A DNA stretch of 64,000 nucleotides from an uncultured delta proteobacterium (GTDB lineage Bacteria > Desulfobacterota > Binatia > Binatales > Binataceae), in NCBI GenBank assembly GCA_963808235.1, contig CAWEEQ010000002.1, positions 64,001-128,000 on the forward strand. Direction: 5' to 3'. The notes beneath the pieces are model-generated. The model saw nothing but the letters and a program-made list of their open reading frames with translations, searched no databases and was not told the DNA's origin. The position numbers were made by a program, and so were the translations under genes. Within the stretch, counting starts at the first letter, position 1. The number at the start of each line of letters is the position of its first letter. This document shows positions 1-64,000 of the stretch, piece after piece.

Positions 1-636
1 GCAGGAGGTCCCGGCGAAGCGCCCGCGCGTCTCCGATGGCTGGCGCTGCAAACGCCGGGCTATCGCCCGCAGCCGTTTCGCCAGTTGGCGAAAGTCCTCG
101 CTGAGGCCGGCCGCGAGGAAGGCGCGACCGAAGTTCGAATCGCAAAGGAAATCGCACTTCGACGGTATGGTCATTTGACCGCCTTTCAGCGCGCCTGGAA
201 CCTGATGCTCGAAGTAACCATCGGCTTTGGCTACCGCCCGCTGCTGGCACTCTGGTGGATCGCAGGATTCGTCCTCGTCGGCACTGTTTTGTTCGGATGG
301 GGCTACCACCAGCGCATCATCACGCCCACCGAGGAGGCCGCCTACCGCGAGTTCGTCGCTAGTGGAGAAGCGCCCCCGCACTATCCGGTCTTTAATCCGT
401 TGATATATTCGCTCGAAAATTTTCTGCCCGTGGTCGAGTTGCATCAGGACAAATACTGGCGGCCCAATCCGCGCCACGCAGCGCGCGGCCGAGTAAGGCG
501 CGGCGCGGATCCGCTCGATTCGAAAACCCTGCCGAGCCGGTTCCTTCGATGCTACCTATGGGTGCACATCCTGGCCGGATGGACGATCACCCCGCTCCTG
601 TTCGCCGGCCTATCCGGCCTAGTCCGCCCCGACTGA
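1..636 (+). CDS. C-terminal part of a membrane protein (5' end outside window)
   Basis: Frame is open from base 1 (AGGPGEAPARLRWLALQTPGYRPQPFRQLAKVL...). Contains GFGYRP, hydrophobic segments and FNPLIYSLENFLP. Confidence 0.75.
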   Translation, partial: AGGPGEAPARLRWLALQTPGYRPQPFRQLAKVLAEAGREEGATEVRIAKEIALRRYGHLTAFQRAWNLMLEVTIGFGYRPLLALWWIAGFVLVGTVLFGWGYHQRIITPTEEAAYREFVASGEAPPHYPVFNPLIYSLENFLPVVELHQDKYWRPNPRHAARGRVRRGADPLDSKTLPSRFLRCYLWVHILAGWTITPLLFAGLSGLVRPD

Positions 637-697
637 CTGAATCGTCCGACGCGAACTGCGCGAACTGTTCCCCGCACGACCGGTTCCCACACGACCG

Positions 698-737
698 GTT
701 CCCCTTCCCACTATGGGAAGGGGTTAGGGGTTAGGTT
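698..737 (+). repeat. REP-like palindrome with GGGGTTA tail, copy 1
   Basis: CCCCTTCCC-ACTAT-GGGAAGGGG followed by TTAGGGGTTAGG. A near-identical unit lies at about 4296-4336. Confidence 0.7.
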
Positions 738-789
738 TTGGGAAATATCGACCTGAATGTAAGAGGCTGCGTTCGCGTGCTCCGGCGCC

Positions 790-819
790 GACCTCTCCCG
801 CAAAATGGCGGGAGAGGTC
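790..819. terminator. GC-rich hairpin between convergent genes (terminator or REP-like)
   Basis: GACCTCTCCCGC-AAAATG-GCGGGAGAGGTC, a 12-bp perfect stem with no strong U-tract. Confidence 0.5.
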
Positions 820-837
820 ACTCGCGCGATGTCACCT

Positions 838-1287
838 CTAGTCAGCGTCGCCGCCGTTCTGATTCACGTAGTTCACGAATTTCTGCTGAAGCTGGGGATC
901 ATTCTGAACCATCTGGATGACCTGGTTGTATTGCTGAGGATCCAGACCTTCGGTCTTCACCGCGGCTATTTTCTCTGACTGCGCAGATGCCTCGTCGGGT
1001 TGCGCGCCGGCCGGGCTCGCCTGCTTCGTCTGATGCACGATCTGTTTCACCTTGACGTAGGCTTTGGCCGCCTTCTGCAGAGTCGCGTCATCTATTTGCG
1101 CGCTCTGCTGCGCGCCTGCAGCCGGTGCCGATGCCGCAGAACCGCTCTCGTTCATGGAAGCCGGTGCCGAAGCCGCAGAGCCACTGTCGCTCATAGAGCC
1201 TGGACTCTGAGCCAAAGCGCCGGAAATCGGGAAACCGACGAACACGGCGAGCGCTCCTCCGGCAAATACTGTACGGGTTAGCGTCAT
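838..1287 (-). CDS. Secreted DUF4168-like protein
   Basis: Signal peptide ending ALA, Ala/Ser-rich linker, then the helical domain IDDATLQKAAKAY...GLDPQQYNQVIQMVQNDPQLQQK. Confidence 0.75.
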   Translation of the reverse strand: MTLTRTVFAGGALAVFVGFPISGALAQSPGSMSDSGSAASAPASMNESGSAASAPAAGAQQSAQIDDATLQKAAKAYVKVKQIVHQTKQASPAGAQPDEASAQSEKIAAVKTEGLDPQQYNQVIQMVQNDPQLQQKFVNYVNQNGGDAD

Positions 1288-1357
1288 ATATCCTCTTTAC
1301 CTCACTTTTAATTTCCGCCGTGAAACCGGCGGTGAGATTGGGGAGTGACTAGATCCA

Positions 1358-1372
1358 GCAAGAGCGCTGCCA
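1358..1372 (-). promoter_or_regulatory. Putative sigma54 promoter of the DUF4168-like gene
   Basis: Minus strand reads TGGCAG-CGCTC-TTGC, matching the -24/-12 consensus TGGCAC-N5-TTGC, about 70 bp upstream of the ATG. Confidence 0.6.
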
Positions 1373-1572
1373 GTCATGAAAAGCGCTTGAATTCAGTCAG
1401 TTTCGACCTGAATCAAGGCAAACTCCCGTCCTTACAGCACCGGAAGAACGTTAAAAGTTCAGACAGGCGCCGAGTCCCGGGATAAGCCCGATAATGCTGC
1501 GATTTCCCGCGAAAGAACTACCCGAATCGAACGCATCGGTACTTACGCGACTTCTCTTCCACCGACTCAAGC

Positions 1573-2277
1573 TTACTTCTTGTGAGGCCGCGCGCTGGCG
1601 CGCTCGGACACTGCGGCGGCCATTGCGGCGAAGCGCTCCTGGCCGACTGCGATGAACAGTCCCTCCGCCTCCGCCGTCAACTGCCCGTTCGCCGACAGCG
1701 TTCCGTGCGTGAAAATCTTGCGCCCCTCGACGCGATCTACGTATGCCTCGAAGACCAGCTCCGTCAGCAGCGGTGTCGGCCGTCGATAACGAATCGTGAG
1801 CGTCCCGGTCATCCCGGGATTCCCGGTCAGCGACTGCGCCATCCCGAGAACCTCGTCGAACGCGGCGGCGAGGAATCCTCCGTGCACGTGACCGGGCGGC
1901 CCCTCGTACGCAACCCCGAAAGTCGCATGACCCTCGACCTTGTTGCCGAGCACCGCGAGGCGAATTGGCGGCGCGAGCGGATTTGCAATTCCAATCAACG
2001 GGCTGTGATCGAAAAATGCGTGCGGATCGCCCGCGTTCGCGCTCTCCGCGAATCCTTCGTAGCTGCGCGATATTGGATATTTCGAGAGCCGCTTGGCATA
2101 GCGCTCTAGCGCGTCAGCAGCTGCCCTGAGGTCCTCCTCCGGCGCCGCGACTTGCACCAAATGATCGATCACCCGGCGCATCGCATTGGCCAGTCGATGC
2201 GCCTCGGCGCGGCGTCCAGTCGCCGGCGCCTGGCTGATCGCCCACGCCGCTTCGAAATTAACGTTTTGATCGCTCAT
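1573..2277 (-). CDS. PaaI-family hotdog thioesterase
   Basis: YEGPPGHVHGGFLAAAFDEVLG motif and TGTLTIRYRRPTP. Confidence 0.9.
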   Translation of the reverse strand: MSDQNVNFEAAWAISQAPATGRRAEAHRLANAMRRVIDHLVQVAAPEEDLRAAADALERYAKRLSKYPISRSYEGFAESANAGDPHAFFDHSPLIGIANPLAPPIRLAVLGNKVEGHATFGVAYEGPPGHVHGGFLAAAFDEVLGMAQSLTGNPGMTGTLTIRYRRPTPLLTELVFEAYVDRVEGRKIFTHGTLSANGQLTAEAEGLFIAVGQERFAAMAAAVSERASARPHKK

Positions 2278-2414
2278 TTTTTCAGAGTCTTACCTTGCTG
2301 AGAAGTTCCGAGTCGCCCCCGATGCTAACTGCGCCATCGAACGCAATCCAGCCGCGACGAATCCCCGCCCGACGGCATTCCGTATTCATTAGTAGTATGA
2401 TCGTTAGAAGCCAG

Positions 2415-3191
2415 ATGCGTACTCGATTCGTTTCACTAATCGCGCTTATCGCCATTGCGACGTTCGGGCTCGGACTGGTTGCGATATGCGGGCGTGACGC
2501 GGGTGCGCAATCGACCCTCGAGGTTCCCGGCCCCTCGCAACAAAATCAGCCTTATACGCCGCCGCGTCAGGCGCCGCCGCCATGGCCGACTACTCCCGAG
2601 GGCTCCGACAATGGCGACACGATTCAATTGCTGCCGCCGCAATTGTTCGCACCGCAGCGGCAACCCGTCGCGCCGCCCCCATCGCCCGCGCCGCAAGCAT
2701 CTGAGCCAAGTTACGTGGCCCCGATGATTAGCCAGCCCGCACTTCCTGCGGTGTTTCGCGGATGCTGGCAGGGAGAAGTTGAGCAGCTCGACTGGATTCG
2801 AAAGGAGCCCGGCGCGCACAAGGTCGGTTTCTGGACGCCGAAGACGTACCGGCTCTGCTACAAGCGCATCGGCAACCAGCCATTCACGCTCACCTTCACC
2901 GAGACCGGCGTCGAGGCAAGCGATCGGATTATCAATCCGCGCGGCAACGTGGTGCCGGTCCGGACTGACGGACGCGCGTACGCCTCGATGCTCGCGCAGT
3001 TGCATTTCGACGAATACGGCAATGGTCGCGACTCGTACGCGCCGACCTTCGCGGTGGACGAGACCACGCATCTCGATTGCCGCATCGGCGGTGACGACAT
3101 GTTGGTCAGCGCCGACGTTTATGGCACTCGCGACGGTGCGCCGTGGTTCCGCGCTCATTGGCGCGCCGACTTCCGCCACTACGCGCGCTGA
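2415..3191 (+). CDS. Secreted proline-rich hypothetical protein
   Basis: Hydrophobic N-terminus (MRTRFVSLIALIAIATFG), Pro/Gln-rich linker and Cys-containing C-terminal domain. Start codon uncertain. Confidence 0.65.
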   Translation: MRTRFVSLIALIAIATFGLGLVAICGRDAGAQSTLEVPGPSQQNQPYTPPRQAPPPWPTTPEGSDNGDTIQLLPPQLFAPQRQPVAPPPSPAPQASEPSYVAPMISQPALPAVFRGCWQGEVEQLDWIRKEPGAHKVGFWTPKTYRLCYKRIGNQPFTLTFTETGVEASDRIINPRGNVVPVRTDGRAYASMLAQLHFDEYGNGRDSYAPTFAVDETTHLDCRIGGDDMLVSADVYGTRDGAPWFRAHWRADFRHYAR

Positions 3192-3313
3192 CTTGCGAAT
3201 TTCCGGCTTGCACTGCCGGCGTCGCGTAACCTAAGTATCAGCTTGGCAACCGCGCGTCTTCACCGACGCCGACGCCGGGCTTCGCCGACCGCGCGACTCC
3301 TAAGGAGATTTAC

Positions 3314-4261
3314 ATGGCTAAGGCCATTCTCGATCCGCAGATGAAAATCTTGCTCGATACTTTCAACGCCGCCGGCCCGATGTTCCTGCGCGCGGAAACT
3401 CCCGAACAGGCGCGAGCCAAGATGCGGGCGCTGCTCGAGGCCAATCCTCTGCCTGTGGAACCGATCTACCGGGTCGAGGATCGTCATATCCCCACTGCGA
3501 GCGGCGAGATTCCAGTCCGCGTTTACACGCCGGAGGGAAATCCACCGATGGGCGTGCTGGTCTATTTTCATGGTGGCGGATGGGTGCTCGGCGATCTGGA
3601 GAGTCATGACCGCGTATGCCGCGCGCTGGCCAATCTCGCGGGATGCGTGGCGGTGTCGGTCGGATACCGGCTCGCACCGGAGCACGTTTTTCCCGCCGCC
3701 ACCGAGGATTGCTACGCCGCGACGCAATGGGTCTCTGAAAATGCCGCGTCGCTCGGCGCGGACCCGGCCCGGCTCGCGGTCGGTGGTGACAGCGCAGGAG
3801 GAAATCTCGCGGCGGTAGTTTCGATGATGTCGCGGGATCGCAGCGGTCCTTCGATCGTCTTCCAGTTACTCCTTTATCCGGTGACCGACGCGGCGATGGA
3901 CACACCATCGCAAAAGGAATTCGCCGCCGACGGTTACGTGCTCTCGCGCGCCGACATGGAATGGTTCTGGACCAACTACCTCGACGCGAGTACCGAGAAG
4001 ACCAATCCATACGCCTGTCCGATCCGATCGAAGAATCTCGCGGGTCTGCCAGCCGCGCTGGTCATGACCGCGAGTCACGATCCACTGCGTGACGAAGGCG
4101 AGCGATTCGCCCAGCGCCTGATAAGCTCGGGCGTCAAGGTCACCTGCACCCGCTACGAAGGCGTGACCCACGGCTTCGTAAGCTTCGCCGACGCACTAGA
4201 CAAGGGCAAAGAAGGCCAGCGCCAGGCCGCCGACGCATTGAAGGTAGCATTCGCCCGCTAG
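3314..4261 (+). CDS. HSL-family alpha/beta hydrolase (esterase/lipase)
   Basis: HGGG oxyanion motif, GDSAGG nucleophile, DPLRDEG and HGF. AAGGAG RBS upstream. Confidence 0.93.
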   Translation: MAKAILDPQMKILLDTFNAAGPMFLRAETPEQARAKMRALLEANPLPVEPIYRVEDRHIPTASGEIPVRVYTPEGNPPMGVLVYFHGGGWVLGDLESHDRVCRALANLAGCVAVSVGYRLAPEHVFPAATEDCYAATQWVSENAASLGADPARLAVGGDSAGGNLAAVVSMMSRDRSGPSIVFQLLLYPVTDAAMDTPSQKEFAADGYVLSRADMEWFWTNYLDASTEKTNPYACPIRSKNLAGLPAALVMTASHDPLRDEGERFAQRLISSGVKVTCTRYEGVTHGFVSFADALDKGKEGQRQAADALKVAFAR

Positions 4262-4295
4262 CAGCCTTTCCGAGGCAGGCGAAAAAAAAGAATTT

Positions 4296-4336
4296 TGTTC
4301 CCCTTCCCTCGAGGGAAGGGGTTAGGGGTTAGGTTA
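4296..4336 (+). repeat. REP-like palindrome with GGGGTTA tail, copy 2
   Basis: CCCCTTCCC-TCGA-GGGAAGGGG followed by TTAGGGGTTAGGTTA, downstream of the esterase stop. Confidence 0.7.
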
Positions 4337-4405
4337 GCGAGACCCTTCGACCACTCACGGGACCCCGATGACTCCACCGCCAACCGTCGGCTATATTCTG
4401 CCGCG

Positions 4406-5274
4406 ATGGCAACACAACGCCCGCCTGATTCGTCCGAGGACGATCTCTCTATTTCGGAGACCGCGGGCCGCGCGCTCGAAGATCTCTACCACTACATGCT
4501 CACCGCCTCCTGGCCGGTGCTGATTGTTCTGATCACCGTTTTTTCGTTCTCGCAAATTTGCTCTTCGCGGCCGGCTACTACTGGGATGGCGGCATCGAGA
4601 ACACGCACTCCGGGTCGTTCTCCGACATGTTCTTTTTCAGCATCCAGACCATGGCGACGATCGGCTACGGCAAGATGGAGCCGATCACGCTTTTCTCCAA
4701 CATCCTGGTTTCGATCGAGGCGCTGTTCGGACTGCTCGGACTCGCGATCATGACCGGGCTGACCTTCTCGAAGTTCTCGCGGCCTACTGCACGGGTCAGA
4801 TTCACCCGCTACGCCGTGATCGGACCGCGCGACGGAAAAACCAGCCTGGCGATCCGGATGGCGAACATGCGCGCCAATCGTATCGTCGAGGCGCAGATTC
4901 ATCTCATCTTCACCCGCCAGGAGATAACTCTCGAGGGTGATTCGATCCGCCGCTTCTATGACCTGACGACGACGCGGAATCGCTCGCCGCTCTTCATGCT
5001 TTCGTGGACCGCTGTCCATGTGATCACCGAGGACAGCCCGTTTTTCGGACAGACGCGCGAGTCGTTGGCTCAAAGCGCGCCCGAGATTATCGTCTCGATC
5101 ACCGGCCTCGATCAGACCTTCTCGCAAACCGTCCACGCCCGCCATTCGTACAAGATCGGTGAAATCGTCTGGGGCGCCCGCTTCGGCGACGTGCTGAAAG
5201 TCAATCCCGACGGCACCGGCTACATCGACTTCTCCCACTTCGACGACATAGTAATGCTCCCCCCAACCCGCTGA
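4406..5274 (+). pseudogene. KirBac-type inward-rectifier K+ channel, frameshifted at a T6 run
   Basis: DLYHYMLTASW is in one frame, while FFSIQTMATIGYG and FSKFSRPTAR are in another. Adding one T at 4539-4544 joins them. Confidence 0.8.
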
Positions 5275-5305
5275 CACGACCAACCCCGCGTGACAAAAGC
5301 CCAAA

Positions 5306-6274
5306 TCAGGGCACTACGGCAGGCGAAGGGGAGATCGGCACGACCCTCTGCGTCGAAATCACAAACGACCCGCCGGGCGCTGGTAGTTTGTTCGTGATCT
5401 GGTCGACCCGGTAGTAGCGGTTCTTAGCAATAAACCTCGGTATCCATGCCAGATCATCGCGGTAGAAGACGGTGTCCTCCGCGCACCGCACAATCAACCG
5501 GTTAATCTCGACGACCTCTCTGCGGCGGAGGTGTTTCATGCGATAGCCAAAATTTTCGAAGGAGAGGTCCGCGCGCTTTCTGTCAATTGTAAGGTCCGGC
5601 CTTATCCGGATTGCCAGATTGGGTGCGAGCGGCACGACGCGACTAACGATGCGCCAGTCTGCGGTTTCTTCTACCGCCACTGGAAAGTCGCTCGTAAAAA
5701 ACGAGTTGTCGTTAAATGGGTTGAGTAAAATATCCCACTTGAAATTTCCAAAGACGGCGACGTGCTGCATCACCGAATTGATGCCGACCGCTTGCGGATA
5801 TTTGGGATCGACCTCGATCTTTATGTCGCCGCTTCGCAAAAGCTCAGCCAACGACTCTCCGCCAAGTTCTTTGGGTGGCCGCGGTATTAATCCCCCTTTG
5901 TCTGCATGAACGGCCATGGTTTCCACCATGGCCCTCAGAGGTTCAGAAAAGACACGCATGCCCGTCGGCGAACACGTAATGACGTAGGCGACGAACCCCG
6001 CTATCGTGCGAATACATTCGACGTCAATCTTGCCTTCGATGAGCCTCTCAAGAGCTGGATTGTATTTCGGCTCGATTGTCCTCAAGAATTCCTCGATCGC
6101 CCGATCCTCTTTTAGATAGGCATTCGTACTGCCGTCATTGATTCTGCAGACGGATTTTGAATTCGGCGTAAACGACTTCAAGTCGCTCTTCCGCATGGCA
6201 TACATTCGGTCGCCGAGAACGGGGGAATAGAAGTTTCTGAGATATACCTGAGAGACGTAGTGGTCGAGCGGCAA
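5306..6274 (-). CDS. DUF4238 domain protein
   Basis: N-terminal HYVSQVYLRNF and internal FFTSDFPV motifs. Lower GC than the flanking genes. Confidence 0.8.
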   Translation of the reverse strand: MPLDHYVSQVYLRNFYSPVLGDRMYAMRKSDLKSFTPNSKSVCRINDGSTNAYLKEDRAIEEFLRTIEPKYNPALERLIEGKIDVECIRTIAGFVAYVITCSPTGMRVFSEPLRAMVETMAVHADKGGLIPRPPKELGGESLAELLRSGDIKIEVDPKYPQAVGINSVMQHVAVFGNFKWDILLNPFNDNSFFTSDFPVAVEETADWRIVSRVVPLAPNLAIRIRPDLTIDRKRADLSFENFGYRMKHLRRREVVEINRLIVRCAEDTVFYRDDLAWIPRFIAKNRYYRVDQITNKLPAPGGSFVISTQRVVPISPSPAVVP

Positions 6275-6462
6275 CTAAGGATCTCCCGTAAACAAGATTA
6301 CGAAACGTGAACTCGACACAAGAGTTTAACCACGAACGGTCAGGCAGCAACCTGGTTACCGGGATCCCGAGATTCGTGCCGGTCTCGCCCGCGCTGGATC
6401 GGACTAGGTGCGGGGCGCAGAGCCGTTCCGGGGTCCTATGTCTGAACATAACTCAGCGCCGC

Positions 6463-6990
6463 TCACTGTCTGGTATCCTTACTGCCGGAATACACATGGA
6501 AGGCGATGCCGTCCCAGGCGTTGTGAATCCCGATGAAGAGCAACAGCAGCACTGCAGCTCCAACCCCAAATAGAGCCTCACGCGTGTAGGAGGGAATCGC
6601 GAATGCCGACCACGCCAGTATTGCGTACGCCAGCAAAGGCAGCATCGCATGAAATAACCAGTCCTCGAACTCCGGCTGATATACGGTTTGCCTCCGCATC
6701 CGTCGAGTTGTGATCGATGCGTACGCGAATCCACCGACGCCGATGAGGCCCCAAACAGATGCTGCGACGATGATCGACGGCCATGGAACCTGCACGAGTG
6801 CCGACAACAGCAACACGGTGCCGAAGTGAACGATCGTCGGCGTCGCAAATGCGGCCCCAGCATCAGCCGCCCGTGGCGAAAGCCTGCTCTGCGCAACCAG
6901 CGTCATCACCACGAACTGCAATCCGATCAGCGCCCCCGCAGCCGACCCGACGATTACATAGAAATTGTCCCATGCGACGAGCTCAGACAT
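6463..6990 (-). CDS. Conserved hypothetical multi-pass membrane protein
   Basis: WDNFYVIVGSAAGALIGLQFVV, about five hydrophobic segments and IGIHNAWD. Confidence 0.8.
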   Translation of the reverse strand: MSELVAWDNFYVIVGSAAGALIGLQFVVMTLVAQSRLSPRAADAGAAFATPTIVHFGTVLLLSALVQVPWPSIIVAASVWGLIGVGGFAYASITTRRMRRQTVYQPEFEDWLFHAMLPLLAYAILAWSAFAIPSYTREALFGVGAAVLLLLFIGIHNAWDGIAFHVYSGSKDTRQ

Positions 6991-7128
6991 ATCGTCATCT
7001 AATAATCTTTCGTGACCGCCATGCGCCAGCGATATCCAGTGGCACGGTGCGCGTCAGAGTACACCCTGCCGATCTTCACCACCCTGACGCAGCGATGCTC
7101 CTTCTTTTCCGCTCCCGACGCCCCTCGG

Positions 7129-7224
7129 GACCGAGAGCAAAAATACCGTCCGCGGGATTTTGCGATTGATCGAGATTTTGCGATTGAATTGAATAGACAC
7201 TGGGTGCAGGGGTCACCCCTGCCG
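7129..7224 (+). repeat. Dispersed non-coding motif A, copy 1
   Basis: GACCGAGAGCAAAAATACCGTCCGCGGGATTTTGCGATTGA...GACACTGGGTGCAGGGGTCACCCCTGCCG. Recurs at 14053 (+) and 19905 (-). GATTTTGCGATTGA is duplicated internally in this copy. Confidence 0.9.
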
Positions 7225-7265
7225 GTCCGTGTTTTAGGTTCAAATGAACTAAAGGAAAACTCGAA

Positions 7266-8153
7266 ATGCGTGTCTTTCTCACCGGTGCTACAGGATTTAT
7301 CGGTTCTGCCATCATTCCCGAGCTGATCAACGCGGGCCATCGTGTCATCGGTCTTGCTCGCTCCGATGCGGGCGCGAAGGCTCTTATCGACGCGGGCGCC
7401 CAGGTGCATCGAGGCGATCTTGAAGACCTGGAAAGCCTGCGCCGCGGAGCAGCCGCCTCCGATGGGGTCATTCACTGCGCCTTTAATCACGATTTCTCGA
7501 AGTACGCGGCTAACTGTGAGGCAGACCGGCACGCCGTCGAGGCTCTCGGCTCCGTGCTCGAGGGCTCTGACCGCCCCTTGATCGTCACCTCCGGGACCGC
7601 AGTCGTCTTAGCGCCGGGCCGCCTCGCGACCGAAGAAGATGCCCCCATTTCCAGCTCCTCCGGCATCCCCCGCAGCGCATCGGAAGAGGCTGTAGCTTCG
7701 ATAGTCTCGCGAGGCGTGCGCGCGTCGGTGATGCGCCTGCCGCAAGTTCACGACCGACTCAAGCAAGGCCTCATCACCTACCTGATCGACGTAGCTCGCG
7801 AGAAGGGTGTCTCAGCGTATGTCGGCGAGGGGCGCAACCGATGGCCCGCGGCGCACGTGCTCGATACTGCCCGCCTCTACCGGCTGGCGCTAGAAAAGGG
7901 ATCTGCGGGAGCTCGGTTTCACGCGGTCGCCGAAGAGGGCGTGCCGCTTCGAGACATCGCAGAAGCAATCGGTCGCCGCCTCAACATGCCGGTAGTCTCC
8001 AAGTCCCCCGAGGAGGCAGCCGATCATTTTGGATGGCTCGGGTTCTTCGTATCTCACGACGCCCCCGCTTCAAGCGCCCTCACCCAGCAACGCCTCGGAT
8101 GGCGCCCCACGCAGCCATCCCTCCTAACCGACCTCGCCCATCTGTCATCCTGA
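7266..8153 (+). CDS. Extended/atypical SDR oxidoreductase
   Basis: N-terminal Rossmann motif TGATGFIG, plus VIHCAFNHDF and GRNRWPAAHV. Confidence 0.9.
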   Translation: MRVFLTGATGFIGSAIIPELINAGHRVIGLARSDAGAKALIDAGAQVHRGDLEDLESLRRGAAASDGVIHCAFNHDFSKYAANCEADRHAVEALGSVLEGSDRPLIVTSGTAVVLAPGRLATEEDAPISSSSGIPRSASEEAVASIVSRGVRASVMRLPQVHDRLKQGLITYLIDVAREKGVSAYVGEGRNRWPAAHVLDTARLYRLALEKGSAGARFHAVAEEGVPLRDIAEAIGRRLNMPVVSKSPEEAADHFGWLGFFVSHDAPASSALTQQRLGWRPTQPSLLTDLAHLSS

Positions 8154-8319
8154 CCGAGACTCACAATGCGAGCAGAGAGAACTGGCTTCTGGCCCCCGGA
8201 CAGCTCCGCGCCAGCGAAGCGGACACCGGTTCCAAGTCGCCGCGTCATTCTGACCGAATCGCTGCGTCGATCCTTTAGATGACCTTGGAGCTGCCACACG
8301 AACGCAAAGGAGTTCTTCT

Positions 8320-8520
8320 ATGCCTAACGAACCCAAGACAGTCATCGTGACCGGGGCTTCGCAGGGAATCGGAGCTTGCATCGTCCGGACTTTTCTCGAG
8401 CGCGGCTACTCCGTCGTCGCGAACTCGCGGAACATCGCAAAATCCGGCGCCTTCGTGCCGTCGGAGAAGCTGGCGCTGGTCGACGGAAACATCGCCGAGC
8501 CGGCGAATCTATGGCGATGA
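8320..8520 (+). pseudogene. Truncated classical SDR (N-terminal ~61 aa only)
   Basis: AAGGAG RBS and VIVTGASQGIG. SDR-like sequence stops at VDGNIAEP, where motif B starts (8502). Confidence 0.8.
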
Positions 8521-8593
8521 TCCGTGGACCTGGCAAAATCGCGCCCGGATAGGTTTTGCCAGATTCTGCGGATTCGCGCCGCCAGAAGCGTTC
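8502..8593 (+). repeat. Dispersed non-coding motif B, copy 1
   Basis: Aligns without gaps to 13762-13853. By hand count 54/59 identical at the left end and about 76/92 overall. Contains GGCAAAA-N15-TTTTGCC. Confidence 0.9.
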
Positions 8594-8810
8594 CGATCGA
8601 CCATCCATATATTTTTGGCGAAGCGCGTGTCGCTCGTGGGTCACCCGGCCAACGGCGTTCTCGAGCCTCAGAGAATTTCACGGCGCGTGACTATAATCGC
8701 CGACGCTTGCAAATGGATTAAGAAATCTGTTGAGATTCTGTGGAACATCGCAACTCTCTGAGATTAATTCGAAGGGTCAAAGCAGCAAGGTAGATGATGT
8801 GGAGGGTGGA

Positions 8811-9077
8811 GTGGAAAACCTAAATCTCGTCCTGCATGAAGGCGACAAGAAAAGGAATATTCCGGCACTGATTGTTGGTGACTTTGACGCGCTGGTCCGC
8901 CTCCGTGATGCGATAAACGTCTTGATCGAAGAACCGGGGCGTCTGCAGAGCATCGGCCTTCCGACGAGCGATTGTGAAGTGCGCATCGAAATGTGCGAGT
9001 CGGATGACGAAGCAGCCTCGCCCGTTGCGGAAATTCTAGCGACCAGGCGCGCCCGAACAAATAATGGAGACGATTGA
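8811..9077 (+). CDS. Small hypothetical protein
   Basis: GTG start after a GGAGG-like RBS, 88-aa ORF with no recognisable motif. Confidence 0.45.
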   Translation: MENLNLVLHEGDKKRNIPALIVGDFDALVRLRDAINVLIEEPGRLQSIGLPTSDCEVRIEMCESDDEAASPVAEILATRRARTNNGDD

Positions 9078-9151
9078 TCGCTGAACATCCCAAATTGCGC
9101 TAGACAGCGGTGTCTCAAGTTGGGTTGGACGAAAACGCCTGCTGGATTACG

Positions 9152-9196
9152 TTCGTAATCAGCAGGTCGCCGGTTCGAATCCGGCGGGTGGCTCCA
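9152..9196 (+). mobile_element. 3' half of tRNA-Thr(CGT): att-site relic of an integrative element
   Basis: TT-CGT-AA-TCAG-CAGGTC-GCCGG-TTCGAAT-CCGGC-GGGTGGC-T-CCA has an intact T arm and CCA end. No D arm or 5' acceptor strand upstream. Confidence 0.8.
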
Positions 9197-9475
9197 ATAT
9201 CAAAAATCATCGGCGGCATAAGTCGGCGAGCGACTCGCGAAGAGGTACTTCGCCATGATTCAAACATCAATGTTCCCGCTTTTGACATCGACGAGGCTCC
9301 CGTTGCTCCCTGCGTGAATCCGGCATCTTGTCGCCCTCCGGCATACACTCCGCGATCTTTGCGTCTTCGCCGGAAACCTATGTAAGCTCGAATCTCTTTG
9401 GAAGATCAGGGCGGGTAACGTTCGCCTGGCGCGGCTGCGATCGAGGCGCCGCGGAAAGGAGTCGATACAGCTCAG

Positions 9476-9940
9476 ATGAGATTTCACCAAGCTCTTACGC
9501 TTGTGCTGACTGCGACTTGCCTGAGCTCGTGCCTGCCCTTGCCACTGCACTATCACACGCGGCCGGATATCTACGGAACAGTTACTCGCAACGGCGTTCC
9601 AGTTGAGGGTGCTAAGATCGGATACTCAGATGATCTCGGCGATAGTCACTGCGATTCCTACGGCGATTCGCACCCGGCAAACGCAGTGTCGGCTAGCAAC
9701 GGTGCGTTTCATATAGAAGGAACCTACTCGTTTTTCCATATCATTTACTTCGAGCCTCACGCCGCTGAATCTGTAAGCGGGCGAATTTGCGTTGAAAGTT
9801 CGGACGGCCAGCACCTCAGCGAAGACTTAATCATGAATGGCGGAACTGGCGTCGGCTCAATCCCGGACAATGCGTCGAGCGACCAATTAATAGTAGACTG
9901 CGATCTCGCAAAAGATAAATGTACAGGCAAGGCGTGGTGA
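9476..9940 (+). CDS. Predicted lipoprotein with a beta-sandwich (carboxypeptidase-regulatory-like) domain
   Basis: Lipobox-like CLSSC after a hydrophobic stretch, then IYGTVTRNGVPVEGAKI...SNGAFHI. AAGGAG upstream. Confidence 0.65.
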   Translation: MRFHQALTLVLTATCLSSCLPLPLHYHTRPDIYGTVTRNGVPVEGAKIGYSDDLGDSHCDSYGDSHPANAVSASNGAFHIEGTYSFFHIIYFEPHAAESVSGRICVESSDGQHLSEDLIMNGGTGVGSIPDNASSDQLIVDCDLAKDKCTGKAW

Positions 9941-10156
9941 AGTACGCCCCCACAGGTTCATGAATTCGTTCGAACCATCCAGTCTGGACGTTGGCCGCCT
10001 TCGATAGTGATGATGCGACCCCCCAGAGCTAATCCAAGGCGATGCTCCGCGGACCTGGGTAAATCGCGCCGAGAGAGGAATCGATCGATTCGTTGACATC
10101 TCCAAAAATCTGGAGACTGAAATGTGGATGACGCAGTCCGATTCGAACTGCTCTCC

Positions 10157-10226
10157 GTCAACCTGTCAACCGGTTGACACCTGAGCGGCGGTTGACAAGC
10201 GGCGGTTGACGCCCTTGGTGGTTGAC
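10157..10226. repeat. Cluster of six GGTTGAC/GTCAACC heptamers
   Basis: GTCAACC at 10157 and 10165; GGTTGAC at 10172, 10190, 10204 and 10220. Palindrome TGTCAACCGGTTGACA at 10164-10179. Confidence 0.85.
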
Positions 10227-10463
10227 AATCAAATCATCGATTCAAACTACGTTCTAGGAGACTCATCGCCACCACTCGGATTTGAATGCCGACGATCGCC
10301 GTTGTAGAGATGCCAACCCGCCCGGCGCGATCTCGGACACGTAAATCCATAGACTGGACACCGGCGTGGCGAACGATCGGTTCATATAGCTGGTCAAGGT
10401 TGCTGGCGCCGCCGTCGCGAGTCATCTCCTCGGCGCACGCTTTCGACGCGATGATCTCGGCGT

Positions 10464-10943
10464 CTAACGGCCGCATTTCGGGCAGCGAACATCTAGCAAG
10501 ACCTGCGGTGGAATACGCAGAATTTCCGCGAGCTCTAGGATCATGCCGAGTCTCCAATTCTCGAGCTGATCTGGGTTCGTCTCTAACTCTTCCTCCACTC
10601 TCGCCCATCGCATACGTTTGAATCTCCCGAACAGTTCTTCGACTGACCAACCTTCGCGAGCCCGGTATTGCCGTATCAACTCGCTCCGCGATGACTGATA
10701 GTCCTCGAAGCACTCGGACCGATTGCAAAAGGCACAAGGCATGCCCAGGAGGTCGAGAAGGTTGATACCTAAGGCGCTGCAGAGCATCTTGACGTTACGC
10801 AAGGCGACAAGCGTGAGAAGCTCATCTGGATAAGATTCGATGTCACAATAAGAATCAATTGTGAGCCCAGAGGCACGGGCCACTTCGATTTCGGATAACC
10901 CGAGCTCTCCTCGGCGCGATTTTATCTGTTCGTTTATCTGCAT
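10464..10943 (-). CDS. Tandem XRE-type HTH protein with two CxxC motifs
   Basis: IKSRRGELGLSEIEVARASGLT and IRQYRAREGWSVEEL repeats, with CAFC and terminal CPKC. Starts 5 nt after the RHS stop. Confidence 0.7.
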   Translation of the reverse strand: MQINEQIKSRRGELGLSEIEVARASGLTIDSYCDIESYPDELLTLVALRNVKMLCSALGINLLDLLGMPCAFCNRSECFEDYQSSRSELIRQYRAREGWSVEELFGRFKRMRWARVEEELETNPDQLENWRLGMILELAEILRIPPQVLLDVRCPKCGR

Positions 10944-10948
10944 TGACT

Positions 10949-13722
10949 CTAGAACACCGGCACTGGAATGAAAGGAATTTCTGGAATTTCGATGGGTGGC
11001 GGAATCGCTGGGTCCATCGGGACAACTGGCACGGTCATGTTGTCGTTCGGTTCCGATACCGGCGGCTTCCACTCCGGCGCATCCCCATTTGGGTCTGTTG
11101 GAGATTGGCCCGGTCCGCAACTGTTCTGATAGGGCTTGCCTGAATTAGGGGGCGACGGCTTGTTTTTGCCCCCGCCGGGGGGTTGTTGATCCCAGTGACG
11201 CCAATGATCGTCGTCCTCCGGGTGCGCGATCCATTTCGTCCCGCCCGGATCGGTCAAATACCACCGGCCGTTAGGAAATTGCTCGGTTGGCCCCCAAGTA
11301 TTAGGATCATATCCGGGTGGTGGCGGAGGATACTGACCGATCCACCAGCCGATTGGATCGTTCCATACCGTCGGTGCATTTCGCGCGTACGCGTATACGT
11401 TGGCATCGCCGCCACGGAACCCAATAGGATCCTGAGATACGAATCGCTGGAAGGTCGGGCTGTAGTAGCGTGCACGGTAGAAGTACAGCCCCGTCCCGTC
11501 ATTCTCGCGGCCAGTAAACTCATAGCTGCTGCCATTGGCCGCGCCACCGACGGTCGTCGCCCCGAATGGCTGATACGTATAACTCGTCGCGACGGTCTGC
11601 GCCGATCCCACCAGTCCGATCGTCGAGCCGAGCGCGTCGGTAAGCAGCGTCGACACGTTGTTGCTGGAGTCACTACGTACGAAATACTCGTCGGTTCTGA
11701 GGCCGGTCAAAAGATTGGCGGTCGGTGTCCCTCCTTGGAGTTCTTGTACAGGATTGAGGCCGTCGTAGAGAAACTGCATGTCCGTCCCTGCGATCGTTTT
11801 ACTCGCGCGTCGGCCGAATGCGTCATATGTAAAGCTGGCGGTCGCCGCACCGCTGATCGCCGTCAGATGGTTGCGTGCGTCCCAAGTATAGGTATTGATG
11901 CCATCCGAAGCGAGATTCCCGTTAGCGTCGTAGCTTAGTGTCGCGCCATTGAACGAGATCATCGCATTGTCCGCGTTGAAAGTGTTGCCGCTGACGGCGG
12001 AGGGCATACCTGTTGACGCCAAGCTCCCGGTCTTTGCCGTCATTCGGCCGTCAGTATCGTACGAGTAGCTCAGGTTGCCCAGGTTCGAGGGCGGGCTCGA
12101 ACAGCTCCCGCCCGTACCGTATGTGAGCGAAGTTACGCGCGAGTCACTGTCGTAGCCGTAGCTTGCGATCACGCCGTTAGGCAGCGTCAGACAGGTGCGT
12201 CGGTTGGCATTGTCGTAGTTCATTCCCACGCTTTGACTGCCCTGGCTGATGCCTGTCAGCCGGTTGCCGTTGTCAAAGGTATACGCTGCTTGGCTCTGCC
12301 CGACCACCTGCATCGTCTCGCGCCGGCTCCGTCGCCGGGATCAATAAAGACCTGAAAGTTCTTCTGTTCGATGTTGCCGAGCGGATCGGTGATGGTGGTT
12401 TGAGTGACATTGCCGTTGCCGTCAGTGACGTAAGAGAACTGTAAAGTGCTGGTGCCGTCAGCGAGTGTCTGTTGCTTTACGCGTCCGGCGGTATCGTACT
12501 GGTTGGTGAAGACGGTGTTCCCGTTCGGGTCCGTCATTGTGAGCACTCGATTCGATGAGTCGTAGGTGTAGCTACTGACGGCGCCCTTGGCGTCAGTCAC
12601 GGTCGCCAAGCGTCCCGAAGAATCATAAGTATAGGAGACGGTGCGGCCAATATTATCTTGGAGCTGGGTAATCCGATTGCTCGAGTCATGCTGGACTGTG
12701 ATCCAGCGACCGTTTGGCGACTGTATTTGGCTGACGTTGCCGTTAGAATCGCGGCTGATCGTTGCCGTGTTGTTGTTGCGGTCAGTGATGCTCACCAGTG
12801 CAGCCTTGGCGGGATTCGTCGTGCCGGTGGAGTTGGGGAAGAGATACTGCGTCTTGTCTCTGAGGGTCAGGGTCCAGCTACTACCGTTCCAGGCGAGCGT
12901 CGATCCGAAGAAGCGTCCCGGCGCCGTGGTATTCTCATACGCGGCGTTCGAATAACCGGTGCCTGACGATGTGCGCTGGTAATAAACGCGTCCTCCGTCG
13001 GGCAGTATCAGATATTGATAAGAGTACGTGCTGGTGTTTCCGACGAGGAACATCTCGTAGCTGTCAGTGCCCCCGATACCAAACGGCCGCGACATATGAT
13101 CTGAAGTCCGGTACGTTCGCGCGAACTGTATCGGGATCACATCCGATAGCATGAGATCAGTGTGGCTCTCGATAAAGAGCCCCGTGCTGCAGTCCACCGG
13201 ATCGCCTGCGTCGCTGCAGCCCGGCGCGCCAGGCGGCGGAGGATTCGGGCTCGGCGCGATGGAGGGGCTCCCCACCATCGCACCCGTAAATCCATAGATC
13301 TGGACACCGGCGTCGGGAACGACCTGGCTGCCGTCCGAAGTGACCTCGCCCTGGCCGTAGATGTACCAACCCGAGGCGCTTGGGGCTGCGTTATAGTTCC
13401 AGAAATCAAAGGAGGTCCCCGCCGGCGCATGGTAGGTATTCGGGTAGTAAAGCTGCGCGCCTATCCATTGACCGTTCGCATTCTCGAAGTAAGAACCACC
13501 GGGCTGAATCGTGAAATAGATCGGTACCTGCACGCCAATTGGCAGAGGAAACGGCGGCTGGTCGATCGGAATCGGCGTGATCGTGACGGTATGAACCACG
13601 TGGCCATACCAGTCTTTGACAATGGTGCCCGGCTGGAGATGCAGTTCCAGACCTGGTAGCAGCGGGTTGCTGACAACTACTTCGGAACTGGTCGGTGAGG
13701 GGATATTCACGGCGTGCGCGGC
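10949..13722 (-). pseudogene. RHS/YD-repeat polymorphic toxin, 5'-truncated and internally broken, with intact core end and toxin tip
   Basis: GDPVDCSTG (DUF6531-like), YD repeats, frame break at about 12328-12354, GLYFYRARYYSP...SQDPIG...NAPTVWNDPIG, then a C-terminal domain with HPEDDDHWRHWD. Confidence 0.85.
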
Positions 13723-13761
13723 GGCGGCACGCGTTCGATGGATTCCGGGTACAATCAGCAG

Positions 13762-13853
13762 GGCGAATTTACGGCGATGATCCGCGGACCTAGCAAAATC
13801 GCGCCTGGATAGGTTTTGCCCGATTCTGGCGATTTGCTCTGCTGAGGGCGTTC
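13762..13853 (+). repeat. Dispersed non-coding motif B, copy 2
   Basis: GGCGAATTTACGGCGATGATCCGCGGACCTAGCAAAATCGCGCCTGGATAGGTTTTGCC..., homologous to 8502-8593. Confidence 0.9.
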
Positions 13854-13939
13854 TCCGGGTCCGCGCGTAATCGTAAATCGCGCGCACACGCGCCTATTTC
13901 GATCAATTCTCCGAGATGTCCGAGAATCGAGAGACTGGA

Positions 13940-14015
13940 TGGTGGAGCAGAACGGATTTGAACCCTCGACCCCTACGTTGCGAACGTAGTGCTCTCCCAG
14001 CGGAGCTACTGCCGC
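13940..14015 (-). tRNA. tRNA-Ala(CGC)-like sequence, full length but degenerate (probable pseudo-tRNA)
   Basis: GCGGCAG TA GCTC CGCTGGGA GAGC A CTACG TT CGC AA CGTAG GGGTC GAGGG TTCAAAT CCGTT CTGCTCC A CCA (76 nt). G3:U70 is kept. Lesions are a C2:C71 mismatch, C in place of the invariant A14, and a G:G pair in the T stem. Confidence 0.8.
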
Positions 14016-14052
14016 AATCTTAGACACCGCGACGCAATTACTATTCTCGCCA

Positions 14053-14133
14053 GACCGAGAGCAAAATACCGTCGGCGGGATTTTGCGATTGAATGAAATG
14101 GAAGGACACTGGGTGCAGGGGTCACCCCTGCCG
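14053..14133 (+). repeat. Dispersed non-coding motif A, copy 2
   Basis: GACCGAGAGCAAAATACCGTCGGCGGGATTTTGCGATTGAAT...GACACTGGGTGCAGGGGTCACCCCTGCCG. Confidence 0.9.
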
Positions 14134-14633
14134 CCCCGCGCGTAGCGGTCTGAATCCGAATCCCAGTAGCCAGCCTACTTCTCCGGATCGCCACGAGACT
14201 TCAGGGCTGAACTGTTCAGCCTTACCCAAATCAAACCCCGATGGCATCATTCCCACGATGGATTGATCCGATGAATCGACATTGTCAGAACCAGATGCGG
14301 ACCTCAGAGGAACCCGGGGAAGTCATGCTCTCGCACGCGCGAGAGTCGCGTCCCGGCAACATTTGTCGCGTCGACGCTCCCCCGCCCTTCCGCAAGGAAC
14401 ACGCTGGCGCAGAATGGTTTGCGACTCCACCAACCGCCGGCGGCGCAAAGATGGCAACCAACGGCAAGGTCGCGAAATCCGCCCCAACACCACTTTTGGC
14501 CGCTTCGGAACAGCTGAGTCCTTGTTATTCGGAGAACAATCCGGGGACCCGCGCTTGTTCACATATACTCGCGAATCTGGGCATTATCAGTCTGCGTCTT
14601 GCGATCGGGGGATTGCCGGCGTCTGGAGACACG

Positions 14634-15749
14634 ATGACCCGAGCTACGACTCGCAAATATCTCATAGCGCTCGCGCGATGGTTCGACACTTCGGCCGGCG
14701 GAACTGGCGCCGCCGACGGTCCACAAAAGACCGATTGGTTCCGATGCATCCCGTTCGTCGCGGTCCATCTGATGTGCCTCGGAATAATCTGGGTCGGATG
14801 GAGTCCGATCGCAGTGGGGATCGCGATTGCGCTTTATTTCGTCCGCATGTTCGCGATCACCGGATTTTACCACCGTTACTTTTCTCATCGCTCGTTCAAG
14901 ACCACGCGCGTCGCGCAATTCGCTTTTGCCGTGATGGGCGCGACCTGCGTGCAGCGCGGAGCGCTCTGGTGGGCGTCGCATCATCGCCTGCATCATCAGC
15001 GCTCCGATGAGCCCGCAGACGTCCATTCGCCGCGCCAGCACGGTTTCATCTGGAGCCACATCGGCTGGATCACTTCGGAGTCGAATTTCCGATCCGAACT
15101 TCGCGTGGTGCGCGACCTGGTGAAATTTCCCGAACTGATGTTCCTCGATCGATTCGACATACTGGTGCCAACGGTGCTCGGCTTCGCACTGTTCGGACTC
15201 GGCGCGTTCTTTGAGCGCGAGGCGCCGGGCCTGCACACCACCGGCGCCCAGATGCTCATCTGGGGATTCTTTGTCTCAACCGTGGTGCTCGCGCACGGCA
15301 CCTTTACGATCAACTCGCTCGCGCACGTCATCGGGCGGCGCCGCTATGAGACCGGCGACGACAGCCGCAACAGCTTCACGCTCGCGATGGTCACGCTCGG
15401 CGAAGGATGGCACAACAATCACCACCATTATCCAGCCAGCGCGCGCAACGGATTTTTCTGGTGGGAGATCGACATCACCTACTACGGTCTCAAGATGCTC
15501 GAAGCGGTCGGAATCATCTGGGATCTCCGTAAGGTCCCGGAGCAGTTGCTCGACGAAAACCTTGTAGACGCGCAGCCTCGCGTGATTCGAGCCGAGATGC
15601 CGGCGGGAATCGAATTGATCGCAAACGTGCGTCGCAGCGCCGACGACGATCGGCAAATCTTTCCAGCGCTACAAGACGCCGCGCTCAAGGCGGCGGCACG
15701 CCCAAACCTTACCGCTGCCGAGCCTGCTGATTCCGACCGGGTCGCTTGA
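14634..15749 (+). CDS. Delta-9-type acyl-CoA fatty acid desaturase
   Basis: His boxes HRYFSH, HRLHH and GEGWHNNHH. GGAG RBS before ATG 14634. Confidence 0.92.
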   Translation: MTRATTRKYLIALARWFDTSAGGTGAADGPQKTDWFRCIPFVAVHLMCLGIIWVGWSPIAVGIAIALYFVRMFAITGFYHRYFSHRSFKTTRVAQFAFAVMGATCVQRGALWWASHHRLHHQRSDEPADVHSPRQHGFIWSHIGWITSESNFRSELRVVRDLVKFPELMFLDRFDILVPTVLGFALFGLGAFFEREAPGLHTTGAQMLIWGFFVSTVVLAHGTFTINSLAHVIGRRRYETGDDSRNSFTLAMVTLGEGWHNNHHHYPASARNGFFWWEIDITYYGLKMLEAVGIIWDLRKVPEQLLDENLVDAQPRVIRAEMPAGIELIANVRRSADDDRQIFPALQDAALKAAARPNLTAAEPADSDRVA

Positions 15750-17032
15750 TGCGCGAGTCGGGCTCAATCGTCGCGTCGGGCGTCGATGCGGCCCGCGCGC
15801 GCCGTCCTGCAATCATCGAACGGTTTGCGCGCCGCGCAGTGCTCGCGCGCCTTGCGGGCCTCACCCGCGGGCGCATCGCGATCGAAGACGGCGACGATCG
15901 CATCGCGTTCGGCCAGGATATATCCGACGCCGATTTGCGCGCTACGATTCGAGTGCAGGATCAGCGTTTCTATTCGGACCTCGCACTCGGCGGCAGCATG
16001 GGCGCGGGCGAAGCTTTCATGGCCGGCTCATGGACCACCGACGACCTGCCCGCGCTGATCCAAATCATGATCCGCAATCGCGACGTGATGGAAGGCATGG
16101 ACTCGGGCCTCGCGCGGCTCGCCAATCCGGCCCGCCGAATCATTCATTACTTCAATCGCAACACGAAAGAGGGCAGCCAGCGCAATATCGCGGCGCACTA
16201 CGATCTGGGCAACGAATTCTTCGAGCTGATCCTCGACCGCACCTTGATGTACTCGTGCGCGATCTTTCCGCGTCCGGAGGCAACGCTCGAAGAAGCGGCG
16301 GTCGCCAAGGTCGATCGCATCTGCCGCAAGCTTGATCTTCGCGCGCACGATCACCTGCTCGAGATTGGCACCGGATGGGGCGGCTTTGCGATTCACGCGG
16401 CGAAAAACTACGGATGCCGCGTCACCACCACCACCATCTCGCGCGCGCAGCATGACTACGCGCTGAAAAAAATCGCTGAGCAGGGTCTCTCGGATCGCAT
16501 CACGGTGCTGTTCAAGGACTATCGCGATCTCACCGGACAGTTCGATAAAGCGGTGTCGATCGAAATGATCGAAGCAGTCGGCCATCAGTTCCTCAACTCG
16601 TATTTCCGCAAATGCGGCGAGTTGCTGAAACCCGACGGCATGATGCTCTTGCAGGCGATTACGATCTCCGACCAGAACTATGCGGCCGCGGTCCGCCGCG
16701 TCGATTTCATCAAGAAGTACATCTTCCCCGGCAGCTTCCTCCCCTCGGTCACCGCGCTCTGCTGCGCGATCACCTGCTCGAGCGACATGCGCCTGTTCCA
16801 TCTCGAGGACCTCACGCCCAACTACGCCGAGACGCTGAAGAACTGGCGGATGCGGATGTTCAAGAACATCGAGCAGGTGCGCGCGCTCGGCTATCCCGAA
16901 GAATTTATCCGGATGTGGGAGTTCTACCTCTGCTACTGCGAGGGCGGCTTCCGCGAGCGCTACATCGGCGACGTGCAGATGCTACTGACCAGGCCCGAAT
17001 GCCGCGTTGCGCCGATCCTTCCGCCCCTTTAG
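15746..17032 (+). CDS. cfa: Cyclopropane-fatty-acyl-phospholipid synthase family methyltransferase
   Basis: NIAAHYDLGNEFF, MYSCA, LLEIGTGWG, SIEMIEAVG and KYIFPG. Overlaps the desaturase stop. Confidence 0.9.
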   Translation: MMRESGSIVASGVDAARARRPAIIERFARRAVLARLAGLTRGRIAIEDGDDRIAFGQDISDADLRATIRVQDQRFYSDLALGGSMGAGEAFMAGSWTTDDLPALIQIMIRNRDVMEGMDSGLARLANPARRIIHYFNRNTKEGSQRNIAAHYDLGNEFFELILDRTLMYSCAIFPRPEATLEEAAVAKVDRICRKLDLRAHDHLLEIGTGWGGFAIHAAKNYGCRVTTTTISRAQHDYALKKIAEQGLSDRITVLFKDYRDLTGQFDKAVSIEMIEAVGHQFLNSYFRKCGELLKPDGMMLLQAITISDQNYAAAVRRVDFIKKYIFPGSFLPSVTALCCAITCSSDMRLFHLEDLTPNYAETLKNWRMRMFKNIEQVRALGYPEEFIRMWEFYLCYCEGGFRERYIGDVQMLLTRPECRVAPILPPL

Positions 17033-17064
17033 CCGCAAATATTTCGCCTTCGCCGTTGCGTGGG

Positions 17065-17100
17065 TTGACAGCAGCGATAATCAGATGATAATTGCTATCA
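17065..17100 (+). promoter_or_regulatory. sigma70 promoter overlapping a Fur/PerR-type box
   Basis: TTGACA at 17065, and TGATAATTGCTATCA (7-1-7 inverted repeat resembling TGATAATnATTATCA) at 17086-17100, just before the Fur-family ATG. Confidence 0.75.
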
Positions 17101-17105
17101 CCTAG

Positions 17106-19795
<2,690 letters not shown>

Positions 19796-19872
19796 GCTCG
19801 GCGGAAGGCCGTGCACGCTGTAGGCATTCGTGCACGGCCTCGCCCCGAAGGGAGGCAGCCAACTTTATTGAA

Positions 19873-19897
19873 TGTGAAACCCGCGGTGGGTTTCACA
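19873..19897 (+). terminator. Hairpin after katG
   Basis: TGTGAAACCC-GCGGT-GGGTTTCACA, 10-bp stem followed by CTTCCTT. Confidence 0.55.
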
Positions 19898-19904
19898 CTT
19901 CCTT

Positions 19905-19970
19905 CGGCAGGGGTGACCCCTGCACCCACCGTTCATTCAATCGCAAAATCCCGCGGACGGTATTTTGCTC
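19905..19970 (-). repeat. Dispersed non-coding motif A, copy 3 (inverted)
   Basis: Minus strand reads GAGCAAAATACCGTCCGCGGGATTTTGCGATTGAATGAACGGTGGGTGCAGGGGTCACCCCTGCCG. Confidence 0.9.
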
Positions 19971-20052
19971 CAGGTGATGTCGGTGACGCCGAAAATAGAA
20001 CTGACGACGGCCTATGTGGTATTGAGCTGGATGCTTGCGCTCTCACCCGCAG

Positions 20053-20100
20053 GCTAGCGAACCGAAAAATATAGAGAGCAGAAAAAGCGAACGCCGAATC
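20053..20100 (+). repeat. Left copy of an imperfect direct repeat flanking the RHS array
   Basis: GCTAGCGA...GAGAGCAGAAAAAGCGAACGCCGAATC matches 25416-25461. Confidence 0.75.
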
Positions 20101-21296
20101 TGGGACTCGCGTAATCAGCTTTCGAGCGTGTCAGGATCGGTCGCATTGACGGTGACCTACGACGCGCTAGGCCGGCGGATGACGTCGGCTAACGGGGCAG
20201 CCAACTTAACCTTTATTCACGACGGGGCGTCCGTGATCGGGTCATCGGACAGCGTATCGGGAAACACGTGGAGTTTCATGCCTGGGGGCCTGGCGGGATC
20301 GTTGACCTCCGGCGGAGCAAAAACCACCTGGGTGCCGCTGCTGGATACGGACGGATCGACGATCGCGCTGGTAAACTCCGCCCAGAACTCGCAGCTGGCG
20401 ACTACTTTCACCTATGATCCGTCGGGAGTACCGACCGTGGGCGGCCTCGCGAATTCGTTCCCGTTCCTCTACCAGGGCCTCGAGCATGAGGTCACAGACC
20501 CGGGCCAGCTTGACTTCGAGCCGTCGGGCAACGTGTACAATCCGCAGATCCAGCGCGAGTTGTCGCAGGTCGGCGAACAGGGAATAGGTGGCCCGCCGTC
20601 CGGGGGCGGCGCGGGAGTCGGCGGCGGAGGTGGTCCTGGCAACGGGGGCTTCGGCAACTTTGGGCCGGGACCCGGTCGAGGTCAGACGGGCAACAGCCTC
20701 GGGCAGACCTTCAGCGAACTCGGTACAGTCGCCAGTCCAGCCACTCTGCTTCTGCCGGATGGCTTAGGCTTTCTGACGATCGGCGGGGGTGACAATCCGA
20801 TCAGCATACCCATTTTTGCGATCAGCGATCTGTTCAACCTGTTCGGCTATTCAGCGGCGAACATTCAAAACCATACCAGTTGGATCACGGGCGGAATTCA
20901 AACTGGGACATTTTGGGCGTACGTCTCATCGCCGGCCAGAAATCCGCCGCGACCTTTATCGCGAGGAGCGACGACGCGCCACAGTCCGGCGTCGTCCTCG
21001 CCAGATACATCATGGTGCCATTCGGTCGATTGCCTCAGGATGTGAATCAGCCTCCGGGAAATGGATTTTCTGAAAAAAAAGTCCAGAACTACGTCAATCC
21101 CGACACCGGACAAAGCTTGCATCCAGATCCCACTCATGGATATCCAAAGGGTCCTCATTACGATCTGCACAGTGGCAGGTTGGAACCTAAAGGTAAGATT
21201 AGCTTGAGGCAGTTTTTTGACACGCTACAGTATTGGTCACAGGATCTCCAGCAGTGGATAGAATTAGAAGGTCCAACAGTTCTTCCGGTTGAATGA
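20101..21296 (+). pseudogene. Orphan RHS C-terminal fragment with Ntox37-like tip, frameshifted near 20848
   Basis: Begins abruptly at WDSRNQLSSVSGSVA, which is also in the 22.6-kb fragment. Has TYDALGRR and FTYDPSG. The tip NPDTGQSLHPDPTHGYPKGPHYD is in a different frame. Confidence 0.75.
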
Positions 21297-21307
21297 GGTA
21301 GAGAGGA

Positions 21308-21925
21308 ATGAGCGCCATGCCTTTTGTTGACGTCATAGACAAACGACGCGCCTCGGAATATGTGAAGGACCAGCTTTCGCAGGGAACGACGCTGGCCAAG
21401 TTGGTCGCTCAATCAATCGATCTCTCGCGCGGACGTTACCGCGTCGCTATGCCGGAGAGCAGAGAACAGGGAAAAGAGTTTAATCTTAAGTGGGAGACGT
21501 TCCGACTCGCTGGAGATGAGGAAGACACTTTTGCTCGTCTGATCAAATCATTCATCTGCAACGAGGAGTGTGATGTCATTCTCCAGGACACGGGGACATC
21601 AGTGTCCTATCCATACTTTGCGAAGCTGCCGTATCGGAACTTGGCGATGACATATGCGGAGGAGGTCTATTGGAATGTGTCGGATGCGCAGCTAGCTGAT
21701 CTTTCCGACGACGCTATGGGCGACGTCATTAATCACGCGAGCTTCTGGCCCTTCTCGGCTTTCTTCTTTGTCGATGGAATTTCCAAAGGGAAGGCTGAAC
21801 TCGAGGATACTGACTTGCAATTGATTGTGAAGCAGCTAGTTGGAGTGGCTGTGGGAGCGTTCGACGATCGCTCGTACCTAGTCTGGTGGCGAGACGACCT
21901 ACGACCGTTCCCGCTGGTTGCCTAG
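21308..21925 (+). CDS. Putative cytoplasmic immunity protein
   Basis: GAGG RBS, starts 11 nt after the toxin stop, acidic 205-aa protein, lower GC. Confidence 0.7.
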   Translation: MSAMPFVDVIDKRRASEYVKDQLSQGTTLAKLVAQSIDLSRGRYRVAMPESREQGKEFNLKWETFRLAGDEEDTFARLIKSFICNEECDVILQDTGTSVSYPYFAKLPYRNLAMTYAEEVYWNVSDAQLADLSDDAMGDVINHASFWPFSAFFFVDGISKGKAELEDTDLQLIVKQLVGVAVGAFDDRSYLVWWRDDLRPFPLVA

Positions 21926-22122
21926 ATCAGGTGCCGAGCCCCCGTGCCGAGGGCATTTGCGCGAAGTTTCGCATTCCGGTTCCGCTTTCCTGCCTGCCGA
22001 TGCCCCTGCGTCCCCGCCAGCCTGTGCAATAACCGCCGCGATCGTAGCAGGATGCTACGCCGCTAGCCGAAATATTCAACCTAAAGGGCCTCCTGAGGAT
22101 TTCCAATAGTTTCCACAAAGCG

Positions 22123-22557
22123 ATGAGTGTAGAAATGAATGCGATTCAAAAGCAGGAACTCCCTATCGAGATAGTTATCTCCGCAGCATTGCTTCTTAGC
22201 GCGGGCACGATCGGATACAGCGTTGCGGTGTTCGGTATACACGGACTCAGTAGAGTCATTCCGCCATCGAACTGGGGCTTTGTGTTTTTGACGGCCGCTT
22301 CGCTTCTTAGGTTGATATCCGATTCGGACTATCCAGAGACAATCAGAAAGTCCAAATCATTGAGAACGCATTTGCGGCTGTTGTATGTTTGGGCACTGCT
22401 CCTAGGGGTTCTGTTCATAAGTATATTGTTTTTCTCAACCGGTCCCGATCTTGTCGTCGTATGCGTGGCAAGCATCTTTGGACTGATCTCCATATCAATG
22501 GTTATTATTCATAGCCTAAAGCGAGCTGCGAATGTTCCGCGGAGCGCGACACCCTAA
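22123..22557 (+). CDS. Four-TM membrane protein, putative orphan immunity
   Basis: Four hydrophobic segments, AT-rich, located inside the toxin array. Confidence 0.65.
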   Translation: MSVEMNAIQKQELPIEIVISAALLLSAGTIGYSVAVFGIHGLSRVIPPSNWGFVFLTAASLLRLISDSDYPETIRKSKSLRTHLRLLYVWALLLGVLFISILFFSTGPDLVVVCVASIFGLISISMVIIHSLKRAANVPRSATP

Positions 22558-22562
22558 CTGCG

Positions 22563-24101
22563 GTGCGGCGTGCGGCGCTATCCGCGAGCGCGGTTACAAC
22601 GGGTGTGGCGGCGAACCCAGTGGCGACACAGTACGGTTATGACGCGGCGTCAAATTTGACCTCGCAGACCTATCTATACAACAATACTTCACTCGGCAAC
22701 CTGACCTACGGCTATGACCCTGACGGCCGCATGGTCGACGAAGGCGGCAGCTTCGCTCGCGTCAATATTCCACCGCTCATTACGGCGAGTTACAACAACA
22801 GAGATCAGATCAACATCTTTAACAACGCAAACGCAGTGTCCGACCCCGCGAGCAATCTGACCCGCGACCCGGCGACGCTGGCGACCTATTCGTGGGACTC
22901 CCGCAATCAGCTTTCGAGCGTGTCAGGCTCGGTCGCGGTGACCGTGACCTACGACGCGCTTAGCCGCCGGCGTCAAGCGCTGTCTGGCCTGCTGACGACT
23001 ACCTACCTTCATGACGGTTCGGCAGTCGTGTTTTCCTCAATTGCCGCCTCGACCAATGACATGCTCATGCTTCCCGGATCGAGCGAAGTAGTAGCGTTCG
23101 CGAACTCGGTTCCCGGAACAACCACAAACTGGGTGCCGCTGCACGATCTGAGTGGCTCGACAATAGGCCACGTCGATTCGACCGGTAGCGTCGCGAACTC
23201 ATTTACCTACGATCCGAATGGAACCCCGACGGTCACCGGCGCGTCGATCCCCGACCCGTATGAGTTCGCGGGCATGGAGTTGGACCCGACTGGACTCTAT
23301 TACGCAGGTGAGTACTACAGTCCGCGGCTCGTACGATCCATCTCGGAAATCGGTCCGACTAGTGCCAGCGGCAGCGGCGGTGGATCGGGTGGTGGCGGAT
23401 CCGGCGGCGGAGGAGGATCTGGCGGTGGCAGCGGGTTTAACCCCAGCGACTTGTCAGAGCTTCCTAGTTTGTCTCCGATGGGTGGTCCAGGGGGTCCCCA
23501 TATCGGTGGTCTGACCCTAAGCCAAGCATCCCGAAACGCTGAAATCGGCCAGATTGGGGGTATTATAGGTGCTATCGTGGGAGCCTCAGTGGGGGCACCT
23601 CTTGCGGGTTACGTGGTGGGTGACCTGATAGTAACGGGATTCTTAGATTTTATCGACCTTTTTGGGGGCAGCGATCAACCCAAGCCTACCCGGAAGCAAT
23701 TACAAATGCCGGGCCCGGTGATAGCCGCAAAAATCGGAGTCAGCGTGGCAAATATGTCTCTGACCCAAAGCGTCCTGGCAGATCCTCCCAGCGACGGCAC
23801 GCCCTTACAGAGCGTTGGCTTCAATCTTCCGGCTCCTGGCTACAACTATTGCGGGCCCGGTAACTACGCTCCTCTTCCGCCCAATGGAGAGAGCGATCAA
23901 TGCTGCCAAGCTCACGATAATGCCTACGATCAGTACGGCCTTTCAGCGGGCTCTGTCTTTCTTCATCCCTTCGGGATCGGCGCGGGCGCGGGCCAGCTAA
24001 CCGCCGACGCGGGCCTGTGTGCCTGCCTGCACGCCCATGTTCGAACAGGCCCCTACGATAGTCTGGTCGGCGGCATAGCTGAGGGTATCTTCTGCCACTG
24101 A
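22563..24101 (+). pseudogene. Orphan RHS fragment with a phospholipase A2-like C-terminal domain (5'-truncated)
   Basis: YGYDAASNLT, YGYDPDGR, TYDALSRR and YEFAGMELDPTGLYY, then a Gly linker, a hydrophobic helix and YNYCGPG...DQCCQAHDNAY. Confidence 0.8.
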
Positions 24102-24113
24102 GGGTGATCTCTA

Positions 24114-25280
24114 ATGCAAGTTATCAGTCAATCTCGCGGAATAAACCTCTTCGGTATGCTGCTTCTGAGCCTGACTATATGTTGTACCCGGCTCGCGGCA
24201 GAATCCTTGCCCGAGTGGATGCAGCCAGGGGTGCGCAAAGGCGTCGGCAGCCTCGAAAAGCGGCTTTTCTTGAACGTCGGCAATATCGGGACGGTGACGG
24301 ATATTCAGCGCGGGAACCTTCGCTCTCCGGGAGTAATCGAATTGGGAGTCGCTGGCAACTACGGCGCCAGGTTTTTCGACCAGGCAGGGAAGACGCAGGC
24401 GACCGTCGATTTTGTGGTTCGAACCCCGATGGGAGCGAGGGTTTCCGCCAAAATTGTGAAGCAGTCACGCGCAAACGGACTGCTCTTCCTTCGTCAGTCA
24501 GGGCCAGCGAGGATCTATGATAGTGTGGTCGATTCTAGCGGCAAGGAAGTTTGGCAAACTCCGTTTCCCCCTCTGACCAGCACCTTTGGCGATCTAAAGG
24601 GAGAGGGGGCGCCAGAATTCGTCTTTGCTGGAGAGGATAGCGCAATCGAGGCGCGAGATGTCTCAGGCGCGGTCATCTGGCGAAATGGAAAAGTTGGCTG
24701 GGCCTATAAGGTTGATTTTGTTGAGCCCGAGGAGGGCCGGCAATCCGAACTACTCGTCGATGTCAGTGGAACCCTCGTTGGGCTCGGAACAACCGGCGAA
24801 ATCTTGTTTAAGCGGAAGCCCGCCATAGACCTTTTCTTCAGCGACTTTTCGACGCTCCGGTGGCCAACCGTTTGCCAGGGCCAATGTCTGCTCATTAGCG
24901 GGAACGACAAGATTTTTCTGCTCACTCTTGATGCGGAAAAGGTGGTGACACAGCTTGACGCCCGCTACCTCTATGGGGCTCGTGGTGTGGCCGTTCGTTT
25001 CCACGAGAAGCAGGCGCCGCTATTGGCCGTGGCCGGACTTCTGGAATATCAGGGAAAGCGGGCGGTGGGTTTTGAAGCGGTTCACTCCGCGCTCTACGTC
25101 TTCGACGCTCACCGAAATCTCGTCTACAACGAAGTTCTTCCCGAGCGAGTTGAGGCACTCGGTGTGTTGCCAGCTGCGAACGGCAAAAGCGAGACTCTTT
25201 TGGTAGGCGGCGAGAATAAGGTTTGGCAATACTCCGCGCCTCTCGCGAACACGTCGCACTCACCTCAGGTGTCGAACTAG
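24114..25280 (+). CDS. Secreted beta-rich (propeller-like) protein, putative PLA2 immunity
   Basis: Signal-peptide-like N-terminus and repeated D-x-x-G-x-x-x-W/F turns (DSSGKEVW, DVSGAVIW, GTTGEILF). Starts 12 nt after the toxin stop. Confidence 0.7.
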   Translation: MQVISQSRGINLFGMLLLSLTICCTRLAAESLPEWMQPGVRKGVGSLEKRLFLNVGNIGTVTDIQRGNLRSPGVIELGVAGNYGARFFDQAGKTQATVDFVVRTPMGARVSAKIVKQSRANGLLFLRQSGPARIYDSVVDSSGKEVWQTPFPPLTSTFGDLKGEGAPEFVFAGEDSAIEARDVSGAVIWRNGKVGWAYKVDFVEPEEGRQSELLVDVSGTLVGLGTTGEILFKRKPAIDLFFSDFSTLRWPTVCQGQCLLISGNDKIFLLTLDAEKVVTQLDARYLYGARGVAVRFHEKQAPLLAVAGLLEYQGKRAVGFEAVHSALYVFDAHRNLVYNEVLPERVEALGVLPAANGKSETLLVGGENKVWQYSAPLANTSHSPQVSN

Positions 25281-25440
25281 CGTCAGCTTCCGTCTCGACG
25301 CCGCAAGGCGGGTCCAGGATAGCAACTAACGGCAGCGCGGTCGAATTTCGAAAAATTCCGGTTGCGGGACGCGATCGCGCGAGCGCGGTCGCATCGTCAC
25401 TCGCAGAAGATTTGAGCTAGCGATCAAAAAACGCGGAGAG

Positions 25441-25485
25441 CAGAAAAGCGAACGCCGAATCCGGATTTCCGGATTCGGCGTTCGC
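25441..25485 (-). terminator. Intrinsic terminator of the beta-propeller gene
   Basis: 18-bp perfect inverted repeat at 25448-25485, followed on the minus strand by TTTTCT. Confidence 0.8.
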
Positions 25486-25503
25486 GATTAAGGATCGAAG
25501 AGG

Positions 25504-27102
25504 TTAATTGGCCGCGCTTGTGACCTCATGAAACTGAGGCAGCGCGACGCCGATCGGGAGACTCATTTTCGACTGTGGGCCCTTGATGATTACTTTCGGA
25601 GGGCCGCCGCCGGTCGTCGCATCGTACATCACGAGCGAATTGTTCATGTTGCTCACGACGTACAGATCGCCGTCGGGGGCAAGCGCGATTCCTTCCGGCC
25701 GCTGCAGGGTGTTGGGGCCATGGATGACGCCGATCTCGTCGTCAACGAATGGCTCGTTCACGTCGAAGATCTTGACAGTATTGTCGCCCGCATCGGTGAC
25801 GTACAGGATCTGGTGATCGGTCTCGCCAGTAGGATCGGTGCCCACCGCAACAAACAACGGATTGACGAAAGTGCCGGGAGTAAGACCAACGATGTTGATC
25901 GGAGACGCATCGCCAAATGCGCCCGCCTCGTACTCGGTGATGAATGGAGCGGGAAATGGCACCGGCGACGACCCGAGCGCGAAGCTTCCCTCATTGGCGA
26001 CCCATAGGTCCCCGAACCTATCGAAAGTCAGGCCGACCGGGGCGAATAAGTCAGTAAGACATCCGCCGATTGTCGCGTTTTGGGCGTATACCATAACGAC
26101 GGGGTGGCAAGTAGTAGGGTCAGTGCATGTCAAATCCGAAGCAGGATTTGGTGGATTGACCGTAGCTGGAGGAATCGGAACCTCAAATGTGACGACAGCA
26201 GGTGTCGGAGAAACGTTACCCGTATCGCCGGAGTTGTACTCAGTGATCGTGCCAAAGGTTGGGAGAGTCGTTACACCGCAAAATAAGAAATCGTCGGCGC
26301 TCCCTGCCACGACTTGCCCGAAGTTCGCAACCGCAAATTGATCGGTTACGGTGAGACTTTGGCTGGGGGTCTTTCCGATGCAAATGGCGGGCAGTGGATT
26401 CGAGGTATCCAGGCACAAGAAGGGATCGTTAAACGCGACGCCCTGAGGCAGAAACAGCCCGGTGTTGTTGTCGAGCTGCTCGCCAAAGGGCCCCTCAAAC
26501 GTATTGTTGAGAATAGCCGCCGTGCCACCGTCGATAAATTGCTCAGGGGCGGTATTGCCGGTTGCGCCAGCTGGGAATACGGCCACGGACCCCGGTGAGC
26601 TTGTCGTTACGCAGTCGAACTGAGTTCTCGGCTCACAGGTCAGAGCGTGCGCTCCGTGTCCCAAATGGCAGTCGTCCGGACACGCGGTGAATGTGCCATT
26701 CTTGAATACGAACGGCGGCACCGGTACGCCAAGCGTCAGCGCTACTGCGATATCCCCATCCACCGAGCTTTGCGCAAGGCCACTGGCACCGTTCGAGGCG
26801 CCCAGCAGGGTCGCGGGTCCTCGTAGTACTATGGTGGGTGGTGAGTTGGCGAACGAGCCCGCAGCAAAAGTCTCTACGCTGCCTGCGAACAGGGTGCCGA
26901 AGTTCGAGACGACTACTGTATCTCCCGTCGAGTGCCGCGCGTAACTGGTCCCGGCGCTGCCGGCCAGGAACGCAATAGTCGAAACCACCATCGCCAAAGC
27001 CGAAAGCCGGCGCACATCCGCCAGGCATCGTAGCGCGGCTCTGTGCGCCAACGAGGTACCTTCCCTACCCTGCGTCATCATCTGCATCCTTCCATGCGTC
27101 AT
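25504..27102 (-). CDS. Secreted NHL-repeat/beta-propeller protein
   Basis: Signal peptide and blades FLPQGVAF, FAPVGLTFDRFGDLWVAN, QRPEGIALAPDGDLYV and SLPIGVAL, with Cys-rich insertions. Confidence 0.8.
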   Translation of the reverse strand: MTHGRMQMMTQGREGTSLAHRAALRCLADVRRLSALAMVVSTIAFLAGSAGTSYARHSTGDTVVVSNFGTLFAGSVETFAAGSFANSPPTIVLRGPATLLGASNGASGLAQSSVDGDIAVALTLGVPVPPFVFKNGTFTACPDDCHLGHGAHALTCEPRTQFDCVTTSSPGSVAVFPAGATGNTAPEQFIDGGTAAILNNTFEGPFGEQLDNNTGLFLPQGVAFNDPFLCLDTSNPLPAICIGKTPSQSLTVTDQFAVANFGQVVAGSADDFLFCGVTTLPTFGTITEYNSGDTGNVSPTPAVVTFEVPIPPATVNPPNPASDLTCTDPTTCHPVVMVYAQNATIGGCLTDLFAPVGLTFDRFGDLWVANEGSFALGSSPVPFPAPFITEYEAGAFGDASPINIVGLTPGTFVNPLFVAVGTDPTGETDHQILYVTDAGDNTVKIFDVNEPFVDDEIGVIHGPNTLQRPEGIALAPDGDLYVVSNMNNSLVMYDATTGGGPPKVIIKGPQSKMSLPIGVALPQFHEVTSAAN

Positions 27103-27738
27103 TGTTTATAACCCCCGCCGAGGCGATCAGGCGCCTCGTCTGCTGACCCATCAAACCTGTAAAACTTATGCTGTCTACAGTTTCCCCTCGGTACCGCCGG
27201 CACTTGGAAACCGACGCGCCCCCCGAGAATCACTGCGGACACGCATTCGGACGTGGTTAATACGCTGATCGGATGCCAAATTCAAGTGCGCCGTAATTCT
27301 TTGTTCATGACGGCTTGAATTCGTCTCGCATCTCCTCTGCGGTTTGCACATCCTGCAGGCAGTTCAGCCAACTCAAATCGAGGCGGGAATTTTCGAGTAG
27401 TGGGGAAGAGCTCAGGAGGGGGGTATGGATCATGATGCTACGAAAGCATAAATTGCGGCAGGTCCAAATCGCGCCGAGGACGGAGTTATCGGACCGGATC
27501 GGGTGGCGTCCGAGGGCGCGAAGGGAGGAAGTCAAATAATCACGCGTCGCTTAGTGGAGTGTCGCAAAGATGTGACGGGCGTATGTCCCCTTCTTGACAA
27601 GGCAGGGATGGGAATGGTAGCTAGACCGCGTTCGTAGCTTTCCTGACGAGCGAACGAGGAAGAAGTGTCTAACGTTCGTCGGATTTGGACGAGGGGTTCG
27701 ACGAAATCTTTAGGGCTCCAACTGGCTTGGGGGTGTCT

Positions 27739-29622
27739 ATGCAGAACGGGAATTTGGGATTAGGCGGAACGCGGTGGCGTGGTCTTCTGGTAACGTCCGT
27801 GGCGATTGCTGCGGCGCTGTGGTCATCGGTGGCGATGGCGACGATCACGCAGGGTGACTTCTCGGTCTTTGGATTTTTCGAAACTCGCGAGGCAGGCCAC
27901 TGGGGTGAGGGCGGATCGAATCTCAATTCGACTCCGACCGTCTTCAGAAACGTAACCCCGACCTCGACCTTCGCGCTGCCCGGACAAGCGGCGACGCGGA
28001 CTGGCGGCAGCTACGATTTCAACCATTGGGATCTGGCCGAAGCGCGCCAGTTGGCGGACATCCGGCCCGACTATCACATGATCAAGAACTACAAGTTTCT
28101 TGGTCGCTTCGACACGCTGCTGATCAAGGACGCGGACTTCTTCGCATTCTACCGTCCCTGGTACGACGCCGAAGGGACGTTGAAGAACAAGGGCCGCGTG
28201 GAGCCGTTCACGGACGCCTCGAACTACACTCATCGCCAGTTGCAACAGGAATACTTCAAGAACGATCTGCGCGAATATTATGCGCAGTTGAACTTCACCG
28301 ATAACTTCTCCGCGCGAATCGGCAAACAGCAGATCATCTGGTCGGAAGCCGACGCATTGTCAGGCACCGAAGTCACCAACGTAGTCAACTCGCGATGGCA
28401 TGGTGTTTACGGTGCGGAATCGGCGGAAGACGAGCGCACCAATCTGCGCATGATCAAACTCAACTACATCCTGCCCGACTTTCTGAAGACGGCCAACAAC
28501 GAGTTGGAAGGCTTCGTCATCCCGGGCGATTTTGAAGGCGCCGGACCGATTCAGGCACAGACCGACCCGCGCAACCCGTACGTCACTCCTGCGCCGGAAA
28601 ATGCCGGTACCGGCTTAAGCGGTGTCTTTCCGCTCAGCATCAACCAGGCAGGCCAGCGGATGCGGGTGCAGATGGTGCCCGACTTTCTGAGCAAGCCGAT
28701 GATCTTCGTTCCGATTTTCACCTCCGGCGCGAACAAGGGCTTCGGTGAATTCGCCGACGCCAACCTGGTAAGCGTCAGCCGCACGCCGTCGAACTCGCTG
28801 CAGAACAGTGAATTTGGCGCGCGCTATTCGACCCTGCTGCCGATCGGAAACGGTCTGCAGACGAGCCTCATCTACCTGTATGAGTTCCGCGGTGCGCGCG
28901 GCACCACCTGCAACTGCAACTCACTGGCGGAAACACTATTTCCGGGCTCGGTCCCGACTGCGAACCGGGGCGTTTACCTGCAGCCGGGAAAGAAAATATT
29001 CAGAGCCGCACCGGGCGTTCCGGTGTTGGGTACATTGAACATCCTCTCGCAGACCAACTATCGGCGTAACAATTTCTTCGGCGCGACTGGAACCTATTAC
29101 GACAAAGACCTGACCGACATCGTGTATCGCTACAACGTCCTGTATCAGCCTGACACCCCGGTTGCCGTTCCAGGCACGGTGAGCACGACCGGTTCGGAGT
29201 GGACCGAGTCGACCCGCTTCATTCTTGCCGGCGACCGCCCGACGTACATCCCGTGGATTTCGAAACAGCACACGTTCCTGACCGCGCAATACGTCAATAC
29301 GTGGTATCCGGATCGTCCGAGTGGTGCGGGCCCCCAGCTGGAGTCCGGCAAGATTCGTGAGATCTCGAACTTCGCATTTGTCGCGGCAACGAACTGGCTG
29401 ATGAACGGCCAGTTGACGGCGGGCAACGTTCTTTTGTGGGACATCGACGACAACGTCGGTGCGTTCACGACCACCAACGTGTACCGCTACTCGCGTAACG
29501 TGCTGTTCGGGGTGAATGCGCAGTGGTTCCTCGGCCAGAGCGGACGCTACACCGATCCGTTCCTGCTGAGCCGCTATCAGCGCGCGAACGAGCTGGAGTT
29601 CACCTTCACGTACGAAATCTAG
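27739..29622 (+). CDS. DUF1302-like outer-membrane beta-barrel protein
   Basis: Signal peptide, LREYYAQL...RIGKQQIIWSEAD, EFGARYS and a C-terminal beta-signal-like ELEFTFTYEI. Confidence 0.75.
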   Translation: MQNGNLGLGGTRWRGLLVTSVAIAAALWSSVAMATITQGDFSVFGFFETREAGHWGEGGSNLNSTPTVFRNVTPTSTFALPGQAATRTGGSYDFNHWDLAEARQLADIRPDYHMIKNYKFLGRFDTLLIKDADFFAFYRPWYDAEGTLKNKGRVEPFTDASNYTHRQLQQEYFKNDLREYYAQLNFTDNFSARIGKQQIIWSEADALSGTEVTNVVNSRWHGVYGAESAEDERTNLRMIKLNYILPDFLKTANNELEGFVIPGDFEGAGPIQAQTDPRNPYVTPAPENAGTGLSGVFPLSINQAGQRMRVQMVPDFLSKPMIFVPIFTSGANKGFGEFADANLVSVSRTPSNSLQNSEFGARYSTLLPIGNGLQTSLIYLYEFRGARGTTCNCNSLAETLFPGSVPTANRGVYLQPGKKIFRAAPGVPVLGTLNILSQTNYRRNNFFGATGTYYDKDLTDIVYRYNVLYQPDTPVAVPGTVSTTGSEWTESTRFILAGDRPTYIPWISKQHTFLTAQYVNTWYPDRPSGAGPQLESGKIREISNFAFVAATNWLMNGQLTAGNVLLWDIDDNVGAFTTTNVYRYSRNVLFGVNAQWFLGQSGRYTDPFLLSRYQRANELEFTFTYEI

Positions 29623-29640
29623 ACAGCGATTGGACTGATC

Positions 29641-29678
29641 AGGCGGCTGTGGCATAAGCTACAGCCGCCTTCTTTTTT
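29641..29678 (+). terminator. Intrinsic terminator
   Basis: AGGCGGCTGTGGC-ATAA-GCTACAGCCGCCT followed by TCTTTTTT. Confidence 0.85.
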
Positions 29679-29731
29679 GGCGCATCGGGCAGTCGCCGGC
29701 GAGCTCGCCGCACGGTCATGCGCGCGCCGTC

Positions 29732-30247
29732 ATGAAAGACAATCGACAAACGGACTGGTACCTGGTGCGCACGAAGACCGGCAAGGAGCGCTGGGTTCGC
29801 GACCAACTGGCGACTCGCGGCGCCGAGGTCTTCTTGCCGCTCCTGAAGGCGAAGGCGCCGCGCTGGGGCCGGATGGCGATATCGGTGGGGCCGCTTTTCC
29901 CGGGCTACGTCTTTGCGAAGTTCGACTTGCAGCTCGAGTACTTCGACATCAAGTACATGAGCGGAGTGCGGGGGATCGTGTCAGCGGGAACCGATCCGCT
30001 GGCGGTGCCGACGGCAATCGTGAGCGAGATTCGCCGGCGCGGCGTCGACGACGTGATCGAAATACCCGACAAGCCTTTTGGCAAGGGTGAACGGGTGCTG
30101 GTCGTGGAAGGGCCGTTTCGCGGCTTCGAGGCCATCTTCCAGAGCTACCTCTCCGGCGCGGAACGGGTGGCAATCCTGCTGAGCGCGGTCGAGTCGGGGG
30201 GCTTGCGGGTCGTGCTGTCGGCGTCGGCGCTCGCCAAGGACAGGTGA
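29732..30247 (+). CDS. NusG-paralog antiterminator (RfaH/UpxY-like)
   Basis: NGN domain motifs WYLVRTK and PLFPGYVF, KOW motif GERVLVVEGPFRGFEAIF. Confidence 0.9.
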   Translation: MKDNRQTDWYLVRTKTGKERWVRDQLATRGAEVFLPLLKAKAPRWGRMAISVGPLFPGYVFAKFDLQLEYFDIKYMSGVRGIVSAGTDPLAVPTAIVSEIRRRGVDDVIEIPDKPFGKGERVLVVEGPFRGFEAIFQSYLSGAERVAILLSAVESGGLRVVLSASALAKDR

Positions 30248-30374
30248 ACAAATAGCGAATGTATTGGCGCAAGTAGGCGTCTATCGGCGGGACTAGCAAT
30301 TCGCTCGCGATTGTAGGACAAACAGAGGTTGCCGTTGCGCGGCAGGGGCCTCCGCGGCCACGAGACAATCGCGA

Positions 30375-32195
30375 GTGAACCAATCCATCATAACTCTGAT
30401 CGGCGTGCCGATCGCCGGATTCGCAATCGCGGCGGGCACGATACCGCTCGCGCGGCGAATCGGCTTGAGGCTCGGGATCACGGCCGAGCGTAGCGCGGAT
30501 TCCGAGCCGAGCGAGCGAGTGCCGGTCTTCGGAGGCGCGGCGATCATTGCGGGGATAGTCGGCGCGCTCGCGATGTTCGGAGTGCTGCCGGAGTGGGTGG
30601 CCTTTTGCGCGGTGGCGATGTGGATAGTCGGCGTGATCGACGATGCGCGCGAATTGCGCCCGCGTGAAAAACTCGCCGCGCAGGTAATCGTCGCGATCGC
30701 GGTCGTCATTGCGCTGCCGCGAGTTGCGCTGTCGCCGTGGCCGGCGCTTGATTTCGCGCTGGCGGTCTTGTGGCTGACGGCGATCAGCAACGCGTTCAAC
30801 TTGATCGACGGCCTCGACGGCCTCGCCGCCGGCACCGGCATCATCGCCGGCGCCGCGCTCGCCTTGACCGGAATCGTGCTGCACGACGCGGCGCTGGCGA
30901 CGGTTGGACTCGCGGTGGCGGGAGCACTCGGCGGATTCCTGGTCTTCAATTTTTATCCGGCGTCGATTTTCATGGGCGATGCGGGCGCGCTCTCGGTCGG
31001 GATGCTGCTCGGCGTGCTGTCTCTCCACGGCGGCGTCCTCGCCGCAACCAACTCACGGCTGACGAAATTCGTCTATCCGATCCTCATGATGCTGATGCCG
31101 CTGCTGGACACTAGCATCGTGAGCGTCACCCGGCTGGCGACGGGCAACTCGGTCTCGCGGCACGGGCTCGACCATTCGCACAATCGACTGCTGTCGCTGG
31201 GGCTATCCGGGCAATCGGCGGTGACGGTCGGATGGTCAATCGCGGCGGTCGGCGCCACCTGCGCGGTGGTGGCGAGCATGCTACCGCATGCGTACCTGCT
31301 GACGATTCTGCCGTTTGCGATGGTCGCGGGCGCGACGATTGCGCTCTTCATGATGGACCTCACCTTCGACACGAACCCGCCGGGACTCGCTTACGGCTAC
31401 GGCCGGGGAGTCGCGCGGTTCATCCTGAGTTTCGGTTACAAGCGCCGCATCGCGGAGGCGTTGGTGGATGTCGCTCTGATCAGCGCCGCCTATTTCGGGG
31501 CTAACCTGCTCCGGCGAAATTTTGCGATCGACGATCTGATGGTCAATGCGCTGATGTACAGCCTGCCCGGGGTGCTGCTCGCGACTTATCCGGCGTTCAT
31601 CATTGCGGGCATCTACCGCGGTATCTGGCGTTACACCGGGCTGTCGGATGGAATTCGTTTCGCCAATGGCGCGGTGCTGGCGGGAATCTTTATCGTGCCG
31701 GCGTCGATGCTTCTGCCGATCGATCTTTCCGGTTCGATTCTGGTCCTCTACGTCATCCTGATTTTCAATTTGCTGGTGCTGACACGCTCGTCGTTCCAGA
31801 CCATCCGGCGCGCTATCGGTTACCTGGCTGCACCAACCGAGCGTGTGGTCGTGGTCGGCGCCGGCAGAATAGGCATGGCGGCGGTGGGCTACCTGTTTTC
31901 CGAACGGCGCCAGGAGATCCGGCTGGTCGGATTTATCGACGATGACGGATTCAAGCTGGGCAAGCTGGTGCATGGCCAGCGCGTGCTGGGGAGCTCGGCC
32001 GACCTCGAGCGTGTCTACCGCGCGTCGCCATTCGACCAGGTGCTGATCGCCGTCGACGAGATCAGCGACGAGCGGCTCCGGCGGATCGACGATTTTGCGC
32101 GCCGCCACCAGCTCGTGGTGCGCAGGTTCTCGATCGCGCTGAGCGACGTTCGCGACGGGCCGTCGGCGCTTTCGATAGTGGAAAAGCGGGCCTAA
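30375..32195 (+). CDS. MraY/WecA-family phosphoglycosyltransferase fused to a membrane plus Rossmann-like module
   Basis: GVIDD, NAFNLIDGLDGLA, IFMGDAG and DHSHNRL. C-terminal GIYRGIWRY, VVVGAG and VGFIDDD. Confidence 0.88.
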   Translation: MNQSIITLIGVPIAGFAIAAGTIPLARRIGLRLGITAERSADSEPSERVPVFGGAAIIAGIVGALAMFGVLPEWVAFCAVAMWIVGVIDDARELRPREKLAAQVIVAIAVVIALPRVALSPWPALDFALAVLWLTAISNAFNLIDGLDGLAAGTGIIAGAALALTGIVLHDAALATVGLAVAGALGGFLVFNFYPASIFMGDAGALSVGMLLGVLSLHGGVLAATNSRLTKFVYPILMMLMPLLDTSIVSVTRLATGNSVSRHGLDHSHNRLLSLGLSGQSAVTVGWSIAAVGATCAVVASMLPHAYLLTILPFAMVAGATIALFMMDLTFDTNPPGLAYGYGRGVARFILSFGYKRRIAEALVDVALISAAYFGANLLRRNFAIDDLMVNALMYSLPGVLLATYPAFIIAGIYRGIWRYTGLSDGIRFANGAVLAGIFIVPASMLLPIDLSGSILVLYVILIFNLLVLTRSSFQTIRRAIGYLAAPTERVVVVGAGRIGMAAVGYLFSERRQEIRLVGFIDDDGFKLGKLVHGQRVLGSSADLERVYRASPFDQVLIAVDEISDERLRRIDDFARRHQLVVRRFSIALSDVRDGPSALSIVEKRA

Positions 32196-32226
32196 TCGAG
32201 CCGCGTTTCCGCCAACAAAACCGGCT

Positions 32227-35200
32227 TCAGTTTGCCTGGAGCAGGGTTCCTTTCTTCAGTGCTCGCTCCTTCATGATCGCGAAGAACACCGGCACCAGTA
32301 TCAGGACGTGAATCGTCGAGGTGATCATTCCGCCGACGATCGGCGCGGCGATTGGCTTCATCACATCCGAGCCGATACCGCTTTCCCACAGAATCGGCGC
32401 GAGACTGAGCATCACGACTGCCACCGTCATAAGCTTCGGCCGGAGCCGCTGAACGGCGCCTTCGATGACCGCGGCCTCGACGCCTTCGTGAGTGAGTTCG
32501 CCGGCGGCAATGTGCCGATTCAGAGCTTCGTGCAGATAGATCACCATGACCACGCCAGTCTCGACTGCGATCCCGAACAACGCGATGTACCCAACCCACA
32601 CGGCGACGCTGAAGTTGAAGCCCATCATGTATTGGAGCAGCAGGCCGCCCGTCATCGCGTACACGGTCGGAAGGATAAGCACGATCGCTTCGCTCATCGA
32701 TTGGAAGAGCATGTAGAGCAGGACAAAGATCAGAAGAAAAACGATCGGCAGGATGACCGCCAGGCGCTTTCGCGCGCGCAACTGGAACTCGTACTCTCCC
32801 GACCATTTGAGAGTGTAACCGGCCGGCAGACGGAGCTGCAGATCGAGCACGCGCTGCGCGTTGTCAACGTAGCTGCCGTAGTCCGACGTCGCGAGGTCAA
32901 CGTAAACGTATCCGGTAAGCTGCCCGTCTTCATCGCGAATCATTGACGGCCCCGGGCTCAAGTCGATGCGCGCGACCTCTCCGAGCGGGATCTGCGCGCC
33001 TGTCGGCGTCATGATCAGTATGCGGCGAAGCGCGCTGAGGTCGTTGCGATAATCTGCGAGATAGCGAACGTTGATCGAGTAACGCTCGCGTCCTTCGACC
33101 GTGGTCGCGATATTCTCGCCGCCCATGCCGGAACTGACTGCCCGCTGAACGTCACCGACCGTCAGGCCATACCTCGACGCGACCGCGCGGTCGACATTAA
33201 CGTTGATGTAGAAGCCTTGTGAGACCCGTTCGGCGAAGATTCCGCGCGTGCCCGAAACGGGACCTAGTATCTCTTCGATCTGCGAACCGATCTGCTGGAT
33301 CCGATCGACATCGGGGCCCTGAATTTTGAGTCCGACCGGAGTTTTGATCCCGGTCAGCTCCATATCGAGGCGGTTCTCGACCGGCATCGTCCAGGAGTTC
33401 GACAAACCAGGAAAATGCAGCCGGTCGTCCATCTCGGCGATGAGCTGGTCGTAGGTCATGCCTTTTCGCCACTGGTCACGAGGCCTCAGCATGATCGTCG
33501 TGTCGTACATGTCCAGCGGCGCATTGTCGGTGGCGCTATCCGATCGCCCGACCGAGCCGAATACACTCTCGACCTCGGGAAATGTGCGGATGATCTGGTC
33601 CTGCTTCTGCATCAAATCCACCGCTGACGAGATCGAAATCCCCGGCAGGGCAGTCGGCATGTACAGGCTTGATCCTTCATACAGAGGCGGCATGAACTGA
33701 CTACCGATCTTGAACAGCAGCGGGATCGTGAGCAGCAAAAAAATCACATTGGCGGCGATCGTCATCGCGCGATGACGCAGGCACCATCGGATGACCGGCA
33801 GATAAATCGTCTGGAAGAACCGCGAGATGGGGTTGTCTTCCTCGGGGCGCAGGCGCTTGCCACGGATGAAGAGGACCATCAGCACCGGGACCACGGTGAT
33901 CGCGAGAACCGACGAGAAGGCGATCGCGAAGGACTTCGTATAGGCCAGCGGGCGGAACATCCGGCCCTCCTGCGACTCGAGCAGGAATACCGGCAGGAAC
34001 GAAACGACAATAATAATAAGCGAGAAGAAGATCGGGCGGCCGACCTGCTTCGCCGCCGATAGCAGGATTTGCTGGCGTTCAGATCCAGAAACCGACTCGC
34101 CTTTCAGCGATGCCTGGTGCTGAGCCTCCGATAGGTGCCGGTATCCGTTCTCGACCATCACGATCGAAGCATCGACCAGCACGCCAATCGCCAGCGCCAA
34201 GCCGCCGAGCGACATGATGTTCGAGCTGATCTGCAGGTAATACATCGGAATAAATGTCGCGATGACCGCGATCGGCAGCGCAAGAATCGGGATCAGCGCC
34301 GATCGAAGATGGAAGAGGAAAACGATGATCACGAGACTTACAATAATTGCCTCTTCGAGCAGGTCGCGTTTCAGCGTGTTGATCGATTCCTGGATGAGTC
34401 CGGATCGATCGTAGCCGGCGACGATTTCGACGCCTGGCGGAAGAGTCTTTCGAATCTGAGCGAGCTTTTGCTTGACCCCGTCGATGACGGTGAGCGCATT
34501 CTGCCCATAGCGCATCACAACGATCCCGCCGACTGTCTCGCCGTCGCCGTTCCACTCCGCCGCGCCCTCGCGCAGATCGGGGCCCAGGCTGACGACGCCC
34601 AAGTCTCGTATCAGCACGGGTGTGCCGTTGTTGGTCGCGACCGAAATTTCTTCAAGGTCTGTTACCGAATGGACGTAGCCGAGGCCCCGGATCATGTAGT
34701 CCGCTCCCGACATCTCGAGCACGCGCCCACCGACTTCTCCGTTGCTATCGCGGATTTTGTCGATCACCGTTTCCAGCGGAACCTTGAGCGCGAGCAGCCG
34801 ATTCGGATCGAGCTTGACCTGGTACTGCTTTACGAAGCCGCCGATAGTGGCGACCTCCGAGACGCCCGGCACGGTTTCGAGCGCATAGCGGACGTTCCAA
34901 TCCTGCAAGCTGCGCAGGTCGGCGAGACTGTGCGTGTGACTCTTGTCGACGAGTGCATATTCGTAAACCCAACCTGCGCCAGTCGCGTCCGGCCCGATGG
35001 CGGGATTCACTCCGGCAGGAAGCTTGCCTGTGATCTGCTGCAGGTATTCCAGCACCCGGCTCCGCGCCCAGTAGATGTCGGTGCCGTCTTCGAACACCAC
35101 GAACACGTATGAATCGTTGGGCATCGTCTGCGCGCGAACCGCCTTCACATGTGGCGCGGCGAGCATCGCGGTGACGATCGGATAGGTAACCTGATCTTCG

Positions 35201-35382
35201 ATGAGATTAGGTGGCTGGCCCATCCATTCGGTGTGGATGATCACCTGGACGTCGGAGATGTCCGGCAGCGCGTCGAGCGGAATCCGATCGAGCGACCAGA
35301 CGCCCGCGAGTAGCAGCGCCAGCACCCCGAAGAACAACAGAAAGCGGTTCGCGTCACACCAGTCGATAGTTCGTTCGATCAC
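32227..35382 (-). CDS. cusA: Heavy-metal (Cu/Ag) RND efflux permease
   Basis: LDALPDISDVQV, WARSRVLEYL, GPDATG, LVDASIVMVEN, Met-containing MPPLYEG/APLDM and RLRPKLMT. Confidence 0.93.
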   Translation of the reverse strand: MIERTIDWCDANRFLLFFGVLALLLAGVWSLDRIPLDALPDISDVQVIIHTEWMGQPPNLIEDQVTYPIVTAMLAAPHVKAVRAQTMPNDSYVFVVFEDGTDIYWARSRVLEYLQQITGKLPAGVNPAIGPDATGAGWVYEYALVDKSHTHSLADLRSLQDWNVRYALETVPGVSEVATIGGFVKQYQVKLDPNRLLALKVPLETVIDKIRDSNGEVGGRVLEMSGADYMIRGLGYVHSVTDLEEISVATNNGTPVLIRDLGVVSLGPDLREGAAEWNGDGETVGGIVVMRYGQNALTVIDGVKQKLAQIRKTLPPGVEIVAGYDRSGLIQESINTLKRDLLEEAIIVSLVIIVFLFHLRSALIPILALPIAVIATFIPMYYLQISSNIMSLGGLALAIGVLVDASIVMVENGYRHLSEAQHQASLKGESVSGSERQQILLSAAKQVGRPIFFSLIIIVVSFLPVFLLESQEGRMFRPLAYTKSFAIAFSSVLAITVVPVLMVLFIRGKRLRPEEDNPISRFFQTIYLPVIRWCLRHRAMTIAANVIFLLLTIPLLFKIGSQFMPPLYEGSSLYMPTALPGISISSAVDLMQKQDQIIRTFPEVESVFGSVGRSDSATDNAPLDMYDTTIMLRPRDQWRKGMTYDQLIAEMDDRLHFPGLSNSWTMPVENRLDMELTGIKTPVGLKIQGPDVDRIQQIGSQIEEILGPVSGTRGIFAERVSQGFYINVNVDRAVASRYGLTVGDVQRAVSSGMGGENIATTVEGRERYSINVRYLADYRNDLSALRRILIMTPTGAQIPLGEVARIDLSPGPSMIRDEDGQLTGYVYVDLATSDYGSYVDNAQRVLDLQLRLPAGYTLKWSGEYEFQLRARKRLAVILPIVFLLIFVLLYMLFQSMSEAIVLILPTVYAMTGGLLLQYMMGFNFSVAVWVGYIALFGIAVETGVVMVIYLHEALNRHIAAGELTHEGVEAAVIEGAVQRLRPKLMTVAVVMLSLAPILWESGIGSDVMKPIAAPIVGGMITSTIHVLILVPVFFAIMKERALKKGTLLQAN

Positions 35383-35391
35383 GTTCTTCCC

Positions 35392-36870
35392 TCACATCGC
35401 CATAGAGCCGCTGGCTGACACGTCCATCTGTTTGGTCGCGATCGGATGGCCGTTTTTCGACGCGGCGATTGTCAGGCTCCAGGTGCCACCGCTGGGCAGT
35501 TCGATATTCGCGGCGTACGCACCGTTTCCTTGATCATCGCCGATGCCTTGCGCACGCATCGCTGCCATTCCCATCGCCGGCATCGCCGCCATGTAGAAGG
35601 ACACCGTCACTTGCGCGCCCGGGATTGGCGCGCCTTTTGAATCGCGCAGCGTCACAATCGCCTTATTGTGGCCGCGTACGAGAGGATTGGGCTCACTGGT
35701 GAATTCGATTTTTGCTTGCGCGATCGCCTCGGCAGTTTGTTCGCCTTCATTTGCACCCACGCCCGGCGGCGGCGGAACGAAAGCACCGGCGGCAGCCTGG
35801 AGTTGGCTTTCCGAATCGATCAGAAAATTGGCCGAACTGACGATCCGCTGGCCCGGTGCAAGTCCCTTGAGCACGATGAATTCGTCGCCGACGTGCGATC
35901 CCAATTCGACGTTGATGGGCGTGAGATAGCCGTCGCCGCGGTCGATGAAAGCGACGTTGTGCGTGCCGGTGCGCAGAACCGCGGTGTCCGGGATGGCGGT
36001 TTGTTCGCCCATCGGCAGGTCGAGCGCAACGTGCGCGAACATCCCGGGAAGAAGCTGACCCTTGGGGTTGTTGAACTCGCATCGAACCTTGGCGGTGCGA
36101 GTCATCGGATCGATTTGCGGCTGGATGAAATCGACTCGTCCATCGAAGCTCATGCCCGGATAGCCATCAACGGTAACGGTTGCAGGATCCCCCGGACGAA
36201 CCTTTCCGATCTCGTCCTGAAACACCGCCGCGTAGATCCATACCTTTGACAAGTCGGTGATCGTGAACAGGCGCGTGTCCGGTTGCACGTACATGTTGGG
36301 CAGCGCGTTGCGCTCGACGATGTATCCGCTCATGGGGGAGTCTATCTCGACGGCGCGGCGCACGGTTCGCTCGCGCTCCAGGCGCGCGATCTCGCGCGGC
36401 GACACGTTCCACAGCTTCAGACGTTCCGCGGCGGAATCGACCAGCGATGATGCGTCCGTGGTTACGTCCGCGACCGGGCTATTGCTGACGCGCTTGCGAG
36501 CGTCGACGGCAAGCAGATATTCGTTCTCCGTACTCACCAGGTCCGGGCTGTAAATCGTAAACAAAGGCTGGCCCCGGCGGACGTATTGATAGGTCGAATT
36601 CGCGAACACTTGCTCGATCCATCCGGCGAAACGCGTCTGCACGTAGCCTTGCAGCCGTTCGTCGGGCTCGATGTTTCCGGTCGTATCGAGGCGATCGCTG
36701 ACGTCTTTTCGAGCAACGGTAGCGAACTTGAGCCCGATCAACTGTCGCCGCTCCGGAGCGATCCGTATTGGCGCGAGTTGGGAATCAGCTCCGTACGCGA
36801 TTGTCGCCGCGAGCAACATCAGTACCAGGGAGACAATGCAGGCTCGCGAGTGTGACGAGTCGTAATTCAT
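35392..36870 (-). CDS. CusB-like membrane fusion protein with a C-terminal YtkA/FixH-like Met-rich domain
   Basis: GQPLFTIYSPDLV, LLPGMFA and ANFLIDSES, then MAAMPAMGMAAM...GNGAYAANIELPSGGTW. Confidence 0.88.
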   Translation of the reverse strand: MNYDSSHSRACIVSLVLMLLAATIAYGADSQLAPIRIAPERRQLIGLKFATVARKDVSDRLDTTGNIEPDERLQGYVQTRFAGWIEQVFANSTYQYVRRGQPLFTIYSPDLVSTENEYLLAVDARKRVSNSPVADVTTDASSLVDSAAERLKLWNVSPREIARLERERTVRRAVEIDSPMSGYIVERNALPNMYVQPDTRLFTITDLSKVWIYAAVFQDEIGKVRPGDPATVTVDGYPGMSFDGRVDFIQPQIDPMTRTAKVRCEFNNPKGQLLPGMFAHVALDLPMGEQTAIPDTAVLRTGTHNVAFIDRGDGYLTPINVELGSHVGDEFIVLKGLAPGQRIVSSANFLIDSESQLQAAAGAFVPPPPGVGANEGEQTAEAIAQAKIEFTSEPNPLVRGHNKAIVTLRDSKGAPIPGAQVTVSFYMAAMPAMGMAAMRAQGIGDDQGNGAYAANIELPSGGTWSLTIAASKNGHPIATKQMDVSASGSMAM

Positions 36871-38195
36871 TTTCGGTCACCGATTATCTGTTGAATTTTG
36901 GCGATTGCGATCTCGTGGTCAGCGAGGCTGCGGTAGTACTCCTGCCGGAGGTTCTGTAAATCGAGAACCGACGAGAGCAACGTCTGGAAATCGACTTTGC
37001 CGACTCGATACGCAGACATCGCCGAGGCCTGCGAAGTTTCAGCCTGCGGTATAAGGCCGTCGCGATAGATCGACATGATCCGCTCCGCAGTGCGCATCGC
37101 GACCAGGCTGCTTTCCGCGTCCGAGGAAACCTGCAGTTGAGTTGCATGGGTCTGCTCGCGCGCAGACTCGGCTTCAAGCGCGGCCTGCTCGATTGCGGGC
37201 GTTTGCTTGCGCCAGAAATAGAGCGGAACCTTCGCGCCCAGATTCAGCATGTAGTAGTCGCGGAATCCGGGGCCGGTCTTTTCGTACGAATATCCGACCG
37301 TGAAGTCCGGCCAGTATCCCCGATGCGCGAGCTTCAACGCTTCCGCACTGCGGGCTTCCATAGCTCGATTCGCTGCTAGGTCAGGCGAGCCAGCATCGCT
37401 GAGCTGCGCGAGCTGCGCCGGATCGAGATCCAGGCGTGTCGCCTCAACCTCGCCGATATCCACATTCCGCGAGTCCGGATCGCGCCCGAGTAGTTGCTTG
37501 AGTTCGAGCTGTTCCTGGTCCTCTTCCTGATGATGCATCGCGTGCTCCTTCAGGATTTCTGTGGTCTGGAGTTGCGCCTTGATCAGGTCCTGCTGGAGAC
37601 CGCGACCCACGCGATACCTCGTTTCCGCGATCTGCTTGATCTGCTGGAGCTCGTCCTGATTGCGATCGAGAATCTTGAGCGTCTTCGCGTGGTAGAACAG
37701 TTCGAAGTAGATCTCCTTGACCTTTTCCTCGACCGCACGACCCGCCGCTTCGTAGCGATGCCTTGAGTAGTCGGCGTCTTTTTCCGCCTCGGACTTCTGT
37801 AATCGGAGCTTGCCGGGACCCGGGATGTCCTGCGAGACGCCAAAGCCGGTGTAGTAGAAATCGCTGCTTTCATAACCCGAGAACGGCTGCGGGCTTCCCA
37901 CCGTGAAATGCTGCAGAGACACCTGTGGATCGGGCAGTGTCGACGCCTGGATCGGGACCTTCGTCTGGGCCTGCCAGTGGCTTCGAGCCGCCAGGACGAT
38001 GGGACTACGGGCGAGTGCCTCATCGACTAGCGCGCGCAGACTATCGGAATTGACAGGCGCTTCAATCGAATGAGCGCTATCCTGTGCGTGTCCCGCCAAG
38101 GGAATCGCGGTCAGGATTGTGGTAGCGATCGTCGCTGCTATCAAGTTTCGCGCCGCATTACGGCGAATGCTTCCCGCTGATTTCACAAATTCCAA
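36867..38195 (-). CDS. TolC-family outer-membrane efflux protein
   Basis: Signal peptide, LPDPQVS, SQDIPGPGK, YWPDF and YRVGKVDFQTLL. First large gene of the efflux operon. Confidence 0.88.
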   Translation of the reverse strand: MEFVKSAGSIRRNAARNLIAATIATTILTAIPLAGHAQDSAHSIEAPVNSDSLRALVDEALARSPIVLAARSHWQAQTKVPIQASTLPDPQVSLQHFTVGSPQPFSGYESSDFYYTGFGVSQDIPGPGKLRLQKSEAEKDADYSRHRYEAAGRAVEEKVKEIYFELFYHAKTLKILDRNQDELQQIKQIAETRYRVGRGLQQDLIKAQLQTTEILKEHAMHHQEEDQEQLELKQLLGRDPDSRNVDIGEVEATRLDLDPAQLAQLSDAGSPDLAANRAMEARSAEALKLAHRGYWPDFTVGYSYEKTGPGFRDYYMLNLGAKVPLYFWRKQTPAIEQAALEAESAREQTHATQLQVSSDAESSLVAMRTAERIMSIYRDGLIPQAETSQASAMSAYRVGKVDFQTLLSSVLDLQNLRQEYYRSLADHEIAIAKIQQIIGDRK

Positions 38196-38368
38196 CCTTC
38201 CAGCCGCGATCGATCACCGCGCGGCCGCGTCTCGCAGATCGAAAATCCACGTCTTTAGCTGCCGATCGGTTCGGCAGACGTCCTCTGGACTGTGGCGACG
38301 GACAGCTACGCGAACTTCCGCGACGGATGCGACACACCCGCGCTTCAACTCGCGCGCTTACGGAAGGT

Positions 38369-38737
38369 TCAGATTTGTCGGGAACAGAGAAGTGCTAACG
38401 AAGCGAGACGGTCAGGTGGTGAGTACCCACGAGCGTCGACGGTGTTCTGCAAGCGCGAAATCGCGATTATGAACGCGGCGACAGGCAGACTTCCGATAGA
38501 ATCGAAATGCTGCGCGTCTTTCGCCTGGCTGGTCGCTCGATCCGGCGCCGCCGGCGCTTTGCAGCAGCTCAGGCTATTTACTGGAGTGCTCCTCGTACAA
38601 TTCGCATCGCAGCACGAGGTTGCGGAGCATCCCATCGCAGACGGCGCGCCGATGCTGAGCGGAAGCATCAGAGCGACAAGAATTATGGCGAGAAAGCGCA
38701 CGACCACCACCGTAGCCGGACCATTCAGCACACGCAA
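38369..38737 (-). CDS. Small Cys-rich putative metal-binding protein upstream of the efflux operon
   Basis: Hydrophobic N-terminus, CSATSCCDANC, SCC and the C-terminal SPPDRLASLALLCSRQI. Confidence 0.6.
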   Translation of the reverse strand: MRVLNGPATVVVVRFLAIILVALMLPLSIGAPSAMGCSATSCCDANCTRSTPVNSLSCCKAPAAPDRATSQAKDAQHFDSIGSLPVAAFIIAISRLQNTVDARGYSPPDRLASLALLCSRQI

Positions 38738-38929
38738 TCTACGGCGACCCTCAAATTGCGCAAACTGCCGTAAGTACCTGACAAATGAGGGTGGTAGCGT
38801 AAGGGCCCATCGGTCTCAAATCCCTGATAGATTGAGTTGGAGAGCACTCGCGGGTGCGTCGCTTTGCGCGCTTGCGCGGGTTAAACTCGGGTTGCGATTA
38901 TTTTCGCTCGGGGGAGTGACGGGAATTCT

Positions 38930-39292
38930 ATGAATCGAGCACGGAAGCCGGTTCGAATCGTCCCCAAAGGATGGGGCCGCGAGGTGTGGATCGCCAACGG
39001 CGATTTGTATTGCGGAAAAATCCTGGAAATTCGCAAGGGCAAGAAGTGCTCGCTGCATTATCACAAGCTCAAAACCGAATCGTTTTATCTGCGCGCCGGT
39101 AAACTGAAAATCCGAATCAAGGAATCGCCCGAAAGCGAAACGATCGAGGAGTTCGAGCTGGTCGCCGGCGAGTGCATGGACGTCCCCAGTGGTTTGGTTC
39201 ATCAGATGGAAGCGATCGAAGATGCCGAGCTGCTGGAATTTTCCACCCAGCACTTCGACACCGATTCACATCGGCTGATTCCTGGTGACTGA
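38930..39292 (+). CDS. Cupin protein (mannose-6-phosphate isomerase-like)
   Basis: VPKGWGRE, SLHYHKLKTESFY, GLVHQM and EFST. Confidence 0.85.
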   Translation: MNRARKPVRIVPKGWGREVWIANGDLYCGKILEIRKGKKCSLHYHKLKTESFYLRAGKLKIRIKESPESETIEEFELVAGECMDVPSGLVHQMEAIEDAELLEFSTQHFDTDSHRLIPGD

Positions 39293-39319
39293 GACGGTGC
39301 GCGGCGGAAGGCGGTCGAG

Positions 39320-40339
39320 ATGGCAAAAGTAGCGTTGATAACCGGCGTCACCGGACAGGACGGTTCCTACCTGGCCGAGTCGCTGCTGAAGAAGGGATAC
39401 CAGGTGCACGGGATGGTGCGGCGCACCTCGAGCTTCGCCACCGGGCGAATCGATCACCTGCGCAAGGGCTACGGGCCCGGCTCCGAAGGTGGTCTGCAAC
39501 TGCATTACGGCGACCTGGGTGACGGGACCGGGCTGCGGCGCATTATCGAGCAGGTGCTTCCCGACGAGGTGTACAACCTGGCGGCGCAATCGCACGTGCG
39601 GATTTCGTTCGATCAACCGGAGTATACGGCCGACGTGGTCGGATTGGGCGCGCTCAGACTGCTGGAGGCGCTGCGCGATCACAACAAGCGCCGTGGCCGC
39701 TCCGCGCGCCTTTACCAGGCGGGATCGTCGGAGATGTTCGGAAAGGCCGCCGAAGCCCCGCAGCGCGAGACCACGCCGTTCCATCCGCGCAGTCCGTACG
39801 CATGCGCGAAAGTCTATGCGCACTGGCAGACGATCAACTATCGCGAGGCATACGGGCTGTTCGCCTGCAACGGAATTCTGTTCAATCACGAGTCGCCGCG
39901 ACGCGGCGAAAATTTCGTCACCCGCAAGATCACGCGCAGCGCGACGCGGATCAAGCTCGGGATCCAGGAAAAGCTCGCGCTTGGAAATCTCGACGCGCAG
40001 CGCGACTGGGGATTCGCCGGCGATTACGTCGAGGCGATGTGGCTGATGCTGCAGCAGGAGAAACCCGACGACTACGTTATCGCGACCGGCGAAACACATA
40101 CGGTTCAGGAGTTCCTCGAAGTGGTCTTCGATCGCCTGAAGCTGAAGGTGAAGGATCACGTGGAGATCGATCAGCGGTTTTTCCGTCCCGCGGAAGTCGA
40201 TTTGCTGGTCGGAGACGCGTCGAAGGCGAAGCGGATGCTCGGATGGGAAGCGAAGGTCAAGTTTGAGCGGCTCGCCGAGCTGATGGTCGAAGCGGATCTG
40301 GAACTTGCCGAACGCGAACTGCGCGGCAAGGGGCAATAG
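39320..40339 (+). CDS. gmd: GDP-mannose 4,6-dehydratase
   Basis: [46 protein letters not shown] and RDWG. Confidence 0.97.
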
Positions 40340-40340
40340 T

Positions 40341-40766
40341 TCAAGTCCTCAGCTTGATCGCCACGGCCTGGATGCGACTATCTGCGGCTGACGCGTCCGG
40401 CTGCTCGATCAGCTCAAACAGATGGCCGCTGGGATCTTCGAAATAAATGCCACGACCGCCGTGCACGCGATTGATCTCGCCGAGTCCTTTACCATCGAAG
40501 GCAGCATAGAAGTCGATGCATGCGCGGATGATCCGTCCGAGGGCAGCGTCGAATTCCGCGTCGGCGACGAGGAAGGCGCACTGAAACGCCCAGCATCCTC
40601 TGGGTTCGGAAAAATCGAGCGTTAACCCATCGCTGGTGCGAATGCGAACTAGTTGGCCCGAGTCATCCTGCACTTCCAATCCGAAAATATAAGCGAGTAG
40701 TCGGGCCGTCGCGCGTTTGTCCTCCGCCGGAATGACGACGTGGTTAACTTCGACGGCTATGCTCAC
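40341..40766 (-). CDS. VOC/glyoxalase-family protein
   Basis: VNHVVIPA, AFLVADAEFD and GGRGIYFEDPSGHLFELI. Start codon uncertain. Confidence 0.8.
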   Translation of the reverse strand: MSIAVEVNHVVIPAEDKRATARLLAYIFGLEVQDDSGQLVRIRTSDGLTLDFSEPRGCWAFQCAFLVADAEFDAALGRIIRACIDFYAAFDGKGLGEINRVHGGRGIYFEDPSGHLFELIEQPDASAADSRIQAVAIKLRT

Positions 40767-40831
40767 CGCCGGTCTCTGACGACGAGCGCATCTTGTGGGA
40801 ACCGGCTGCATCGACTGTCGTCCGATCGCGG

Positions 40832-41494
40832 CTAGCTCGCCTGTTTCTCCATTGCGGCGGCCATGTAGCTGATGGCTTGCTCGACGATCGCAGGTTCGGC
40901 GGTCTTCGGGTTTCCGGATTGAAACGGAGGTTCGGGATCGTATTCTATCGCCAATTGGGTCAGCTTCGCGGCGTCGTCTCCGCGCAACTTCGCCAGCAGC
41001 ACGAGGCCAAAGTCGATTCCGGCCGTAACACCGCCTCCGGAGATGCGGTTTCGATCCACCACGACGCGCGCGTCAACCGGCTCCGCCCCGAACGCGCTTA
41101 GCGCATTGCGCGCCGCCCAGTGGGAGGTCGCTTTGTATCCTTTCAAAAGCCCTGCCGCTCCCAGCAGAAGCGAGCCGGAGCAAACGGAAGTTATGTACTT
41201 TGAGCTGGAAGCGCGATCAGCGAGGAACGCGAGAACTCCCGCATCGTGCATCAATTGCTCCTGACCAAACCCGCCGGGTACGAACAGGACGTCGAGTTCG
41301 CGGGGACAACTCTCAAACGTGCAGCTCGGCTGTATACCGATGCCGGTATCGGAGCGGACGAGGTCATTCGTCTTCCACACGAGATGGATATTCGCGAACC
41401 ATGAAAAGACCGTTTGCGGACCGATTAGATCGAGCAAGGTAAGCCCCGGGTAAAGCAGCATCGCAATCTCGAGCGGTTTCTCAGTTTGTTTCAT
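40832..41494 (-). CDS. DJ-1/PfpI family protein (isonitrile hydratase-like)
   Basis: LDLIGP, LFVPGG, SVCSGS, ATSHW, GGVTAGID and IEYDPEPPF. Confidence 0.9.
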   Translation of the reverse strand: MKQTEKPLEIAMLLYPGLTLLDLIGPQTVFSWFANIHLVWKTNDLVRSDTGIGIQPSCTFESCPRELDVLFVPGGFGQEQLMHDAGVLAFLADRASSSKYITSVCSGSLLLGAAGLLKGYKATSHWAARNALSAFGAEPVDARVVVDRNRISGGGVTAGIDFGLVLLAKLRGDDAAKLTQLAIEYDPEPPFQSGNPKTAEPAIVEQAISYMAAAMEKQAS

Positions 41495-42186
41495 CGTCTT
41501 CGCCTCCTCGCCGGGATCGCTTTGTCTCGAAGTTTTTTCGCAGCCTTGTTTTTATTTGTAGGTCGACGAGGCGCGACTCCGCGCTCGATCGTCGATGGCA
41601 TCGCGCGATCGACTAGCGCCTGAAACGCGCATTGTGCCCTTGAATCAGCATCGGCGGCGCGCAGAAAACGATGCGCCGCGTGGTGACCCAGATAAATGCC
41701 GGAGAGTTCCCACACGAATTGATCAACGTCGAGATCGTGGCGCAGGTGTCCAAGATCGACCGCTTGTTGAACCAGTTCGGTCAGCAAGCGGCGCCACTGA
41801 CCTTCCATTTCCAGAATCTTGTTCCTGACAAGGCCCTCTACGTCGTCGAACTCGAACAGACCAGCCGCCACCGGACATCCTCCGGGAAGCCCGGCGCGCT
41901 GCGCCCATCCGAACCAATTGCGGACCAGGGCCCGCAAGCGAGGGAGACCTTCGGTTGCCGTCATCGATGGCGCGACAACATGAGCCTGGGCGAACTCCGC
42001 CATATGGGTCAGCAGTTCGATCTGGACGTCTTCTTTCGAGCGGAAGTGCGCGAAGAGTCCGCTTTTCGACATTCCCACCTGGTCAGCCAGCACGCCGAGC
42101 GTGACGCCGGTCAGGCCCGATTGGCTCATCAAAGCCAGTCCTTGATGCAGTATTCGTTCACGTGTCGAGGTTGCGGGATTGGTCAT
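41491..42186 (-). CDS. TetR-family regulator
   Basis: HTH motif TLGVLADQVGMSKSGLFAHFRSKE, plus GGCP. Confidence 0.92.
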   Translation of the reverse strand: MTNPATSTRERILHQGLALMSQSGLTGVTLGVLADQVGMSKSGLFAHFRSKEDVQIELLTHMAEFAQAHVVAPSMTATEGLPRLRALVRNWFGWAQRAGLPGGCPVAAGLFEFDDVEGLVRNKILEMEGQWRRLLTELVQQAVDLGHLRHDLDVDQFVWELSGIYLGHHAAHRFLRAADADSRAQCAFQALVDRAMPSTIERGVAPRRPTNKNKAAKKLRDKAIPARRRRR

Positions 42187-42198
42187 GCGGTCGAGAAA

Positions 42199-42223
42199 AG
42201 CACGACCGGTCGTGCTATGTCAA
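42199..42223 (-). promoter_or_regulatory. TetR autoregulatory operator inside its promoter
   Basis: Perfect 18-bp palindrome AGCACGACCGGTCGTGCT (42199-42216) just after a minus-strand TTGACA (42223-42218). The ATG follows 12 nt later, so the transcript is probably leaderless. Confidence 0.8.
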
Positions 42224-42268
42224 GCACCCGAAAGATGAGGGCAGAAAACGATCGGTTGAAGCGCGCGA

Positions 42269-45200
42269 TTAGCTCGCGGCGCGGGTGCTGCGGTCGAACT
42301 CGCGCTCGAGACGATCGATATCGGCGGGCGAGAGCGAGAAATATTTCGCCTCGGGATGATGCAGCACGAATGCGCTGACGGTGCTCTCGGGATCCATCAT
42401 GAAACCCTCGGTGAGATTCACTCCGATCGCATTCTTCTCGACCTCGAGGAGCCGAAAGAGCTGTTCCTGATCTTCCATCCGCGGACACGCGGGATAGCCG
42501 AACGAATAGCGTTTGCCCTGGTAATGCGCCTGCACCAGATCCTTCAGCGTGAGTTTCGAAGCGTCTCCGATTCCCCACATCTGCCGGATTTTCAGATGCA
42601 ACAACTCCGCGAATGCCTCCGCGCCTTCATTGGCGAGAATCTGCAAGATATGCGAGCGCAGGTAGTCACCGTTGTTCTTCCAATCGTCGGCGAGCGCGCG
42701 CACGCCGGTGCCGATGGTGGTTACGAACATGGACAGATAGTCGGTGCGGCCCGAATCGCGCGCCGCGACGTAATCGGCCAAGCACAGATGCGGCGGCTCG
42801 CTTTGGCGGCCGAAGGTGAATGACTCGAGCGCGGTCTTGCCGTCGGACGAGTAAATCGTGACGGTCCGATCGCCGTCGGATTGCGCGCGAAAGAATCTGT
42901 AAATAGCACTCGCCGAAATGTCGTCACGGGAGCGCATCACCTGCACGACATCCTCGACGCGGTTGTGAAGCTCGCGGGCTTTCGCGTCTCCCGACTCCAA
43001 AGCCTCGACGAAGTTCTGAAAACCCAGATGCTTGGCGTAGAGGCTCTTCGGGTTGATGTAGTCGAAAATCTCGACGAGGTCGTAGTCGCGAAGCACGTGA
43101 GTCTTCAAGTCGGGCGGAAGCGGAATCTCGACATCGCGACGCACCGACGAGGTGCGCGGCGTCGCGTCGATCGCGGCGTCAACGACCTTGGGCGCATTCT
43201 CGATCAGTTTCCTGGATTGCTCGGCAAGCATCCGCCGCAGCGAATCGCGGCGCTCGAAATCCATGATCTGATTGGCGAGGTCGAGCCCGTTCATGGCGTC
43301 GTTGGCGTAGGCGACCAGGCCTTCATACTCCGGCGCGATTTTCAGCCGCGTGAAGCGGTTCGAAAGCGCCGCGCCGCCGACCAGGATTGGGCAATCGATG
43401 CCGGCGGTCTTCAAGTCCTGCGCCGTCGCGACCATCATCTGTGCCGACTTGACGAGCAGGCCGGAGAGCCCGATCGCGTCCGGCTGATGCTCGCGGAATG
43501 CGCGAATCAGTTCCTCGGGTGGCACCTTGATACCGAGATTTACGACCTGGTAGCCGTTGTTGCCGAGGATAATTTCGACCAGGTTCTTGCCGATATCGTG
43601 CACGTCGCCCTTGACGGTGGCGAGAATTATTTTGCCGCGCGTCGAGGTCTCGGACTTTTCCATGTGCGGTTCGAGATACGTGACCGCGGCCTTCATCGCT
43701 TCCGCCGATTGCAAAACTTCGGCGACGATCATCTGGTTGGCGTTGAACAGCCGCCCGACCTCATCCATCCCCTTCATCAACGGGCCGTTGATGATTTCGA
43801 GCGCGCCGCGAGTGGTCAGCGCCTCGTCGAGGTCCGCAACGAGGCCATCTTTGGACCCTTCGAGTATGTAGCGCGCCAGGCGATCGTCCAGCGGCATCGC
43901 CTTGCGATCCTCGGCGGTGACCGCGCTTTTCTTCTCGCGGAAGTGGGCGGCGAATGCGGCGATCGGATCGTCGCCGCGCCACCAGATCAGGTCGTCGGCG
44001 AGCGTGCGCTCTTCTTCGGGTATCGACGGATAACGCGGAAGCTTCTCTGTATTCACCATCGCGAGATCGAGACCCGCCTGCACGCAATGATAGAGCAGCA
44101 CCGCGTTCAGAACTTCGCGGCCGGCGGGCGGCAGTCCGAACGAGACATTCGAGATGCCGAGAATAGTTTTCGCGCGCGGAAGGGCGTGCTTGATGAGCCG
44201 GATACCCTCGATGATCTCCACGCCGGCGCCAATGTAGTTTTTGTCGCCGGTGCCGATTGGAAAAGTCAGCGGGTCGAAGATAATGTCCTCCGGCTCGACG
44301 CCGTATTTTTCGGTGAGCAACTTGTAGGAGCGCTCCGCGATTTGCAGCTTGCGCTCGCGCGTGATCGCTTGCGCCTGCTGCTTGTCCTCGTCGATACAGC
44401 CGACCACGATCGCGGCGCCGAATCGGCGCGCGAGGCGAATAACCGTCTGGAAGCGGTCAGAGTGCTCGCCGTCTTCGAGGTTGATCGAGTTGATCAGCGA
44501 CTTGCCGGGCGTGCGCTTGAGAGCCTCCTCGACCACGCGGCTGTCGGTCGAGTCGATCATCAGCGGCACTTTGACTTTCTTGACTTCGATTTCAAGAAAG
44601 CGCGTGACGTCGGCGATTTCCTCGCGATCGGGATCCTGCATGTTCACGTCGATGATATGCGCGCCGCGGCGAACCTGAGCGCGCCCAATCTCGGAAGCTT
44701 CTTCGAACTTGTCTTCCGCGATGAGCCGCTTGAACTTGCGGCTGCCCAGCACGTTGGTTCGCTCGCCGACAATCACGGGCCGGGTATCCTGATCGATGAC
44801 CATCGTCTCGATGCCTGAAACGACGCATCGGCGCAAACTGGAGCGCTCGCGCGGACGCTTGCCTTCGACCGCCCGGACCAGCAGGCGGATATGCTCGGGC
44901 GTCGTCCCGCAGCATCCGCCGACCAGATTGACCCATCCATTTTCGGCGAAGCGCGCGATCTTGCCTGCGAGCATCTCGGGCGTCTCGTTGTAGTTTCCTT
45001 CTTCGTCTGGCAATCCCGCGTTCGGAACGCATGCGGTGTAGAATCTCGAAATGCCCGCCAGCGTGCGCAGATGATCGGTCATGAAGTCGGGGCCGGTCGC
45101 GCAGTTGAGGCCCATCCAGAGAAGATCGCGATGCGCGAGCGAAGTGTAGAACGCCTCGATATCCTGGCCGCTCAGCAGCGTGCCCATCGTCTCGATCGTT

Positions 45201-45793
45201 CCCGACACTGCTACCGCGGGTGCGACGCCGAGCTTTGCGATCGCTTCTTCGATTCCGACCAGGCCGGCCTTGCAGTTCAGCGTGTCGTTTACCGTTTCGA
45301 GGATCAGTATGTCCACGCCGCCTTCGATCAACCCTTCAGCCTGCACGCGGTAACCATCGCGCATCTGATCGAACGTGACCCCGCCGGTGACGGAAATGCT
45401 TTTGGTCGTCGGGCCCATCGAGCCGGCTACGAATCGCGGCTTGTCCGTGCTGAACCGGGCGGCTTCCTCGCGCGCGAGAGTGGCCGCCAGGCGATTGATC
45501 TCGCGCGTGTCGGGTTCGAGATCGTATTCGGCGAGCACGATTGGGCTCGCCTGGAAGCTCGCGGTCTCGATTATATCAGCGCCGACTTCGAGGAACCCGT
45601 CATGCATCCGGCGAATCAGGTCGGGACGGGTGCGCACGACGTTCTCGTTGCACCCTTCGTATCGAGAACCGCCGTAGTCCGCGGCGCTCAGATTCTGGCC
45701 TAGCACGAAGGTGCCGAACGCGCCGTCCAGAACAAGGATTCGTTCGGCGAGCAACTCCTTGAGGAGCTTGATCCTTTGTGCGTCGGTGGTCAT
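42269..45793 (-). CDS. metH: Cobalamin-dependent methionine synthase
   Basis: LVLDGA, GLNCATG, PNAGLP, GGCCGT, GERTN, ATVKGDVHDIGKN, SGLL and RYSFGYPACP. Confidence 0.97.
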   Translation of the reverse strand: MTTDAQRIKLLKELLAERILVLDGAFGTFVLGQNLSAADYGGSRYEGCNENVVRTRPDLIRRMHDGFLEVGADIIETASFQASPIVLAEYDLEPDTREINRLAATLAREEAARFSTDKPRFVAGSMGPTTKSISVTGGVTFDQMRDGYRVQAEGLIEGGVDILILETVNDTLNCKAGLVGIEEAIAKLGVAPAVAVSGTIETMGTLLSGQDIEAFYTSLAHRDLLWMGLNCATGPDFMTDHLRTLAGISRFYTACVPNAGLPDEEGNYNETPEMLAGKIARFAENGWVNLVGGCCGTTPEHIRLLVRAVEGKRPRERSSLRRCVVSGIETMVIDQDTRPVIVGERTNVLGSRKFKRLIAEDKFEEASEIGRAQVRRGAHIIDVNMQDPDREEIADVTRFLEIEVKKVKVPLMIDSTDSRVVEEALKRTPGKSLINSINLEDGEHSDRFQTVIRLARRFGAAIVVGCIDEDKQQAQAITRERKLQIAERSYKLLTEKYGVEPEDIIFDPLTFPIGTGDKNYIGAGVEIIEGIRLIKHALPRAKTILGISNVSFGLPPAGREVLNAVLLYHCVQAGLDLAMVNTEKLPRYPSIPEEERTLADDLIWWRGDDPIAAFAAHFREKKSAVTAEDRKAMPLDDRLARYILEGSKDGLVADLDEALTTRGALEIINGPLMKGMDEVGRLFNANQMIVAEVLQSAEAMKAAVTYLEPHMEKSETSTRGKIILATVKGDVHDIGKNLVEIILGNNGYQVVNLGIKVPPEELIRAFREHQPDAIGLSGLLVKSAQMMVATAQDLKTAGIDCPILVGGAALSNRFTRLKIAPEYEGLVAYANDAMNGLDLANQIMDFERRDSLRRMLAEQSRKLIENAPKVVDAAIDATPRTSSVRRDVEIPLPPDLKTHVLRDYDLVEIFDYINPKSLYAKHLGFQNFVEALESGDAKARELHNRVEDVVQVMRSRDDISASAIYRFFRAQSDGDRTVTIYSSDGKTALESFTFGRQSEPPHLCLADYVAARDSGRTDYLSMFVTTIGTGVRALADDWKNNGDYLRSHILQILANEGAEAFAELLHLKIRQMWGIGDASKLTLKDLVQAHYQGKRYSFGYPACPRMEDQEQLFRLLEVEKNAIGVNLTEGFMMDPESTVSAFVLHHPEAKYFSLSPADIDRLEREFDRSTRAAS

Positions 45794-45948
45794 TCTTTAG
45801 TGCCCGCTCAGATGCGGGCAGCATTGGTTTAGGGGCCGCACTCGAATGTGGCCGTAACAGACTAACCTACTCCAGCCATGGAAACCACGCAATTTTGCCT
45901 GCTGCGGGCGCGCTTGCGCCGCACGATGGCTCCAGAAGCCGCCCAGAG

Positions 45949-46869
45949 ATGAGCGTCAATGTACCATCGCGCGGGAAGAACCGCTTGATGCTGGTGACGG
46001 GCGGCGCCGGGTTTATTGGATCGCACCTGGTGGACGCGCTGCTAGCAGCCGGGATGCGGGTGCGAGTGATCGACAACTTTGCGACCGGCCGGCGCGATTA
46101 TGTGAATTCCGCGGCGGAACTGATCGACGCCGATATTCGCGATGCGGCAACTTTGAGTGGCGCGTTCGAGGGCGTGGATACTGTTTTCCATGTCGCCGCG
46201 CTGCCGAGAATCCCGCTTTCGATCGCAAAGCCGGTCGAGACACACATGACCAATGTGGTCGGTACGCTGAACGTGCTGATCGCGGCACGCGATGCAAAAG
46301 TTCGCCGCGTAGTGTACTCGGGATCGTCGTCGGTATACGGAACGCAGGAGCGCATCCCGATGGTGGAGACGATGACGCCGCATCCGATGAATCCGTACGC
46401 GCTGCAAAAGTTTGTCGGCGAGGAGTACCTGCGGATGTTCCATCGGCTGTTCGGGCTCGAGGCCGTAACGCTTCGCTATTTCGGCGTGTACGGTCCGCGG
46501 ATGGCGGAAGAGGGAGCGTATGTGCTCGCGGTCGCGGCGTTCATCGCGGCGCATCGAGCGGGCCGGCCGCTCGAGATTCACGGCGACGGCGAGCAGACCC
46601 GGGACTTCACGCACGTGCGCGACGTGGTCGCGGCGAACATGCTTGCGATCGACTGCGCGGTGGCCGACGGCCGCGCAATAAACATCGGACGTGGCGAGAA
46701 TGTGAGCATCAATCGAATCGCAGAGATGATCGGCGGCGCGATCGTGCGCAAATCCGCTCGCGCCGGCGATATGCGCGATACGTTGGCCGATCGTACTCAG
46801 GCGGAGTTGATTCTGGGCTGGAGGCCCAAGGTGTCGATCGAAGAGGGGATCGCGGAGTTGCTGACGTGA
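45949..46869 (+). CDS. NAD-dependent nucleotide-sugar epimerase/dehydratase
   Basis: TGGAGFIGSH, NPYALQK, LRYFGVYGPR and GDGEQTRDF. Confidence 0.92.
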   Translation: MSVNVPSRGKNRLMLVTGGAGFIGSHLVDALLAAGMRVRVIDNFATGRRDYVNSAAELIDADIRDAATLSGAFEGVDTVFHVAALPRIPLSIAKPVETHMTNVVGTLNVLIAARDAKVRRVVYSGSSSVYGTQERIPMVETMTPHPMNPYALQKFVGEEYLRMFHRLFGLEAVTLRYFGVYGPRMAEEGAYVLAVAAFIAAHRAGRPLEIHGDGEQTRDFTHVRDVVAANMLAIDCAVADGRAINIGRGENVSINRIAEMIGGAIVRKSARAGDMRDTLADRTQAELILGWRPKVSIEEGIAELLT

Positions 46870-46934
46870 TAAACGCAGAGAGCCGATCGGGCATCCAACC
46901 GGCTCTCTGAATTTCAGCAAATCGATTTGCGCGA

Positions 46935-48020
46935 TTACTCGAACATCAGGACCGTGCGCGCGACCTCGCCCGCCTTCATCGCGCGAAATGCTTCGTTGAC
47001 GTCTTCGAGCTTGCCGCGCCGCGTGATCATGTCGTCGAGATCGAGCCGCCCCTGTTGGTAGAGCTCGATGATTCGCGGCATGTCGATGCGGAATCGATTC
47101 GACCCCATGAAGCATCCCTGGATGCGCTTCTCGTAGAGCAGCGAGAAACCGTCAACTTCGACCTTCTGCCCGATCGGAACCATCCCGACAATGGTCGCGA
47201 TGCCGCCGGGAGCGAGCGACTCGTAGGCCTGCTCGGCGGCGACTTTGAGTCCGATCGCTTCGAACGAGTACTCGACGCCGCCGCCGGTGAGCGCGCGGAT
47301 CTCCGCAACCGCATCTCCCTTGGACGCGTCGACCGCGTGAGTCGCGCCGAGCTTTTTCGCGAGTTCAAGCTTGGACGGGAATTTGTCGACCGCGATGATC
47401 ATCCGCGCGCCCGCGATGCGCGCGCCCTGGATGATCGCGAGGCCAACGCCACCCGCACCGAAGACTGCGACCGTCGATCCCGGCGCCACTTTAGCGGTCT
47501 GCAGCGCCGCGCCGACGCCGGTCATCACGCCGCATCCGATCAGCGCAGCGCGATCGAGCGGCACATCGTGGCCAATTTTCACCAGCGCGTTCTCATGCAG
47601 CAGCATCTTCTCGGCGTAGCCCGAGAGGTCGGCGAACTGATTGACCATCTTGCCCTTCTGCGAGAGTCGCGGCTTGTCGTAGGCGCCGCGCTGAGTTGCG
47701 GCCTTGTTCGAGCAGAGGTTCGGATGGCCCGACATGCAATCCTCGCAGTAGCCGCAAAAGACCGACAGGCATGCGATTACGTGATCGCCGGGCTTCAGGT
47801 ACGAGACCTGTGCGCCCACTTTCTCGACGACGCCCGCCGCCTCGTGCCCGAGCACCGCCGGCGTCGGCCACATGTAGAGGCCGTCGACGAAATGCAAATC
47901 GCTGTGGCACACGCCGCTCGCAACCGTGCGGACGACCACCTCGCGTTCTTTGGGCTCGTCGATATCGACCTGCTCGATCGTGAGCGGCTGACCCGGACCG
48001 TGGAAGACGGCAGCTTTCAT
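46935..48020 (-). CDS. Zn-dependent alcohol dehydrogenase (paralog 2)
   Basis: GVCHSD, LGHE, CGYCEDC..C, GCGV and GAGGVG. Confidence 0.93.
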   Translation of the reverse strand: MKAAVFHGPGQPLTIEQVDIDEPKEREVVVRTVASGVCHSDLHFVDGLYMWPTPAVLGHEAAGVVEKVGAQVSYLKPGDHVIACLSVFCGYCEDCMSGHPNLCSNKAATQRGAYDKPRLSQKGKMVNQFADLSGYAEKMLLHENALVKIGHDVPLDRAALIGCGVMTGVGAALQTAKVAPGSTVAVFGAGGVGLAIIQGARIAGARMIIAVDKFPSKLELAKKLGATHAVDASKGDAVAEIRALTGGGVEYSFEAIGLKVAAEQAYESLAPGGIATIVGMVPIGQKVEVDGFSLLYEKRIQGCFMGSNRFRIDMPRIIELYQQGRLDLDDMITRRGKLEDVNEAFRAMKAGEVARTVLMFE

Positions 48021-48076
48021 TGAATGCTCTCCTTGGGATGCTTGTTTTTATGAGTTCGAATTCGATTGCGCCCCGG

Positions 48077-49165
48077 CTAGTTGAACATCAGAACCGTGCG
48101 CGCGACCTCGCCCGCCTTCATCGCGCGAAACGCCTCGTTGACGTCTTCGAGTTTTCCGCGGCGGCTGATCATCTCGTCGAGTTTGAGACGCCCCTGCATG
48201 TAGAAATCGATGTAACGCGGCATGTCGATGCGGAAGCGGTTGGAGCCCATGTTCGACCCCTGCAGTTTGCGCTCGGTAAGAAACATGTAGCCGTCGAGTT
48301 CGACCTTCTGCCCGACCGGGATCATGCCGATCACGGTTGCCATGCCGCCGGGCTTGAGCGCGTTGAACGCCTGCTCGGCGACCTTCTTGAGTCCGATCGC
48401 CTCGAAGGAGTAATCGACGCCGGCGCCGCCGGTGAGCTTGCGAATTTCATCGACTGGCTCGCTGTTCGATGCGTCCACGGTGTCGGTCGCGCCGAGCCTT
48501 TTCGCCATCGCGAGCTTTCCCTCGAACATGTCGATCGCGATTATTTTGCGCGCGCCGGCAATTCGCGCGCCCTGGATTGCGGCCAGTCCTACTCCGCCGG
48601 CGCCGAACACCGCGACCGTGGAGCCCGGCTCGATCTTCGCCGTATTGAGCACCGCGCCGACGCCCGTGGTCACGCCGCATCCGATCAACGCCGCGCGATC
48701 CAGCGGCAGGTCCTCACGGATCTTCACGACCGCATTCTCATGCAGCAGCATCTTCTCGCAGTACGACGAGATGTCCAGGAACTGATTGACCAGCTTGCCC
48801 TTCTGCGAGATGCGCGGCTTGTCGGCGGGGTCGCGCTGAGTTGCCTTCTTGTTGGAGCATCGGTTCGGATGGCCCGACATGCAACTCTCGCAATTGCCGC
48901 AGAAAACCGACAGGCAACAGATGACGTGGTCGCCCGGCTTGACGTAGGTGACCTGGCGGCCGACCTCTTCGATAATTCCGGCGGCCTCGTGGCCGAGCAC
49001 CGCGGGTGCGGGATATGGGTAGAAACCGTCGACGAAATGCAGGTCGCTATGGCAAACGCCGCTGGCGACAGTTTTGATCAGGACTTCGCGATCCTGCGGC
49101 TTGTCGAGCTCGACGTCCTCGATACTCAGCGGCAGTTTGGGCCCATGGAAGACAGCGGCTTTCAT
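48077..49165 (-). CDS. Zn-dependent alcohol dehydrogenase (paralog 1)
   Basis: Same motifs as the neighbour. The C-terminal RRGKLEDVNEAFRAMKAGEVARTVLMF is identical. Confidence 0.93.
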   Translation of the reverse strand: MKAAVFHGPKLPLSIEDVELDKPQDREVLIKTVASGVCHSDLHFVDGFYPYPAPAVLGHEAAGIIEEVGRQVTYVKPGDHVICCLSVFCGNCESCMSGHPNRCSNKKATQRDPADKPRISQKGKLVNQFLDISSYCEKMLLHENAVVKIREDLPLDRAALIGCGVTTGVGAVLNTAKIEPGSTVAVFGAGGVGLAAIQGARIAGARKIIAIDMFEGKLAMAKRLGATDTVDASNSEPVDEIRKLTGGAGVDYSFEAIGLKKVAEQAFNALKPGGMATVIGMIPVGQKVELDGYMFLTERKLQGSNMGSNRFRIDMPRYIDFYMQGRLKLDEMISRRGKLEDVNEAFRAMKAGEVARTVLMFN

Positions 49166-49294
49166 TCTTGAGTGCTCCTTGTCGGCGATATTGTGGCGTG
49201 CGTGAGCGCAATCTCTTGCGACGCGCGAGCGCGATAGCGACTCCTTTACTACCACACTGACGGCGCATTTCCAGCGCGTCGAAGACAATCGCGT

Positions 49295-50869
49295 TTACGG
49301 GAAAATGACTTGTTGCGCCGTGCCGGAGATCGGAACGCCCGGAATATGCGCGGCGGACGAGTTGGCGCGCGCGTAGAGGCACGACCAAACGTCGCTGTAC
49401 ACGAGAATCCAATCCTTGCGTGAGTCCATAAACTTCCGCCCCGGGATGTCAGGCGCGATCAGCACGTAGTCTGTCGGAAATTTGTTGAGGGCGATTTCGG
49501 CGCCGGGCTGATCGTAGTTGAATACGAAGAACACCTCCAGGATCCGCCTCGGGTAGACGGTGTCGTAACGCCCATCCATGAACACTTTGGAATCGGGCGC
49601 GAAATGCCAGATCAGGTACTCGCCCCACGCGAACTGCCCGAGCACGTTTCCCTTGAGCCCGTGGTCTTTCATGAACGCGCAAGCGCTCACGGGATACGGA
49701 TCGGTGGTGGTGAGCCGGTTCGAGAAGAAGTCGCTGCTCCAGAAAACCACCAGCGCAACCGCCGCAAGAATCGCCTGGTTCGAGTGCGGCGCGGGGTGGC
49801 TCGCGCTCGGGGCATGGCGAATCCCGGGCAATCGGCGCTCGAGCGCAAGCGGCAGATGGCGCGCGAGCGGGACGCAAATCGCAATCACTGCAATCGGCAA
49901 GTTGCGCACTGCCAGGAGTGCCGCGACTGACATGACCGCGGCGACCGCCACCAGCGGCAGATCGTCCTTGCTCGGAGTCAAAATGTACGAAAGAAGCAGC
50001 GTCGCCATCAGCAGCACTCCAAGCTCCTTGTAGATCATGCCGAAGGCCACGATGCCCATGTGCTCCTTCAAGCCCGACGTGAGCGGCTGCCAATCCTCTA
50101 TGACGATGCGCGTGTAAGGATCGAACAGCGCACGCAGCACAGCGCGCCAGGTCCCGACTCCGTATGGCGTCGCGAGCGTGGCGACAATCGCCAGAGCGGT
50201 GATCGCACCCAGTCGAAGCGCGCGCGCGGTTCCCCGATGATCGACAATGTCCTGCACCGCGGAGACTGCGGTGTAGATCGCCATCGTCGCGATTCCGATG
50301 ACGAATCCGCCATGCAGATTTGCCCACACCGCGAGCATCGGGATTGCGAGCCAGAGACGCGCGCTGCGCCCATAAACGTCGCGGGCGAGCAGGTAAATCA
50401 GCGCCGCAAGCAGAGCAAAGGTAAAGACCTGAGGACGGATTTGGATCTGCGGCTCCATGATCACCGCAGCGGTGATCAGAATCGCAAACTGAATCAGCGG
50501 AGGCGCACCCGTCTCGCTCTCGGCGGCGGCGATGAAGACCACCACCAGTGCGCAGCATCCGAGCTTCATAAGCTTGAGGCCGAAGACATTCAGATGATTG
50601 TAGAGCGTGCCCATGATGAGCTCGGTAAGCCATTCGTGATTGAGCCAAAGATGACGCGGCGCGGAATATGAATAAGGATCGCGCCACGCGATATGGCCCT
50701 GGCTCAGCATCGCCTGCCCGAAGCGCACGTGTCCCCAGAGGTCGGGGTCGGAGAAGCGGACCAGGTCGGCAACGGCAATCGCAATCAGGATTAGCGCGGG
50801 CGAATAGCGCAAGAGCGACGCGATAGCGGGGCGGGTTTCTTGCGACGCGGATGTGGTCTCGAGCTTCAT
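49295..50869 (-). CDS. Polytopic membrane protein, GT-C-like (paralog 2)
   Basis: SDPDLWGH, DPYSY, HEWL, RPQVF, WANLHGGF, WGEYLIW and VFMDGRYD. Confidence 0.8.
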   Translation of the reverse strand: MKLETTSASQETRPAIASLLRYSPALILIAIAVADLVRFSDPDLWGHVRFGQAMLSQGHIAWRDPYSYSAPRHLWLNHEWLTELIMGTLYNHLNVFGLKLMKLGCCALVVVFIAAAESETGAPPLIQFAILITAAVIMEPQIQIRPQVFTFALLAALIYLLARDVYGRSARLWLAIPMLAVWANLHGGFVIGIATMAIYTAVSAVQDIVDHRGTARALRLGAITALAIVATLATPYGVGTWRAVLRALFDPYTRIVIEDWQPLTSGLKEHMGIVAFGMIYKELGVLLMATLLLSYILTPSKDDLPLVAVAAVMSVAALLAVRNLPIAVIAICVPLARHLPLALERRLPGIRHAPSASHPAPHSNQAILAAVALVVFWSSDFFSNRLTTTDPYPVSACAFMKDHGLKGNVLGQFAWGEYLIWHFAPDSKVFMDGRYDTVYPRRILEVFFVFNYDQPGAEIALNKFPTDYVLIAPDIPGRKFMDSRKDWILVYSDVWSCLYARANSSAAHIPGVPISGTAQQVIFP

Positions 50870-52422
50870 GGAAACTCCGCTCTGTAGCGCGCTCCAGAAA
50901 CAGGAACGCCGGCGATCCGAGAAGCGTCGGAGTCGACGCGCGCGTATAGCGCGGCGACCTCGTCGGAATATATGAGACGCCAGCCGGTTTGCGAGTTCAT
51001 CAGCCGCGCGGCTGGAGAGCCGTTCTTCACCAGCGCGAAGTCATGCGGGTAACTGGCGAGAGTCTGCGCGCCGCTCGCATCGCCGCGATCCACTTTCATG
51101 TAGTCGGCGACCACCGCGGGTGGATAGCCAAGGTCATAGCGGCTGTCGATGAAAACCTTCGAGTCCGGCGTGGTGTGCCAGATCACGTACTGGCCCCACG
51201 CGTAATCCGCGAGCACATTACCCTTGAGTCCGTGATCTTTCATAAAGGCCACGGCGCGCACCGGGCTGTCCGACGCGTCGATTCCCGGCGCCAGCACTCC
51301 GTTGGCTCGCGCGAACACGATAGCCGCGACCGCGACCAGGATATTGACGAGCAGCCGGCCGGCACGCGGCATCGCGCGGGTGCTCGGAGGGTTGTCCTGA
51401 ACTTCGCGCGAACTCGCCGCCGGGCCCAGATGATTCGCGAATACCGGAGCAATCGCGATCGCCGCGAGAGGGACGTTGCGGACGGCCATGAAAGCCATCG
51501 TGAGCATCACGGCGGCAACAGCGATCAGCGGAAGGTCGCCGCGCTTCGGCGTCAGCACGACGGAAATGAATGCCGCGGCGAAGAACAAAAGCACGAGAAC
51601 GAAATATTCTTGATCGATGCTGCCTGCCGGCGCGTTGGTGAGTGACGGTATCAGCGGTACCCAGTCGCCAATCGTGGAGCGCGTCATCGGATTCAGGATC
51701 GAATGGATAAGCGTGTACCAGGTGTCGCGCGCGGGCGGGATTAGAAATGTGCAGAGTGTCGATGCCGCCGCGGCCGCCGCGATAGCAAGAATTCCAGCAC
51801 CGCGACTGAAACCGCGGCCAGACCAGCCCTCTTCGAGCATCGTCGCGGCCCCATAGACGCCGAGCGCGACCAGGCCGATAAAAAAACCGCCGTGTAAATT
51901 GCTCCAGATCGCGACTAGCGGAATCACGAACCAGAGCCGCGCCGTGCCGAGACGATTGTGACGTGCTAGCAGTGCGACAATTGCTGACAGCGACAGGAAA
52001 TCGAATAGCTGCGGGCGGAACTGCATCACCGGCGCCAGGATCAGCGCCACCACGAACAGGATCGATACCTGCACGACCGCCGACGCATCGCTTTCGGACT
52101 CGGCCAGCGCGACAAAGCAGATAGTACCCGCCGAGCATACGAACTTGAGCAGCTTCAGGCCGGCTGGCCCGAAGCGATCGAAGACCGCTGCCATCAGGAC
52201 TTCGCTCAACCATTCATGACGCAGCCAGGGGAAGCCCGGCGCCGAATACGAGTAGGGATTGCCGGCCGGCAGAGATCCATGAGCCAGCAGATCGCGCCCG
52301 AACAGGATGTGTCCCCACAGATCGGGATCGCTATGCTGGCGCGCGTCCGCGATCACGATCGCGAAGAGGACTATCGCCGGCGAGTAGCGCAAAAGCGAGA
52401 CGCGAGCGCGGCCGGCGGACAA
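50866..52422 (-). CDS. Polytopic membrane protein, GT-C-like (paralog 1)
   Basis: SDPDLWGH, NPYSY, HEWL, RPQLF, WSNLHGGF, WGQYVIW and VFIDSRYD. Confidence 0.8.
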   Translation of the reverse strand: MSAGRARVSLLRYSPAIVLFAIVIADARQHSDPDLWGHILFGRDLLAHGSLPAGNPYSYSAPGFPWLRHEWLSEVLMAAVFDRFGPAGLKLLKFVCSAGTICFVALAESESDASAVVQVSILFVVALILAPVMQFRPQLFDFLSLSAIVALLARHNRLGTARLWFVIPLVAIWSNLHGGFFIGLVALGVYGAATMLEEGWSGRGFSRGAGILAIAAAAAASTLCTFLIPPARDTWYTLIHSILNPMTRSTIGDWVPLIPSLTNAPAGSIDQEYFVLVLLFFAAAFISVVLTPKRGDLPLIAVAAVMLTMAFMAVRNVPLAAIAIAPVFANHLGPAASSREVQDNPPSTRAMPRAGRLLVNILVAVAAIVFARANGVLAPGIDASDSPVRAVAFMKDHGLKGNVLADYAWGQYVIWHTTPDSKVFIDSRYDLGYPPAVVADYMKVDRGDASGAQTLASYPHDFALVKNGSPAARLMNSQTGWRLIYSDEVAALYARVDSDASRIAGVPVSGARYRAEFP

Positions 52423-52434
52423 CGCGGTTCCTCG

Positions 52435-53289
52435 CTAGGCGCGAGCGGCGAAACAAATCGTCTCGTTGTCGAGGCGGACGATACCGTCGGATCCCGCGTA
52501 CGCGCGAGCCGCGGCGACCATCGCCTCACGGATTTGGCGGCGCATCTCGAGCGGACGCGTCGCGAACGCCGCGCGCGTCCCGCCGATTGCGCTTCGGAAG
52601 TCGGCGAACTCATCGGGCGACGCAAATTGGAAAGTCACGGTCAGCCGCTCGATGCTGACGTCGCGAAAGCCGGCCGCGACCAGCGCTCGATCGAGGATTG
52701 AAGGGTCCGCGAGCTTCAGCGGATCGGGCGCGTTCGGCGCCGGTGTGATTCCGGTGATTTTCCGAATCGCATCGCGCGCCATCCCGCACATCGGAACTTT
52801 GTCCGCCGACGACCACACCGCGGTAGCGATCCGCCCTTCCTGCGTAAGCGCGCGATGCAACCTCCGCAGCAGAGCGTCGATGTCGGGCATAAACATGAGG
52901 CCCCATCGGCACAGCACTGCGTCGAATGAGTGGTGGTCCAGCGCCAACGACTCGGCATCTGATTCGACCAGCGCAACGTTCTTGAGACCGGCAGAATCGA
53001 TTCGCTCGCGAGCAAGAGCGAGCATCCCCGGCGACATGTCAACCGCGACGACGCGCCCCGATTCTCCGACGGCGCGAGCCGCCGTGAGCGCGGGCTCTCC
53101 GCTGCCTGTCGCGATATCGAGCACGCGCTGACCGGCGCGCGCACCGGCAAGTTCGACCAACCGGTCGTTTACCACCTGCGCGGCGCGCTCGAACGTGGGC
53201 CACCAGCGTTTCCAACCTTCCGCGCTATCGTCCCAGGCGAGTTTCTGTTCGTGTTTCGCCTTTAGTTCGTCTGGATTTTGATTGCTCAT
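52435..53289 (-). CDS. Class I SAM-dependent methyltransferase
   Basis: VLDIATGSG, VDMSPGML and FDAVLCRWGLMF. Confidence 0.9.
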   Translation of the reverse strand: MSNQNPDELKAKHEQKLAWDDSAEGWKRWWPTFERAAQVVNDRLVELAGARAGQRVLDIATGSGEPALTAARAVGESGRVVAVDMSPGMLALARERIDSAGLKNVALVESDAESLALDHHSFDAVLCRWGLMFMPDIDALLRRLHRALTQEGRIATAVWSSADKVPMCGMARDAIRKITGITPAPNAPDPLKLADPSILDRALVAAGFRDVSIERLTVTFQFASPDEFADFRSAIGGTRAAFATRPLEMRRQIREAMVAAARAYAGSDGIVRLDNETICFAARA

Positions 53290-53308
53290 TCTATTTCACC
53301 TGGAAATC

Positions 53309-54817
53309 TCATTTTCGCAGCACGGTTACGCCACGCAGACGCGCGAGCACTTGCGGATATTCCTTTCTATAGGACTCGGCTGTGTCCGCGTCCTCATCGT
53401 CCATGATCAACACTGCGGTATTTGCCGTCGCCGCGTCGTACCGAACTGTGCGATCGAGTTGAGCGGCGGGCAGATAGTATCGAATCACGTTGATCGCATA
53501 CGGCGGAATCGCGGTGATTGTCTCACCCGGTTTGAGTGCCGCTTCGGCTATCGGGATTGCTTCGCGATACTGCGCGTCATGCGGCTTGCGATCGTACGAA
53601 ACAATGTGGCCGGCCGAGAATCCGATTGCGAGCACGAGGGCTCCGGCGCGAACAAGACCGGGAGGCATCTCAAAAATCCCCAACGCGACGAGGATGAAAA
53701 ACGCGACGAAGGACGCGAGCGCGTAACGTTCAACCAGGATAGGCCTCAGCGCGTACGACACCAGTAGCATCATGAGCGGCGCGGCCCACATCCAGATGAG
53801 CGCGAAGCCGATTGCATCGCGCGAACCGCGGCGGCGCCATCCGCCCACAACGCCCCAAATTGCAAGCGCGGCCAGAACCGGAAAGCCGAAACTCCCGGTT
53901 GCCTTGTTGAATAGCGTCAACGGCGCGTACAACGCGGGCAGCGCGGTCCCGCAGCAGCCGCAAAAGCCGCAGTGTGCGTGACCCGTGCCAGCCGGGGTCG
54001 CGCCGGCGATCGAGTGGAACGCTGAGAACAGGTTTGGCGCGAAAACACATCCGCTGGCGGCAAGCGCAATCGCAACTGCGAGTCCGCGCCCGACTACCGG
54101 GTCTGCTCGCCGAAATCGCGCACGGGCGACAATGTAGACGAGCCACACGACTTCGCTCGCGGGTACCAGCGCCGCGGCAAAGTGCGTGCCTATGGCGAAC
54201 ACGGTGAGAACCGCGACGGCGACGTAGTTCGCGACTCCGCCGCGGGCAAGAGCGCGCAGGAACATTCCCACCTGCGCCAGGATCGCGGCCAGCATCACCG
54301 GATACATCCGCGCTTCGCGTGAATATTTTATCGAGACGAGATTCACCGCGAACACTAGCGCGGCGAGCGCCGCAATCATTCTGACGTCGTCCTTCGACAT
54401 CGTTCCATCGGGCTCGGACGCAAATAACTCGCGGCTGACAAAATATACCAGCAGGATCGATAGCACGCCGAAAAGTGCCGACATCGCGCGCATCGCGGCC
54501 AGGCTCGATCCAAAAAGCGCGATCCATCCGTGCAGCATCAGGTCGTGGATTGGGAGCTTGCCCGCGTCGAGACGCCCCTGCCGGACGATCACCTCGCTTA
54601 TCGTCGGCGCGGTGGAGGTTGCCCACAAATCTCCTTCATCGGGAGACATCTCGAGTGCGCCGAGATTGGCGAAGCGTAGAAAAGAGCCGGCCGCGAGTGC
54701 GATGAGAAGCAGGACGAGACTCAGCGTACGAGCCGACCTGATCGGGCGAACGATTGCGCGCTGATTCGGGTGATCGAGCGAGGGTTCGCGCTCGTTGGCT
54801 TTGGATGCGCCCGTCAG
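53309..54817 (-). CDS. PMT/GT39-like (GT-C) glycosyltransferase, probably starting at CTG 54817
   Basis: SPDEG loop, AMRAMSALFG, YSREARMY and ERY. The frame stays open upstream of ATG 54649 and encodes the first TM helix (LSLVLLLIALAAGSFLRFANLG). Confidence 0.75.
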   Translation of the reverse strand: MTGASKANEREPSLDHPNQRAIVRPIRSARTLSLVLLLIALAAGSFLRFANLGALEMSPDEGDLWATSTAPTISEVIVRQGRLDAGKLPIHDLMLHGWIALFGSSLAAMRAMSALFGVLSILLVYFVSRELFASEPDGTMSKDDVRMIAALAALVFAVNLVSIKYSREARMYPVMLAAILAQVGMFLRALARGGVANYVAVAVLTVFAIGTHFAAALVPASEVVWLVYIVARARFRRADPVVGRGLAVAIALAASGCVFAPNLFSAFHSIAGATPAGTGHAHCGFCGCCGTALPALYAPLTLFNKATGSFGFPVLAALAIWGVVGGWRRRGSRDAIGFALIWMWAAPLMMLLVSYALRPILVERYALASFVAFFILVALGIFEMPPGLVRAGALVLAIGFSAGHIVSYDRKPHDAQYREAIPIAEAALKPGETITAIPPYAINVIRYYLPAAQLDRTVRYDAATANTAVLIMDDEDADTAESYRKEYPQVLARLRGVTVLRK

Positions 54818-55083
54818 AGACCTTTCCTTAACTGTGGCGCAGGACGAAAGCCGACCGTACGCGCCGCCGGGATGGTCATCGGCGCGTTCGTGCGGGGATT
54901 GAAACCGGCGCGCGCGCGACGCCGGCGCACGGAAAAGGTGCCGAAGCCGGGCACCCAGAAGCGCTTGTCCTTGCGAATCGAGCGCGCGATTTGTTCGAAG
55001 GCGAGATCCAGTGTGGTCGCGACCAGCTTTTTGGGCTGGCGCGTGGACCGCGCGATCGCCTCGATCAGTTCCGCCTTGGTCAT
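54814..55083 (-). CDS. HU-family DNA-binding protein
   Basis: MTKAELIEAIA, GFGTFSV, RAGFNPRT and VGFRPA. Confidence 0.93.
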   Translation of the reverse strand: MTKAELIEAIARSTRQPKKLVATTLDLAFEQIARSIRKDKRFWVPGFGTFSVRRRRARAGFNPRTNAPMTIPAARTVGFRPAPQLRKGL

Positions 55084-55179
55084 CGCCGGGATCCTCCCCG
55101 AGAATTTCTGCAACTCGAATTTTCTATAGCCAAATTTCTATAGTAGATGAAGCACGCCCGGCCAAAACCCCGCGAAACG

Positions 55180-56529
55180 CTACGCGAGCGCCGCGGCCGG
55201 CACGGCGGGCGCAACCGGTTCAATTCGATTGCTTGCGATCCAGTCGTCGATTGCGGCGAGTGCGCGCGTCCCCTTCGCGATCTTCCGCTCCCGTCCGCGC
55301 GTCCGGACTTTCAGATCCGGCAGCAGGCCATAGTTTGCGTTCATCGGCTGAAAATCGCGCCGCGCCGGATCGGTGATGTAGGCAACGAGCGATCCGAGCG
55401 CCGTCTCGGGCGGCGGGATGACCAATTCCCGACCCTCAACGATATTCGCCACGTTGATTCCCGCCAGCAATCCCGCCGCCGCCGATTCGACGTAGCCTTC
55501 CACGCCGACCATTTGGCCCGCGACAAAGAGATCGTCGCGCACCTTGAGTTGGAGAGTCGGGCGCAGCAGGCGCGGTGAATCGATGAAGGTGTTGCGATGC
55601 AACGATCCGAGTCGCACGAACTCGGCCTTCGCCATCCCGGGAATCATCCGCAGCACCCGGCGCTGCGCCGAGTAGGTCATCTTGGTCTGGAAGCCGACCA
55701 TGTTGTAGAGGCGTCCCGCCGCGTCGTCCTGCCGAAGCTGCACGACCGCGAACGGTCGCCGGCCGCTGACTGGCTCTGAGAGCCCGACCGGACGCATCGG
55801 GCCGAATGCGAGCGTCATCGGTCCCCGCCGCGCCATCTCCTCGATCGGCATGCATCCCTCGAAATAGACCGGCTTCTCGAATGGATGCAGTTCGACTTTT
55901 TCCGCTGCGAGCAATTCGGCAACGAACGACTCGTACTCAGCCGCGGTCATCGGGCAGTTGATATAGTCGTCGCCGCCCTTGCCGTAACGCGAAGCTTTGA
56001 ACGCGATGCTCATGTCGATCGATTCGGCCGCCACGATCGGCGCGATCGCGTCGTAGAAATACAGGTTGCGCGGACCGATCAGGCGGTTAAGCGCCTCGCC
56101 GAGTGCGGGACTCGTGAGCGGACCGGTCGCGAGGATCGTCAGCCCCGTGGGAATCTCGGGCGCCTCGGCGCGGCAAATCTCGACCATCGGGTGTTGTTCC
56201 AGGGTCTCGGTTATCGTGCGCGAGAAGTCGTTACGATCGACCGCAAGGGCGGAACCGGCGGGCACTCGCGCGCGATCGGCGGCCGCGATCACGATCGAGC
56301 CGAGCCGGCGCATCTCTTCCTTCAGCACGCCGACTGCCGTTTCCATCGAATCGTTGCGCAGCGAGTTCGAGCAGACCAGCTCGGCGAAACCGTCCGTGCG
56401 ATGCGCTTCGGTCATCATTACCGGGCGCATCTCGACCAAGCGGACTCGGATACCCCGGCGGGCGAGCTGATACGCCGCCTCGCTGCCGGCGAGGCCGGCG
56501 CCAACCACGGTTACCTGGAATTCAGCCAT
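55180..56529 (-). CDS. trmFO: FAD/folate-dependent tRNA m5U54 methyltransferase
   Basis: GAGLAGSEAA, AELVCSNS, FYDAIAP, YFEGCMP, VGFQT, HRNTF and GVEGYVES. Confidence 0.96.
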   Translation of the reverse strand: MAEFQVTVVGAGLAGSEAAYQLARRGIRVRLVEMRPVMMTEAHRTDGFAELVCSNSLRNDSMETAVGVLKEEMRRLGSIVIAAADRARVPAGSALAVDRNDFSRTITETLEQHPMVEICRAEAPEIPTGLTILATGPLTSPALGEALNRLIGPRNLYFYDAIAPIVAAESIDMSIAFKASRYGKGGDDYINCPMTAAEYESFVAELLAAEKVELHPFEKPVYFEGCMPIEEMARRGPMTLAFGPMRPVGLSEPVSGRRPFAVVQLRQDDAAGRLYNMVGFQTKMTYSAQRRVLRMIPGMAKAEFVRLGSLHRNTFIDSPRLLRPTLQLKVRDDLFVAGQMVGVEGYVESAAAGLLAGINVANIVEGRELVIPPPETALGSLVAYITDPARRDFQPMNANYGLLPDLKVRTRGRERKIAKGTRALAAIDDWIASNRIEPVAPAVPAAALA

Positions 56530-56639
56530 TGAGGTTTGCCGCGCGAGGAACCACGTAGATACGGCGAAACAGTGATCGTGGCGTTTTTCCCCGGTCGTGT
56601 AAACCGCTCGGTCTGAGCTAAGAATTGCTTTGCTCCGGA

Positions 56640-56666
56640 TGTCGATCCCGCGCGTGGTCGTTCGAC
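56640..56666 (+). promoter_or_regulatory. ECF42-type promoter of the DGPF-sigma operon
   Basis: TGTCGA-N17-CGAC, ending 42 nt before the first DGPF gene. Matches the ECF42 consensus as I recall it (-35 TGTCGA, -10 CG(A/T)C). Confidence 0.7.
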
Positions 56667-56708
56667 TAACAGTGAGAGTCCCAAGTTCGGGCCAACAAGG
56701 AGAATGCC

Positions 56709-57062
56709 ATGGAGTACATGCTTTTGATTTATAACAGCGAGGCCGACGGCAAGAAGCTTTCCGAGGCGACGCATCAGGAAATCTTTCAGGAGTACATGAC
56801 CTTCACCCAGGACCTCACCAAGGCCGGGAAGAACAAGGGCGGGGCGCCGCTCGAGCAAACAGCTACCGCCACCACGGTTCGCGTGCGCAACGGCAAGACG
56901 GTGGTGACCGACGGCCCCTTCGCGGAGACCAAGGAACAGCTCGGCGGATACTACCTGGTCGAGGCGAAGGATCTCGACGAAGCGATCTCGATCGCGGCTC
57001 GGATTCCAGGCGCGAAGTTCGGTTCGATCGAAGTGCGCCCGGTGATGAAGATCAACATGTAG
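56709..57062 (+). CDS. YciI/DGPF-domain protein
   Basis: TDGPFAETKEQLGGYY and IEVRPV. Confidence 0.92.
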   Translation: MEYMLLIYNSEADGKKLSEATHQEIFQEYMTFTQDLTKAGKNKGGAPLEQTATATTVRVRNGKTVVTDGPFAETKEQLGGYYLVEAKDLDEAISIAARIPGAKFGSIEVRPVMKINM

Positions 57063-57117
57063 CCTGGCCGCGCCGCTTTCATTGAGGTGACGCGAAAGAT
57101 CGGACAGGAGAACGACG

Positions 57118-57906
57118 ATGAAGTACATGATCACGGGCGCGGAACTGCGCGGAGAATCGGACAGCCTCGACGCGGAAGAGATCAACCGGCGAGTCAGGCA
57201 CCATCAGCAAAAACTCGAGGAGCTTCGCCGCGCGCGCGTGCACAGCGGAAAGCCCGGCCTTATATGTGCTTCGGTGGGACTCGGCCGCGATCGCGAGACC
57301 ATCACCGTAAAGAACCGCGGCGGCAAACATTTGCGGATCGACGGCCCGTTTCCGGAGACCAAAGAGCTGGTGGGCGGCTTCGACATCATTGATTTCGACT
57401 CGTACCCGGAAGCGATCGAATTCGCGAAATACGAGAACGCGCATCAGAGTCTCGTGATCGAGCTCCGGCCGATTCGCGAGTTCTGGTGGATTTCGCAGAC
57501 CTTTGGACAGGCAGCCTCGAAGATTTTCATGCTCAGCTCGGTCGAGGATGAGCGCGCCACGCTGAGTTTGCCTGACGAAGTGCGCACGCAAATCATGCGG
57601 CAGCATCAGGGCGTCGGCGCCGAATACGTGCAAGCTCGCGCGATGCTCGATCAAGAGCCCGGACTGTGGGTCGGCGCGCGCCTGCAGGTTTCCACCGAGG
57701 CGAAAACTATCCGATCGGCTAACGGTAGCCGCCGGGTGACGGACGGACCGTTCGCTGAGACCAGGGAAGTCACCGGCGGTTTCAACCTGATCGCATGCGC
57801 GTCGATGGACGAGGCGATCAAATGGGCGGAAAAGTTGGCCGCCCGCGACGGTGATGCAATCGAAGTCAGGCCGGTCGAAGGATGCTGGTGGATTTATCAC
57901 GAATGA
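57118..57906 (+). CDS. Protein with two tandem DGPF (YciI) domains
   Basis: IDGPFPETKELVGGF...IELRPI and TDGPFAETREVTGGF...IEVRPV. Confidence 0.88.
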   Translation: MKYMITGAELRGESDSLDAEEINRRVRHHQQKLEELRRARVHSGKPGLICASVGLGRDRETITVKNRGGKHLRIDGPFPETKELVGGFDIIDFDSYPEAIEFAKYENAHQSLVIELRPIREFWWISQTFGQAASKIFMLSSVEDERATLSLPDEVRTQIMRQHQGVGAEYVQARAMLDQEPGLWVGARLQVSTEAKTIRSANGSRRVTDGPFAETREVTGGFNLIACASMDEAIKWAEKLAARDGDAIEVRPVEGCWWIYHE

Positions 57907-57983
57907 GGCGATGACAGGTCGGCGCGGCCTCGCAGTAGCGACTATCGGGCCCGCGGAATAAGTTTGCCATCGAGCAGTCTTTA

Positions 57984-59243
57984 ATGGACTTGTCGATGGA
58001 CAATACGGCGGCCGGGATCGAGCGTTTCTACCGCGAGGACTTCGGCCGAATCCTCGCCACGCTTATCCGCGTGCTCGGCGACTTCACACTTGCCGAGGAC
58101 TCCGCCCAGGATGCGTTTGAAGCCGCGCTCGAGCAATGGCGCCGCGACGGTCTTCCGCAAAATCCTCGCGCATGGATCATCGGAGTCGCGCGTAACAAGG
58201 CGATCGATCGCATCCGCCGCCGGGCCCGCTTCGACGATCGTCGCGAAGAGTTGATCCGCATGGCCGAGAGCGATGATACCGACACAGATTGCGACCCGGC
58301 GGGCGAACTGCGCGATGAGCGCCTGAGACTCATCTTCACCTGCTGTCATCCCGCGCTCGCCGACGACGCTCGCATCGCGCTCTCGCTCAGGACGCTGTGC
58401 GGGCTCAAGACCGAGGAGATCGCGCGCGCGTTTCTGACCGCGCCTTCCACCATGGCGCAGCGGCTGGTCCGCGCCCAGCGCAAGATCCGCGCGGCGAGGA
58501 TTCCGTACGAGGTGCCGTCGGCCGGGTTGCTCGCCGAGCGCCTCGAGGCCGTGATGGCAGTAATTTACCTGGTCTTCTCCGAAGGATACGGCGCGACTTC
58601 CGGCGAGCGTTTGATTCGAACCGACCTCTGCGCCGAGGCGATCCGGCTCGGCCGCGTGCTGGTCGAACTGATGCCGGCCGAAGCGGAACCGCGTGGACTG
58701 CTCGCAATGATGCTGCTGCATGATTCGCGGCGCGAGACCCGAATCGACGAGCAAGGTGAGATGGTGTTGCTCGAGGAACAGAATCGGGCGCGATGGGATC
58801 GTGCGCAGATTGCCGATGGTCTCCAACTTTCGGAGTCCGCGCTTCGCACCGATTCGCCGGGCCCGTATGCGCTCCAGGCGGCAATCGCGGCGATTCATTC
58901 GCGAGCCGCACGGACCGACGACACCGACTGGCGCGCGATCGCTGAGCTTTATGGACGCCTCCATGCGATGCAGCCCTCGCCGGTGATCGAACTGAATCGA
59001 GCAGTCGCAGTCGCGATGGCCGACGGTCCTGAAGTGGGGCTGAAGCTTATAGATGCGATCGAGACCAGCGGCGATTTGCGCGACTACTACCTGATGTGGT
59101 CGGCGCGCGCGGATCTGCTGCGCCGGCTGGAGCGATGGAGCGAGGCGGCCGAGTCGTACAACGCAGCGCTCGCGCGCGTAGGCAGCGCGCCCGAGCGGCG
59201 GTTCCTCAGAAGACGCCTCGCGGAGGTGACGCGCCGGATTTGA
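57984..59243 (+). CDS. ECF sigma factor with C-terminal TPR extension (ECF42-like)
   Basis: AEDSAQDAF, DERLRLIFTCCHPAL, MAQRLVRA, GPYALQAAIAAIH and LNRAVA. Adjacent to DGPF genes. Confidence 0.92.
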   Translation: MDLSMDNTAAGIERFYREDFGRILATLIRVLGDFTLAEDSAQDAFEAALEQWRRDGLPQNPRAWIIGVARNKAIDRIRRRARFDDRREELIRMAESDDTDTDCDPAGELRDERLRLIFTCCHPALADDARIALSLRTLCGLKTEEIARAFLTAPSTMAQRLVRAQRKIRAARIPYEVPSAGLLAERLEAVMAVIYLVFSEGYGATSGERLIRTDLCAEAIRLGRVLVELMPAEAEPRGLLAMMLLHDSRRETRIDEQGEMVLLEEQNRARWDRAQIADGLQLSESALRTDSPGPYALQAAIAAIHSRAARTDDTDWRAIAELYGRLHAMQPSPVIELNRAVAVAMADGPEVGLKLIDAIETSGDLRDYYLMWSARADLLRRLERWSEAAESYNAALARVGSAPERRFLRRRLAEVTRRI

Positions 59244-59262
59244 GGCGCTACGTTCCGTGATC

Positions 59263-59814
59263 TCAGCGCGAGCCGCGTAGCGAGGCGACGGTCTCGCAAG
59301 AGGCCTGATGCCGGATCGCATCCAGGTCAACCACCTGCTTTTCGTCATTGATGAGGATGCGGAACAGAAAGAGACCCTTGTTCGTCGGCGCGAAGAGGAT
59401 GACCCGCACAGGCGCGTTGTCGAGAGAAGGAAGCTCCGTGCCCGGCCGCAGCGCGATGATCTCGATCGAGTTGCCGGCTATCTGCTGGTCGTTACGGACG
59501 AAGAAATTGTTGGTCGCGGCGTCGAAGGCGGAGACCGACCAATAGGTCGAATGCGGTACGCGTGCCGTGACTTTCAACGGTCCCTTCGACAGATCGAACG
59601 GGCAAGCCGAATAGAAAAAATCGGGGCTCGGTCTGACCACACCGCGCGATGTCTCGTCCGGCCGCGTGCCGAAATACATGGCGTTCGGCTGGCCCATCCG
59701 CGCCTCCGCCCGCGCCGCGATGAGACGCGGTAGCGCATAGATTGTGCCCATATGCACGAAAGCGGCCACGGCCAGGGCCGCGGCGAGCCACAGCATCCAT
59801 TCGCGGCGGCTCAT
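59263..59814 (-). CDS. DUF1254-like protein
   Basis: N-terminal anchor, RPSPDFFYSACPFDLSKGP and YWSVSAFD. Confidence 0.8.
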   Translation of the reverse strand: MSRREWMLWLAAALAVAAFVHMGTIYALPRLIAARAEARMGQPNAMYFGTRPDETSRGVVRPSPDFFYSACPFDLSKGPLKVTARVPHSTYWSVSAFDAATNNFFVRNDQQIAGNSIEIIALRPGTELPSLDNAPVRVILFAPTNKGLFLFRILINDEKQVVDLDAIRHQASCETVASLRGSR

Positions 59815-60377
59815 GAGCAGGATACCTTCTTCAAGGCCGGCAATACGCAATGCGCCGGATCGAGAACAATGCTCGAGCCGGGGTTGTAGAGGCGCAGTGT
59901 GAGTGAGAATCGCCCCGGCCCAACGGGAATCCAGTTGTTGCCGTCTGCGACTCCGCCGACCTGCACGGCAAATCCGGCGCTCGCGTCCCGCGCGATCGCC
60001 GTTTTCGAAACAGAATAGCGGTGAGTCGGATTAGGGATGAGATAATCGTCCGGCCCATAGGCCGTCACACTCCACCAGCGCGCGTCGGGCTCGCGGCCTG
60101 TGATCTCATATCGGCAATCCCCGTCAAGCGCGTGCCCGTCGCTGTCGGCGGTCGCCGTGTAGTAGATGGCTTCGCTCCGATCGAGCGCGAAGAGACCGTG
60201 TATGGCAACGAAAGCGCGCTTGTAAGGATCGCTTTGCGCACTCCCGGCGGTGAGATTGCTTTTCCACGGTCCATTGCTCACTCCCGGAGTGCTGCGAAAC
60301 ACCGTCAGCCAGGTGGCCAGGACGCCAACCACGGTCCCGAAGATCAGCACCGCGAGAATTTTCCACGCAATCCGCAT
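59811..60377 (-). CDS. DUF1214-like protein
   Basis: EAIYYTATADSDGHALDG, ARWWSVTAY, NWIP and LTLRLYNP. Confidence 0.85.
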   Translation of the reverse strand: MRIAWKILAVLIFGTVVGVLATWLTVFRSTPGVSNGPWKSNLTAGSAQSDPYKRAFVAIHGLFALDRSEAIYYTATADSDGHALDGDCRYEITGREPDARWWSVTAYGPDDYLIPNPTHRYSVSKTAIARDASAGFAVQVGGVADGNNWIPVGPGRFSLTLRLYNPGSSIVLDPAHCVLPALKKVSCS

Positions 60378-60464
60378 GACAAAGACCTGTCCCTGTCTAT
60401 ATCCAATCTAGCGCAGAACACCGCGCTCGCGCGTAGTGACGGGGCGCGCGAATGAAGCGTGATT

Positions 60465-61466
60465 CTAGCGGCTGCCCGGCGAAGCGGAGGGAGATGCTTT
60501 CGGAGTCGCTGCGTTGCTGTCAGTCAAATGGTCCGAAGAGTTGGCAGCTACCACCGCTGACCAGTACGGACTCTTGGCGAGTTGCGCGCGGAAGTCGCGA
60601 TCGAATGCGTCTTTGCCGCCGACCTTGAGCGGCCACGCGTTGTCGAGAAACTTCGATGCGTCGCCGGCATGGCCTGAATAGATCAAATCGAGCATGGTGC
60701 CCCACAGGATCGGAGACACGTCCGCTGCGGGCCACGAATCGCCCTTCGATTTGTTTTTGTAGCCGCGGACCTGCGCAATCCGCGCGTCGAGGTCGGTCAC
60801 CGGGGGAAGTGGCGCGTGCATCAGGTCGGGCGACACCTGGTAGTTGCCGTCGTGTTCGCTGAATCGCAGTATAACTTTCGGCGCCGGCGAATCTGCGAAA
60901 TCGCTGTGCCAGTTGGCGAATGTCCAGTCTGAAATCTGAATCAGCAGGCCGCCGGATTTTCGGTCCTTGTCGGCGTGGATAAAATGCGGTCCGGCGTCGC
61001 CGTACCTCGCGTCGATCGATCCGATCTTTCTGAAGGTCGAGCCGATTTCGAAAATGTGGATCGTCAGACAGCAATTGGCGCCGCCCGACCATTCCGAAAC
61101 GACCACGTCAGGCTGGCCGGAGCCGGTGATGTCCATGCCCATTTTGACCAGCGCAGCGTCGGGATCATTGTCGTACATGGTGCCGATAAAAAATTTCTCG
61201 CTCTTGCGTGCGGCCTTCTGGATAAAAACAGACTTACCGTCTTTGAGAATCTCGTAGTACGAATCGGTGCCGTCTTTCGCTGCTTGATCGAAATAGACTC
61301 GGACTACGTAGGGCAGGGAAGTCTCTTCACGATGGGGCAAGACGGTCGAATTAAGGTCTTCGGCAACGCATCGCGGCGGCGAACCGATCGCGCCAATCAG
61401 GCTGACCATCAGAAAAGAGATCAACGCGCGGGCGATTTGATTGACGGCCCGATTAGGAGACGACAC
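60465..61466 (-). CDS. Secreted hypothetical protein (FG-GAP-like motif)
   Basis: Hydrophobic N-terminus and DITGSGQPDVVVSEWSGGANCC. Start codon uncertain. Confidence 0.7.
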   Translation of the reverse strand: MSSPNRAVNQIARALISFLMVSLIGAIGSPPRCVAEDLNSTVLPHREETSLPYVVRVYFDQAAKDGTDSYYEILKDGKSVFIQKAARKSEKFFIGTMYDNDPDAALVKMGMDITGSGQPDVVVSEWSGGANCCLTIHIFEIGSTFRKIGSIDARYGDAGPHFIHADKDRKSGGLLIQISDWTFANWHSDFADSPAPKVILRFSEHDGNYQVSPDLMHAPLPPVTDLDARIAQVRGYKNKSKGDSWPAADVSPILWGTMLDLIYSGHAGDASKFLDNAWPLKVGGKDAFDRDFRAQLAKSPYWSAVVAANSSDHLTDSNAATPKASPSASPGSR

Positions 61467-63852
61467 GGCGTCTTGGATGGACGGCTCGCGCCTCGCCTGG
61501 GCGCTTGGCAGCGGACGCAGATCCATTTTGCGGCGTGGGAGTCGAATCGGATGGAGGCTCGGGTTGCTCGCCCGACGACGGCGCCGGCATCTTGTAGCCG
61601 CATTCCTTGTTGGCGCATTGCCAGGTGGTGCCGGTTCGCTTGAGTTCCTTTTCGACCATGTACGTCGCGCCGCACGAAGGGCATGGATGCGGAACGACTT
61701 TGTTCCACGCGGCGAATTTGCATTTCGGATACCGGCCGCATCCGTAGAAGAGCTTTCCCCGCCGGCTGCGACGCTCGAGAATCTCGCCCTCTTTGCATTC
61801 CGGGCAGGCGACTCCCGTCTTCACGGGTTCGGATTGTAGGCGCTTGATTCCGTCGCAGTCCGGATATCCCGAGCATCCGAGGAACTCGCCAAAGCGCGAA
61901 CGCCGGCGCACCATCGGCTTGCCGCATTTCTCGCAAACTTCGTCGGTCGGCACCGGTGCCGACGGCGCCTTCAGCACGATATTGCCCTGCTCGTCGCGGC
62001 CGAACTCACTGGTGTTGGTGCATTTGGGGTAATTCGAGCAGGCCAGGAACTCGCCGTTGCGGCCCCATTTGATCACCATGTCGCCGCCGTCGGTCTCGCA
62101 CTTAAGCCCCGTCGGCAAGCCATTGCGCTTGACCATGGGCATCTTCTTCTTGGCCTCGGCGAGGTCTTTCTTGAAGGGACCGTAGAACCGGTTGAGCGTC
62201 TTCACCCAGTTCTCGTCGCCCTCTTCGACCTTGTCGAGGTCCTCTTCGAATTGCGCGGTGAAACCGACTTCCAGGATGTCCGGAAAGGCCTTTATCAGCA
62301 TGTCGGCCACGGTGCGCCCGAGCGAGGTCGGCCGCAGCCGTTTGCTCTCGTCTTCCTCGACGTATTCGACGCGCAGGATGCTGGTCATGATCGCGGCGTA
62401 GGTGGACGGCCGCCCGATGCCCTTTTCCTCCAGTTCCTTGATCAGCGTCGCCTGCGAGAAACGCGGCGGTGGCTGCGTGAAATGCTGCTCAGGCGCGAGA
62501 CCCTGAAGCTCAAGCTTTTCACCTTCCTCGAGCAGCGGCAGCGTGCCTTCTTCATCCTCGGAGGCCTCGTCCTGACCTTCGGTATAGACGCGCATGAAGC
62601 CGTCGAACTTCGTTACCTGGCCAGTCGCGCGAAAGACCGCGTCCGCCGAGTTGATATCGACAGTGGTACGGTCATAGACGGCCGGCGTCATCTGGCTCGA
62701 AACGAAGCGATTGTAGATGAGTGTGTAGAGCGCGAGTAAATCCTTGTCGAGATAGCGCGCGAGCGATTCGGGATCGCGCTCGACGGCGGTCGGGCGAATC
62801 GCTTCATGCGCTCCCTGCGCCTGCTTGCCCGATTTGTAAAAGTTTGCGCGCTCGGGAACGTACTCATTGCCATAGCGAGTCGCGATATGGTTGCGCACGG
62901 ATTCCAGCGCCTGGTCGGAGACGCGCGGCGAATCGGTACGCATATACGTAATCAGGCCGACCGCGCCCTCCTCGCCGAGCTCGACGCCCTCGTACAACTT
63001 CTGCGCAATCTGCATCGTGCGGCGTGGCGAGTAGTAAAGTTTGCGCGAGGCCTCCTGCTGAAGCCGCGACGTAATGAATGGCGGCGTCGGGCTGCGGCGG
63101 ACTTCCTTGCGCTCGATATTCGCGACTGCGAACGGGGCCGACTCGACGGCGGCGATTATCGCGCGAGCCTCGGCCTCGGGCAGTTTGTAAACTTTGTTAT
63201 CGATCCGATTTTCTTTGTAGCTGTATAGCCGCGCTGTGAACGGCGGTGGATTTTTGCCCGTAAGGCGTGCGTCGAGGGTCCAGTATTCTTCGGCCCGGAA
63301 CGCTTCACGCTCGCGCTCGCGCTCGACGATTATCCTGAGCGCGACCGATTGCACCCGCCCCGCGCTGATTCCGCGCTTAACCTTGTCCCACAGAAGCGGG
63401 CTTATCTTGTAGCCGACCAGCCGGTCGAGCACGCGCCGCGCCTGGTACGCGTCGAACAGGTGATGGTCGAGATTCGAGGGATTCGCGACTGCCTCGCGGA
63501 CGGCTGCCTGGGTGATTTCGTGAAGCAGAACCCGCCGAACGTTCGCCTTGGTTTTGCCGATGTGATCGGCGATATGCCACGCGATGGCCTCGCCTTCCCG
63601 GTCCGGGTCGCTCGCGAGATAGATGTTATCTTTGCCCTTCGCGGCGCTCTTGATTTCGCCGATTACCTTCTCCTTTCCTTTTATAACGACGTAATCCGGA
63701 GCAAAATCGTTGTCAACGTCCACGCCGAGCGTGCTCTTGGGCAGATCCACGACATGGCCGACCGAGGGCATGACCTGAAAGTCGCTGCCCAGGTAACGCT
63801 TGATTGTTTTCGCCTTTGCCGGCGATTCGACGATTACGAGGTTTTTTGCCAC
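61453..63852 (-). CDS. topA: DNA topoisomerase I
   Basis: LVIVESPAKAKTI, DPDREGEAIAWH, SAGRVQS, LITYMRTD, GIGRPSTYA and C-terminal zinc ribbons. Confidence 0.98.
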   Translation of the reverse strand: MAKNLVIVESPAKAKTIKRYLGSDFQVMPSVGHVVDLPKSTLGVDVDNDFAPDYVVIKGKEKVIGEIKSAAKGKDNIYLASDPDREGEAIAWHIADHIGKTKANVRRVLLHEITQAAVREAVANPSNLDHHLFDAYQARRVLDRLVGYKISPLLWDKVKRGISAGRVQSVALRIIVEREREREAFRAEEYWTLDARLTGKNPPPFTARLYSYKENRIDNKVYKLPEAEARAIIAAVESAPFAVANIERKEVRRSPTPPFITSRLQQEASRKLYYSPRRTMQIAQKLYEGVELGEEGAVGLITYMRTDSPRVSDQALESVRNHIATRYGNEYVPERANFYKSGKQAQGAHEAIRPTAVERDPESLARYLDKDLLALYTLIYNRFVSSQMTPAVYDRTTVDINSADAVFRATGQVTKFDGFMRVYTEGQDEASEDEEGTLPLLEEGEKLELQGLAPEQHFTQPPPRFSQATLIKELEEKGIGRPSTYAAIMTSILRVEYVEEDESKRLRPTSLGRTVADMLIKAFPDILEVGFTAQFEEDLDKVEEGDENWVKTLNRFYGPFKKDLAEAKKKMPMVKRNGLPTGLKCETDGGDMVIKWGRNGEFLACSNYPKCTNTSEFGRDEQGNIVLKAPSAPVPTDEVCEKCGKPMVRRRSRFGEFLGCSGYPDCDGIKRLQSEPVKTGVACPECKEGEILERRSRRGKLFYGCGRYPKCKFAAWNKVVPHPCPSCGATYMVEKELKRTGTTWQCANKECGYKMPAPSSGEQPEPPSDSTPTPQNGSASAAKRPGEARAVHPRRRVVS

Positions 63853-64000
63853 CGATTAGGCGCCTCCAGTCCCGGTCATAAAGCTCTTGCAGGTTTCGTG
63901 CGAGGAGCTCTTCCTCGCCAAACGGCAAGAGTTACACCCTGCCAGACTTATGCGAGTGAGAAAAGCTTGCCCGGATGCTGAGTGACTCGCCCTTCCAACT

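Follow-up and report, generated by a model that had tools for sequence, protein, structure and literature searches.

Genomic islands that are integrated into tRNA genes by tyrosine integrases are bounded by direct repeats of the tRNA 3' end, with variable DNA between the repeats. Such islands accrete in tandem, and cis-mobilizable relics without an integrase occur among them. Large serine recombinases can also be directed to a multi-copy sequence, as in the mycobacterial prophage phiRv1, which uses an enzyme of this type to integrate into the dispersed repeat REP13E12. REP and REPIN elements are moved by RAYT transposases.

The closest described system for the locus reported here is the set of ssrA islands of Dehalococcoides. 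There, several islands lie in tandem within about 100 kb downstream of ssrA and are bounded by ssrA or by 20-bp direct repeats of its 3' end; the serine recombinase DsiB, of about 540 residues, is encoded on the reverse strand next to attL; and some islands without an integrase are read as cis-mobilizable elements joined by accretion (PMC3146451). Our locus is similar in having tandem islands behind one small-RNA gene, direct repeats of the 3' end and, in relatives, a serine recombinase gene on the opposite strand. The anchor, however, is a tRNA gene (tRNA-Ala, and also tRNA-Met and a tRNA-Val-like gene), whereas that of Dehalococcoides is tmRNA. The repeat is about 200 nt long instead of 20 bp, and the sharp break, instead of being in the T-loop, is in a conserved trailer, about 160 nt past the RNA gene in the downstream direction. 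The partner gene here is DUF2924, and the host lineage is uncultured.

The window, by which we mean the whole 64,000-nt stretch of DNA analysed, belongs to a genome of four contigs (C1, C2 and C4 are named below), 4.59 Mb in total and 93% complete, which was searched as the host genome. An earlier note on this DNA had described 13762-14133 as one non-coding unit in which a degenerate tRNA-Ala(CGC) is bracketed by two repeated motifs, B and A. It had proposed either a non-autonomous, tRNA-containing element of MITE or SINE type or a dispersed attachment junction mobilised in trans. Our comparisons suggest that the region is probably a secondary juxtaposition, in which an attachment-site module (13762-14045), a relic of tandem islands, lies beside an unrelated repeat A (14048-14227). 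The second proposal comes near to this result for B, the spacer and the tRNA, and fails for A, which is an unrelated dispersed repeat. The parts of the region are as follows.

13762-13853, minus strand: motif B, the distal part of the trailer module M2; the palindrome TCCGCGGA lies at 13781-13788, with its centre at 13783/13784, and is intact here
13854-13939, minus strand: spacer consisting of proximal M2, M1 (about 13900-13933) and, behind the discriminator base, a linker of 6 nt; 38 copies align with the spacer
13940-14015, minus strand: decayed extra copy of tRNA-Ala(CGC), called by ARAGORN, with 45.3 bits on the Rfam tRNA model and three unique lesions
14016-14045, minus strand: native upstream region of the tRNA, 30 nt with a -10-like TAGTAAT, from the alignment with nine orthologous tRNA-Ala loci
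14048-14227, plus strand: long form of A, with a hairpin GCAAAAT..ATTTTGC, a hairpin GCAGGGGTCACCCCTGC and a conserved tail

The first four parts form a module of about 285 nt that is found genus-wide and that follows the intact tRNA-Ala(CGC) in relatives (Candidatus Binatus/Binataceae). Its layout is 30 nt of upstream sequence, the tRNA-Ala(CGC), the 6-nt linker, M1 (about 40 nt) and M2 (about 140 nt, ending in B). Positions 1-284 of the unit, that is B, the spacer, the whole tRNA and the 30 nt upstream, are 83-85% identical in many congeners, and the query was matched in all 18 congeners sampled. The host genome has 11 copies of B or of B with the spacer, together with one spacer-tRNA fragment. 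In a tally of 40 congeners, which takes in the unpublished genome G018, B with the spacer was present in 32, in one to nine copies each, clustered, in one orientation and downstream of the tRNA. Arrays were formed by eight copies over 90 kb in G003, five in G012, four in G013 and at least four in each of G048 and G052. A pattern scan of the genomes of about 185,000 species returned the module only from Candidatus Binatus, Binataceae and MAGs labelled 'uncultured delta proteobacterium', apart from two small contigs with other labels. Searches of plasmid and phage collections gave matches to the tRNA part only. Among the publications on Binatota and tRNA that were listed, none deals with repeats, as far as their titles and the openings of their abstracts tell.

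The module begins 6 nt past the discriminator base at three kinds of intact tRNA: besides tRNA-Ala it lies behind tRNA-Met(CAT) in G000 and G037 and behind a tRNA-Val(CAC)-like gene in G009. It is also found behind tRNA-Ala fragments of about 7-49 nt, and M1 alone follows tRNA-Ala in G015 and G008. The window module has about the same identity to the C1 copy of its own genome (82%) as to the copies of other species (85%), and it is therefore no recent local duplicate.

Synteny showed which locus is the orthologous one. The upstream flank of tRNA-Ala(CGC) is syntenic over G006, G003, G012 and G013 (between G006 and G003, 88% identity over 8.4 kb), and in the host genome it maps to C1. The orthologous tRNA-Ala locus is therefore the one on C1, and not the one in the window. 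The flank behind the last B copy of G006 and of G003 corresponds to C1:188869-189512. On C1 this flank directly adjoins a remnant of B (C1:188780-188829), which is separated from the true tRNA by 19 kb of variable DNA. The repeats in the relatives run in the same direction, keep only the 3' part of the tRNA and bound variable DNA up to the conserved flank. Same-direction repeats of the tRNA 3' end around variable DNA, as expected of island attachment repeats, were thus found on C1 and in G003 and G006, while the window copy is ectopic. Since these repeats bracket variable DNA, the module copies appear to be the direct repeats that integrative elements in tandem leave behind. At the tRNA-Met locus, about 30 congeners lose homology at the 3' end of the tRNA or no more than about 14 nt from it, and M1-M2 is present there in a few genomes only. 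The ancestral tRNA-Met flank is found on a different contig (C4:3146641), where no tRNA fragment adjoins it. G017 was considered as an empty tRNA-Ala site and rejected: its tRNA-Ala is followed by a terminator-like hairpin, but the flank is rearranged relative to the host genome.

The ectopic window copy lies in a mosaic stretch. This stretch and the repeats in and around it are listed here.

5275-14545, no strand: mosaic insertion; an empty site of about 100 nt is present in all three relatives checked (G006, G003 and G017)
7129-7224, plus strand: copy of A, from the repeat scan and the alignment of long copies
8502-8593, minus strand: solo B, which cuts off a short-chain dehydrogenase gene (8320-8520), from the repeat scan and the alignment of copies
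9152-9196, plus strand: 45-nt 3' fragment of tRNA-Thr(CGT), another scar of attachment-site type
10024-10245, minus strand: partial B, M1 and the degenerate 3' end of a tRNA-like sequence, with TGTCAAC/GTTGAC iterons behind it; present in relatives at 78-96% identity
19905-19975, minus strand: inverted copy of A downstream of katG, from the repeat scan

The repeat scan agreed with the earlier note on the recurrence of both motifs, that of B at 8502-8593 (83%) and more weakly at 10024-10091, and that of A at 7129 in direct and at 19905 in inverted orientation. An empty site, which the note had proposed to look for, was also found. In G006, G003 and G017 the gene at 4476-5274 of the window sits about 100 nt from the desaturase promoter, and 5275-14545 is therefore regarded as a 9.3-kb insertion. 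The difference could in principle be a deletion common to the three relatives instead. The insertion lies between a conserved gene and the desaturase promoter, at a non-tRNA site, and holds all B copies and two of the three A copies of the window. Its pieces are a DUF4238 gene, a copy of A, an epimerase gene, the dehydrogenase gene cut by the solo B, the tRNA-Thr(CGT) fragment, the partial module with TGTCAAC iterons, an HTH gene, Rhs fragments, the module with the decayed tRNA and the long copy of A. Homologues of these pieces are scattered in relatives and in some cases adjoin B copies. To the right of the unit lie core genes (desaturase, CMAS, Fur and KatG), which in relatives are syntenic and far from tRNA-Ala. 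How the mosaic reached a non-tRNA site is a matter of inference.

Some further readings were tried and rejected. The TGTCAAC iterons might have been general arm sites; they lie beside only three of the counted fragment copies and thus represent one subclass. The first open reading frame beyond B points in the same direction in about 13 cases and in the opposite direction in 16 by our own tally, and we therefore rejected the idea that B drives cargo genes. An integron cassette array was rejected on the same tally and because no integrase was found in the arrays of five relatives.

The boundaries of B were then compared among 74 distinct copies in our own tabulation. The sharp outer end at GGCGAAT, claimed for B, held, as 43 of the 74 copies start at positions 1-5. 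Another 18 start at positions 24-25, which marks a second sharp break, at position 24/25, inside the palindrome TCC-RY-GGA (TCCGCGGA in the window). In the 2.5 kb beyond each copy, a gene for a large serine recombinase was present at 7 of the 16 copies with the break at 24-25, at 0 of the 37 intact ones and at 2 of the remaining 12; some of these recombinase loci were fetched after the recombinase had been noticed, and three of the seven positives (L065, L082 and L094) came from a blind pattern scan. In these relatives the gene is without exception encoded on the opposite strand, and 32-621 nt separate its 3' end from the break. The recombinases form one homologous family (56-90% identity), and a DUF2924 gene often follows. 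Five junctions read C-Y-G-Y-R-R beyond the palindrome. On one contig of G046 all three copies end at position 25, the copy at the true tRNA included. Stand-alone distal half-sites of B were not found on this contig or in the other loci searched, apart from one doubtful match (L049, in G006), and this result fits elements that each carry a copy of tRNA'-M1-M2 beside the recombinase gene. A recombinase next to some copies, which the earlier note had proposed to look for, exists in relatives as a large serine recombinase at the break inside B, and a recombinase gene of this type beside a sharp junction was seen in the relatives only. The domain of large serine recombinases (PF07508) was not detected in the host genome (93% complete), and for this reason the window module is taken to be a relic.

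These observations suggest that B holds a target site of the large serine recombinase, composed of its outer 24 nt and the palindrome. The recombinase would cut at the centre of TCC-RY-GGA, 23/24 nt inside B, and the outer 24 nt of B would serve as the distal half-site, by which the sharp GGCGAAT end would be explained. Each element would carry its own tRNA'-M1-M2 beside the recombinase gene, and integration would then leave a repeat. The crossover may lie in the B palindrome or inside the tRNA, and its position, like the content of attP, is what we infer. The system resembles phiRv1 in that an element with a large serine recombinase has its target inside a multi-copy chromosomal repeat, but REP13E12 is not tied to tRNA genes whereas the Binatus repeat is. 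What appears to be new is the association of a large serine recombinase with a tRNA-trailer repeat in Binatus, drawn from comparison between genomes only. It provides a first map of an integration hot spot, together with the recombinase that probably acts there, for the Binatota, a soil lineage that is uncultured. It also provides a precise candidate target, a near-palindrome of 12 bp within the conserved trailer (about 180 nt). Sites of this kind are of use when mobile islands are to be delimited in metagenome-assembled genomes, and large serine recombinases with defined targets are useful for genome engineering.

Several facts do not fit this reading of tandem islands well. The recombinase link comes entirely from relatives. 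Of the 74 copies, 43 are intact at the palindrome, yet their flanks differ beyond position 1. The 24/25 break leaves these copies unexplained, and a second or older process must therefore set the boundary at position 1. The retained tRNA fragments, of about 7-49 nt, vary more than one would expect after a single site-specific crossover. In the window copy, the whole tRNA is kept together with 30 nt of upstream sequence, and the copy lies at a non-tRNA site; neither would be predicted from simple site-specific integration.

It is tempting to extend the reading one step further. M1-M2 might be a self-renewing landing pad, in which elements carry a copy of the trailer of about 180 nt as one arm of attP and the far junction regains an intact target whenever an element integrates at the B palindrome. 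We regard this extension as speculative and rather unlikely. If it were true, open-ended arrays of islands would grow behind tRNA-Ala, tRNA-Met and tRNA-Val genes, and the tRNA would never be cut. To our knowledge, accretion by way of a self-renewing landing pad in a tRNA trailer has not been described.

The 43 copies with an intact B and varied flanks need a mechanism besides the 24/25 break, and tRNA-targeting tyrosine integrases are a serious alternative for the origin of these many copies. According to this explanation, such integrases multiplied the repeats, tRNA'-M1-M2 is an attP arm with the crossover inside the tRNA, and the elements with serine recombinases are later squatters that landed on B. 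One gene of this type is relevant.

C2:195168-196409: tyrosine integrase, adjoining a 35-nt tRNA-Ala fragment with M1 (C2:195068-195144; M1 at C2:195103-195144)

Since this integrase adjoins a 3' fragment of tRNA-Ala with M1, tyrosine integrases evidently use tRNA-Ala too, which speaks for the alternative; the adjoining copy, on the other hand, has no M2. Of 20 loci with homologues of the integrase, 11 have them next to tRNA genes of various kinds, again as the alternative would have it, and none has them beside the M1-M2 module. The lengths of several retained fragments, 33-36 nt or 49 nt, would agree with crossovers close to the anticodon arm. However, the arrays of five relatives contained no match to PF00589, the nearest being 63 kb past the last copy in G003, and among 37 intact copies just 1 has a tyrosine integrase at a distance of 2.5 kb or less. 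Later squatting on B also predicts stand-alone distal half-sites, of which the searched loci gave no clear case (L049 being doubtful). We therefore consider it improbable, though worth keeping in mind, that tyrosine integrases multiplied the repeats. In comparison with the known islands of this kind, the tandem islands of Binatus share the repeats of the tRNA 3' end, the relics without an integrase and, in the host genome, one tyrosine integrase beside a fragment. They differ in that the repeat runs about 180 nt past the tRNA, in that the recombinase which tracks the boundary is a serine recombinase, and in that no tyrosine integrase is found inside the arrays of the five relatives.

Conservation of the trailer might have another cause. 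M1-M2 could be a structured RNA, a 3' trailer or a small RNA transcribed with the tRNA, that was spread by duplication of tRNA genes and conserved for its function as RNA. The fixed start 6 nt past the tRNA end at three different tRNAs would agree with this explanation, as would the inverted repeat CGCGGACC...GGTCCGCG, which shows compensating changes in three copies (L020, L011 and L016). The same inverted repeat, however, is uncompensated in about eight copies, and RNAalifold on 38 copies gave only three pairs and no covariation. The two sequence classes differ in the supposed GCAAAA/TTTTGC hairpin, and most copies are without a promoter-bearing tRNA. A helix scan of the module copies found only ambiguous GC-rich stacks. 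In a search of Rfam at E-values up to 10, tRNA was the sole match, with none for M1-M2. A role as structured RNA is thus very unlikely.

Motif A has a different distribution. By BLAST, the host genome has 25 long copies of A (at least 60 nt), most of which are on C4, the large contig, and many more matches to the terminal hairpin only; the hairpin core GCAGGGGT[CG]ACCCCTGC occurs 50 times. The outer end of A had been placed at CCCCTGCCG, and this claim failed, since 22 of the 25 long copies continue past that point. In 17 of them, the window copy at 14048-14227 among them, similarity extends through CCCCGCGCGYAGCGGTC, and five carry a variant block. Only three end at CCCCTGCCG, and two of these three are the other window copies. 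Two copies (C4:157289-157465 and C4:2511197-2511364) are similar to the window copy out to 14227. Some copies have an inverted hairpin further upstream in a REPIN-like arrangement, and throughout the genus the hairpin part of A is present in a high number of copies. A short palindromic unit in tens to hundreds of copies, as in REP and REPIN elements, is therefore seen in A, with its 50 hairpin cores and 25 long copies. A is like these elements in its short GC-rich hairpin, in its roughly 50 copies and in the inverted second hairpin of some copies. It differs in its long form of about 100-180 nt with extra conserved modules, and no Y1 transposase was detected: the RAYT domain (PF01797) was not found in the host genome (93% complete). 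On the pattern of its copies, motif A is best described as a separate REP- or MITE-like family, unrelated to B, the spacer and the tRNA.

The complete combination of A, tRNA and B, which would be multi-copy in a MITE, occurs once in the host genome and in 0 of 30 relatives. No match spanned the tRNA/A junction, either in the host genome by BLAST or in the 30 relatives. The earlier note had described related cores in A and B. The core is indeed common to the two, but not specific to them: GCAAAATC[CG]CGC occurs 20 times in the genome, where about 1.3 occurrences are expected from base composition, namely in three B copies, eight A copies and nine other places.

It could still be asked whether A-tRNA-B is one non-autonomous, tRNA-containing element of MITE or SINE type that is moved in trans. 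Each of the three parts is repeated somewhere, the core GCAAAATC.CGC...TTTTGC is common to A and B, and the two motifs are adjacent a second time at C4:160708-160905. That second pair, however, has a different relative orientation and no tRNA, the combination in the window is unique in the host genome and 30 relatives, and A is found mainly on C4 whereas B is found mainly on C1 and C2. Neither a reverse transcriptase (PF00078) nor a Y1 transposase was detected in the host genome (93% complete), and neither terminal inverted repeats nor a target duplication was seen by eye in an alignment of 11 copies with their flanks. The copy keeps 30 nt of upstream, non-transcribed-looking sequence, which bears on a SINE-like retrocopy, and the CCA is also encoded in several orthologous tRNA genes of relatives. 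A single element of this type is hardly credible. The original claim of a tRNA-bearing MITE or SINE is thus replaced by that of island scars beside a REP-like repeat. The A-tRNA-B arrangement is most likely a scar of past insertions and a chance adjacency rather than a new jumping gene.

The tRNA itself was described in the earlier note as degenerate, with three structural lesions, and this description proved correct. The lesions are a C2.C71 mismatch, C14 instead of A14 and a G51.G63 mismatch (changed positions 2, 14 and 63), so that the intact cloverleaf and the invariant bases of a functional tRNA-Ala(CGC) are not found in the window copy. The intact tRNA-Ala(CGC), the existence of which had been anticipated, is present as a perfect cloverleaf at C1:169430-169503. 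Nine tRNA-Ala copies of relatives are identical to it over the tRNA. Intact copies (the C1 copy and the orthologue of one relative) score 67 bits each on the Rfam model, against 45.3 bits for the window copy. Since the three lesions are absent from the C1 copy and from the nine aligned copies of relatives, they are real and private to the window copy. Short contigs from four public DNA runs were also compared with the region: among the differences listed, none fell in the tRNA, the lesion bases being neither confirmed nor corrected, and none was a joint across the island.

Homology to the true locus ends 30 nt upstream of the window tRNA, and the -35 box has therefore likely been lost; both this loss and the reading of 14016-14045 as a remnant promoter are suggested by the alignment. 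A promoter scan of 13500-14400 found no promoter-like sites. That the window copy is a working second tRNA-Ala(CGC) whose lesions are assembly errors is the least credible of the explanations, since, although ARAGORN and Rfam still recognise a tRNA and the G3:U70 alanine identity pair is intact, the three changes lie at structurally critical positions and are found in none of the nine aligned orthologues nor in the C1 copy, the likely -35 region is replaced, and C1 carries an intact copy. Within its relic module, the window tRNA is a spare copy in decay. A recurrent boundary 30 nt upstream of the tRNA was considered and rejected, because the sequence at C1:169094-169247 is a local partial tandem duplication, which comprises about 100 nt of upstream sequence and tRNA positions 1-55.

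The final bases of the 9.3-kb mosaic insertion (window 14540-14549) read TCCGGGGACC, with one letter different from the region of the B palindrome, TCCGCGGACC. This sequence could be a half-site left by the event that put the mosaic there. In the desaturase region, similarity to the relatives starts near window 14552, at the conserved upstream block TGTTCAC...GGGCATTATCA. The desaturase ORF (502 aa) is over-extended, the stretch concerned being window 14241-14640, and the start codon is likely to lie near window 14634. One ARAGORN call lies within the stretch where this ORF ends and the CMAS ORF begins:

Window 15629-15718, minus strand: tRNA-Ser(tga), anticodon at position 32

Since Rfam did not report this tRNA at the gathering score, the call is probably false.

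The dispersed repeat A and B, the distal part of M2 in the tRNA-Ala(CGC) module, were neighbours again in the source genome (G000) at C4:160708-160905, with a gap of 25 nt. This pair is without a tRNA, and its relative orientation differs from that of the pair in the window. In a genome of 4.6 Mb where A has 25 long copies and B has 11, finding them adjacent twice seems to exceed chance.

Fragments of Rhs genes were found to be duplicated (91% and 88% identity):

Window 12322-13721 and G000 C2:224356-225755: Rhs fragment pair
Window 20101-20178 and 22893-22970: Rhs fragment pair

The Rhs pieces appear to travel with B-bearing islands. In one relative (G013), a B copy is followed by an Rhs fragment. 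The island behind tRNA-Ala in another, G006 (L132, C1:564000-583999), carries defence-type cargo alongside the serine recombinase, namely a restriction-modification system of type I and paired ThiF/multiubiquitin genes. At three loci (L011, L038 and L020), an ORF of ~330 aa adjoins the outer boundary of B on the opposite strand; in two of these loci it lies at the position-25 break. This ORF has a Crp-type HTH domain and shows 91-95% identity across three genomes.

The true tRNA-Ala locus of the source genome (C1:169094-169503) has a partial tandem duplication, comprising ~100 nt upstream and tRNA positions 1-55. A 43-nt insert with a hairpin, not seen in the relatives, separates its tRNA from M1. 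A further tRNA match was weak:

G000 C2:185931-186014: tRNA match, 30.4 bits

This match looks like a tRNA-Leu(TAA) relic, and it lies ~100 nt ahead of a module-bearing tRNA-Ala fragment.

TGTCAAC/GTTGAC iterons, the 7-mer of which occurs at only 0.046 per kb genome-wide, form clusters of 4-6 copies:

Window 10161-10245: iteron cluster
G000 C2:217186-217285: iteron cluster
G006, G003, G014, G051 and G048 (relatives): iteron cluster

The cluster adjoins a degenerate tRNA-like 3' end of the TGGATGAC... class, and the two are present together in these five relatives at 78-96% identity.

Elsewhere in the window, the segments at 46936-47598 and 48078-48743 are tandem paralogues (period ~1.14 kb, 74-83% identity), probably representing duplicated genes.
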